The translations under genes and the position numbers were made by a program. From positions 1 through 32,170 of the forward strand of contig DAHWDR010000257.1 of the NCBI GenBank assembly GCA_027330745.1: a stretch of 32,170 nt of DNA, in the 5' to 3' direction. Below are positions 1 through 32,170 of the stretch, piece after piece. The notes beneath the pieces were generated by a model. The model saw only the letters and a list, made by a program, of their open reading frames with translations. It made no database searches and had not been told where the DNA came from. Within the stretch, counting starts at the first letter, position 1; each line of letters starts with the position of its first letter. The DNA is from Acetobacteraceae bacterium (GTDB lineage Bacteria; Pseudomonadota; Alphaproteobacteria; Acetobacterales; Acetobacteraceae).

Positions 1-467
1 CGGAATGCCGAACTGCGCGCTCAGGCGCGCGCGGATGCGGGCGGCCGAGGCGTCCGGGTCTTCGGGCAGCAGCAGCACCTGGTCGGGGCCGCCGGGGGCG
101 GCGAGGTTGGAATGATCGACCCCGGCATTGGCCATCACGAAGCCGAGACGATGCTCCATGATGAGCAGGTTGGGGCGGTGGCGGACCACGCGCACCGATT
201 CGCGCAGGATCGTTTCGACCAGCCGCGGGTCCTTGCCGGTCTCGGCGCCGAGCGTGACGGCTTGCTGGCTGGGGGTGACGGTGGCGAGATCGACCATGCG
301 GGATTCCGCCTTGGAGACGATCTTCTGCGCCAGCACCAGCACGTCGCCGGGCTCGGGTGTGGGGCCGGGATCGGTGAGGCGGGCGATCAGCAATGCGGCC
401 AGGTCTTCGCCCGGACGGACCAGGGGGAAGTCGGGCAGGGCGTGGAGGGTCAGACTGGCGGTGCGGG

Positions 468-471
<4 letters not shown>
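1..471 (-). CDS. CofE-like protein (F420-0:gamma-glutamyl ligase family), N-terminal 157 codons; 3' end lies beyond the window
   Basis: Hand translation of the minus strand from ATG 471..469 gives MTRTASLTLHALPDFPLVRPGEDLAALL...GDVLVLAQKIVSKAESRMV...MANAGVDHSNLAAPGGPDQVLLLPEDPDASAARIR. The GDD/EDLA, ISKAEGR-like and NAG(V/I)D.SN...LLP.DPD blocks match my recollection of CofE. It is absent from the ORF track because it runs off the window edge. Its ATG overlaps the thiE stop (ATGA). Confidence 0.6.
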
Positions 472-2102
<1,631 letters not shown>

Positions 2103-2106
<4 letters not shown>

Positions 2107-3308
2107 GCAGGATCCTTCGGCGCGAAGCGCGACGGCGCGAATGGCGCCATCTCCGGCGCGATCCTACCCGACAGGATGTGATCGGCAACCAGCGTCGCGG
2201 TGATCGGCGTCAGCAGGATGCCATTGCGATGATGCCCGGTGGCATAGACCAGGCCGGGCAGCGTGCCCGGACCCAACAGCGGCGCGTCGTCGCGTGAGCC
2301 GGGGCGGAATCCGACCCAGGTTTCGGCGATGGGCAGGTCCTCGATCCCCGGCAGCGCGCGCCAGGCGCCGTCCAGCAGGGACAGCAGGCCACCGGCGGTC
2401 AGGTGCGGGTCGAACCCTTTTTCCTCCACCGTGGCGCCCACGATCAGGCGGCCATCGGCGCGCGGCACCAGATAGGCGTGCGGCGCCCAGACCACATGGC
2501 GCAGCAGTGGCGCCGCCGGGTCCATCGACAGGGCCAGCATCTGGCCTTTGACCGGGCGCACCGGCGGGCGGGCGGCTTGCGGCATCCCGGGGAGTTCGGC
2601 CGACCAGGCGCCCGCCGCCAGGACCACCGTCTCCGCCTTCACGCACGCCTCACCCGCGATCACGCCGGTGACGCGCCCGCCGGTCAGGTCGAGCCCGGTC
2701 ACCGCGCAGTGTTCCCGCAGGACCCCTCCGGCTTCGCGCAAGGCGGCGGCCAGCGCCGCGCCCAGCAGGCGGTTGTCGGCCTGATGATCGGCGGCGCTGA
2801 ACACCGCGCCGGCCAGCGAGGGCGTCAACCGCGGCTCCCGCGCCAGGGCCTGGCGCGGCGTCAGCCATTCCAGCGGAATGCCGTGGTCGCGCTGGAATTC
2901 AAAGGTGAAGCGCAGGCTGGCCAGGTCGTCGCGATTCAGGGCCAGCATCAGCGTGCCCTCCTGGCGCAGCCCGACTGGCAGGCCGGAGGCGGTCTCCAAC
3001 GCGGCGGCGAAGTCCGGCCACAGCGCCAGGCTGGCGCGGTTGAGCGCGGACAGCGCGGCTTCCCCGGGCTCGGTTTCCACCCCCGCGGCCAGCATCCCGG
3101 CGGCGGCCCAGGACGCGCCGCGCCCGGCCTGGCCGCGTTCGAAGACGGTCACCGGAACGCCGCGCTGCGCGAGGCGCCAGGCGATGGCAAGGCCGATAAC
3201 GCCGCCGCCGATGACGGCAACGGAGGAGGGGGAGGGCGGAATGGCGGGCCTCGCGACGCAACGCGCCGAGATTACCCCGGCCGCCGGCGCGGGGGAACCG
3301 GCCGTCAG
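2103..3308 (-). CDS. thiO: glycine oxidase ThiO (FAD-dependent); the 5' boundary is uncertain (CTG 3308 or ATT 3242)
   Basis: The sequence VAVIGGGVIGLAIAWRLAQRG (Rossmann GxGxxG, from about 3221) through ATGHHRNGILLTPITA is ThiO-like. I found no in-frame ATG/GTG/TTG from the Rossmann motif back to at least 3600, checking codon by codon. The 573-aa ORF in the track overlaps lpxC and is rejected. Confidence 0.85.
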
Positions 3309-4234
3309 GCGGCGGCGGAAACCGGCATGGCCTGTGCGGCGAACAGCGCGTGCAGCAGACGGTTGTTCAGGGCATGGCCGGAGCGGTGTGCCACGAACCG
3401 GCCACGGATCGGCGCGCCCGCCAGCGCCAGATCGCCCACCGCATCCAGCAGCTTGTGGCGCGCGAACTCGCGGTCCATGCGCAACCCGCCCGGGTTCAGC
3501 ACGCGCGCGCCATCCACTACCACCGCGTTCGCCAGGCTGCCGCCCAGCGCCAGGCCGGCGGCCTGCAAGGCGGCGACATCCTCGGCCATGGCGAAGGTGC
3601 GCGCGGCGGCCAGTTCGCGGCGGAACGATGCCGGGGTCAGCCGAACCTCCAGGCTTTGGCGGCCGATCGCGGCCGCGGGAAAATCGATCGAAAGCCGCAT
3701 CTCCAGCCCCTCGGCGCGCGGCGCGGGGCGGAGTTCGGCCCAGGCGTCCCCGTCTTCGACCCGGACCACCTGGCGTGGCACGAGGAAGCGGCGCGGTGCG
3801 TCCTGCGCGGCAATTCCCGCGCATTCGATCAGGAACACGAACGGAGCCGCCGAACCATCCAGGATCGGCACTTCCGGCCCGTCCAGGCTGATCAGCGCGT
3901 TGTCAATGCCAAGCCCCGACAGCGCGGCCAGCAGATGCTCCACCGTGCTCACGCGGATATCGGGCTCGCCCGGCAGGGCGAGGGTGGTGGCCAGCCGCGC
4001 GTCGGCGACGTAATCGAAGCGGGCCGGGATGTCGCGCCCCAGATCGGTGCGGCGGAAAACGATGCCGCGCCCGGCTGGCGCCGGGGCCAGGGTCAGCGCG
4101 ACGGTGGACCCGGAATGGACCCCGGTGCCGACGCAGCCGATCGCGGTCTTCAGGCTGTGCTGACGCGCCTCGGCCGGCACCTCGATCAGGCGCGGGGGGG
4201 GCAGCGTGTCGGTGGCGATGGCCAAGGCGTCCAT
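3305..4234 (-). CDS. lpxC: UDP-3-O-acyl-N-acetylglucosamine deacetylase
   Basis: 309-aa ORF with GVGVHSG-like (GTGVHSGS), TVEHLLAAL, PILDGSA, and HKLLD.VGDL.L.G motifs. It sits directly after ftsZ, as in other dcw clusters. A GGGA Shine-Dalgarno-like motif lies 6-7 nt upstream of the ATG. Confidence 0.95.
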   Translation of the reverse strand: MDALAIATDTLPPPRLIEVPAEARQHSLKTAIGCVGTGVHSGSTVALTLAPAPAGRGIVFRRTDLGRDIPARFDYVADARLATTLALPGEPDIRVSTVEHLLAALSGLGIDNALISLDGPEVPILDGSAAPFVFLIECAGIAAQDAPRRFLVPRQVVRVEDGDAWAELRPAPRAEGLEMRLSIDFPAAAIGRQSLEVRLTPASFRRELAAARTFAMAEDVAALQAAGLALGGSLANAVVVDGARVLNPGGLRMDREFARHKLLDAVGDLALAGAPIRGRFVAHRSGHALNNRLLHALFAAQAMPVSAAA

Positions 4235-4270
4235 GCTGTTCCCGGTCCCTTATTGGGGCGCCGCTCTGCT

Positions 4271-4308
4271 GCAACGCAAAACGGGCGCTCTCTAGGTAGA
4301 GATCGCCC
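4271..4308 (-). terminator. hairpin plus short U-tract between ftsZ and lpxC (possible partial intrinsic terminator or attenuator)
   Basis: The minus strand reads GGGCGATCTCTACCTAGAGAGCGCCC: 5 bp, one mismatch, then 5 bp, with a 4-nt loop. It is followed by GTTTTGCGTT and lies 35 nt downstream of the ftsZ stop. Confidence 0.4.
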
Positions 4309-4342
4309 GCTTCCTGCGCCAGTCACTCTTTATTTCCCCGTG

Positions 4343-5941
4343 TTACCGGGTAACTGATTGACCGGGATGGGTTTTTTCTGCCTCTCCGGTGTAGGATTGC
4401 TGGCGCCGGAGGAAGGTCGGGATTTCGAGTCCCTCATCCTCCCCCACCACCGGACGCACCTCCGGGCGGTCCATCGGGTGTCCACCCGTGTGCCCACCTG
4501 CGTGCCCAGCGGGGCGGCCGACGGGGCGTACCGTGTCCGACGGGTCCTCGGCATAGACACCAAGGCCGGGTTCGTGGCGCGGCTCGGTTGGCGGGGCGGC
4601 CACCCCGCTTCCGCCGCGGCGCGAGAAAATGCCCGTCACGGTGCCGAAGATGCTGGTGCGTTCCGGCTGCGTCGGCCGTGCCGGCGCGGCGCGCGGGCGG
4701 GCCGGGGCCGAGGGGATGAAGCCCGGCCGCGGCGCCTCCGTGGTCTCGGCCCGGCCCAGGGAGGGTGCAACGGCGGATGACGCGATCGGCGGTACCGACG
4801 GACGCAGCGGTGCGGCGTGACCCGGGGCGGCTTCGGCGACCGGTGCGGCGGACATGTCCACCGCCGTCAGAACGGGCCCCGCGGCGCGCCCGGTGGCCGG
4901 TGGCAGATCCTGCGCCACGCCGCCATTCACCGCGACCAGTTTTGGCCGGTCCTGGCTGCTCGCGAGCGGCACGTCGATGCCGGTCGCAATCACCGAGACG
5001 CGGATTCGCCCCGTCAGGCTGGGGTCGGTGGCGGAGCCGAAGATGATCTCGGCGTCCGGGTCCACTTCCTGGGCGACGCGCTTAGCGGCGTGCTCGACCT
5101 CGAACAAGGTCAGATCGTCGCCGCCGGTGATGTTGATCAGCAAGCCCCGCGCGCCGGCCATGGAGGTGTCTTCCAGCAGCGGGTTGTTGATCGCCGCCTC
5201 GGCCGCCAGCACCGCGCGATTATCGCCCTCGGCGGTGCCGGTGCCCATCATCGCCTTGCCCATCTCGCGCATCACGGTGCGGATGTCGGCGAAATCCAGG
5301 TTGATCTGCCCCGGCGCCATCATCAGGTCGGTGACGCTACGGACGCCTTCGTACAGCACCTGGTCGGCCATTTTGAAGGCCTCCTTCCAGGTGGTACGGT
5401 CATTTGCCATACGGAACAGATTCTGGTTCGGGATGATGATCAGGGTATCGACGTGTTCCTGCAGCTCGGCGATGCCTTCCTCGGCGGCGCGGGCGCGGCG
5501 GCGGCCCTCGAAATCGAACGGCTTGGTGACGACGCCGATGGTCAGGATGCCGCGCTCGCGCGCCATCCGCGCGATCACCGGGGCGGCCCCGGTGCCGGTG
5601 CCGCCGCCCATGCCGGCGGTGACGAACACCATGTGGCTGCCGTCCAGATGGCGGTACAATTCGTCGGCCGCTTCCTCGGCCGCGGCGCGCCCCACCTCGG
5701 GCCGGGCGCCGGCGCCGAGGCCCTGGGTGATATGCGGGCCGAGCTGGATCCGCCGCGTGGCACGGGAATGGATCAGCTGCTGCGCGTCCGTGTTCGCCAC
5801 CACGAACTCGACGCCCTGCAGGTCGGCGGCGATCATGTTATCGACGGCGTTGGTGCCGCCGCCGCCGACGCCGATCACCGAGATGCGCGGGGTGAAATCC
5901 GTGTGCACCGGCTGATCGGTCTTTTTCATGTGCAGAACCAT
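4343..5941 (-). CDS. ftsZ: cell division GTPase FtsZ
   Basis: Contains [10 protein letters not shown], the tubulin signature [11 protein letters not shown], a long Pro/Ala-rich linker and the conserved C-terminal peptide [11 protein letters not shown] chose the ATG at 5941 because GGAGGGG lies 9 nt upstream. An ATG at 5929 is the alternative. The upstream part of ORF 4343..6067 runs into the palindromic element. Confidence 0.95.
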
Positions 5942-6007
5942 AGCAGGCGACCCCTCCGTCGATTCGTTGACTTGAACGCCATGCCCGCGATTCGGGGCAA
6001 GCGGCTT

Positions 6008-6156
6008 GTTGGCTAGGTAGTGTCTCGGTTTGAACGTCGGCGCCGGCCCGCACCCCCACCCGGCCACCCAACGTCAGTATATTGGCATTGGGTGGCCGGG
6101 TGGGGGTGCGGGCCGGCGCCGACTTGCTGTTCAAACCGAGACACTACCGTTGGCTT
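6008..6156. mobile_element. MITE-like non-autonomous palindromic element (133 bp, 6016..6148) flanked by a GTTGGCT direct duplication
   Basis: The left arm (6016..6071, 56 nt) is the perfect reverse complement of the right arm (6088..6148) except for a 5-nt insertion (TTGCT) in the right arm. The loop is 16 nt and AT-rich (cgtcagtatattggca). GTTGGCT occurs at 6008..6014 and 6149..6155, next to both ends. No coding capacity. Confidence 0.6.
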
Positions 6157-6158
6157 TG

Positions 6159-7460
6159 TCACAGTCGTTCCTTCACGAACGCCACCACGCGGGCGAGCCA
6201 GCCCCCGCGCGGCAACGGGTCGAGATCGATATCCGCGAGCCGCCGTCCGTTGCCGGCCGCCCAGGACAGCAGCCCCGCGGCGGTGGCGAAGGCGGGCCCG
6301 GCAGCGGCATCGGGCAGTCCGCGCAGGCTGGACGGCCGGCCGATCCGCACCTGCTTGCCGAGAATCTCGGCCGCCAGTTCGCGCACCCCGCCGAGTTGGC
6401 AGGCGCCCCCGGTCAACACGACCCGGTTGCCCGCGGCGCGCGTCAGGCCGGAGCTTTCCAGACGTTGCTTTACCAGCTCGAACGTCTCCTCCATGCGCGG
6501 GCGGATCACGCGCACCAGGTCGCTGCGCGGCACGCGCGCCAAATGATGGTCTTCCTCGCCGATCAGCGGCACCGGCAGCATCTCGTGATGATCGTCCGGG
6601 CAGCCGGAGGCGTTGCCGAACAGCGCCTTCAACCGTTCCGCGTGCGCCACCGGCGTGGACAGTAGCCGCGCCAGATCGTTGGTGACATGCACTCCGCCGA
6701 TCGGCAGCTGCGCGGTGTGCAGCAGCTGACCCTCGGCGAACACCGCCATCCCGGTGGTGCCGCCGCCCATGTCGATCACGGTGGCTCCCAGTTCGCGCTC
6801 GTCCTCCACCAGCACGGCAAGCCCCGCGGCCATCGGCGCGGAGACCAGCTCGGCCACGTCCAGATCGCAGCGCGCCATGCACGCGCCGAGCGAACGCAGC
6901 GCCCCCGACGCCGCATCGATGATGTGCAGCCGCGCCGTCAGGGTGGAGCAGAACAGACCGCGCGGATCGGCGACCCCTTCGGTCTCATCGGCCGAGAAGG
7001 TCAGAGGCAGGGCGTGGATCGTCTCGCGCCCCTCGCCTTCGGCGCGGGCGCGGCCTTCGGACATGATGCGGCGGATATCCGCCTCCTCCACCGCGCGACC
7101 GCCGACATGCCACTGCACATTCAGCAGCCGGCTTTCCGGCTGACCGCAGCTTAGATTCACGGTCACGCTGCGCAGCCGCGTATCGGCCATGTCCTCGGCC
7201 TGGCCGACCGCGGCGCGGATCGCGCGCTCGGCCTCGTCCAGATCGACGATGCCGCCGCCGCGCACGCCCTTGCCGCGATGCCAGCCGAAACCGGTGGCGC
7301 GCAGCCGGCCGTCGGCTTCCTGCCGGCCGATCAGGCAGACCACCTTGGTGGTGCCGATATCCAGGATTCCGATCGGGCCGGAGCGTCCACCGCGTCCGCG
7401 CGGGGCGTCCTCCGCACCGGGTTCCTGCGCCACCAGCAGGCGCGGGGCCATCTGGTTCAT
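6159..7460 (-). CDS. ftsA: cell division protein FtsA (actin-like ATPase)
   Basis: Contains ILDIGTTKVVCLIG, VIDMGGGTT, VLTGGACQLGGVRELA and a C-terminal amphipathic helix. The ATG at 7460 overlaps the ftsQ stop (ATGA). The upstream part of the 679-aa ORF overlaps ftsQ and is rejected. Confidence 0.95.
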   Translation of the reverse strand: MNQMAPRLLVAQEPGAEDAPRGRGGRSGPIGILDIGTTKVVCLIGRQEADGRLRATGFGWHRGKGVRGGGIVDLDEAERAIRAAVGQAEDMADTRLRSVTVNLSCGQPESRLLNVQWHVGGRAVEEADIRRIMSEGRARAEGEGRETIHALPLTFSADETEGVADPRGLFCSTLTARLHIIDAASGALRSLGACMARCDLDVAELVSAPMAAGLAVLVEDERELGATVIDMGGGTTGMAVFAEGQLLHTAQLPIGGVHVTNDLARLLSTPVAHAERLKALFGNASGCPDDHHEMLPVPLIGEEDHHLARVPRSDLVRVIRPRMEETFELVKQRLESSGLTRAAGNRVVLTGGACQLGGVRELAAEILGKQVRIGRPSSLRGLPDAAAGPAFATAAGLLSWAAGNGRRLADIDLDPLPRGGWLARVVAFVKERL

Positions 7461-8320
7461 GTCGGTTTCTTTCCGGTGGGAGGGGGCGGCACCGCGGCCG
7501 CGATCGGACGCAGCACCAGCATCGATGGCAGGCGCAGATCGATGAACCGCAGCGGCCGGTCGAGCAGCGCGAACTGCGCTTGCAGCTGCGCCAGCCGCGC
7601 GATCGCGCGCACCGCGTGCCCGCCCGGCAGGCGGACCGTCATGCCGGATTTCATCATCAGATCCCAGCGCCGGGAATCCACCCGCACCGCCGCGGCCACG
7701 CGCGGCGCCAGTTCCGGCTGCGCGTTCAGCGCGTCCAGCAGCCGCGCCGCGGCACGTGGCGCGCCCGGTCCCACAACCAGGGGCAGGGCGCGGAAGTCGC
7801 GCGCGTTGCGGTCGGCGACGGTGTCCCCGTCGCGGTCGATCAGGCGGAATTTGCCTTGATCCTGCCAGATCGCGAATGGCCGCCGCTCGATCAGACGCAC
7901 CACGATCGTGTCGGGCAGGCGCCGCTCCACGGTGGCGTGCTGCACCCAGGACAGGCGCTCGATGCGCGCGGCCACGGCGCGGATCGGCACCGCCAGGATC
8001 GGGGTGCCGCGATGCACGTCCATCGCGTCGCGCAGCACCGGCTCGGGGGTATTGGCGCGGCCTTCGATGACGATGTGGCGCACCTGCATCCCGGCCCGCG
8101 CGGCATCGCCGGCCAGTGCCAGATGCAGCCGGTCCAGCGTGCTGCCCGGCGTGCCGGAGCGCAGCAGCGCGGTCAGTGCCAGCAGCACCAATCCGCATCC
8201 GGCGGCGACCGCGGCGGGACGGATCAGCCAGCGCTGCCGACGCAACAGCAGCCGCAGCCGCGCCGGCCGGTCCTGGATGGAATTGCGCGGCCCGCGCGCC
8301 TTGTTCACCCCGCGCGGCAT
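7457..8320 (-). CDS. ftsQ: cell division protein FtsQ
   Basis: 287 aa with a basic N-terminus, one transmembrane segment (AAVAAGCGLVLLALTALL), a POTRA-like block (VRHIVIEGRANT...) and ...RRWDL... It lies between ddl and ftsA. The ATG at 8320 overlaps the ddl 3' end by 16 nt. Confidence 0.85.
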   Translation of the reverse strand: MPRGVNKARGPRNSIQDRPARLRLLLRRQRWLIRPAAVAAGCGLVLLALTALLRSGTPGSTLDRLHLALAGDAARAGMQVRHIVIEGRANTPEPVLRDAMDVHRGTPILAVPIRAVAARIERLSWVQHATVERRLPDTIVVRLIERRPFAIWQDQGKFRLIDRDGDTVADRNARDFRALPLVVGPGAPRAAARLLDALNAQPELAPRVAAAVRVDSRRWDLMMKSGMTVRLPGGHAVRAIARLAQLQAQFALLDRPLRFIDLRLPSMLVLRPIAAAVPPPPTGKKPT

Positions 8321-9228
8321 GTCGCCTGCTCCACCATCCAGGTGCACAGCGCCGGAAACGCGATGCCGCGATGCGCCGCCTGCTCGGGCAGCAATGACGT
8401 GCGGGTCAGGCCGGGCTGGGTGTTCACCTCCAGCAGCACCAGCCGCCCCGGTTCGCCCTGGGTATCGTCGTAGCGGAAATCCGCCCGGCTGGCGCCGCGG
8501 CACCCCAGCGCGCGATGCGCCGCGAGCGCCATTTCCAGCGCGCGCGCATAGGTATCGCGATGCACGCCGGCGGGGATGACGTGGCGCGAGCCGCCGGGGG
8601 CATATTTGGAATCGTAGTCGTAGAACGCGCCTGCTTCGGCGATGATCTCGGTGACCGCCAGCGGGTCTTCGCCCATCACCGCCACGGTCAGTTCGCGGCC
8701 GGGGATATATTCTTCCACCAGCGCGCGCGCTCCGTAGCGCCAGGCACGCGCGATGGCGGCGCGGCGATTGTCGCCGGCGCGCACGATTTCAACGCCGACC
8801 GAGGAGCCTTCGTTGGCGGGCTTGATGACGTACGGCAGCGGCAGCGGATCGGCTTCGGCCAGCGCGTCGCGGTCGATCAGCTTGCCGTGCGGCACGGTCA
8901 ACCCGGCGGCGGCGAACAGCGTCTTGGCCGCGGTCTTGTCCATCGCCAGCGCCGAGGCGCGCACGCCTGAATGGGTATACGGGACGCCCAGCCAGTCGAG
9001 CACCCCCTGGATCGAACCGTCTTCTCCGAAACGACCATGCAGCGCGTTGAACACCACGTCCGGCGCCGGGGTCAGTGCGGCGATCAAGGCGGGGAGATCG
9101 GGGCCGACCTCGATCGGAGTGACCTCGAACCCGGCATCCGCCAGCGCGGCGATCACCTCGGTGCCGGAGGCGAGACTGACCTCGCGCTCCGCCGAGACGC
9201 CGCCATACAACACCGCGACCCGGGTCAT
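8305..9228 (-). CDS. ddl: D-alanine--D-alanine ligase
   Basis: 307-aa ORF with VLYGGVSAEREVSL, NALHGRFGEDGSIQG, KP..EGSSVG and an ATP-grasp C-terminal half (LLEVNTQPG). The ATG overlaps the murB stop (ATGA). Confidence 0.95.
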   Translation of the reverse strand: MTRVAVLYGGVSAEREVSLASGTEVIAALADAGFEVTPIEVGPDLPALIAALTPAPDVVFNALHGRFGEDGSIQGVLDWLGVPYTHSGVRASALAMDKTAAKTLFAAAGLTVPHGKLIDRDALAEADPLPLPYVIKPANEGSSVGVEIVRAGDNRRAAIARAWRYGARALVEEYIPGRELTVAVMGEDPLAVTEIIAEAGAFYDYDSKYAPGGSRHVIPAGVHRDTYARALEMALAAHRALGCRGASRADFRYDDTQGEPGRLVLLEVNTQPGLTRTSLLPEQAAHRGIAFPALCTWMVEQATCRAG

Positions 9229-10433
9229 GGCGTGGTCTCCCCGGTTGGATCGGAGCCGGAGCCCCCCGTCCCGGAGCGCCCCGTCCCGGAGCCCCCCGTC
9301 ATGGCTGGGCTTGACCCAGCCATCCGCGCACCGGCCGCGCCCGCCGCGACGCTGGCGCGCCCGGATAAGGGCGTCCGCGAGTCCCCCGCCGCCGCATCCG
9401 TCGGCGCGCGACCCGAGGTGGGCGCGGTCCCCGGGTGGATGGCCGGGTCAAGCCCGGCCATGACGGGTGTTTGCACGGCGGGCGTGTCCGCGGCGGGTGT
9501 GTGCGCGACCGGGGACGGCGCAGCGCCGTGCTGGCCCAGGCGGCGGATTTCCCATTCCAGCCGGACGCCGGTCGCGGCGAACACGCGCCGGCGCAGCTCT
9601 TCGCCCAGACCTTCCAGGTCGGCCGCCGTCGCGGCCCCGGTGTTGATCAGGAAATTGCAGTGCTTCTCGGACACCATCGCGCCGCCGCGGGTCAGGCCGC
9701 GGCAGCCGGCGGCATCGATCAGCTCCCACGCCTTCTGGTGCGGCGGGTTGCGGAACGTGGACCCGCCGGTGCGCGCGCGGACCGGCTGGCTCGCTTCCCG
9801 CGCCGCCCGGATCTCGGTCATTCGCGCCGCGATCGCCGCCGTTGTCCCGGGGCGCGCCCGCAGCCGCGCGCGGACCACCGCCGCGCCATGCGGCAGCCGC
9901 GCGTGGCGATAGGCGAAGGCCAGATCCGCCGCCGCCAGTCGCACCAGCGCGCCGGAGCGCGTGACCATCTCGGCCCAGTCCAGCACCGAGGCGATGTCGC
10001 CGCCATACGCGCCGGCGTTCATCGCCACCGCCCCGCCGATCGTCCCCGGCACGCCGCACAGGAACTCCAGTCCCGCCAGACCGGCCGCCGCCGCGTGTTC
10101 CGCCACCGTCGCGTCCAGTGCGCCGGCGCCGGCCACCACCCCGTCCGCCTCGATCGCGACGGCCGTGAATCCGCGTGCCAGCCGCACCGTCACCCCGGGA
10201 ATGCCGCCGTCGCGGAGGATCAGGTTGGAGCAAGCACCCAGCACATGCACCGGGATCTCGGGCGCCAGCGTGCCCAGGAACGCGCCCAGATCGGCCGCGT
10301 CGGCCGGGCGGATCAACACCTCGGCCGGCCCGCCGACGCGGAACCAGGCCGTCCCGGCCAGAGGCGCGTCGTGCTGCACCCGCCCGCGCAATGGCGGCAG
10401 ATCGAAACCCGCGACGCGCGCGGCGGCCATCAT
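9225..10433 (-). CDS. murB: UDP-N-acetylenolpyruvoylglucosamine reductase MurB with a repeat-derived C-terminal extension of about 100 aa
   Basis: The MurB core runs from FRVGGPAE through [18 protein letters not shown] and [10 protein letters not shown], ending near 9534. The reading frame then continues with no stop through 9533..9228 (low-complexity sequence plus REP palindromes) to a TGA that overlaps the ddl ATG. Confidence 0.9.
9256..9300. repeat. 3 x 15-nt tandem repeat (CCGGAGC[C/G]CCCCGTC)
   Basis: Units are at 9256..9270, 9271..9285 and 9286..9300, directly abutting REP palindrome P1. In the murB frame they read [15 protein letters not shown]. Confidence 0.85.
9301..9323. repeat. 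REP-like 23-nt palindrome P1 (ATGGCTGGG-CTTGA-CCCAGCCAT)
   Basis: 9-bp perfect stem with a 5-nt loop. With its flanks it reads GTCATGGCTGGGCTTGACCCAGCCATCCGC. Translations (VMAGLDPAI / ..MAGSSPAMT..) match the peptide signatures I recall from alphaproteobacterial REP-derived spurious ORFs. Confidence 0.7.
9439..9461. repeat. REP-like 23-nt palindrome P2 (ATGGCCGGG-TCAAG-CCCGGCCAT), inverted relative to P1
   Basis: Same family as P1 in the opposite orientation; its loop TCAAG is the reverse complement of CTTGA. It lies 115 nt from P1. The + strand frame reads [11 protein letters not shown] and the murB frame reads [10 protein letters not shown]. Confidence 0.7.
9462..9506. repeat. 3 x 15-nt imperfect tandem repeat (G[A/G]CGGG[T/C]GT[T/G]T[G/C]C[A/G]C)
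   Basis: Units are at 9462..9476, 9477..9491 and 9492..9506, directly abutting P2 on its outer side. This mirrors the arrangement at P1. The murB frame reads [15 protein letters not shown]. Confidence 0.7.
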
Positions 10434-11905
10434 GGCAGCGCTCCCGTGCGTCGCGCGCCGCCCGGGCCAGGGGCATTGCCCGGCGCTTTACCCACTTGGG
10501 CCTGCAACGCGGCCAGCTCAGCCGGCAGCGTCGCGGCCCATTGCGTGATGTTCCCCGCGCCCAGGCAAACCACGTAATCGCCCGGGCGCGCGATCGCGAA
10601 CACCATCTCGGCCAACCGCGCCGGCGATGACAGTGGCACCACCGAGCGATGCCCGCGCGCGCGCAAGCCCTCCACCAGCGCGTCGCGGTTCACGCCCGGG
10701 ATCGGCGCTTCGCCGGCTGGATACACATCCGCCACGATCACCGTCCCGGCGTCGTTCATGCACGCGCAGAACTCGGGGAACAGCGATTGCAGACGAGAAA
10801 ACCGGTGCGGCTGCACCACCGCGACCACGTTCTTCGCCCCCGCCTGACGCGCGGCTTTCAGGACCGCGGCGATCTCCACCGGATGGTGGCCGTAATCGTC
10901 GATCACGGTGATCCCGCCGGCCTCGCCGGTGCGGGTGAAGCGGCGCTTCACGCCGGCAAAGCCGGCAAACGCGCTGCGCAGCGTGTCGGCGTCGATCATC
11001 ATCTCGACGCCCACGGCCACCGCGGCCAGCGCGTTCTGCACGTTGTGGCTGCCCAGCATCGGCAGGCGGAATGGACCCATCTGGCGGGTGCGGTTGCGGA
11101 TCCGGTCCGTCACCGTCACGTGGAACGTGGCGCCCCGGCTGTCCGCGCGCAGTTGTTCCGCCCGCACATCGGCCTGCGGGCTGAAGCCGTAGGTGATGAT
11201 GCGCCGGTCCGCCAGGCGCGGGATCATCTGCTGCACGCCGGGATGGTCGATGCACAGGACCGCGAAACCGTAGAACGGGATGTTGGCGACGAACTGATCG
11301 TAGCCCGCCACCATCGCCTCGGCCGTGCCCCAATGGTCCAGATGCTCGGGGTCCATGTTGGTGACCACGGCGATCACGGCGGGCAGGCGGAGGAAACTGC
11401 CGTCGCTTTCGTCGGCCTCCACCACCATCCATTCGCCCTGGCCCATGCGGGTGTTGGAGCCGTAGGCGTTGATGATCCCGCCATTGATGACGGTGGGATC
11501 GAGCTTGGCCGCTTCCAGCACTGCGGCGATCAGCGACGTGGTAGTGGTCTTGCCATGGGTGCCGCCGACCGCGATCGACCATTTCAGGCGCATCAGCTCG
11601 GCCAGCATTTCGGCCCGGCGCACCACCGGCAGGAAGCGGGCGCGGGCGGCGGCCACTTCCGGGTTGTCGCGCTTCACGGCTGAGGAGATCACCACCACCT
11701 GCGCGTCGCCCAGATGGGCCGCGTCATGGCCGATGGAGACCGCGATCCCGGCATCGCGCAGCCGGCGCACATTGGTGGAATCGGCGATATCGCTGCCCTG
11801 GACGCGGTATCCCAGCGTGTGCAGCACCTCGGCGATGCCTGACATGCCGATGCCGCCGATGCCGACGAAATGGATCGTGCCGATGGAAAGCGGCAGCGCC
11901 CTCAT
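10430..11905 (-). CDS. murC: UDP-N-acetylmuramate--L-alanine ligase
   Basis: Contains [28 protein letters not shown] and DDYGHHP. The ATG at 11905 overlaps the murG stop (ATGA), and the stop overlaps the murB ATG (ATGA). Confidence 0.95.
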
Positions 11906-13116
11906 GGCACGCTCTCCCCGGCGCCGACGCGCAGCACCAGGTCGGCCAGGCGCTCGGCCGCGTCGGCGCGCGACAGGGCGAACGCGGCGGCGGCGGCGCG
12001 GGTGCGGCGGTCGGGATCGGACAGCCACGCGGTCAACGCGCGCGACAGCGCAAGCGCGTCCAGCCCGGCCTGATCCAGACGCTCGGCTGCGCCGGCCGCG
12101 ACCAGCGGGATGGTGTTGGCGCGCTGGTGGTCGTCGATCGCGCCCGGCAACGGAACCAGCAGCGACGGGCGCCCGACCGTGGCGATCTCGGCGATGGTCG
12201 AGGCGCCGGCGCGCGCCACCACCAGCTGCGTATTCGCCAGAAGCGCGCCGATATCGGCGAAGAACGGTGCCAGGGTCGCGCGCACGCCGGCTGCGTCATA
12301 GGCGGCGCGCACCCGGTCGAGATCCTCGGCGCGGCATTGCTGGGTCACCGCGAGGCGCGCCCGCAGCGGCGCCGCCAGCAGTGCCACCGCTGCCGGCACC
12401 AGGTCCGCGAACACCCGCGCCCCCAGCGATCCGCCCAGCACCAGCAGCGACAGCGGCGGGCCGGGGACGTAGCGCGCGCCGGCATGAGCCAGGATTCCGG
12501 CGCGCACCGGATTGCCGGTCACGACGACGGCAACCTGCGCCGGCACCAGGGCGGTATCGGCGAAGCTCAGTGCCAGACAGGCGGCGCGACGGACCAGCAG
12601 GCGGTTCGCCCGCCCCAGCACCGCGTTCTGTTCGTGCAACACCACCCTGGGACGCGGGCGCGAGAGGAACGCGCCGAGCGCCGGCGCCACCGACGGGTAG
12701 CCGCCGAATCCCACCACCGCCTGCGCGTCGAGGCCGCGCAGCAGGCCGCGCGCGCGCCAGCCGCCCCAGGTCAGCGCGCAGGCAGCCGCGACGCCACGCC
12801 GCAGGCCGCGTCCGGCGATCCCGGCACCGGGGAGCACATGCACATCCAGCCCGGCGAAGGCGGCGCTGGCCGCCGCCCGCGTATCGGTCATCAGCACCAC
12901 CGGTTCGCCGCGCGCGGCCAGCGCGGCGGCCAGCGCCTCGGCCGGGAACAGATGCCCGCCGGTCCCGCCGGCGGCGATCACCACCGGCCTGCCGCAGCTT
13001 CGCGCCTGCGGTTGCGGAAGCCGGCGCGGGCGCGGACCGCGCGCGCCGAAATCCGATGCCTGCGCGCCCGCCAGCGGCGGGGAGAAGCGTTCGGCCATGA
13101 CGGTGGGGCCGCTCAT
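11902..13116 (-). CDS. murG: undecaprenyldiphospho-muramoylpentapeptide beta-N-acetylglucosaminyltransferase MurG
   Basis: Contains [26 protein letters not shown], and the ...[11 protein letters not shown]...G.P..LVP motif. The ATG at 13116 overlaps the ftsW stop (ATGA), and the 44 codons before the G-loop have coding-like GC3. The alternative GTG at 12984/12981 would give a canonical protein of about 360 aa. Confidence 0.9.
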
Positions 13117-14234
13117 AGCGATTCCCCCCGCACCCGCCGCCGGCTCAGCGCCAGCAACATGCCGACCTCCAACGCCGAGGCGAGCGCCGAGGACCCGCCA
13201 TAGGAAATGAACGGCAGCGTCATCCCCTTGGTCGGGATCATCGCCAGCGCCGAGGCCATGTTCACGAACGCCTGCAACCCGAACGCCGCGAGCAGTCCGG
13301 TGCAGGCCAGCACGATGAACGGGTCGGTCTCGTGGAGCACCCGCCACATCCCGCGCAGCACGATGAAGGCGAACACCAGCGGGATCAGCGCGGTGAAGAT
13401 CAGGCCGATCTCCTCGCCGGCGACGGCAAAGATGAAATCGGCGTGGGCGTCGGGCAGCTGATCCTTGATCCGCCCTTCGCCCAGGCCGCGGCCCAGCAGG
13501 CCGCCATGGCCGAACGCTTCCAGCGCGGTCTTGATCTGATAGGTGTGCGGGCCGTGCGGGTGCAGGAACTCGGCGACGCGCAGGCGCACATGGCCGAACA
13601 TCAAATAGGCGGCGATCGCCAGCCCCACCATCGCCAGCAGCGCCAGCGCCACCGCGGCCAGGTTCAGCCCATCCACAAAGAACTGCACGAACAGCACCGC
13701 GGTGATTACCGCGGCCATGCCCACATCGGGCTGTTCCTTCAGCAGGAACATGATCACCAGCCAGATCGCGCAGGCGATCACGCCGCCCGGGAAGCGCGGA
13801 TTGCGCCGCCGCTCCGCCAGCAGCCAGGCGGCTACCACGGCGAAGCACGGTTTGAGGAACTCGCTGGGTTGCACCGCGAATCCGGGGAAGCGAATCCAGC
13901 GCCGCGCGCCGAGTACCTCCATGCCGATTGCCAGGGTCGCGGCGGTCAGGATCAGCGCCACGATCCCGCCCACCAGTGCCAGCCGCCGCACATCGCGCGG
14001 CGTCAGCATCGAGATCGCGAGCATGGCAACCAGCCCGGCCAGCAGGAACACCACCTGCTTGGCCAGCAGGTGATAGCGCGGATCGCCCAACCGGGCGGCC
14101 GCGGACGGCGCGGCGGCCAGCGCCAGCAGATAGCCGAAGCCGAACAGCACCCCCACCGCGCCGAGCGAGGCGTGATCGACGGTCCACCACCAGCGGCCCA
14201 GCACGGAATTGTCGGCACGCGAGACGGTCATCAC
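13113..14234 (-). CDS. ftsW: peptidoglycan glycosyltransferase FtsW (SEDS family)
   Basis: Polytopic membrane protein with QPSEF.K, PDAHADFIFAV.GEE.G and LPFISYGGSS motifs. The start is either GTG 14234 (GTGA overlap with the murD stop) or ATG 14231. Confidence 0.93.
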   Translation of the reverse strand: MMTVSRADNSVLGRWWWTVDHASLGAVGVLFGFGYLLALAAAPSAAARLGDPRYHLLAKQVVFLLAGLVAMLAISMLTPRDVRRLALVGGIVALILTAATLAIGMEVLGARRWIRFPGFAVQPSEFLKPCFAVVAAWLLAERRRNPRFPGGVIACAIWLVIMFLLKEQPDVGMAAVITAVLFVQFFVDGLNLAAVALALLAMVGLAIAAYLMFGHVRLRVAEFLHPHGPHTYQIKTALEAFGHGGLLGRGLGEGRIKDQLPDAHADFIFAVAGEEIGLIFTALIPLVFAFIVLRGMWRVLHETDPFIVLACTGLLAAFGLQAFVNMASALAMIPTKGMTLPFISYGGSSALASALEVGMLLALSRRRVRGESL

Positions 14235-15730
14235 GCGGTCTCCGTCTGCGGCAGGGCGCCAGCGAGGGCGGCGAAGCGCACACCGCGCGCCTCGAACCCC
14301 GCGAACTGGTCGAAGCTGGCGCAGGCGGGCGAGAGCAGCACCACCGGCGCGGCCTGCGCGCGGGCGGCGGCGAGGGCGGCCGGAACCGCCGCCTCCAGCG
14401 TGTCCACCACGCGATGCGCGACGCCGGCGCCCGCAAGGGTTTCGGCCAGCACCGGGCCGTCGCGGCCGATCAGGAACGCCGCTTCGATGCGCGGGAAGAA
14501 CGGGGCGAGTGCTGCGATCCCGCCCGCCTTGGCGATGCCGCCGGCGATCCAGATCAGGCGCGGGTAGCAGGCCAGCGCGCGCGCCGCGGCATCGGCGTTG
14601 GTGGCCTTGCTGTCGTCGATGAAGCGCACGGCGCCGATCCGCGCGACCTCGCGCTGGCGGTGCGGCAGGCCGGGGAAGCGCATGATCGCGCGCGCCACCG
14701 CGGCGCGGTCGGCACCGAGGTGCAGCGCAATCGCGCAGGCGGCCGCGGCGTTCTGCGCGTTATGCGTGCCGGGCAAGGAAAATGCGTCGTTCAGGTCCAG
14801 CACCGGTCCCACCGCGTCGCGCAGCACCGAGCCAATGGCGGAGACGTCGGCCGCGCCCTCACCCGAGACCGTGACCAGCCGCGCCGGGCCGCCACGCAGC
14901 CCATCGGCCATGGCGCGGGAGGGAGCGTCGTCGATCCCGATCACCGCCAGGTCGGCGGATGTTTGGCGCGCGAACACCTGGCGCTTGGCCGCGGCATAGC
15001 CCGCCATGTCGCCGTGTCGGTCCAGATGGTCGGGCGAGAGATTCAGCATCGCCGCGACAGCGAAGCGCATGGTTTCGAGTCGCTCCAACATGTAGCTCGA
15101 CATTTCCAGGACATAGACGCCGCCATCTGCCAGCAGCGGCAGCGACAGCGCCGCCGGCCCCAGATTGCCGCCGGCGGCGCAGGCGATCCCGGTCTCGGTC
15201 AGGATATGGGCGAGCAGCGCGGTGGTGGTGGATTTGCCGTTGGTCCCGGTGATGCCGACGAAGCGGGTGGCGGATCCGGCGGCGCGCACGGCACGGAACA
15301 GCAGCTCGGCATCCGACAGGATCGGCACGCCGGCGGCGATCGCGCGCGCAGCGGCCGGATGCGGCGCGGGCAGACCATGCGGGATGCCGGGGGACAGGAT
15401 CAGGGCGTCCAGCGGCGCATCCCATGCGGCGGGATCGACCACGGCGACCCGCCCCCGCTTTGCGGGGGGAGAAGGCTGGGGTGAGGGGGGACGCGCGGGC
15501 GGGACGCCGCCCCGGCAAAAGGAGTCGGGGGCCGCTTCTCCTCCCTCACCCCAGCCCTCTCCCCCCGCGAAGCGCGGGGAGAGGGAACTGCGCCGCGCGG
15601 GATCATCGTCCCAGGCCAGCACGTCGGCGCCCATCGCCGCCAGCGCGGCGACCGCGGCGGCGCCGTTGCGCCCCAGTCCCAGCACCGCGAAGCGGCGTCC
15701 CGCGAACAGATCCCGGGGGAAGCCGCTCAT
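14231..15730 (-). CDS. murD: UDP-N-acetylmuramoylalanine--D-glutamate ligase MurD, carrying an in-frame repeat-derived insertion
   Basis: Contains [28 protein letters not shown] and DDSKATN. The ATG at 15730 overlaps the mraY stop (ATGA). At 499 aa it is about 45-55 aa longer than typical MurD because of the insertion at 15437..15596. Confidence 0.93.
15452..15583. repeat. composite palindromic repeat element lying inside the murD reading frame
   Basis: The left arm is CCCCGCTTTGCGGGGGGAGAAGGCTGGGGTGAGG (15453..15486). The right arm's reverse complement is CCCCGCGCTTCGCGGGGGGAGAGGGCTGGGGTGAGG (15544..15579). The arms are about 31/34 identical with a 2-nt indel and are separated by about 57 nt. 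Each arm carries its own small hairpin (CCCCGC-TTT-GCGGGG; CTCTCCCC..GCG-AAG-CGC-GGGGAGAG). Confidence 0.6.
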
Positions 15731-16815
15731 CGGATTTTCAACGTCGCCAGGCCGAGCAGGGCCAGGACCATGGAGATGATCCAGAACCGGATCACGATGG
15801 TGGGTTCTGCCCAGCCCTTCTTCTCGAAATGATGATGCAACGGCGCCATCAGGAACACGCGCGTGCCGGTGCGCTTGAACCAGAACACCTGGATGATGAC
15901 GGACACCGTCTCCACCACGAACAGCCCGCCCACGATCGCCAGCACGATCTCGTTCTTGGTCACCACGGCCACCGCGCCCAGCGCGCCGCCCAGCGCCAGA
16001 CTGCCGGTATCGCCCATGAACACCGCCGCCGGTGGCGCGTTGAACCACAGGAAGCCCAGCCCCGCGCCGATCAGCGCCGAGCAGAACACGGTCAGCTCGC
16101 CCGCCCCCGGCACCGGATGCAGCTGCAAGTAATCGGCGAAGATGCGGTTGCCCACCAGATACGCGATCAGCGCGAACACGCCGGCGGCGATGATCGAGGG
16201 CACGATCGCCAGACCGTCCAGCCCGTCGGTCAGATTGACCGCGTTCGAACTGCCCATCATCACCAGCGCGCCGAACACCGGGAAACCCCAGCCCAGCGGG
16301 ATCAGCAAGGTCTTGAACACCGGCAGCGCCAGCGCATCGCCCAGAGTCCCGTCGGTGGTGTGCATGATCCAGGTCGCGGCCAGCAGCCCGATCACCGCCT
16401 GACCCAGCAGCTTCGCCCGCCCCGGCAGGCCGCGATGGTTGCGCCGCGCAAGTTTCAGGTAGTCGTCGGCGAATCCCAGCAGGCCATAGCCGAACGTCAC
16501 GCCCATCACCGCCCAGATGTAGCGGTTGCGCAGATCCACCCACAGCACTGTGGCGCCCAGGGTGGCCAGCAGGATCAGCACGCCGCCCATGGTGGGCGTG
16601 CCGGCCTTCTCGATCAGATGGCGTTCGGGGCCGTCGGCGCGGATCGGCTGGCCCTGGCCCTGGGTGCGGCGCAGCCAGCGGATCAGGCCGGGGCCGATCA
16701 GGAAGCTCATCACCAGCGCGGTCAGGCACGCGGCGCCGGACCGGAACGTGATGTAGTGCACCACGTTGAAGGCCGAGATGTCGCGCGTGAGCGGATGGGC
16801 CAGGGCGAACAGCAT
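15727..16815 (-). CDS. mraY: phospho-N-acetylmuramoyl-pentapeptide transferase
   Basis: 362 aa with [34 protein letters not shown] and [13 protein letters not shown] lies 7 nt upstream of the ATG at 16815, which overlaps the murF stop by 1 nt. Confidence 0.97.
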
Positions 16816-18173
16816 CAGCCCGCCTCCGTCCGGCGCAGGATCGCGGCGACGATCGTCCGCATTCGGCTGCCCAGGCTGCCCTTCACCAGGATCGTGTCGC
16901 CCGCCGTGACCTCGGCCGCAACCAGCGGCGCCAGGGTGGCGGCGTCGGGCGCATACACCACCGGCGGCGTGCCCGGCAGGGCGTTGCGCAGCTGGCGCAT
17001 CTGCGGCCCGCACAGGAAGATGCGATCGGCGCGCAGGGCTTTCGCCAGGGCGGCGTGCTCGGCGGGGCCATGCTCGCCCAGCTCCAGCATGTCCCCCAGT
17101 ATGGCGATGCGCCGCCCCGCTTCCGCGGCCAGCACCGCCAGCGCGGCACGCATGGAGGCGGGGTTGGCGTTGTAGCTTTCGTCCAGCAACAAGACCTCCC
17201 CGCTGGTCATCGTCAGGGTGCGGCGCGCGCCGCGGCCGGGGAGCGGGGCGAACCCGTCCAGCGCAGCGGCGGCGGCGGCGGGCGCTACGCCCAAAGCGGC
17301 GGCGACGGCGAGCGCGGCGAGCGCGTTCTCGGCCATATGCAGGCCCGGGGCGGCCAGGCGCAGCCGGACCGCCACGCCCGCGCAGCACGCTTCGATGCGC
17401 GATCCGGCCGGTTCGGGAGTGAACCGATCCAGCCGGAACGCCGCATCGCGGCCGGCGCCGAAGGTCAGCACCTGCGCGGCGGACGCGGCGGCGCGCAGAA
17501 TCCCGAACTCTGGCGCCGCTTCCGGCAGCACCGCGATCCCGCCGGGTTCCAGCCCCTGGAAGATCGCTGCCTTTTCCGCCGCGATCGCCGCGAGTGTCCC
17601 GAGATGGCCGATATGCGCCGGTGCGATCGCGGTGATCGCCGCCACATGCGGGCGGACCAGCCGCGCGAGCGGGGCGATCTCGCCCGGGTGATTCATGCCG
17701 AGCTCGGCAATGCAGAAGGCGGCGTCCGCCGGCAGGCGCGCCAGCGTCAGCGGCACGCCCCAATGGTTGTTGTATGACGCTTCGGCGGCGTGGGTCGGGC
17801 CAGCGGCTTGCATGATCCGCCGCAGCATTTCCTTGGTGGTGGTCTTGCCGACGCTGCCGGTGACCGCCGCCACGCGCCCGGTAAAGCGCGCCCGCCCGGC
17901 CGCGCCCAGCGCGGTGAGGCCGGCCTGCGTGTCCGCGACGATCAGACAGGCGCCATCGCCGATCGCGCGTTCCGCCAGTGCGCCCCCGGCGCCGCGCGCC
18001 AGCGCGTCGGAGACGAACAGATGCCCGTCGCGATTCTCGCCCTGCAGGGCGACGAAAATCTCACCTGGGGCCACGGCACGAGTGTCGATGGACACGCCGG
18101 TGGCATCGAACCGGCGGGTGAACCGCCCGCCCGTGGCGGCCTCCAATGCCGCGGCGGTCCAGAGCGCGGTCAT
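16815..18173 (-). CDS. murF: UDP-N-acetylmuramoyl-tripeptide--D-alanyl-D-alanine ligase
   Basis: Contains [37 protein letters not shown] and DESYNANP. The ATG at 18173 overlaps the murE stop (ATGA). Confidence 0.93.
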
Positions 18174-19654
18174 GCGGCGCTCCCGACCCGTTCGCGGATC
18201 ACGGCGGCGTCGTCGAACGGAAGCACCTCCGCGCCAACGATCTGCCCGCTTTCGTGGCCCTTGCCGGCTACCACCAGCACGTCGCCCGGCCCAAGCGCGT
18301 GGAGTCCGGCGACAATCGCCCGCGCCCGGTCCCCGATCTCCATTGCGCCGGGGCAGGCGGCCAGGATCGCGGCGCGGATCGCGGCGGGGTCTTCCGAACG
18401 CGGATTGTCGTCGGTCACGATCACGCGGTCCGCGCCGCGCGCCGCCACCGCGCCCATCAGCGGACGCTTGCCGCGGTCGCGGTCGCCGCCGGCGCCGAAC
18501 ACCACCACCAGCCGCCCTTTGGTATGCGGGCGCAGCGCCTCCAACGCGCGGCGCAGCGCGTCCGGGGTGTGCGCGTAATCGACATAGGCGCAAGCGCCGT
18601 TGGCAAGACGCGCGGCGCGTTCCAGCCGCCCGCGCACCGGGCGCAGCGCGGGCAGGGCGGCGAGTGCGTCGGCCTCGCCCAGCGCCTCGGCGAGCGCCGC
18701 GGCAAGCAGCGCATTCTCGGCCTGGAACCGCCCGGGAAGGGACAATGCGATGCGGCACGGCGCGGCGCCGGCGCGCGAGATCGTCAGGTCCTGCCCGTCG
18801 GCGCGCGGCGTCGCGGCGATCAGGCGCAGCGCGTGGCCGGCATCGCCGACCAGACGTAGGTCCAGCCGGCGGCGGCGGGCGATGTCGGTCAGGGCCGCCA
18901 GCGTTTCCGGATCCATATCGGCGTTGGCGACCGCCGGCGCGCCCTCGGGCAGCAGCGTGTCGAACAGGCGCAGCTTGGCGGCGCGATAGGCCGCCACCGA
19001 GCCATGGTAGTCCATATGGTCGCGCGTGAGGTTAGTGAAGCCGGCGCCGGACAATGCCACCCCGTCGAGCCGGCATTGATCGAGACCATGCGACGACGCC
19101 TCCAGCGCCGCATGGTCGATCCCGCTCCGGGCCAGTGCGGCGAGCGTGTCGGCGAGCGCCACCGGATCGGGCGTGGTCAGGCCGGCGCCGGTGGCCGGCC
19201 CGTCGCCCGTTTCCACCCCGAGCGTGCCGAGGCTTGCCGCAAGGTGGCCCGCCAGCGCCCAGATCTGGCGCAGGAACGACACCGTACTGGTCTTGCCGTT
19301 GGTGCCGGTGACGGCGGCGATCACGCGCGGCGCCGGGCCGGCGAACCGTGCCGCCAGCAGCGCCAGCAGCCGGCGCGGCGCGGGATGAGCAAGCAGCGGG
19401 CGGGCGGGCGTGCCCTCCGGCCATTCCGTGCCCTCGGGGGCCAGGATGGCGGCGGCGCCGCGCGCCACGGCCTCGGCGATGAAGGCGCGCCCGTCGGTTT
19501 GCGCGCCCACCTGGCCGACGGGGCGGGTGCCGGGCAGGGCGGCGAACAACATCCCCGGCTGCACGCGGCGGCTGTCGGCGGTCACGCCGGCCAGGTCCAG
19601 CCCGGCCAGAGCGGGCGCCTCGGCCAGACCGGCCAGGAGCTCAGCGCCGCGCAA
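18170..19654 (-). CDS. murE: UDP-N-acetylmuramoyl-L-alanyl-D-glutamate--2,6-diaminopimelate ligase
   Basis: Contains TADSRRVQPGMLFAAL.G, VTGTNGKTST, EASSHGL, DYAHTPDAL and DNPR (meso-DAP type). The TTG start at 19654 has GGAGA 6 nt upstream and overlaps the ftsI 3' end by 14 nt. Confidence 0.92.
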   Translation of the reverse strand: MRGAELLAGLAEAPALAGLDLAGVTADSRRVQPGMLFAALPGTRPVGQVGAQTDGRAFIAEAVARGAAAILAPEGTEWPEGTPARPLLAHPAPRRLLALLAARFAGPAPRVIAAVTGTNGKTSTVSFLRQIWALAGHLAASLGTLGVETGDGPATGAGLTTPDPVALADTLAALARSGIDHAALEASSHGLDQCRLDGVALSGAGFTNLTRDHMDYHGSVAAYRAAKLRLFDTLLPEGAPAVANADMDPETLAALTDIARRRRLDLRLVGDAGHALRLIAATPRADGQDLTISRAGAAPCRIALSLPGRFQAENALLAAALAEALGEADALAALPALRPVRGRLERAARLANGACAYVDYAHTPDALRRALEALRPHTKGRLVVVFGAGGDRDRGKRPLMGAVAARGADRVIVTDDNPRSEDPAAIRAAILAACPGAMEIGDRARAIVAGLHALGPGDVLVVAGKGHESGQIVGAEVLPFDDAAVIRERVGSAA

Positions 19655-21803
19655 GCGTGGTCTCCGTGGCGGCCGGAATCACCCGCGCCGGTGGCCTGCC
19701 GGGCCAGGCGGCCGGAATCGCCCCCACTGGCGGCGGTGGCGCCGCCGGCGGCAGCGGCAGCACCGGCGGCATCACGTCCGACGGCGTACCGGGCGGGACG
19801 GTGGCCGGGATTCCTTCTTTCCAGCCCGCATACGCCGCGATGCCGCCGGGAACGCGATCTAGCAGCGGGCCTCCGGGAGGGATCGGTGGCGCGAGCGGCA
19901 GGGCCAGCGCCTGTTGCAGCGCGGGCAGATCTTCCGGCGCCGCCGGCAGCAGGCCCAGCATCGGCGCAATCCGCGCGATCGTGTGCTGGATCACCGGCCC
20001 GGCGATGAACCCACCGGTGGAGAATCCATAGGTGCTCTTGTTGCCCTTCGGGCTGTCGAGCATCGCATAGATGATATATTTCGGATCGGTCATCGGAAAC
20101 GCGGCGATCATCGACGCCAGGTTGGTGTGCTGGCGATAGCCGCCTTTGCCGATCTTCTGCGAGGTCCCGGTTTTCGCCCCCACCAGATATCCCGGCACGC
20201 GCGCCGGCGCGCCGGTGCCGAACAACAACACGTCGCGCATCAGCTTGCGGATCATCAACGAGACCGCGTGTCGGATGACCCGATGTCCCGGCGGTATCGT
20301 CCCGGTCGGCAGCGCCCGCAACGTGGGTTTGTGATACACGCCGCCATCCAGCAACGAGGCGGTGCCGGTGATCAGCTGGATCGGCGTGACCGCGATGCCG
20401 TTGCCGAACGAGACCGTCATCACCGAGGCTTTGCCCCAGGCGCGCTTCGGCTGCACCTGCGGACGCGCGCTTTCCGCCAACTGGATCGGCGCGGCGGCGA
20501 ACATGCCGTTGGCGCGCAGGAACGCGCGCTGGCGGGCGCGACCGACCAACAGGGCGATATGCGAGGCGCCGATATTGGACGATTGCGCGATGATCTCGGG
20601 CAGCGCGTAGTCGTAGCGGGCGGGTTCGAAATCGGTGATGGTGAAGCGGCCGATATGGATCGGGTGGACGGTGTCGAAGCGGTCCCAGATATGGATCACG
20701 CCATCGTTCAGCGCCATGGCCGCGGTCTGCAATTTGAACGTGCTGCCGGGCTCGTAGGTGCCGGAGGCGGCGCGGTTGAAGCGCGCCAGGGGCGGCGCGG
20801 AACCAAGATCGTTGGCGTCGTAATCCGGCAGGCTGACCATCGCCAATACCTCGCCGGTATCGACCTTCATCACGATCCCGGTGGCGCCGATTGCCTGGAA
20901 CTCGGTCATCGCCTGCTGGAGTTCCTCGGTCAGCACCGCCTGGACGCGGACGTCGATCGACAAGGCCAGCGGCTTGGGGTCGGTCATCAGGCGGTGGTCG
21001 AAGGCCTTCTCGACGCCGGCGATGCCGTGATCGTCCACATTGATCCCGCCCAGCACCTGCGCGGCCAGATGCCCCATCGGGTAGCGGCGGATCTCGGTGG
21101 GCAGGAACTCAACCCCGGGGATGCCGAGGCCGATGATCTGTTCCTCCTGCAACGGCGTCACGCGGAACGCCAGATACACGAACTGCTTGTCGGTCTCGGC
21201 AAGCCGCCGCGTGGCCATCGCCAGATCGAGATCCGGTAGCGCGGTCTTGAGCTGCGCGGCGACCTTCGCCGGATCGATGATCTCGCGCGGATCGGCATAC
21301 AGCGACGCGGCCGGCAGCGAGATCGCCAGAATCTGTCCGTGCCGGTCGGTGATCATCGCCCGGCGCACCAGCGGTGCGGCGGCGAGCGTGGCGGGGTGTT
21401 CCAGCAGCGCCGCCACCGGATGCGGTGCTTTGGGGGGCAACTGCGGGCGGATCACGGTCACCCAGGACAGCCGGCCGACCACCGCGGCAAACAGCAGCGC
21501 GAACACCGCGGTGCTGAACCCCAGACGGCGGCGCGACCGGGCCTCGGCGGCGCGGCGGCGCAGGTCGGGCGCGGTGACACGAACCGTCTCGGTGCGCGGC
21601 ACGGCGTCCAGACGCGCCGCACCTGGGCGCGTGCGCGGCACCTCACGCGGGGCCGAGGTCGCGGGCGGGGCCGAATCGGGCTCGGCTTGTGCCGGCTGCG
21701 GCGGTTCGGATGGCGGGCCGAAGGCGCGTGGCGGGGGCGGAGCGCCGAGGCGGTCCTGCCAGAGCGGATTGCGGTTGTCCTGCGGGCGGCGTGGCGGGGT
21801 CAT
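19641..21803 (-). CDS. ftsI: peptidoglycan D,D-transpeptidase FtsI (class B PBP3) with Pro-rich terminal extensions
   Basis: One transmembrane segment (FSTAVFALLFAAVVG), a PBP dimerisation region, and the transpeptidase motifs STFK, SSN and KTGT. The ATG at 21803 has GGGGA 7 nt upstream. Confidence 0.93.
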   Translation of the reverse strand: MTPPRRPQDNRNPLWQDRLGAPPPPRAFGPPSEPPQPAQAEPDSAPPATSAPREVPRTRPGAARLDAVPRTETVRVTAPDLRRRAAEARSRRRLGFSTAVFALLFAAVVGRLSWVTVIRPQLPPKAPHPVAALLEHPATLAAAPLVRRAMITDRHGQILAISLPAASLYADPREIIDPAKVAAQLKTALPDLDLAMATRRLAETDKQFVYLAFRVTPLQEEQIIGLGIPGVEFLPTEIRRYPMGHLAAQVLGGINVDDHGIAGVEKAFDHRLMTDPKPLALSIDVRVQAVLTEELQQAMTEFQAIGATGIVMKVDTGEVLAMVSLPDYDANDLGSAPPLARFNRAASGTYEPGSTFKLQTAAMALNDGVIHIWDRFDTVHPIHIGRFTITDFEPARYDYALPEIIAQSSNIGASHIALLVGRARQRAFLRANGMFAAAPIQLAESARPQVQPKRAWGKASVMTVSFGNGIAVTPIQLITGTASLLDGGVYHKPTLRALPTGTIPPGHRVIRHAVSLMIRKLMRDVLLFGTGAPARVPGYLVGAKTGTSQKIGKGGYRQHTNLASMIAAFPMTDPKYIIYAMLDSPKGNKSTYGFSTGGFIAGPVIQHTIARIAPMLGLLPAAPEDLPALQQALALPLAPPIPPGGPLLDRVPGGIAAYAGWKEGIPATVPPGTPSDVMPPVLPLPPAAPPPPVGAIPAAWPGRPPARVIPAATETTLARR

Positions 21804-21807
21804 GGCG

Positions 21808-22704
21808 CTAGTCCCCGTTGCCGGCCTGATACGGAAGCGGTGCGGGCGGCGCCGGCCCCGCGCCGGCCCCGCGCGCCATACCGAGCATGGAGACCCCGCC
21901 GACCGGGCGCGGCGGCGCGCGATAGACGGGCGCGCGATAGGCGGGCGCGCGGTACACGGGCGGGCGATAGCCGGCGGGGACGAGCCGCGGTGTATAGGGG
22001 CGCGGGGCCGGCACGAATTGACGCGCCATCAGATGGGGTGCGGGGCGTGGCGGCGCGGGATGCAGGATCGCGGCGCGCCCTGCTGGCGAGGCGGTAGCCG
22101 GCGCGCGCGTGAGGCGCACCGGAGCGCCGGCAACGATCCCCCGGCCGGCAAAGATCGGGCTGGCGGCGACCGGTACCGGGGGGTGCGCGCGCGCGACCTG
22201 GGTCGGTGCCGGCGCCAGGGCGGCTGCACCGACCGACGCGGCCGCAGACGCCGGCGGCGACCCGGCAGGCGAGGACGCCGCGACCGCGGTCGGCGTCGCT
22301 CCGCCGCGGCCGGCGTCGGGGCCCGTGCCGGGGACCGACCCAGGGGCCGACCCGGGACCCGGTACGGTGCCGACCGCGGCGACCGCGCCGGCATCGTTGG
22401 TCTGGTCGGGCGTGGTCCGCGTTGCCGGCAGGCGCGCGGTCAGGGTGGCGAAGGTTGCGAACTGGCTCGGCGCCGTGGGTTGCAAGGTCAGGTATTGATC
22501 GGCCAGGCGCTTCAGCCGGTCCGGCGCGCTCTGCACCGCCCAGTCGGCTTGCAGCAGCCGGATATGCTCGCGCACCGTCCGGGATTGCTTGACCGTGCGC
22601 TCGATCCGCGCGTCCAGCAGGCTGCCCTGGTGCTTGGCGTAGAACACGTAGAACCCGGCGAACAGGGTCAGCAGCGCCGATAGCAGGGTGATCGGGCGGA
22701 TCAT
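21808..22704 (-). CDS. ftsL: FtsL-like cell division protein (N-terminal transmembrane segment plus coiled coil) with a Pro/Ala-rich tail of about 215 aa
   Basis: It lies between rsmH and ftsI. The N-terminus [26 protein letters not shown]...[21 protein letters not shown] looks like alphaproteobacterial FtsL. The ATG overlaps the rsmH stop (ATGA), and the stop is 4 nt before the ftsI ATG. The overlapping ORF 21800..22711 in another frame is rejected. Confidence 0.7.
21914..21973. repeat. 4 x 15-nt tandem repeat inside the ftsL tail
   Basis: The units are GGCGCGCGATAGACG, GGCGCGCGATAGGCG, GGCGCGCGGTACACG and GGCGGGCGATAGCCG. On the minus strand they encode [20 protein letters not shown]. Confidence 0.85.
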
Positions 22705-23645
22705 GCCGCAAGCCGCTCCAGCGCGCGCAGCCGGGCGCTACGGGCGCGCGGGTTGCGCCCGCTTTCCGCCGCCGAAGGGCGCAGCGCGCGCGAGGTCAAC
22801 AGCTGAAACCGCGGTGCTGCCGGGTGACGTATGTCGTGACCCAGACCGCGCGGGTCATGCCGCGACGGACCGGGCGCGCGCCCGGCGGCAGCGGCCATGA
22901 AGCGCTTCACCGGGCGGTCCTCCAGCGAATGGAACGCCACCACCACCAGCCGTCCGCCCGGGGCGAGCAGCCCGGCCGCCTGGTCCAGCGCGCGGTCCAG
23001 CTCGCCCAGCTCGTCGTTCACGCGAATCCGCAGCGCCTGAAAACTGCGCGTGGCCGGATCGATCCCGCTCGGGTCCGATGGCATGACGGAGCGGACGATC
23101 CCCGCCAGCCGCGCGGTGGTGACGATCGGCGCCTCGGCGCGCGCGGCGACGATCGCGCGGGCGATCCGGCGGGAGGCACGCTCCTCGCCGAATTCATACA
23201 GCAGGTCGGCCAGCGCGCGTTCGTCCAGACGGTTCACCAGATCCGCCGCCGTGGGGCCGGCGCGGTCCATCCGCATGTCGAGCGGTCCGTCGCCACGGAA
23301 CGAAAATCCGCGCGTCGCATCGTCCAGCTGGAACGAGGACACGCCGAGATCGAACACCGCTCCATCCAGCGCCGTCACCCCGGCTTCGGTCAGCAGCGCG
23401 AGCAGATCGCCGAACCGGCCGTGCAGCAGCCGCAGCCGCTGCCCGTGGCGGGCGAGCAAGGTGGCGCCGCGCGCGATCGCGTCCGGATCGCGGTCCAGCG
23501 CGATGACGCTGCACGGCGCGGCGTCCAGGATCGCGCCGGTATAACCGCCGCCGCCAAAGGTCGCGTCCAGATAGACGCCGCCATCGCGGGGCGCGAGGGC
23601 GGCCAGCATCTCGGCCTGCATCACCGGAACGTGACCGCCGGTCAT
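22701..23645 (-). CDS. rsmH: 16S rRNA (cytosine1402-N4)-methyltransferase
   Basis: Contains [36 protein letters not shown] and F.SLEDR.VK. The ATG at 23645 overlaps the mraZ stop (ATGA). Confidence 0.95.
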
Positions 23646-24142
23646 GGCGCAGCCATGCGCGGGGAGGGATCGAAATCGGCCAGCATCAAGGTCAGACCCT
23701 GAGTGGCGGCGTAGTCGCGCGCGCGCGCCTGCTCGGCGGCCCAGGCATCGGGCTGCCACAGGCGGAAATGCCGCCCGAAACCGACGAACTGGACGGTCCC
23801 GGCGATGTTGGCATGGGAAGCCATGGATTCGGGCAGCACGATCCGGCCCTCGCGGTCGGTCTCGGCCGCGGTCACTTCGGCGAAAATCGCGGCGGCCATG
23901 GCGTCGTAGGCGGGGCTGAACAGGGGGATGCGATCGAGTTGCGCGCCGAGATGGGCGAACACCGCTTCCGGCCATGCCTCGATGCAGGGGAGCTGATGGG
24001 ATTTCCGCAGCACCATGCGGCAGAGCGCGTCCTCGTCCGCCGCGCCGGCATAGCGGCGGAGCACGGCGCGGAACGACGCGGGGACGGACACGCGGCCCTT
24101 GCCGTCCAGCTTGTTCTGATGGCTGCCCATGAAAGGGGACAT
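23642..24142 (-). CDS. mraZ: transcriptional regulator MraZ
   Basis: [25 protein letters not shown] plus a second ...[10 protein letters not shown]... repeat, giving two SpoVT/AbrB-like halves. It is the first gene of the cluster. The ATG at 24142 is preferred over the TTG at 24199 (ORF-track start) and the ATG at 24130. Confidence 0.9.
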
Positions 24143-24189
24143 CCGCCTGGCCGGACCCTCGCGCTGGCTCCGGCCCGCCGCGCCATAGG

Positions 24190-24278
24190 GGTGGGACAAA
24201 GCTGGGTGTTCCGCCCGTCATTGGGCATCCATGGGATAGCATGGGAAATCGTGGTCCGTCAAACGGTATCATGGGTGA
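24190..24278. promoter_or_regulatory. array of TGGG(N) direct repeats with 10-bp phasing (candidate MraZ operator)
   Basis: The T of each TGGG falls at 24192, 24203, 24222, 24232, 24242, 24252 (a TGGT variant) and 24272. The core is three consecutive 10-bp units: cATTGGGCAtc cATGGGAtag cATGGGAaat. The array lies 50-135 nt upstream of the mraZ ATG. The repeats read TGGG on the + strand, which is antisense to mraZ. Confidence 0.45.
24235..24263 (-). promoter_or_regulatory. candidate sigma70-type promoter for mraZ/dcw
   Basis: The minus strand reads TTGACGG-N15-GCTATCCC. The -35 box is at 24262..24257 and the -10-like GCTATC at 24240..24235. As I recall it, this resembles the alphaproteobacterial TTGACGS / GCTANAWC consensus. 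It overlaps the TGGG repeat array. This is a weak match found by eye only. Confidence 0.25.
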
Positions 24279-24792
24279 TTTTCGCACGATTCCTTTGAAT
24301 TCCGCCGCCTATTCCCCCGGCGGTTCCCCCCCTCTCTGGCGCCAGGCGGCACACTCAAGCGTGTAGGACGGTGCGCCGTGACCGGGTCAAGGGGTGTGAG
24401 CGGGCAGGATTCCCCGGCCACCCGGTGGTCCCGATCGCCGCTGGTTCCGTTTTTGGCGTTTCCCGGGTGGCCGCGATTCGGGGCCGGATGGGACGTCCCT
24501 GGATTCCGAGATCGGATGCAGCCGGGACGAAGCCGCTGGTTGCACCGCATAACCGAAATGGGTCCCCGGCCCGAGGCAACGGCGAGCGTATCCCAGGGCC
24601 GCCCGCTTGGGTGGCCGGCCGTTCAGCCGGGGTTGCTGCGGGAACGCCGAGCGCCGATCAGCCCGCCGGTCTGAAACTCAGGCTATCACCCTGATCGGAA
24701 TGGGCCAACGGCGAACCGCGGCTGGCTTGGGCGGGAATGGTGACTGCTTGCCCGCCCTTGCTCCGCCCCGCCCGGCAGGGCACAAAGCCCGT

Positions 24793-25782
24793 GTGCCTGC
24801 GGGACCCTTGCGCATTGGCGTCATCGGCGCCGGTCATTTCGGTCGCTTCCACGCGCTGAAACTGGCCGCGACGCCGCGCGCGCACCTGTCCGGTATTCAC
24901 GACGCCGATCCCGAACGCGCCCAGGCGGTGGCGTGGGAGACGGGCAGCGCGGTCCGATCGCTGCCCGAATTGCTGGCGCAGTCCGACGCCGTGGTGATCG
25001 CCGCGCCGGCCGGCGCGCATCACGCCCTGGCCTCGGCCGCGCTGGAAGCCGGACGGCATGTGCTGGTGGAGAAGCCCATCGCCGCGACCCTGGCCGAAGC
25101 CGACGCGCTGGCGGGGCTGGCCGCGGCGCGCGGCCTGGTGCTGCAGGTCGGGCATCTGGAACGCTTCTCCGCCGCCCATGCCGCGCTGACCGGGCACATG
25201 GGCCGCGCGCTGTATATCGAGGCGACGCGGATCGCGCCGTTCAAGCCGCGCGGCACCGATGTGTCGGTGATCCTGGATCTGATGATCCACGACCTGGACC
25301 TGATCCTGACCTTGACCGACAGCCCGATCGAATCGGTCGATGCGGTCGGCGCCGCGGTGGCCTCGGCGCACGAAGACATCGCCAGCGCGCGCATCCGTTT
25401 CATCTCCGGTGCGGTTGCGACCATCACCGCGAGCCGCGTGTCGGCGCGCACTGAGCGGCGGATGCGGATCTTCAATGCCGACGGCTATGTGGCGATCGAT
25501 TTCGCCAATCGCCGCATGACCGTGATCCGCCGCGGCGCCGGCCAGGCGCCAGGCTTCGTGCCGTTGAGCTTTGTGGAAGGCTTCGGGATGCAGGACGTAT
25601 CGTGGCAGGACCACGACGCGCTGGAAGCCGAGCACGCCGCCTTCATCGCCGCCATCACCGATGGCGGGCCGGTGCTGGTGGACGCCGCAGCTGGGCGCCG
25701 GGCGCTGGCCGCGGCGCTGGCGGTGGGCGAATCCATGGCCGCGGCGCGGGCGCGAATGCAGGCCTCGGGACTGATCCCGTAG
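24793..25782 (+). CDS. Gfo/Idh/MocA-family NAD(P)-dependent oxidoreductase
   Basis: Contains LRIGVIGAGHFGRFH (Rossmann fold), ...HVLVEKP... and a C-terminal alpha/beta domain. The start is ambiguous among GTG 24793, TTG 24808 and ATG 24700. The ORF-track start at 24607 lies in sequence with non-coding-like GC3. Confidence 0.85.
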   Translation: MPAGPLRIGVIGAGHFGRFHALKLAATPRAHLSGIHDADPERAQAVAWETGSAVRSLPELLAQSDAVVIAAPAGAHHALASAALEAGRHVLVEKPIAATLAEADALAGLAAARGLVLQVGHLERFSAAHAALTGHMGRALYIEATRIAPFKPRGTDVSVILDLMIHDLDLILTLTDSPIESVDAVGAAVASAHEDIASARIRFISGAVATITASRVSARTERRMRIFNADGYVAIDFANRRMTVIRRGAGQAPGFVPLSFVEGFGMQDVSWQDHDALEAEHAAFIAAITDGGPVLVDAAAGRRALAAALAVGESMAAARARMQASGLIP

Positions 25783-25786
25783 GCGG

Positions 25787-26491
25787 CTAAAAGGACAACA
25801 GCCGGTCCAGCAGGGCGTGATCCGCACGCAGTTCAGCGGCCGGCCCGGTATGGCGCACCGCGCCTTTCTCCAGCACATAGACCCGGTCGGCCAGCGCCAG
25901 CGAAAACGCCACGCCTTGTTCGGCGAGCAGGATGGTCATGCCCTGGGATTTCAGCTCGGCGATCTTCTCGCGCAGCAGATCGACGATCAGTGGCGCCAGC
26001 CCCTCGGACGGCTCGTCCAGCAGCAGCAATTCCGGGTTGCCCACCAGGGCGCGGGCGATGGTCAGCATCTGCTGCTCCCCGCCCGAGAGGAACCCGCCGC
26101 GCTGGTCGCGCCGCTCGGCCAGGATCGGGAACAGCTCGCAGACCCGTGGGATGGTCCAGGCGCCGGGACGGCGCGCGGCGCGGGCGGCGACATCCAGATT
26201 CTCCCACACCGAGAGTTCGGCGAAGATGCGCCGGTCCTCCGGCACGAAGCCCATGCCGGCACGCGCCATCCGGTGCGGGGCCGCGCCGGTCATGTCCCGC
26301 CCGTGCCAGATCACGCGCCCGGACCGCGGCGGGGTGATGCCCATGATCGAACGCAGGGTGGTGCTTTTTCCCACCCCGTTGCGGCCCAGCAGGCAGACGC
26401 ACTCGCCCGCCGCCACTTCCAGCGAGATGCCGAACAGCACCCGGCTGAGGCCGTAGGCGGTGTGGATATCCTCGACCGACAGCAGCGCCAT
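25787..26491 (-). CDS. livF: ABC transporter ATP-binding protein, LivF-like
   Basis: Contains Walker A GRNGVGKST, signature LSGGEQQML and Walker B LLLLDEPS. It is the last gene of the liv-type operon. Confidence 0.9.
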   Translation of the reverse strand: MALLSVEDIHTAYGLSRVLFGISLEVAAGECVCLLGRNGVGKSTTLRSIMGITPPRSGRVIWHGRDMTGAAPHRMARAGMGFVPEDRRIFAELSVWENLDVAARAARRPGAWTIPRVCELFPILAERRDQRGGFLSGGEQQMLTIARALVGNPELLLLDEPSEGLAPLIVDLLREKIAELKSQGMTILLAEQGVAFSLALADRVYVLEKGAVRHTGPAAELRADHALLDRLLSF

Positions 26492-27228
26492 CAGGCGTGT
26501 TCCCCCAGATAGACGCGGCGCACATCGGCGTTGGCGCGCACTTCCTCGGGCGTGCCCTCGGCCAGCTTGCGGCCCTGGTACAGCACCGCGATCTTGTGGG
26601 CGATGCGGAACACCACGTCCATGTCGTGTTCGGTGAACAGCAGCGTCAGGCCGCGTTCCCCGGCGATGCGTTCCAGCAGCGCGATGGTTTCGTGTGTTTC
26701 GTTGGCCGACATCCCGGCGGTGGGTTCGTCGAGCAGCAGCACACGCGGATCCGAAGCAAGCGCGATGCCGAGTTCGAGCTGCTTCTGGTTGCCATAGGCG
26801 AGCACGCCGGCGACCGTGCCGGCCTGCGGCGCGAGCCCGATCGAAGCCAACAGCGCCATCGTCTCGTCGCGGAACATGGCCTCGGCGCGGGAGAAGAAGT
26901 CGCGTCCCTTGCCGCGATGGGCCAGCAGTGCGGCCTGCACGTTCTGGAACACCGTCAGGCGCGGGAAGATGTTGGTCAACTGGAACGAGCGTCCCATCCC
27001 GAGCGCGCAGATGCGGTGCGGGGCAATGCCGGTGACATCGCGCCCGTCCAGCATCACCCGCCCGCCATCGGGGCGGATATGGCCGGTGATGAGGTTGAAG
27101 AAGGTGGATTTGCCGGCCCCGTTCGGCCCGATCACGGCGACGATCTGGCGCGCCGCCACCGTCAGGCTGACTTCGTTGACCGCCACGAATCCAGCGAAGG
27201 TCTTGCGCAGTCCGGTGATTTCAAGCAT
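26491..27228 (-). CDS. livG: ABC transporter ATP-binding protein, LivG-like
   Basis: Contains Walker A GPNGAGKST, a Q-loop and Walker B LLLDEPTAGM. Its stop overlaps the livF ATG by 1 nt. Confidence 0.9.
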   Translation of the reverse strand: MLEITGLRKTFAGFVAVNEVSLTVAARQIVAVIGPNGAGKSTFFNLITGHIRPDGGRVMLDGRDVTGIAPHRICALGMGRSFQLTNIFPRLTVFQNVQAALLAHRGKGRDFFSRAEAMFRDETMALLASIGLAPQAGTVAGVLAYGNQKQLELGIALASDPRVLLLDEPTAGMSANETHETIALLERIAGERGLTLLFTEHDMDVVFRIAHKIAVLYQGRKLAEGTPEEVRANADVRRVYLGEHA

Positions 27229-28201
27229 CGCCGCGCCTCGCCAGCAGCCGCCGCACGGCAGCGCCCCCGCGTGCCAGCCCCCCCAGGATTCCGCCCGGCA
27301 GCGCGAACAGCAGGATCAGCAGAATGCTGCCCAGCACGAACGGCCAGTATTGCGTGTAGTTGGTGATCTCCTGGTTCAGCCAGACCAGCGCGAAGGCGCC
27401 GACCGTGGGGCCCCAGAAGAAGTTCATCCCGCCCAGGATGGTCATGATCATCACTTCCGCCGATTTCGGCCAGAACACGTAATCGGGGAATACGCCGCGG
27501 TTGAAGATGCCATAGAGCGCGCCCGACAGCCCGGCGAAGCCGCCGGCCACCACGAACACCGATAATTCGTAGGCGCGCACATTGAGGCCGATGAACGCCG
27601 CGCGCTCGCGGTTGTCGCGAATTGCGGTCAGCATCCGCCCGAACGGGGAGCGGGTGATCTGACCGACGATCGCGATGCACACCGCGACCAGCGCCAGGGT
27701 CAGTACATAGAACCGCTGGTTGATGTTCAGATCGCCCAGATACGGAACCGAGGCCATCCAGTGCATGTTGGGGAACGGCACGTCGGCGATGCCCTGATCG
27801 CCCCCCGTCACCGTGTTCCATTTGAAGCACACCGCCCAGACGATCTGCGAGAACGCCAGTGTCAGCATGGCGAAATAGATCTTGGTCAGCCGCACGCAGA
27901 AGAACCCGAATACCAGCGCGAACATGGCCGCGCCCAGCCCGGAGGCGGGGAATGCCAGGACGAACGGCAGTCCGTAACTCTTCATCAGGATCCCGCACAC
28001 ATAGGAGCCGATGCCGAAATAGGCTACATGCCCGAACGAAATCAGCCCGGTGGTGCCGAGCAGCAGGTTCAGGCTGATCGCGAACAACGCGTCGATCGCG
28101 ATTTCCGTGCCGAGGAAGGTTTCATAGCGGCTGCCGATCCAGGGTAGCGGCAGCAGCACCAGGAAGATCAGCAAGGTCCAGGGAATTCGGCGTGCGCTCA
28201 T
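27221..28201 (-). CDS. livM: branched-chain amino acid-type ABC permease, LivM-like
   Basis: 326-aa polytopic membrane protein; LNLLLGTTGLISFGHVAYFGIGSY is typical of LivM/BraE permeases. Confidence 0.88.
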   Translation of the reverse strand: MSARRIPWTLLIFLVLLPLPWIGSRYETFLGTEIAIDALFAISLNLLLGTTGLISFGHVAYFGIGSYVCGILMKSYGLPFVLAFPASGLGAAMFALVFGFFCVRLTKIYFAMLTLAFSQIVWAVCFKWNTVTGGDQGIADVPFPNMHWMASVPYLGDLNINQRFYVLTLALVAVCIAIVGQITRSPFGRMLTAIRDNRERAAFIGLNVRAYELSVFVVAGGFAGLSGALYGIFNRGVFPDYVFWPKSAEVMIMTILGGMNFFWGPTVGAFALVWLNQEITNYTQYWPFVLGSILLILLFALPGGILGGLARGGAAVRRLLARRGDA

Positions 28202-29079
28202 CGGATCGGTCGACCGAACAGGCCCCAGGGCCGCACGATCAGCACCACCGCCATCAGCGCGAATACCGAGAACAGTGAGAACTCCGGCAGGATCAGGATG
28301 CCGAACGAGAGCACCTGGCCGTAGATCATCGCCCCCCAGAACGTGCCCCAGAACGAGCCGAGCCCGCCGATGACCACCACGATGAAGGCCTGCACGATCA
28401 CCTGCACGTCCATCCCCGGCACGATGCTTTCCATCGGCGTGATGAACGCCCCCGCGATCCCCGCCAGGAACGAGGACACCGCGAACATCCCGGTATAGAT
28501 CAGCCCGACATTGGCCCCCATCGCGTCCAGCATCTCACGATCGGCGGAGGCCGCGCGCAGCATCCGCCCTGCCGCGGTGCGCGCCAGCACCAGCCCCACC
28601 GTGATGGCGATCGCCGGGCCCACGGCGATGATGAACAAGTTATAGTACGGCACGGTATTGCCGAGCAGCTGGAAGCCGCCATCCAGGATTGGCGGGCGAT
28701 GCACCGAGAGCTGCTCGGTGCCCCAGATATATTTCGCGGCGTCGCCCAGGATCAGCACCAGCGCGTAGGTGAGCAGCAGCTGATACAGCTCGTCCAGGCC
28801 ATAGAGATGACGCAGCAGCAGCCGCTCGGTCACCGCGCCCAGCAGCGCCACGCCGAGCCCGGCGGCCAGCGCCGCCAGCCAGAACGCTTCGCCCACCGGA
28901 TGCAGCCAGGTCACCACCTGCCAGGCCAGATACGCACCGATCATGTAGAACGAGCCATGCGCGAAATTGAGCACACGCATGACGCCGAATACCAAAGACA
29001 GGCCCGAGGCAATCAGGAACAGGAACATCGACGTCGTCAGTCCGGACAGGAACTGGCCGACGAGCAGGGAGGCCGTCAT
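28198..29079 (-). CDS. livH: branched-chain amino acid-type ABC permease, LivH-like
   Basis: 293-aa polytopic membrane protein; GLSLVFGVMRVLNFAHGSFYMIGAY is typical of LivH/BraD permeases. Its stop overlaps the livM ATG (ATGA). Confidence 0.88.
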   Translation of the reverse strand: MTASLLVGQFLSGLTTSMFLFLIASGLSLVFGVMRVLNFAHGSFYMIGAYLAWQVVTWLHPVGEAFWLAALAAGLGVALLGAVTERLLLRHLYGLDELYQLLLTYALVLILGDAAKYIWGTEQLSVHRPPILDGGFQLLGNTVPYYNLFIIAVGPAIAITVGLVLARTAAGRMLRAASADREMLDAMGANVGLIYTGMFAVSSFLAGIAGAFITPMESIVPGMDVQVIVQAFIVVVIGGLGSFWGTFWGAMIYGQVLSFGILILPEFSLFSVFALMAVVLIVRPWGLFGRPIR

Positions 29080-29118
29080 GACGTGGCGGCCTCCCCGTGA
29101 CGATAACGAATGGTCAAC

Positions 29119-30318
29119 TCAGTGTCCGGCCGGCTCGGGATTGTAGTAGGTCGGATCGGAGATGACCGCGAAGGGGAACTTGGGCGAACGCACCATCACG
29201 CCCCAGTATTCGCCGGCGTCGGCGTCGTGATTGGTGGCCGAGAAGGTACGCGGGCCGAGCGGGGTAGAATAGGTCATCCCCGACATGGCCTTCGACACCG
29301 CCGCTTCGTTGGTGGAGTTGGCGGCGCGGATACCCTGCGCGATCGCGGCGATGGTCACATAGCCCTGGATCGCCCAGGACGATCCGAATTTGATCTTGAG
29401 CGCCTTCGCCACCTTGGCATCGAACGCCTTGTCCGCTGCCGGCTGGTTCGGTCCGTCCCACAGCACCGGATCATAGGTATTGGTCCAGATTCCCAGCGGA
29501 TAAGCGCTGCCCAGCGCGCGGGTCACGTCGATCGAGCCGGCCTCACCGCCATCGGCAAGCCGGTTGTGGATCGCCTTGAAATACCCCAGCGGCGTTCCCT
29601 GCTTGACGAAGCTGATGAAATCGCCAGCGAATTCGTCGCAATAGACCGCGTCCGGGTGCTTGGCCATCTGCGCGGTGATGAACGGGGTGAAATTCGCCTG
29701 CCCCAGCTTCGGCCATTCCTGATCGACGATCTTGATGTCCGGGCGCAGCTTGTGCAGCTCGGCGACGAAGGCGGCGATCGCGTCGTGGCCATACGCGTAG
29801 TCGGGCGCGATGGTCGCCACGGTGTGCACGTTCTTCCATCGTGCCACGATGATCGCGCCGGCCTGGCCCTCGATGGTGGTGTTGGAGGCGGCGCGGAAGA
29901 TGTAGGGATGGAAGTTCTGTGGGTCGGTGAGCTCGTAGGTCTTCGCCGACGGGGCGACGAACACCACATGGTTTTCTTTGGCGATGGTCGAGACCGCCGG
30001 CGCCTCGGCGGAGGTCAGCGTGCCGGCCAGGAACTGCACCCCGTTCTTGACGATCAGTTCGCGCGCGAGGCGAACCGCCTCGGCCGGATTCGCCTTGCTG
30101 TCGCGCGGCAACAGTTCCAGTTTGCGCCCCAGGACCCCGCCGGCGGCGTTGATGTCGGCGACCGCGAGTTCCGCGCCCTTCAGGATGGGCACGCCATAGA
30201 CGGCGGTGGGGCCGGAGAGGGGAATCGGGAAGCCGATCTTGATCGGCCCCTTGGCCATCGCCGCTACGGGCAACAGCAACATCGCCGCGGTTGCGGCGAG
30301 TAGGTGACGAAGTCGCAT
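29119..30318 (-). CDS. periplasmic substrate-binding protein of the Leu/Ile/Val (type 1 PBP) ABC family
   Basis: Signal peptide MRLRHLLAATAAMLLLPVAAMA, followed by IKIGFPIPLSGPTAVYG...AVADINAAGGVLGRKLEL. GGGAGG lies upstream of the ATG. The actual ligand cannot be inferred from the sequence. Confidence 0.88.
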   Translation of the reverse strand: MRLRHLLAATAAMLLLPVAAMAKGPIKIGFPIPLSGPTAVYGVPILKGAELAVADINAAGGVLGRKLELLPRDSKANPAEAVRLARELIVKNGVQFLAGTLTSAEAPAVSTIAKENHVVFVAPSAKTYELTDPQNFHPYIFRAASNTTIEGQAGAIIVARWKNVHTVATIAPDYAYGHDAIAAFVAELHKLRPDIKIVDQEWPKLGQANFTPFITAQMAKHPDAVYCDEFAGDFISFVKQGTPLGYFKAIHNRLADGGEAGSIDVTRALGSAYPLGIWTNTYDPVLWDGPNQPAADKAFDAKVAKALKIKFGSSWAIQGYVTIAAIAQGIRAANSTNEAAVSKAMSGMTYSTPLGPRTFSATNHDADAGEYWGVMVRSPKFPFAVISDPTYYNPEPAGH

Positions 30319-30572
30319 TATAGCCTCCCTGCGCGCCGACGGATGTGTCTCCGTTCGGTTCTGATGTCGGGATCGTGACCGACCGCGGCCGGGCTGTCAA
30401 GCGTCCGTCGCAGATCGACCATGCGTCAGGCGCATGGGCTGGCGCCCCGGTTTGCCTGCCCGGCTGGGTTCTGGCATACGCCGCCCGCGATTACGTTCCG
30501 TTCATGCCTCCTGATCCGTGCCCGTTTGGGCCGGGCCGTGGGGTTCACGTGTACACACAGGGAAGCTTCCTT

Positions 30573-32170
30573 ATGTCCCTCGCCTTCATCGTCATTATCG
30601 TCTGCGGCGCGTTGGCGCTGCTCTATGGACTGGTCTCCGCCCGCCAGGTTCTGGCGGCCGATGCCGGTTCGTCGCGGATGCAGGAGATCTCCGCGGCGGT
30701 GCAGGAAGGCGCGCGCGCCTACCTCAACCGCCAGTACATGACCATCGGCATGGTGGGCGTGGCGGTGGTGATCTTCCTCGGTCTCACGCTTGGCATTCAT
30801 GTCGCTATCGGCTTCCTGATCGGCTCGATCCTGTCGGGCGCGGCCGGGTATATCGGCATGAATGTCTCGGTGCGCGCCAATGTCCGCACCGCGCAGGCAT
30901 CCCGCAACGGGCTGGCCGCGGGGCTGGATATCGCCTTCAAGGCGGGTGCCATCACCGGGCTGCTGGTGGTCGGCCTCGCGCTGCTGGGCGTGACAATCTA
31001 TTACGCGATCCTGCGCGACACGATCCACGGGCCGGATCTGCGTCCGGTGCTGGAATCGCTGGTGGGCCTGTCGTTCGGCGCATCCCTGATCTCGATCTTC
31101 GCCCGGCTCGGCGGCGGTATCTTCACCAAGGGCGCCGATGTCGGCGCCGACCTGGTGGGCAAGGTCGAGGCCGGCATCCCCGAGGACGACCCCCGCAACC
31201 CGGCCGTGATCGCCGACAACGTGGGCGATAATGTCGGCGACTGCGCCGGCATGGCGGCCGATCTGTTCGAGACCTACGTGGTGACCATCGTCGCCACCAT
31301 GCTGCTGGCGGCGATCTTCTTCACCGGCACGGTGCGCGATGACGTGCTGATGCTGCCCTTGGGCATCGGCGGGATCTGCATCCTGACCTCCATCGTCGGC
31401 ACGTATTTCGTGAAGCTTGGTCCCGATAACGGGATCATGCGCGCGCTCTACAAGGGCCTCGCGGTCACCGGCGCGCTGTCGGTGGTGGGGATCGCGCTTG
31501 TGATCGCCTGGTTCGTGGGCTTCACCACGCCGCTGGCGGAAACCGGCGCCGCCTCGGTCACCGGGTTCGACCTGTTCGTCTGCGCATTGATCGGGCTTGG
31601 GCTGACCGGCGCGATCGTGATGATCACGGAATACTACACGTCCACCGAATACCGTCCGGTGCGGTCGATCGCCAATTCCTCCACCACGGGTCACGGCACC
31701 AACGTGATCCAGGGGCTGGCGATCTCGATGGAGGCCACCGCCGGTCCGGTGGTGGCGATCGCGATCGCGATCATCCTGTCGTACATGATGGCCGGATTGT
31801 TCGGAATTGCCATCGCGGCGACCACCATGCTGGCGCTGGCCGGCATGATCATCGCGCTCGACGCCTACGGTCCGGTCACCGACAACGCCGGCGGGATCGC
31901 CGAAATGGCCGACCTGCCGAAGGACGTGCGCGTCACCACTGACGCGCTTGACGCGGTCGGCAACACCACCAAGGCGGTGACCAAGGGCTATGCGATCGGC
32001 TCGGCGGGGCTTGCCTCATTGGTGCTGTTCGCCGCCTACACGCAGGACCTGAAGCATTATTTCCCGAACCTGCATGTGAGCTTCCAGCTGGAAGACCCCT
32101 ACGTCGTCATCGGCTTGTTCATCGGCGGCCTGCTGCCCTATCTGTTCGGCGCGATGGGCATGACCGCGGT
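30573..32170 (+). CDS. hppA: membrane-bound proton-translocating pyrophosphatase (5' 532 codons; continues beyond the window)
   Basis: Hand translation from ATG 30573 (AGGGAAG lies about 10 nt upstream) gives [19 protein letters not shown]...[20 protein letters not shown]...[52 protein letters not shown]...[16 protein letters not shown]. It is missing from the ORF track because it has no stop codon within the window. Confidence 0.92.

Follow-up and report, generated by a model that had tools for sequence, protein, structure and literature searches.

Results

The ftsA-ftsZ spacer holds a long inverted repeat

The window, by which we mean the whole 32,170-nt stretch of DNA analyzed, encodes ftsA and ftsZ on its minus strand (Table 1). 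The stop codon of ftsA occupies 6161-6159; ftsZ starts at 5941, behind a Shine-Dalgarno sequence, GGAGGGG, and this start is supported by gene calls in relatives. Between the two genes lies a spacer of 217 nt (5942-6158). It contains an inverted repeat of 133 nt, at 6016-6148, in which each arm is 56 nt long, a single bulge measures 5 nt and the loop, CGTCAGTATATTGGCA, 16 nt; these dimensions, proposed in the earlier note, were confirmed by reading the sequence and with a repeat finder. The repeat finder divides the arms into an outer pair of 20 nt and an inner pair (6036-6071/6088-6123), both fully complementary, with the bulge interrupting the right arm. In 100 shuffled versions of the window, neither arm half arose by chance.

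The repeat has no coding capacity, and a single stem-loop fills the whole unit. Its predicted fold as minus-strand RNA has a free energy of -138.8 kcal/mol (z = -15.6 against shuffled controls), and as single-stranded DNA of -83.8 kcal/mol (z = -17.4 against shuffled controls). Repeat searches and a covariance model found no second copy of the palindrome, its arms or its core within the 32-kb window. At gathering thresholds Rfam had no match in the whole window, and at permissive thresholds only generic long-hairpin microRNA models appeared, far under their own thresholds.

Scans found no promoter-like site in or beside the hairpin, and a consensus scan of the ftsZ leader (5942-6007) found no sigma-70-like promoter. 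Some blocks of this 66-nt leader do not vary even among relatives whose FtsA is 84% identical, and these blocks may be a promoter or regulatory site for ftsZ. In the dcw gene cluster ARAGORN also predicted a candidate tRNA-Ala (GGC) at window 12649-12723 on the minus strand, possibly a false positive.

Table 1. Features of the ftsA-ftsZ junction (window positions) and of related sites (positions in the loci named).
Feature	Position	Strand	Remarks
ftsZ, downstream neighbour	4343..5941	-	From the ORF list and sequence; the relatives' downstream gene has Tubulin and FtsZ_C domains
Native ftsZ leader, untouched by the insertion	5942..6007	-	Blocks invariant in the relatives' alignment: CTTGCCCCGAATCGCGG, TTCAA, GAGGG
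Target-site duplication, ftsZ side	6008..6015		GTTGGCTA on the + strand; directly abuts the element
Terminal inverted repeat, first copy	6016..6035		GGTAGTGTCTCGGTTTGAAC; ends of the form GGnnnTG; 100% complementary to 6129-6148
GC-rich hairpin core	6036..6123		34-36-bp stem; covariance model 97 bits; covarying pairs
Hairpin loop	6072..6087		Minus strand resembles the family loop consensus ..AGRATAC..CGT
Bulge TTGCT, 5 nt	6124..6128		Separates the core from the right terminal repeat
Terminal inverted repeat, second copy	6129..6148		Repeat finder
Target-site duplication, ftsA side	6149..6156		GTTGGCTT; 7/8 bases the same as 6008-6015
ftsA, upstream neighbour	6159..7460	-	433 aa; from the translation; homologues are named FtsA and have FtsA Pfam domains
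Nested unit of ~34 nt	L012 ~3025-3065; L032 ~4010-4050; L093 ~2690-2730		Same position in the core arm
Roseospira mosaic sites	L116 4930-5005; L055 3095-3135
lptB-rpoN junctions	L048 5814-5922; L278 1475-1615; L279 1484-1487; L280 1478-1576; L281 1475-1651

The inverted repeat was inserted with duplication of its target

We compared the spacer with the ftsA loci of six relatives. The closest (L123) is 97% identical in FtsA and, over 3.3 kb, 92.6-94.9% identical at the nucleotide level; the other five (L124-L128) are more distant, with 84% FtsA identity. All six have a spacer of 76 nt, against 217 nt here, and in none of their dcw loci did the hairpin-core covariance model find a copy. Read along the gene strand, the window has TGACAAAGCCAAC, then the 133 nt, then TAGCCAACAAGCC, where the closest relative has TGACGAAGCCAATAAGG. 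The empty site in this relative has a single AAGCCAAT (gene strand), its spacer is exactly 141 nt shorter, and BLAST breakpoints against it fall at window 6014/6150. The palindrome of 133 nt and a duplicated 8-mer therefore account for the 141 extra nt, and the palindrome is an insertion that postdates the split from this relative of about 93-95% identity. The empty spacer itself has an unremarkable predicted structure (z = 0.02).

The earlier note had read the unit as a MITE-type insertion flanked by a 7-bp target duplication, GTTGGCT, and had held that the same palindrome in all relatives, lacking a duplicated GTTGGCT and with no other copy in the genome, would speak against mobility. The insertion stands: the six related loci lack the palindrome, the orthologous spacer of the closest one has the 8-mer once, and the termini are shared with an IS1-family group that duplicates 8 bp. 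The duplication is also real, with its length corrected. GTTGGCT occurs at 6008-6014 and 6149-6155, and one base longer the copies are GTTGGCTA and GTTGGCTT, an 8-bp duplication with one mismatch. The distance from the ftsA stop codon is 3 nt to the start of the duplication and 10 nt to that of the element proper. Since the leader at 5942-6007 is conserved and the element lies outside it, the insertion struck the short variable stretch that follows the ftsA stop.

The termini belong to a group of IS1-like transposons

A BLAST search of a plasmid collection matched the outer 20 nt to Neorhizobium galegae, in which two inverted copies of the terminus lie 885 bp apart around a SAM-dependent methyltransferase gene, with (G/C)AGCGCTG as flanks. 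Scanning metagenomes with GGTAGTGTCTCRGTTTGAA yielded at least 120 contigs with the terminus GGTAGTGTCTC(A/G)GTTTGAA. We examined 41 inverted terminus pairs, 40 from other loci (the matches listed above and the Acidiphilium plasmid locus) and the window's own; they span 69 bp to 3.9 kb. Target duplications of IS1 elements are typically 8-9 bp. Flanking direct repeats of 8 bp were perfect in 23 of the 41 pairs and had one mismatch in five, the window's among them.

The long members of the group (2.5-3.9 kb; for example L146, L202, L165, L201, L223 and L253) encode a protein of about 300 amino acids. These proteins score 27.1 and 24.8 bits against Pfam DDE_Tnp_IS1 (cut-off 24.1). Their best NCBIfam match is transpos_IS1, with 72.8 bits (E = 3e-20) and 66.9 bits, under the 100-bit equivalog cut-off. 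Judged by these scores, the parent transposases are distant relatives of IS1. Homologues of the transposase are encoded in 26 of the terminus loci among the matches listed, and plasmid homologues in Acidiphilium multivorum (Acetobacteraceae), Hoeflea and Mesorhizobium are labeled "IS1 family transposase" by the RefSeq/NCBI pipeline. The A. multivorum plasmid element (NZ_CP041717.1, transposase at about 247.6-248.5 kb) has both termini and the duplication AAGCCGAG. Passenger genes are frequent in the group, which is abundant in environmental samples, and code for a PemK toxin, a P63C-domain protein, Fic/DOC, an alpha/beta hydrolase and a SAM methyltransferase. Ends of the form GGnnnTG are a stated feature of the IS1 family (PMC6807381), and the window element reads GGTAGTG at both ends. 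By its termini, then, it is classed as a miniature, transposase-less member of this IS1-like group.

No IS1-type transposase was found by tblastn in the 32-kb window or near the hairpin core at the 120 listed core loci. Conversely, none of 135 termini in the listed metagenome contigs had a core within 200 nt, and the full-length IS1-like elements searched, the Acidiphilium copy included, gave no core match with the covariance model. An IS1-family element of Sphingomonas (H17) had no recognisable termini in the stretch examined.

Three copies that combine the termini with the core were found: the window's and two in another Acetobacteraceae genome, a complete one in a metagenome-assembled genome (L115) and one ended by the edge of its contig (L035). 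In L115 the termini, core and bulge are those of the window copy and the 8-bp duplication, GCCGACAA, is perfect; thus the composite transposed as a unit. L115 is one of at least six cores in the Acetobacteraceae assembly "clean1792". Because CTTGCT or CTGCTT stands at the matching place in both other copies, the bulge was inherited and is no mutation of the window copy. The perfect arms, which the earlier note took to suggest either recent insertion or selection on the structure, are compatible with a recent insertion, but the bulge is one that other copies of the subfamily have too.

Two further observations concern the group at large. Among the matches listed, the terminus GGTAGTGTCTCAGTTTGAA is almost invariant across very different environments and GC contents (L133-L252, L129, L253). 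Miniature derivatives of 69-800 bp are numerous in the group, and their hairpin interiors are unrelated.

The hairpin core is a separate, dispersed family

In the plasmid collection, BLAST matched the inner 84-88 nt to two sphingomonad plasmids, with changes on both arms. Scanning one genome per species with CCGGCCCNCNCCCCCACCCGGCCNCCC gave at least 120 stretches. Among the matches listed most are from Sphingomonadales; the others come from Acetobacteraceae, Roseomonas, Roseospira, Tistlia, Kiloniellales and unclassified alphaproteobacterial assemblies. Several genomes contain the core more than once, and it is also present in 23 IMG/VR viral contigs.

An alignment and covariance model were built from 83 copies from other genomes. 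They have a 34-bp stem in which most pairs (about 25 of 32-34) are nearly invariant. At a few positions the pair switches on both sides, as in one that is GC in 54 copies, AU in 15 and UA in 12. Overall 93% of cells are paired, and double-change cells number 131, against 49.7 +/- 5.5 in shuffles (0/500); the count is also far higher than for structures slid by one to three columns. A loop motif, AGRATAC, is conserved and asymmetric. Applied to the window, the model finds one copy, at 97 bits, with the next match at 16 bits.

Across genomes the core is better conserved than the outer arms. About one third of the copies have outer arms like the IS1-type terminus (..AGAG.C.GTTTGRAAA) and others have none. 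Around core copies generally, perfect 8-bp duplications are rare, in only marginal excess (8 copies, against a null of 3.9 +/- 1.9). The motif that flanks the core in sphingomonads was considered as an independent repeat and rejected, as in the plasmid collection it always occurs together with the core and never without it. The literature and libraries searched contain no description of the core or terminus sequence, nor of such repeats in these taxa. Within that scope, both sequence families, the IS1-like transposon group and the hairpin core, are apparently undescribed.

For a large share of the core matches, the end of the contig is only a few bases away (for example L018, L031, L034, L036, L041, L052, L069 and L100; L003-L122), and the repeat appears often to break short-read assemblies. 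Three genomes have a hairpin unit of about 34 nt, TAGCCCCRCAAAGTANTACTTTGYGGGGACCCCG, nested in the core arm after GGGTGGGGG and flanked by repeated TGGGGG (Table 1). The unit could be either a nested insertion or the mark of a core subfamily that spread after gaining it.

Gene context of the core and mosaic sites

Core copies are intergenic, usually 10-60 nt from stop codons, and they occupy differing loci in different genomes. With the strands of adjacent genes called by a local codon-position GC test, 22 contexts are convergent, 41 tandem and 11 divergent. The orientation of the loop relative to transcription is random (22 versus 18). Mismatches comprise 15 G:U and 29 A:C, with no excess of G:U on the sense strand. 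Because the loop orientation is random and G:U pairs are not enriched, there is no sign of a conserved strand-specific RNA, and strand-specific RNA selection on the core was rejected on these grounds. An all-against-all BLAST of ORFs found no recurring neighbor gene family within 3 kb of about 90 core copies. A partner gene was likewise rejected, as only generic families were seen (ABC ATPases, epimerases, histidine kinases and short-chain dehydrogenases).

The sequences outside the core differ between clades. Those of sphingomonads contribute, at both exits, small hairpins with runs of T behind them. In Roseospira (L055, L063, L116) the core is bracketed by two other conserved hairpins, whose ends are of the ATACCAGCGG type. 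One Roseospira site has both flanking hairpins and no core, and one of the flanking hairpins also occurs alone, 3' of a tRNA gene. The Roseospira arrangement reads as a mosaic of palindromic units.

A second filled and empty pair was seen in Sphingomonas. In S. guangdongensis a spacer of 109 nt separates lptB from rpoN and contains the core, with ATGA on both sides. The spacer is 4 nt in a close relative, and three other relatives have three different palindromic repeats there. At this site too, therefore, the core is mobile, though perhaps by another enzyme. In close Sphingomonas genomes the lptB-rpoN junction ranges from 4 to 177 nt and four genomes hold four palindromic repeat families; given such varied palindromes, the junction is therefore a hot spot for insertion of hairpin elements. 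With its ATGA repeats S. guangdongensis retains the stop codon of lptB as well as the start codon of rpoN.

Discussion

A probable non-autonomous element with IS1-type termini

We favor the view, at a probability of roughly 85%, that the palindrome is a non-autonomous MITE in which 20-bp terminal repeats of the IS1 group enclose an 88-nt, non-coding, GC-rich hairpin. The element has several defining features of a MITE. It is small and non-coding, has terminal repeats, is flanked by a target duplication matched by an empty site, and shares its termini with autonomous elements that encode a transposase. Its mobilization in trans, by a transposase encoded elsewhere, is what we infer. An IS1-type DDE transposase from elsewhere would have cut and pasted the element into the 8-mer AAGCCAA(C/T), which begins 3 nt 3' of the ftsA stop codon, and repair of the staggered cuts would have duplicated the 8-bp target. 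The event would date from after the divergence from the relative of about 93-95% nucleotide identity.

Several points speak against this reading. The duplication has one mismatch, only three composite copies were found, none of the 135 listed termini has the core nearby, and no such transposase lies in the window or near the 120 listed core loci. The transposase matches stay under the NCBIfam equivalog cut-off. The pattern of conservation, with the core ahead of the outer arms, is opposite to that expected of a simple MITE. One Sphingomonas core copy checked against an empty site has flanks of 4 bp (ATGA), not 8 bp.

The nearest parallels among known elements are the MITEs and mobile insertion cassettes derived from IS1. 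Like the window element, they are short and non-coding, with 20-bp GGnnnTG repeats, an 8-bp duplication and the termini of an IS1-type transposase, and in both cases sister elements hold passenger genes between identical termini. Unlike in the IS1-derived MITEs, the parent transposases here are distant, and the interior is a hairpin also found with other flanks, with no remnant of the parent.

An insertion in an essential operon

If the palindrome is such an element, an odd structure in an essential operon is explained as a recent and apparently tolerated transposon insertion. The element is dispensable at ftsA-ftsZ because the relatives lack it. It was probably tolerated through having landed in a short non-conserved stretch of the spacer, sparing the 66-nt ftsZ leader. 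RNA read through from ftsA to ftsZ would now have a perfect stem of 56 bp. The earlier note proposed an attenuator, a processing site or a 3' stabiliser as candidate roles. We rejected a canonical intrinsic terminator, as a scan found no terminator-like site at the element and no run of U comes directly after the hairpin, which is followed on the gene strand by UAGCCAACAAGCC. By analogy with other MITEs, the stem would more likely be a target for a double-strand-specific RNase or a barrier to a 3' exonuclease than a terminator.

The analogy is with the Correia elements of Neisseria and the ERIC elements of enterobacteria, intergenic palindromes of about 100-200 bp that are co-transcribed with their neighbors (PMC10969869). 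RNase III cuts the RNA hairpins of Correia elements, and ERIC hairpins expose RNase E sites (PMC10969869). As hairpin-forming intergenic MITEs like the window element, they are the best model for how the ftsA-ftsZ copy might act. They differ from it in sequence, host range and perhaps the family of the parent transposase. The target duplication of Correia elements is TA, compared with 8 bp in the window. A further resemblance is to SPRITE of Streptococcus pneumoniae, a mobile terminator-like repeat that gathers at gene ends (PMC10969869). The sphingomonad versions of the core, with their small hairpins and T runs, are similar to it; the window copy differs in having no T run, and the organisms and sequences are unrelated.

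The filled and empty loci, at about 93-95% nucleotide identity, are material for testing the effect of a 56-bp stem on the coupling of ftsA and ftsZ. Both families should be useful in annotation as a source of spurious ORFs and contig breaks, and they are possible markers of recent genome change.

Is the core a functional module?

The conservation of the core admits another reading, compatible with a transposon and adding function to it. The core may be a functional module carried on different mobile outer sequences: a bidirectional transcription barrier or insulator, an RNA-stabilizing 3' hairpin, or a protein-binding site. At this locus it would uncouple or tune ftsQA relative to ftsZ. We judge it less likely than not. 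It would account for about 25 of 32-34 pairs being nearly invariant across alphaproteobacterial orders while the outer arms differ, for the variable pairs changing on both sides, and for the conserved AGRATAC loop. The position of copies 10-60 nt from stop codons, with few divergent contexts (11, against 22 convergent and 41 tandem), would suit it too, as would the outer hairpins and T runs at both exits in sphingomonads. So would the persistence of the core where outer arms have decayed and duplications are mostly undetectable. Yet the loop is randomly oriented with no sense-strand G:U excess, and the copies have no common locus across genomes and no recurring neighbor family. The window copy has no U run, and its relatives manage without it at ftsA-ftsZ. 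Moreover, template switching keeps the arms of a palindrome complementary, and copies that are kin can covary without selection.

Somewhat more doubtful is a stronger form, in which the 84-nt core is an apparently undescribed element that spreads horizontally among alphaproteobacteria under purifying selection on its sequence, has been captured repeatedly by unrelated mobile outer sequences and persists through its function, for instance as a two-way barrier to transcription or RNA decay or as a hairpin bound by a specific protein. The captors would be IS1-type termini in the Acetobacteraceae, whereas sphingomonads and Roseospira would use other termini. We regard it as similarly speculative that the core is a self-propagating or functional hairpin module. 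Were a functional captured core the right description, the ftsA-ftsZ copy would be a natural experiment in which ftsQA expression is uncoupled from that of ftsZ.

Tyrosine transposases, native regulation and artefact

Much less probable is a REP/REPIN-type element moved as single-stranded DNA by a REP-associated tyrosine transposase instead of a DDE transposase. REP, BIME and REPIN sequences, and the intergenic mosaic elements of rhizobia, are likewise dispersed, GC-rich extragenic palindromes, often 3' of genes and sometimes in mosaics. The unit here is extragenic, GC-rich, dispersed and multi-copy, and neighboring sites in these genomes are mosaics of several palindromic units. The outer arm reads GTAG at positions 2-5, and GTAG heads typify many REPs, a REP or REPIN being an imperfect palindrome of 20-40 nt with a GTAG or CGTC head (PMC3733652). 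The present unit, in contrast, is 84-133 nt, its core of 84 nt has a 34-bp stem, and the arm itself is no small palindrome. Insertion by a tyrosine transposase (the IS200/IS605 mechanism) gives no target duplication. The window copy has a clean 8-bp duplication with an empty site, and transposon termini identical to those of elements with an IS1-type DDE transposase. No tyrosine transposase lies beside the core copies examined, and no gene recurs beside them (within 3 kb, about 90 copies).

A native regulatory structure, vertically conserved in the dcw operon, would fit an operon in which ftsZ dosage is critical and a fold of such extreme predicted stability, but it is scarcely credible. It is refuted by the empty sites, as the structure is missing from the spacer of six related loci, one of them about 93-95% identical and none with a covariance-model hit, and the core occurs at unrelated loci elsewhere. 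Just as implausible is an assembly or amplification artefact, a chimeric inverted duplication suggested by the perfect arms and the many family members at contig ends: the sequence is no inverted copy of local DNA, the unit is foreign with defined termini and a duplicated target, and independent copies are present in isolate genomes, plasmids and other metagenome-assembled genomes.

A second palindrome, inside murD

The window has another GC-rich palindrome, at 15452-15578, in frame within murD (15730-14231, minus strand). Its 47-nt arms are 85% complementary and its predicted fold has a free energy of -122 kcal/mol (z = -6.6). In the protein it accounts for about 44 extra residues, which lie after the N-terminal GLG motif and before the SPGIP motif. 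The insert is present in a 99%-identical homologue and absent from the next closest MurDs (455-456 aa), and other MurDs of Acetobacteraceae and Rhodospirillales have inserts of differing length at the same point. As an in-frame palindromic insertion it resembles the Rickettsia palindromic elements.

Follow-up and report, generated by a model that had tools for sequence, protein, structure and literature searches.

The window, a stretch of 32,170 nucleotides from an Acetobacteraceae bacterium, carries on its minus strand the cell-wall genes murB and ddl (Table 1). The murB reading frame continues well beyond the conserved part of the protein: the Pfam MurB_C match ends at residue 298, and G300 of ...EWEIRRLG is encoded by codon 9534..9536, in agreement with an earlier reading of the letters (the first-pass annotation), according to which the frame stays open for 102 codons past a conserved end at about 9534. 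It had also been noted there that the murB stop overlaps the ddl ATG despite the intervening repeats, as it indeed does through an ATGA common to both genes; such a murB–ddl overlap is the norm among relatives. The GGAGA motif preceding ddl lies just outside the block of extra DNA and is the same in alleles that carry the block (filled) and in those that do not (empty).

Table 1. Features of the murB–ddl junction in the window
Feature	Position	Strand	Remarks
murB CDS	9225..10433	minus	uninterrupted ORF, 402 codons / 402 aa
MurB conserved core	ends at 9534	minus	FAD_binding_4 + MurB_C, residues 1-300
MurB C-terminal tail	9228..9533	minus	102 codons, residues 301-402
ddl CDS	8305..9228	minus	D-Ala-D-Ala ligase, 307 aa
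ATGA	9225..9228	minus	ddl start codon overlapping murB stop codon TGA
GGAGA	9236..9240	minus	Shine-Dalgarno-like motif for ddl, 8 nt upstream of ddl ATG
Allele-specific block	9241..9527	minus	287 nt, from comparison with empty allele
REP P2	9433..9467 (palindrome 9439..9461)	minus	consensus CGTC-3 unit: CCCGTC, ATGGCCGGG-CTTGA-CCCGGCCAT, CCACCC
REP P1	9297..9326 (palindrome 9301..9323)	plus	CGTC-3 unit, orientation opposite to P2
Spacer between palindromes	9324..9438		115 nt, single-copy depth
Tandem repeat, 3 x 15 nt	9256..9300		CCGGAGCSCCCCGTC; abuts and includes CGTC tag of P1; encodes 15 residues
Weaker 15-nt tandem repeat	9476..9507		2.1 copies, TRF score 50; adjoins tagged side of P2; encodes 10 residues

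The extra DNA consists of two exact 23-nt palindromes in opposite orientation, ATGGCTGGGCTTGACCCAGCCAT (P1) and ATGGCCGGGTCAAGCCCGGCCAT (P2), the spacer that separates them, and 15-nt tandem repeats. None of 100 shuffles gave a palindrome match, and the 32-kb window holds no further copy of the palindromes besides P1 and P2 and no other palindromic repeat family that could be found. The first-pass annotation had described this REP-like doublet correctly, and the peptides that it ascribed to alphaproteobacterial REP-type repeats prove to be the same as those on the CGTC-3 list for Rhodopseudomonas palustris. Members of the CGTC-3 family are defined by an unpaired CGTC (or TGTC/CCTC) tag, a 9-bp stem whose first two pairs are A-T and T-A, a loop of 5 nt, and a short unpaired CCA tail, and they occur mostly as head-to-head dimers with spacers of 20–100 bp (Di Nocera 2013, PMC3733652). 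In both copies in the window, CGTC stands directly 5′ of ATGGC... (9462..9465, minus strand, for P2; 9297..9300, plus strand, for P1), the two halves of a 9-bp stem starting with AT pair perfectly (ATGGCCGGG/CCCGGCCAT and ATGGCTGGG/CCCAGCCAT), and the loop reads CTTGA, or TCAAG in the opposite orientation. The tail is CCA in P2 and CCG, one mismatch, in P1, which is a rare variant that also has a compensatory, two-sided C-G to T-A change in its stem; 27 of 28 long-spacer dimers from other genomes begin their spacer with C, most of them with CCA. The tags face outward, as in head-to-head dimers, across a spacer slightly longer than usual, and 28 dimers with spacers of 95–125 nt occur in other alphaproteobacteria, where the CGTC-3 unit is likewise present, including in Acetobacteraceae MAGs. 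The read-through peptides, MAGSSPAMT and a 10-residue REP peptide in the murB frame and RVKPGHD in a plus-strand frame, match those listed inside R. palustris genes such as PolA, DnaE2, DnaJ, and others (Additional file 3, PMC3733652), a comparison that was also made for relatives. In sequence, the palindromes fit the CGTC-3 REP family in its usual head-to-head dimer. The P2 unit reaches word depths of 1,900–9,600 in the metagenomes, a whole-community sum, versus 5–25 for the single-copy DNA of the organism. The search for a REP-associated tyrosine transposase (RAYT) proposed in the first-pass annotation is probably the wrong test, because no association of CGTC REPs with transposase genes is listed in Table 1 of the family survey (Di Nocera, De Gregorio & Rocco 2013, BMC Genomics 14:522; PMC3733652).

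The tandem array beside P1 is clean (TRF score 83, 93% matches) and has the three 15-nt units originally described. A second array of three units had been placed beside P2; a repeat is present there, in only 2.1 copies, the supposed third unit being mostly the CGTC-tagged flank of the REP, and the symmetric layout attributed to the block holds only loosely, since the sequence of one array is unrelated to that of the other. As a possible footprint of REP mobilisation, duplication in tandem at the CGTC tag was considered and rejected: 91 other REP tags in fetched loci show no enrichment, with a mean best tandem identity of 0.50 versus 0.50 at random positions and one of the 91 reaching 0.8, and for this reason the arrays in the window are best read as local in-frame slippage. 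That the doublet is a multi-copy MITE or REPIN was likewise rejected, its spacer being at single-copy depth and unlike those of the 28 other dimers, to which it has no similarity; a 22-mer from the spacer has no other exact copy in 185,579 species genomes.

The block is recovered from more than one source of sequence. For its left junction (9468..9526), the one source of support is identical DNA in two independent metagenome assemblies, the window and the same-species assembly L045; among the short Logan contigs of the inspected runs none covers this segment, and the run index is without its words. From ddl through the right junction, P1, and the spacer to the P2 edge, the sequence is contained in single Logan contigs in three runs, with 0–1 mismatches. 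An assembly artefact, either a chimeric join at the high-copy 35-nt REP P2 or a stop or frameshift lost in the repeats, would accord with the P2 word depth, which is in the thousands in these metagenomes, with the many contigs that break at P2 edges, and with the absence of 9468..9526 from every Logan contig. We nevertheless consider it exceedingly unlikely: the window and L045 come from different samples and have an identical block despite about 30 flanking SNPs, the contigs of three runs extend from ddl to the P2 edge, the murB-side 59 nt are unique and likewise end in P2, and the word size of 141 given in the contig names would easily span a 35-nt repeat. An in-frame stop near 9530, named in the first-pass annotation as the sign of such an error, is found in neither assembly.

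Comparison with assemblies of the same species reveals the block to be a presence/absence polymorphism, absent from L042, L043, and L044 and present in L045. The MurB of the three former assemblies has 313 aa, ends in QHAAPPLAVETTP followed by the stop, and falls in the same 90% cluster as the 402-aa MurB of the window. Between essentially identical flanks, 20 nt of the empty allele (GCGGCCCCGCCGCTTGCCGT) correspond to 287 nt in the filled one, in which murB is thus longer by a net 267 nt (89 codons) and still ends at the original stop. Since these 20 nt were replaced, the event does not qualify as a clean insertion, and the comparison of the two alleles reveals no target-site duplication at the block. 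Both alleles occur together in single mine-drainage metagenomes (word depths, empty/filled, of 16/9, 12/6, and 13/3), one further sample has the filled allele only and another the empty allele only, and empty-allele strains of the species are often more abundant than filled ones. In relatives at 84–86% identity MurB has 305–315 aa, and the outgroups P0002–P0004 (83–84% identity) have short tails of 10–15 aa with an AAPP/GPP motif in common with the empty allele, AAPP itself being present in P0003 (RHAAPP) and P0004 (RPAAPP). These short-tailed outgroups mark the block, by sequence comparison, as a gain and not the ancestral state. The comparison of MurB lengths among relatives suggested in the first-pass annotation thus bears out its view that REP-type DNA precedes the murB stop and leaves the ddl overlap intact; conservation of the tail in unrelated lineages would have spoken against this view, and the tail is not conserved. 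The opposite polarity, with the filled allele ancestral and the 313-aa allele a deletion derivative, appears extremely improbable to us. It would suit the replacement of sequence between the alleles, the commonness of deletions between repeats, and a contrast between P0006 and P0007 that resembles such a loss in a related lineage; it is opposed by the outgroup tails with their AAPP motif, by the lack of a coding signature in the tail, and by the absence of the spacer from all relatives. In the species-genome contigs, the closest MurB among the matches listed is 78% identical. Empty and filled alleles in one population form a “before and after” pair of a kind seldom available for REP insertions in essential genes, and their coexistence helps in inferring how REP elements arrive.

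At the protein level, A, G, P, T, and S are abundant in the tail, to which AlphaFold assigns pLDDT values of 33–47 and no secondary structure; the tail, with its approximately 89 added residues, is probably disordered. The tail has a GC fraction of 0.72/0.79/0.85 at codon positions 1/2/3 and the core one of 0.77/0.58/0.90, and by this measure of base composition the tail bears no coding signature. The open frame is unremarkable at the GC content of the block, about 78%: a stop-free frame has a probability of 0.40 after shuffling, and the sole stop codons in the block are two REP-borne TGAs, both out of the murB frame. When the tail alone was searched against 5.8 billion proteins there were no hits, and even the protein from which it comes was missed, probably owing to composition filters; the small metatranscriptomes of the same study contain no contig that maps to murB or ddl. 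The frame that stays open across 102 codons, the 15-nt (5-codon) period of both tandem arrays, and the recurrence of repeat-derived tails in relatives, always in frame, could indicate a functional protein module made from repeat DNA, such as a disordered linker helping MurB to localise or to interact with other cell-wall enzymes. Such a module is highly improbable in our judgment, as opposed to absorbed repeat DNA, given a tail that is not conserved even within the species, GC by codon position without a coding signature, predicted disorder, tails in relatives that are unrelated repeats in different reading frames, and the empty tail-alone search. For annotation this carries a warning: genomes of about 75% GC absorb repeat DNA silently into ORFs, and database MurB entries of 330–400 aa represent repeat tails, not new domains.

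The transcript of the block is predicted to be strongly structured. For the 316-nt tail RNA, the predicted folding energy is −207.6 kcal/mol (z = −5.2), with the two REPs paired with each other; taken singly, the REPs give hairpins of −18 to −20 kcal/mol. Between 8900 and 9800 there are no terminator-like sites (GC-rich hairpin plus T-run) of the kind expected of an intrinsic terminator or attenuator; an Rfam scan gave no match, and a promoter/terminator scan was empty. The REP dimer could act as a large stem-loop in the polycistronic dcw mRNA and tune the murB:ddl expression ratio. It could shield the upstream mRNA against 3′ exonucleases, delay ribosomes ahead of the coupled ddl start, or serve as a processing site, and the protein tail would then be a by-product. 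This role would draw on the strong fold and REP–REP pairing, on the single-REP hairpins, on the pairing kept in P1 by its two-sided change, and on the presence of three palindrome families at the same spot in relatives. It is decidedly unlikely, however: co-occurring strains of the same species lack the block and are often more abundant, the spacer is unique, neither a terminator-like T-run nor an Rfam match is present, translating ribosomes would unwind the structure, and a strong z-score is expected from any inverted repeat.

Repeat-derived MurB tails are also present in eight relatives, where they stem from three palindrome families and the 4-nt murB–ddl overlap is kept in 8/8, a set picked for long MurB ORFs and biased towards in-frame cases. 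Together with the window, these nine cases with an ATGA overlap suggest that translational coupling in the dcw operon constrains where and how repeats settle. It is conceivable, and in our view rather unlikely, that in Acetobacteraceae several unrelated families of palindromic repeats settle preferentially in the variable linker upstream of the murB–ddl ATGA, with coupling of the essential ddl as the sieve that makes in-frame tails. If true, this would provide a natural, segregating system for C-termini arising from mobile non-coding DNA, and a way to measure how strongly operon coupling limits repeat insertion.

Taken as a whole, the locus is probably explained by a CGTC-3 REP dimer block that was absorbed, nearly neutrally, in the murB linker with coupling to ddl kept. 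A head-to-head dimer with its 115-nt spacer and slippage repeats would have entered, in one lineage of the mine-drainage population, the variable linker of about 10–13 codons that separates the catalytic core of MurB from the ribosome-binding site of ddl. We infer the arrival of the block, for which import of a diverged allele by recombination is a possible route, CGTC REPs being without a known transposase. Given the net gain of 89 codons, ribosomes should read through the block to the original TGA inside ATGA; this would give MurB a low-complexity, disordered extension and leave the Shine-Dalgarno motif and the termination-reinitiation coupling of ddl intact. A selective filter through which only insertions sparing murB–ddl coupling survive would most likely account for the in-frame, stop-free state. 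In our view the inserted repeat DNA has been “absorbed” and is nearly neutral; the last codons of murB are dispensable, and a position in a variable linker that leaves translational coupling intact is the most likely reason for its having been tolerated there. The two options between which the first-pass annotation left the choice, a translated appendage or an insertion that spares coupling, are one scenario. The locus is a natural example of a known phenomenon, intragenic REPs, and not a new system; it changes nothing in what is known about MurB, Ddl, or REPs and extends the range of the CGTC-3 family to Acetobacteraceae, in which the 2013 survey found none.

The closest parallel is the CGTC-3 family itself, with which the window has in common the CGTC tag, the 9-bp stem starting with AT, the 5-nt loop, the CCA tail, the head-to-head arrangement with tags outside, and the read-through peptides MAGxSPAMT, RVKPGHD, and one of 10 residues. 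Slightly more than 10% of intragenic CGTC REP copies lie at ORF ends (PMC3733652). The window departs from that survey in its host, which belongs to a family reported as lacking CGTC REPs (PMC3733652), in its unique 115-nt spacer compared with the typical 20–100 bp, in a REP-associated coding stretch of 89–102 aa where dimers typically contribute 20–30 aa and the quoted maximum is 43–82 aa, in its flanking 15-nt tandem repeats, and in having been caught as a segregating polymorphism.

Rickettsia palindromic elements (RPEs), as summarised in PMC10969869, are inserted in frame in protein-coding genes of Rickettsia (Ogata et al. 2000); RPE-4 is a CGTC-4 REP and RPE-6 a CGTC-1 REP, and the murB of Rickettsia conorii (RC0332) contains a CGTC-1 dimer at residues 19-56 (Di Nocera 2013, PMC3733652). 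The window resembles RPEs, to the extent of that summary, in palindromic DNA lying in frame in an essential housekeeping gene and, by prediction here, read as extra peptide, and like them has the repeat inside the ORF, homologues without it, a kept frame, and no stop (402 vs 313 aa). It differs from the RPEs so summarised in its subfamily, CGTC-3, in its site, a C-terminal linker beside an overlapping start and not an internal or N-terminal position, and in the constraint that can be examined, which is translational coupling and not protein fold. REPINs, which are mobilised by RAYTs, transposases of the IS200/IS605-type Y1 class (Bertels & Rainey 2011; PMC3116915, PMC3337134), likewise consist of two inverted REPs able to fold as one long hairpin, but the doublet-plus-spacer of the window is single copy and not a replicated unit; the classic compact REPIN-like form, with a spacer of about 20–24 nt, occurs at the same murB–ddl site in the relatives L047 and L089. 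As in de novo C-termini (e.g., PMC4494051), non-coding sequence has joined the 3′ end of an ORF as a probably disordered tail, the cause here being insertion upstream of a retained stop and not the loss or shift of a stop.

The murB-ddl locus bears out the first-pass annotation of a MurB tail built from a REP doublet and 15-nt repeats with the ATGA overlap kept, as the open reading frame, palindromes and arrays were all found again. Of the two threefold arrays described there, the one with clean copies stands; the other is weaker than claimed. The two palindromes have stems of one type with reversed loops (CTTGA vs TCAAG), their pattern had 0 matches in 100 shuffles, and no further copy lies within the 32-kb window. 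Across the ddl start codon sits an imperfect, 79% complementary palindrome (ACCACGCCATGACCCGGGTCGCGGTGTTGT), which, judged by sequence, could hide the ddl AUG until a ribosome translating murB reaches it; in energy it folds no better than shuffles do (z = +0.35), and it is additionally under coding constraint, as it encodes peptide.

Features of the murB-ddl region, with the CGTC-3 repeats of a related locus
Feature	Position	Strand	Description
murB	10433 to 9225	minus	single unbroken ORF, 402 codons
ddl start	9228	minus	ATGA common to murB stop and ddl start
Pfam FAD_binding_4 and MurB_C	within MurB residues 38-298		
G300 of EWEIRRLG	9534..9536		final conserved MurB residue (codon)
MurB tail past conserved part	9533..9228		102 codons
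Two 23-nt palindromes (P1, P2)	9301..9323 and 9439..9461		exact; 115 nt between
3 x 15-nt tandem array	9256..9300		clean; adjoins one palindrome
Weaker tandem array	9476..9507		2.1 copies; close to other palindrome
Imperfect palindrome	9207..9236		across ddl start codon
CGTC-3 REP dimers or clusters on L003	2862-2951 and 4900-5030		uncultured Rhodospirillales relative

In the direction of murB, the first unit consists of CCCGTC, the hairpin ATGGCCGGG-CTTGA-CCCGGCCAT and CCAC. It fits what Di Nocera et al. (2013; PMC3733652) define as CGTC-tagged REPs of family 3/4: a CGTC tag that stays unpaired, a stem of 9 bp opening with A-T and T-A pairs, a loop of 5 nt and a CCA tail. The tags of the two units point outward, forming a head-to-head (HH) dimer, the predominant CGTC REP arrangement (PMC3733652). 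The peptides named in the first-pass annotation as alphaproteobacterial REP products are also catalogued for CGTC-3 copies within Rhodopseudomonas palustris genes, with one in DNA polymerase I that ends RVKPAGD, PSWPGLSRPST...RVKPGHD in DnaE2 and MAGPSPAMT in DnaJ; Rickettsia conorii murB holds a CGTC-1 dimer at residues 19-56 (PMC3733652, Additional file 3). The window's REP unit, CGTC tags outward and CCA tails inward, is seen across many other alphaproteobacteria, and its exact 35-mer occurs in Acetobacteraceae MAGs, among them the one with one of the closest MurB relatives in the species-genome collection. Since the 2013 survey had CGTC REPs absent from Acetobacteraceae (PMC3733652), their range is slightly widened. 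The P2 unit reaches word depths of 1,900-9,600 in metagenomes, with contigs breaking at its edges by the dozens. P1 is a rare variant (3 exact matches in 185,579 species genomes); it differs from P2 by a C-G to T-A change on both sides of the stem that preserves the hairpin. By all sequence criteria tested, the doublet is a CGTC-3 REP HH dimer. In metagenome run X21, a community contig from another locus links both REP arms (joint 9318->9433) via a 25-nt spacer (CGGCCGTCTGCGCACGGACAGGTGG), a compact CGTC-3 HH dimer with a P1-like arm.

Among the closest 120 MurB relatives, protein length is mostly 305-315 aa. The 90%-identity cluster containing the window has five members: two carry a 402-aa MurB (the window and the independent ENA assembly contig L045) and three a 313-aa MurB ending RRLGQHAAPPLAVETTP*. 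When the five loci are aligned, their flanks are practically identical and enclose 20 nt in the short, empty allele (GCGGCCCCGCCGCTTGCCGT) vs 287 nt in the long, filled one (9241..9527), for a net gain of 89 codons (267 nt); the common right flank starts with GGAGACCACGCCATGA, which comprises the ddl Shine-Dalgarno motif and, after it, the overlap. Both alleles occur in mine-drainage metagenomes of a single study, the empty one being recognized by contigs that skip from 9244 to 9527 with 15 other letters between. Word depths (empty, filled) were 16.1 and 9.0 in run X1, 12.4 and 6.3 in X2, 0 and 5.2 in X3, 13.2 and 3.1 in X4, and 11.7 and 0 in X21. The block is an insertion polymorphism, neither a conserved tail nor an obvious artefact. 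An assembly error at this spot is unlikely: single contigs in three runs link ddl to the right junction, P1 and the spacer; no Logan contig was found across 9468..9526, so the left junction is drawn from the two assemblies.

Across 7.2 kb of the dcw cluster (window 6225..13433 vs the empty-allele contigs L042-L044 and L045), ~65 sites vary among the five haplotypes, and mosaic SNP backgrounds carry both alleles; at 9795..9849, for instance, the window groups with L042, and L045 with L043 and L044. This pattern fits either a recombining population or strain-mixed consensus contigs. Outgroup tails at 83-84% identity are short (RHAAPPRSAP in P0003, RPAAPPMPVSEGGRA in P0004 and HAGPPAPISGEPLP in P0002), and an AAPP motif is common to P0003, P0004 and the empty allele; on this comparison the short form is taken as ancestral, and the reverse polarity, with the filled allele as the older, is unlikely.

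By codon-position GC, the tail is without a coding signature: values at positions 1/2/3 are 0.77/0.58/0.90 in the MurB core, 0.73/0.52/0.85 in ddl and 0.72/0.79/0.85 in the tail. In an AlphaFold model built from a 36-sequence alignment, residues 296-402 have a pLDDT of 33-47 and no secondary structure, with the core up to 85-95 in parts; since the model is mediocre overall (mean pLDDT 60), this is taken as supportive. A tail functional as protein is unlikely. The two remaining sense frames are each closed by one REP-borne TGA (one unit has CT-TGA-CC in its loop, the other CA-TGA-CG at its tag), same-composition shuffles leave a given frame stop-free in 40% of cases, and with one-in-three frame preservation ~13% of comparable random insertions are expected in frame and open. 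The main rival to the reading as near-neutral repeat DNA is an RNA-level role of the large hairpin, favored by its folding z of -5.2 and the compensatory change in P1 but opposed by co-occurring strains that lack the block; an Rfam scan of the block gave no match, and it holds no promoter-like or terminator-like sites.

The block's spacer is at single-copy depth in the metagenomes, a 22-mer from it has no second copy in the species-genome collection, and it shows no relation to those of 28 further long-spacer dimers, which together rule out a replicating REPIN or MITE unit. Tandem duplication beside the CGTC tag as a family trait was rejected on comparing 91 other tags with random positions. 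Local slippage best explains both 15-nt arrays, and at this point of murB it would be tolerated in multiples of three alone. Elsewhere, six long-spacer CGTC-3 HH dimers from separate soil MAGs (L050, L052, L053, L054, L066, L074) have a related ~105-nt spacer (CCACGCCGCTCTGCTTCGAAGGCGAGTCGGAACTCGTCC...) in both orientations, which suggests a genuine multi-copy composite element there, unlike the window's unique spacer. An uncultured alphaproteobacterial MAG (L079:2586-3083) has six CGTC-3 REP units in tandem at an 84-nt period, then an inverted unit, exemplifying the clustered arrangement called rare in the 2013 survey (PMC3733652).

In Acetobacteraceae and Rhodospirillales relatives a murB stop over the ddl start is the normal state, as ATGA or as an ATG/GTG start with A directly after, and the usual MurB tail xPxGKPEVVA bears a GGAG motif. 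About 17 of the 120 best MurB matches have extended tails built from repeat peptides, and DNA was retrieved for eight, a sample biased by selection for long ORFs. Three (L046, L047, L089) hold compact CGTC-3 HH dimers with ~20-24-nt spacers, read in a frame other than the window's (PSWPGL..RPS...DGRVKPGHD). In the same MurB linker of related Acetobacteraceae-like lineages sit a second palindrome family, CCCCTCCC...GGGAGGGG (unit CCCCTCCCCTTGCGGGAGGGG; L048, L049, L090, L092), read as PLPLREGVGGRG / PSRKGRGG, and a third, CCCTCTCCC...GGGAGAGGG (unit GGCCCTCTCCCGGAGGGAGAGGG; L091), read as PLPEGEG / PSPSGRG; in both families the G-rich arms give GGAGG-like sequence just upstream of the ddl ATG. 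L092 looks like partial dimer loss relative to L048. In L003 (75% MurB identity), extragenic CGTC-3 dimers or clusters occupy the murC-murB and ddl-ftsQ junctions, separating genes whose counterparts in the window's genome overlap. The dcw-cluster gene junctions of this clade are repeatedly colonized by palindromic repeats. The called murB reaches 4 nt into ddl in 8/8 relatives with repeat tails; at murB-ddl the repeats are thus seen absorbed by the MurB tail while coupling is kept, and the 9/9 in all is suggestive but no test, because the relatives were chosen for long ORFs. In three clusters, the homologues P0032, P0074 and P0082 (384-405 aa) have a different ~70-aa C-terminal extension ending ...ASFNTLTPESVQ; this extension looks unrelated to REPs and may be a tail conserved in one subclade.

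We propose that a CGTC-3 HH dimer inserted between the MurB core and the ddl ribosome-binding site, in a linker free of constraint. Its spacer may at first have been short, as in relatives; later growth may have come from additional DNA between the two units and from 15-nt slippage. No transposase is known for CGTC REPs (PMC3733652); a diverged allele may also have been imported through homologous recombination, as the replacement of 20 nt without target-site duplication allows. With no stop in frame and a net length divisible by three, the block would let ribosomes read on to the old TGA, MurB would gain a disordered tail of ~89 residues, and ddl would retain its Shine-Dalgarno motif and termination-reinitiation coupling. 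The block is probably near-neutral repeat DNA, absorbed past a coupling filter.

The earlier reading of the tail as repeat DNA taken into murB was real and correctly interpreted, and its kind is already known: the block is an in-frame intragenic palindromic element, of the same class as the intragenic REPs of Di Nocera et al. (PMC3733652) and likewise akin to the Rickettsia palindromic elements (PMC10969869). As its doublet is not multi-copy, it falls outside the definition of a REPIN. Compared with known intragenic REPs, what is particular here is the family of the host, how large the absorbed block is, its unique long spacer, the pentapeptide-period repeats on its flanks, and an insertion that is still segregating with the ATGA overlap retained.

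What the first reader, a model, noticed from the sequence alone, without database searches (positions are those of the whole stretch)
15429..15604. Palindromic repeat element translated in frame inside the essential murD gene
The N-terminal domain of MurD is interrupted by the peptide ...[46 protein letters not shown].... The DNA encoding it is an inverted repeat of about 130 bp. Its arms are about 34 nt and about 90% identical, and each carries its own small hairpin. The GEGWGEG / PSPQPSPP peptides are what GC-rich intergenic repeats yield when translated. The interruption preserves the frame and has no stop codon. An 8-nt direct repeat, GCGGGATC (15429..15436 and 15597..15604), brackets a 168-nt stretch (56 codons). 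Removing that stretch would give ...[22 protein letters not shown].... This resembles the Rickettsia palindromic elements (RPEs), which insert in frame into protein genes. Here the host is a Mur ligase.
Basis: partly seen in the sequence, partly recalled or inferred. Interest (0 to 1): 0.7.

Follow-up and report, generated by a model that had tools for sequence, protein, structure and literature searches.

The report
BoxC triplex-motif repeat pair inside murD
An inverted pair of a widespread bacterial non-coding repeat (BoxC, also called the intrastrand triplex motif) sits in frame inside the essential cell-wall gene murD, adds a floppy loop of about 45 residues, and has colonised the same loop of MurD repeatedly in related bacteria.

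Summary
murD (minus strand, 15730..14231, 499 aa) carries a 127-nt inverted repeat (arms 15452-15498 and 15532-15578, 47 nt, 85% complementary). It is read in frame with no stop codon.

The element is not Rickettsia-specific and not a MITE with a target-site duplication. It is an inverted pair of BoxC / PIT / "TM" intrastrand-triplex-motif units: CCCTCTCCCC-loop-GGGGAGAGGG-CT-GGGGTGAGGG. This is a known G/C-rich repeat found across phyla, and in E. coli it is reported to be always intergenic.

The closest MurD orthologues (78-79% identical) lack the segment. Both GCGGGATC 8-mers lie in native sequence, so they are not a target-site duplication.

AlphaFold models residues 55-89 as a disordered excursion between helix α2 and strand β3 of the N-terminal domain.

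Three further results:
- Other Acetobacteraceae-like MurDs carry different TM pairs, or decayed remnants, in the same loop. 24 of 26 internal insertions among 121 orthologues fall there.
- One clade shows a series of in-frame deletions from a single ancestral pair.
- At least 7 of 126 sampled TM copies from other phyla also sit in frame in real genes.

The source genome's copy number could not be tested. Translation and the insertion mechanism are inferred, not shown.

The parts
14231..15730 (-). murD (UDP-N-acetylmuramoyl-L-alanine--D-glutamate ligase), 499 aa including the insert. Its start overlaps the mraY stop and its stop overlaps the ftsW start.
   Evidence: Translation. Pfam Mur_ligase_M 8e-30. 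PDB MurD 2jff 8e-52. AlphaFold mean pLDDT 83, and Foldseek top hits are MurD structures with target-normalised TM-score about 0.8. P-loop GTNGKST and DSKATN are invariant with the orthologues.
15449..15589 (-). The inserted element: an inverted ('inward') pair of BoxC/TM units plus spacer. It encodes MurD residues 48-94 ([47 protein letters not shown]). The net gain over empty-site orthologues is 132 nt (44 codons). Boundaries are uncertain by about +/-10 nt.
   Evidence: Single 132-nt gap against L001 and L002. Inverted repeat. Flat GC by codon position, 0.77/0.79/0.74, against 0.77/0.56/0.88 in the rest of the gene. pLDDT below 50 for residues 55-89.
15543..15585 (-). Complete TM/BoxC unit 1, G-rich on the mRNA strand: CCCTCTCCCC-GCGCTTCGC-GGGGGGAGAGGG-CT-GGGGTGAGGG (pyrimidine block, loop, purine block, short loop, third G-rich block).
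   Evidence: Three-block pattern match. Compare TMECO sequences in Table 1 of PMC4666352. The 22-mer GGGGAGAGGGCTGGGGTGAGGG is shared exactly with at least 120 genome stretches.
15452..15488 (+). TM/BoxC unit 2, G-rich on the template strand: CCCCCGC-TTT-GCGGGGGGAGAAGG-CT-GGGGTGAGGGG. Its outer pyrimidine block is truncated or degenerate at the junction with native murD sequence.
   Evidence: It is not recovered as a full three-block unit.
15499..15531 (.). 33-nt spacer between the two arms, with small internal hairpins in the predicted fold. It encodes ...[11 protein letters not shown]....
   Evidence: One nucleotide (A67D) differs from the 99%-identical relative L003.
15429..15436 (+). This is native murD sequence (codons for VDPA), not a target-site duplication.
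   Evidence: Identical sequence GGTCGATCCCGCC is present in the empty-site genes L001 and L002.
15597..15604 (+). GCGGGATC, copy 2. This is native murD sequence (codons for DDPA), not a target-site duplication.
   Evidence: It aligns to GACCCCGC in L001, upstream of the gap.
15727..16815 (-). mraY, the upstream neighbour in the dcw cluster.
   Evidence: Pfam Glycos_transf_4 and MraY_sig1.
13113..14234 (-). ftsW, the downstream neighbour. Its start overlaps the murD stop.
   Evidence: Pfam FTSW_RODA_SPOVE 2e-73. Same gene order in L003.

Best explanation
The segment at about 15449-15589 is an inverted pair of BoxC / PIT / 'TM' intrastrand-triplex-motif repeat units. Each unit is a hairpin (CCCTCTCCCC...GGGGAGAGGG) followed by a mirror-repeat G-block (CT-GGGGTGAGGG). 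The pair was inserted into murD between helix alpha2 and strand beta3 of the N-terminal UDP-binding domain. The element is a multiple of three in length, and four of its six reading frames have no stop codon, so the gene stayed open. The 47 element-encoded residues are rich in Gly, Pro and Ser and are most likely translated as a disordered surface loop that the enzyme tolerates. In that reading it is selfish or passenger DNA in an essential gene. Shown: the identity of the repeat, its absence from the nearest orthologues, preservation of the frame, the position in the fold, recurrence and decay in the same loop in related lineages, and in-frame copies in other genes. Inferred: that the loop is translated and neutral. 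Also inferred: that insertion is transposase-independent, probably a replication or repair accident promoted by non-B DNA, with selection keeping only in-frame, stop-free copies in permissive loops. Later erosion proceeds by in-frame partial deletions.
For: Repeat identity: the three-block unit matches and fits the E. coli TMECO sequences and their inverted-pair habit (PMC4666352). The exact 22-mer core occurs in at least 120 genome stretches from many phyla, always as hairpin plus G-block. 31 of 117 evaluable copies are inward pairs, mostly with 20-45 nt spacers. E. coli matches all lie on chromosomes, and the listed ones have no annotated feature beneath them. Insertion: P0002 and P0003 (78-79% identical) lack the segment, and a single 132-nt gap coincides with the inverted repeat. 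The insert has no codon-position GC periodicity. Retention: an independent metagenome contig (L003) carries the same insert with one nucleotide change, and murD overall differs by 6 synonymous and 5 non-synonymous codons. murD lies in an intact dcw cluster with overlapping start and stop codons. Structure: residues 55-89 have pLDDT below 50 between helix 44-54 and strand 95-97, and the rest matches MurD structures. Recurrence: L125, L126 and L124 carry other TM pairs in the same loop, and L127 carries an outward-facing pair of a different variant. 24 of 26 internal insertions of at least 8 aa in 121 MurDs lie at consensus positions 44-52. Decay: P0007, P0013, P0035 and P0016 form a deletion series. 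Generality: TM units lie in frame, with Pfam domains on both sides or splitting a domain, in UvrA-like, VgrG, HypF, PutA, UvrD/AddA-like, CheA and KsgA genes.
Against: No second copy lies in the 32-kb window, and the source genome could not be identified, so the copy number in this genome is unknown. A spacer-specific pattern found nothing in JGI metagenomes. The subfamily-specific 31-mer found only one other copy, which is intergenic. There is no protein-level evidence that the loop is translated. Loop 1 of unit 1 is 9 nt, longer than the 1-6 nt used to define TMs in the ITxF database, and unit 2 is truncated. The insertion mechanism of TM units is unknown in the literature I read. The comparison between the two close relatives (11 codon differences) is too small to prove purifying selection on the insert.
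Confidence: 0.82

Rival explanations
1. One reading: an RPE-like or MITE-like mobile element that transposed into murD, creating an 8-nt target-site duplication (GCGGGATC) around a 168-nt insert.
For: The element is palindromic and in frame, and the 8-mers exist at the stated coordinates.
Against: Both 8-mers align to native sequence in empty-site orthologues, and the gap is 132 nt, not 168 nt. No direct repeat flanks the true junctions in the window, L125 or L126, by inspection. The units are BoxC/TM, for which no transposase or mobile-element association was found in E. coli (PMC4666352). No GTAG tag lies in the element.
Confidence: 0.05
2. Exaptation: the insert is kept because it does something. 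One possibility is that the very stable mRNA hairpin, or an RNA G-quadruplex (four G-tracts, GGGGGGAGAGGGCUGGGGUGAGGG), tunes translation, decay or polarity within the mraY-murD-ftsW operon. Another is that the Gly/Pro-rich loop mediates a protein contact in the divisome or Mur complex.
For: The predicted fold is very stable (-126.9 kcal/mol, z = -6.4). The four-G-tract motif has been proposed as a G4-hairpin switch in E. coli (bioRxiv 10.1101/032615). The same loop is occupied in several lineages. The insert is retained in two independent assemblies.
Against: Inserts in different lineages differ in sequence, arrangement and length and decay by deletion, which is the behaviour of neutral passengers. 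The nearest relatives do without it. The loop also tolerates unrelated insertions, such as a different repeat in P0026 and a duplication in P0099. PIT/TM motifs showed no promoter or terminator activity in E. coli (PMC4666352).
Confidence: 0.1
3. It is not an insertion. The segment is a native low-complexity loop that expanded in place (by slippage or compositional drift in a 71% GC genome) and resembles the TM motif only by chance.
For: The loop varies in length in this family, including expansions unrelated to TM (P0112, P0069, P0099).
Against: An exact 22-mer is shared with at least 120 unrelated loci. The full three-block architecture is expected 0.005 times per shuffled window. The gap against the nearest orthologues is a clean single block. 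GC is flat across codon positions.
Confidence: 0.02
4. Artefact or pseudogene: an assembly chimera, or an inactivated murD copy whose function is supplied from elsewhere in the genome.
For: The source genome is not available, so a second murD cannot be excluded. The exact protein is not on record.
Against: The same insert is found in an independent assembly (L003). Analogous inserts occur in long contigs of 1-8 Mb. The ORF is intact, catalytic motifs are invariant, dcw synteny is conserved and neighbouring genes overlap.
Confidence: 0.02

Closest known systems
BoxC / PIT (potential intrastrand triplex) element / TM and TMECO G/C-rich class II intrastrand triplex motif (Holder et al. 2015, NAR, PMC4666352; the attributions to Bachellier and to Hoyne/Maher are as cited in that paper)
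   Same: It has the same three-block unit (CCCTC[T/G]CCC, loop, GGGAGAGGG, 2-3 nt, GGGGTGAGGG). The third block is the same kind of mirror repeat. Units form inverted pairs tens of nucleotides apart. The family is spread across phyla, and local partial deletions leave hairpins.
   Different: In E. coli the motif is reported as always intergenic (PMC4666352; bioRxiv 10.1101/032615). Here it is inside an essential ORF and read in frame. Loop 1 is 9 nt and extends the stem. Both units are of the 'CT' (type-B-like) kind, not a type A plus type B pair. One unit is truncated.
Rickettsia palindromic elements (RPE; Ogata et al. 2000 and 2002, as summarised in PMC10969869)
   Same: It is a palindromic repeat of about 100-150 bp, found both between genes and in frame within unrelated housekeeping genes, and apparently compatible with protein fold and function.
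   Different: The sequence family is different and G/C-rich. The host range spans phyla rather than one genus. It is built from two short triplex-motif units rather than a single long palindrome that encodes a conserved peptide. No homology to RPEs was tested or is claimed.
Intragenic ERIC/RU-1, RU-2, RU-3, NEMIS/Correia and RUP small mobile sequences (Delihas 2007, PMC2759123)
   Same: These are intergenic repeats that carry open frames and are occasionally fused in frame into genes.
   Different: They are MITE-like, with terminal inverted repeats and, from my own knowledge, target duplications. BoxC is not mentioned in that paper. No target-site duplication is present here.
REP / BIME / REPIN elements (GTAG- or CGTC-tagged palindromes mobilised by RAYT transposases; PMC3733652, abstract only)
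   Same: They are short G/C-rich palindromic units that often occur as inverted doublets.
   Different: There is no GTAG or CGTC tag in the murD element. REP families are species-specific (my own knowledge), whereas this 22-mer core is shared across phyla.

Membership tests
BoxC / PIT / TM intrastrand triplex motif | Three consecutive blocks on one strand: a pyrimidine block, the complementary purine block, and a third G-rich block that mirrors the purine block. | tested here: met
   Unit 15543-15585(-) reads CCCTCTCCCC / GGGGGGAGAGGG / GGGGTGAGGG. By inspection, the reversed third block GGGAGTGGG pairs with GGGAGAGGG as G.G, A.A and T.A triads. The second unit (15452-15488 +) keeps the purine and third blocks but only part of the pyrimidine block.
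BoxC / PIT / TM intrastrand triplex motif | Sequence consensus of the abundant G/C-rich TM (E. coli TMECO, Table 1 of PMC4666352). | tested here: met
   GGGGAGAGGG-CT-GGGGTGAGGG compares with TMECO no. 3 (GGGGAGAGGGCCGGGGTGAGGGG) and no. 8 (...GGGCTGGGGTGAGGGT). blastn to E. coli genomes gives about 80% identity over 92% of the unit.
BoxC / PIT / TM intrastrand triplex motif | Short loops (1-6 nt in the ITxF definition). | tested here: not met
   Loop 1 is GCGCTTCGC (9 nt), part of which extends the stem (CCCCGCG/CGCGGGG). Loop 2 is 2 nt. This is a variant and not a disqualifying difference: a copy with the same loop type occurs intergenically in L171.
BoxC / PIT / TM intrastrand triplex motif | A dispersed multi-copy family within a genome, often as inverted pairs. 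| tested here: inconclusive
   At the family level it is met: at least 120 stretches, 31 of 117 as inward pairs, and a related MurD-insert genome (L126) has an intergenic pair between murC and murB. For the source genome it cannot be tested: there is one pair in 32 kb and the genome was not found.
BoxC / PIT / TM intrastrand triplex motif | Intergenic location (always, in E. coli). | tested here: not met
   The element lies inside murD, in frame. This is the novel aspect. It is not a sequence criterion of the family.
BoxC / PIT / TM intrastrand triplex motif | [quoted passage not shown] | not testable with these tools
   Only hairpin energies could be computed.
Rickettsia palindromic elements (RPE) | Membership of one of the RPE sequence families, specific to Rickettsia. 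| not tested
   No RPE consensus was available to align. The host is an Acetobacteraceae-like alphaproteobacterium with 70.7% GC, and the element is identified positively as BoxC/TM.
Rickettsia palindromic elements (RPE) | In-frame insertion into unrelated protein genes as well as intergenic copies (a behavioural feature). | tested here: met
   murD. UvrA-like, VgrG, HypF, PutA, UvrD-like, CheA and KsgA genes. Intergenic copies.
MITE (transposase-dependent miniature inverted-repeat element) | A target-site duplication flanking the element. | tested here: not met
   The proposed 8-nt repeat is native sequence. No direct repeat is seen at the true junctions in the window, L125 or L126, by inspection.
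MITE (transposase-dependent miniature inverted-repeat element) | Terminal inverted repeats matching those of a cognate IS or transposase. | not testable with these tools
   The source genome is not available. Holder et al. found no association with transposons, phages or plasmids in E. coli.
REP / REPIN | A GTAG or CGTC tetranucleotide tag at the end of the palindrome. | tested here: not met
   No GTAG lies between 15092 and 16459.

The most novel reading that the evidence does not exclude
BoxC/TM units are a pan-bacterial class of 'coding palindromes' that do not depend on a transposase. They enter genes through a process directed by DNA structure or by the target site, and do not simply arrive at random and get filtered by selection. 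On this reading, the repeated colonisation of one MurD loop (at least three TM variants or arrangements, and 24 of 26 internal insertions) reflects a true insertion hotspot. It could also reflect an exapted role, such as an mRNA hairpin or RNA G-quadruplex that tunes expression in the dcw operon. Either way, this ubiquitous 'intergenic' repeat would be a general source of new protein loops in essential enzymes.
Probability: 0.2. Interest if true: 0.8.

Novelty: new variant of a known kind. Interest (0 to 1): 0.55.

Why it matters
BoxC/TM motifs are among the most widely shared short repeats in bacteria. Their origin, mode of spread and function are unknown, and the two E. coli studies I read describe them as strictly intergenic. 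In-frame palindromic repeats in housekeeping genes have mainly been treated as a peculiarity of Rickettsia.

If TM pairs sit in frame in an essential Mur ligase, recur in the same loop across lineages, decay there by in-frame deletions, and also occur in frame in UvrA-like, VgrG, HypF, PutA, CheA and KsgA genes of other phyla, three things follow:
- The repeat family becomes a general source of protein loop insertions.
- Filled, empty and decayed alleles provide natural material for working out how these units insert and are lost.
- Disordered Gly/Pro-rich inserts in annotated proteins can be recognised as repeat-derived.

MurD is also an antibiotic target, so a naturally permissive insertion site next to the UDP-binding loop is of some practical interest for engineering.

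Tried and rejected
- Rfam at gathering thresholds found no family in the window.
- A word-indexed protein search with the 50-aa insert peptide found nothing.
- An exhaustive phmmer search with the 47-aa peptide against 1.84 billion representatives gave one marginal hit in a repetitive 1641-aa protein. Translated copies cannot be counted this way, probably because of compositional bias.
- A metagenome scan with a spacer-specific pattern gave 0 hits. The subfamily-specific 31-mer gave 1 hit, an intergenic monomer. Whether the whole 132-nt dimer is a repeated unit in this lineage therefore remains untested.
- The target-site duplication was rejected.
- A REP/GTAG tag was rejected.
- A promoter and terminator scan of 13000-17000 found nothing at the element.
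- The idea that all MurD inserts derive from one ancestral event was rejected. The TM variant, loop sequence and arrangement (inward or outward) differ between clades. Within one clade a single origin followed by decay is supported.
- Nine of the 16 candidate spanning ORFs for TM copies in other genomes showed no Pfam support on both sides and were not counted.
Full report
**1. The observation**

The region was read directly. murD lies on the minus strand from 15730 to 14231 and translates without interruption to 499 residues. These include ...[63 protein letters not shown]....

The protein is a MurD:
- Pfam Mur_ligase_M matches at 8e-30, with a weaker Mur_ligase_C match.
- E. coli MurD structures match at 8e-52.
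- More than 8000 homologues were found, and those that carry a source name are called UDP-N-acetylmuramoylalanine--D-glutamate ligase.
- The neighbours are murF, mraY, ftsW and murG. The mraY stop overlaps the murD start, and the murD stop overlaps the ftsW start.

The DNA under the odd peptide is an inverted repeat:
- The arms are 15452-15498 and 15532-15578, 47 nt long and 85% complementary, with a 33-nt spacer. Each arm carries its own small hairpin.
- The RNA fold is -126.9 kcal/mol, with z = -6.4 against shuffles.
- The arm core occurs twice in the window, against 0.00 expected.

**2. Boundaries, and why there is no target-site duplication**

One protein from an independent metagenome (P0001, locus L003) is 99% identical and carries the same insert, with a single nucleotide difference. 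The next closest MurDs, P0002 and P0003, are 78-79% identical, 455-456 aa long, and lack the segment...DDDPARRAAIAHPVDPAAWGRIDALVLSPG.

I aligned their DNA (L001, L002) to the window. The result is one clean gap of 132 nt, equal to 44 codons, at about 15445-15576. This coincides with the inverted repeat. The physical element, read from its own architecture, spans about 15449-15589 (47 codons) and replaces roughly three native codons.

Both GCGGGATC 8-mers proposed as a duplication align to sequence that is also present in the empty genes. They are native codons. Excising 168 nt would remove the conserved ARR...VDP stretch. No direct repeat is visible at the true junctions.

The insert has flat GC across codon positions (0.77/0.79/0.74). 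The rest of murD shows the usual coding pattern (0.77/0.56/0.88). This fits a non-coding origin.

**3. What the element is**

The hits come from:
- Pseudomonas, Xanthomonadales, Sphingomonas, Rhizobiales, Burkholderiales and Enterobacter;
- Planctomycetota, Verrucomicrobiota, Chloroflexota, Nitrospirota, Desulfobacterota, Myxococcota and Acidobacteriota.

In every case the core is preceded by the complementary block CCCTC[T/G]CCC and a short loop. The unit is therefore a hairpin plus a second G-block.

A full-text search for the sequence led to Holder et al. 2015 (PMC4666352). That paper describes exactly this unit as BoxC, also known as the PIT element or the 'TM' intrastrand triplex motif. 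According to that paper:
- It is present in more than 260 genomes.
- E. coli K-12 has 23 copies, always intergenic.
- Five E. coli sites are inverted pairs.
- It is not linked to transposons, phages or plasmids.
- It has no promoter or terminator activity.
- It is associated with local instability, including partial deletions at palindromic sites.

A second study sees the same motif as a G-quadruplex/hairpin switch and also finds none within ORFs.

In the window, a three-block pattern recovers one complete unit at 15543-15585(-): CCCTCTCCCC-GCGCTTCGC-GGGGGGAGAGGG-CT-GGGGTGAGGG. The expectation is 0.005 per shuffle. The opposite arm is a unit with a truncated outer block.

blastn of the unit against 5426 E. 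coli genomes finds matches in 1547. All are on chromosomes, and the eight listed matches have no annotated feature beneath them.

Among 117 evaluable copies from the genome scan, 31 are inward pairs like this one, and their spacers are mostly 20-45 nt.

**4. Position in the protein**

AlphaFold2, run with the 26-sequence alignment, gives mean pLDDT 83. The only long stretch with pLDDT below 50 is residues 55-89. It lies between helix 44-54 and strand 95-97 of the N-terminal Rossmann-like domain. The model's best PDB matches are MurD structures, with target-normalised TM-scores of about 0.8.

From my own knowledge of E. coli MurD (Bertrand et al. 1997), the preceding WDDD motif corresponds to the Asp35-Thr36-Arg37 loop that contacts the UDP moiety. 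The insert therefore starts a few residues after a substrate-binding loop but projects away as an unstructured excursion. The P-loop and the other Mur ligase motifs are invariant.

**5. The same loop in other lineages**

Among 121 MurDs (the window plus the 120 best hits), the segment between WDD and LSPGIP has a modal length of 25-27 residues.
- About 25 sequences, in at least five clades of a neighbour-joining tree, have longer loops with TM-type peptides (PLPxGEGxGEG, [14 protein letters not shown]).
- 24 of the 26 internal insertions of at least 8 aa fall at consensus positions 44-52, which is this loop.

I checked the DNA of several of them:
- L125 and L126 carry inward pairs with short loops.
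- L124 carries an inward pair of a CCCCCTCCCC-TTGC-GGGAGGGGG variant.
- L127 carries that variant as an outward pair.

Sequence variant, loop and arrangement differ between clades, so at least three independent insertions are needed.

L126 also has an intergenic outward pair between murC and murB, 5 kb away from its murD insert.

Within one clade the DNA alignment shows a decay series from a single ancestral pair:
- P0007 has the full pair.
- P0013 keeps only the left unit.
- P0035 keeps only the right unit.
- P0016 keeps only one hairpin.
- All are in frame and share the same left junction.

The loop also hosts an unrelated repeat (P0026), a tandem duplication (P0099), and other expansions unrelated to TM (P0069, P0112). 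These cases argue that structural permissiveness explains at least part of the concentration.

**6. Other genes**

For the 126 core copies I looked for stop-free frames that extend well on both sides. I then scanned the 16 best against Pfam. Seven have domains on both sides of the unit, or a domain split by it:

| Locus | Organism | Gene |
|---|---|---|
| L044 | Polaromonas | UvrA-like ABC protein |
| L015 | Stutzerimonas stutzeri | VgrG |
| L099 | Verrucomicrobiota | HypF (inside the YrdC-like domain) |
| L082 | Polaromonas | PutA (Pro_dh matched in two stretches; unit between Pro_dh and Aldedh) |
| L085 | Sideroxydans | UvrD/AddA-like helicase |
| L048 | Nitrospirae | CheA (P1-P3 linker) |
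| L014 | Verrucomicrobiota (Limisphaerales) | KsgA |

In-frame TM units are therefore a low-frequency phenomenon across phyla. No paper I found or read reports this.

**7. Mechanism**

*Shown.* The element is a BoxC/TM pair. It is absent from the nearest orthologues. The frame is kept. It lies in a disordered loop. It recurs and decays in that loop.

*Inferred.* Four of the element's six frames are stop-free. Roughly two in nine random insertions of a unit with this composition would therefore leave a gene open, and selection then removes all except those in permissive loops. I infer that the loop is translated and near-neutral, for four reasons:
- murD is essential (established knowledge).
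- It is the murD of a tightly overlapping dcw operon.
- Its motifs are intact.
- The insert persists in two assemblies. murD overall shows 6 synonymous and 5 non-synonymous codon differences, a sample too small to prove selection.

How TM units insert is unknown. The lack of a target-site duplication and of any known transposase link points to a replication or repair process promoted by non-B DNA. This is speculation.

The rivals are weighed in their own section: exaptation as an mRNA or G4 element or as a protein contact, a MITE with a target-site duplication, native expansion, and artefact or pseudogene.

**8. Limits**

Only family-level and related-genome evidence is available.
- Peptide-based searches for translated copies failed.
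- Metagenome scans with subfamily patterns gave 0 and 1 hits.
- The neighbour-joining tree is rough, so the count of independent insertions rests mainly on differences between the elements themselves.

**9. Verdict**

This is a real feature, correctly spotted. It is best described as an in-frame inverted BoxC/TM pair in the α2-β3 loop of MurD. It behaves like a Rickettsia palindromic element but is not a member of that family. It is a new variant of a known kind. The recurrence in MurD and the in-frame copies in other genes make it moderately interesting (0.55).

Noticed in passing
window 6017-6147: A second, unrelated palindrome of about 130 nt lies in the gap between two minus-strand ORFs (4343-6067 and 6159-8198). 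Its inner arms are 6036-6079 and 6080-6123 (44 nt, 93% complementary, no spacer). Its outer arms are GGTAGTGTCTCGGTTTGAAC and GTTCAAACCGAGACACTACC. GTAG sits at both ends (6017 on the plus strand, 6144-6147 on the minus strand), as in GTAG-tagged REP/REPIN-type elements.
   Followed up: partly
L044:2037-8000(-), L015:2802-5273(+), L099:2-2683(-), L082:435-2603(-), L085:99-3527(+), L048:3-1499(-), L014:55-1065(-): Seven of 126 sampled copies of the TM core lie in frame inside real multi-domain genes of other phyla. The genes are a UvrA-like ABC protein, VgrG, HypF, PutA, a UvrD/AddA-like helicase, CheA and KsgA. Pfam domains lie on both sides of the unit or are split by it.
   Followed up: partly
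L126:15121-15200: An intergenic, outward-facing TM pair lies between murC and murB, in the same genome whose murD carries an inward TM pair at 10168-10263.
   Followed up: yes
L124:10145-10242, L172, L173, L174 (murD 5' parts): One MurD clade shows a series of in-frame deletions from a single ancestral TM pair. The states are full pair, left unit only, right unit only, and one hairpin only.
   Followed up: yes
Proteins P0026 (loop), P0051 (consensus position about 250), P0056 (C-terminus), P0034 (N-terminus); alignment A1: Other MurD orthologues carry different repeat-like peptides at other positions. P0026 has ...PPSLRGAQRRSNPGAQHRAGGPGLL... in the same loop. P0051 has ...WPSSTRPSLRQGAAGDGRVEPGHDDG... 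in domain 2. P0056 and P0034 have TM-like peptides at their termini, which may reflect mis-called ends.
   Followed up: no
L128-L170 (IMG/VR viral contigs): The exact 22-mer TM core occurs in 43 stretches of viral or proviral contigs, although Holder et al. found no association with phages in E. coli. The context (phage gene, intergenic, or host flank) was not examined.
   Followed up: no
L069:2577-3017 and L006:216-567: TM units also occur in regular local arrays. Pseudomonas sp. RIT-PI-r has three copies at spacings of about 209-210 nt with conserved flanks. A Rhodanobacter MAG has two near-identical inward pairs 330 nt apart.
   Followed up: no
whole window: GTAG occurs 70 times against 47 +/- 6 expected, mostly on the plus strand. 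This is probably a codon or strand-composition effect, since the surveyed genes around murD (11902-18260) lie on the minus strand, but I did not examine it.
   Followed up: no
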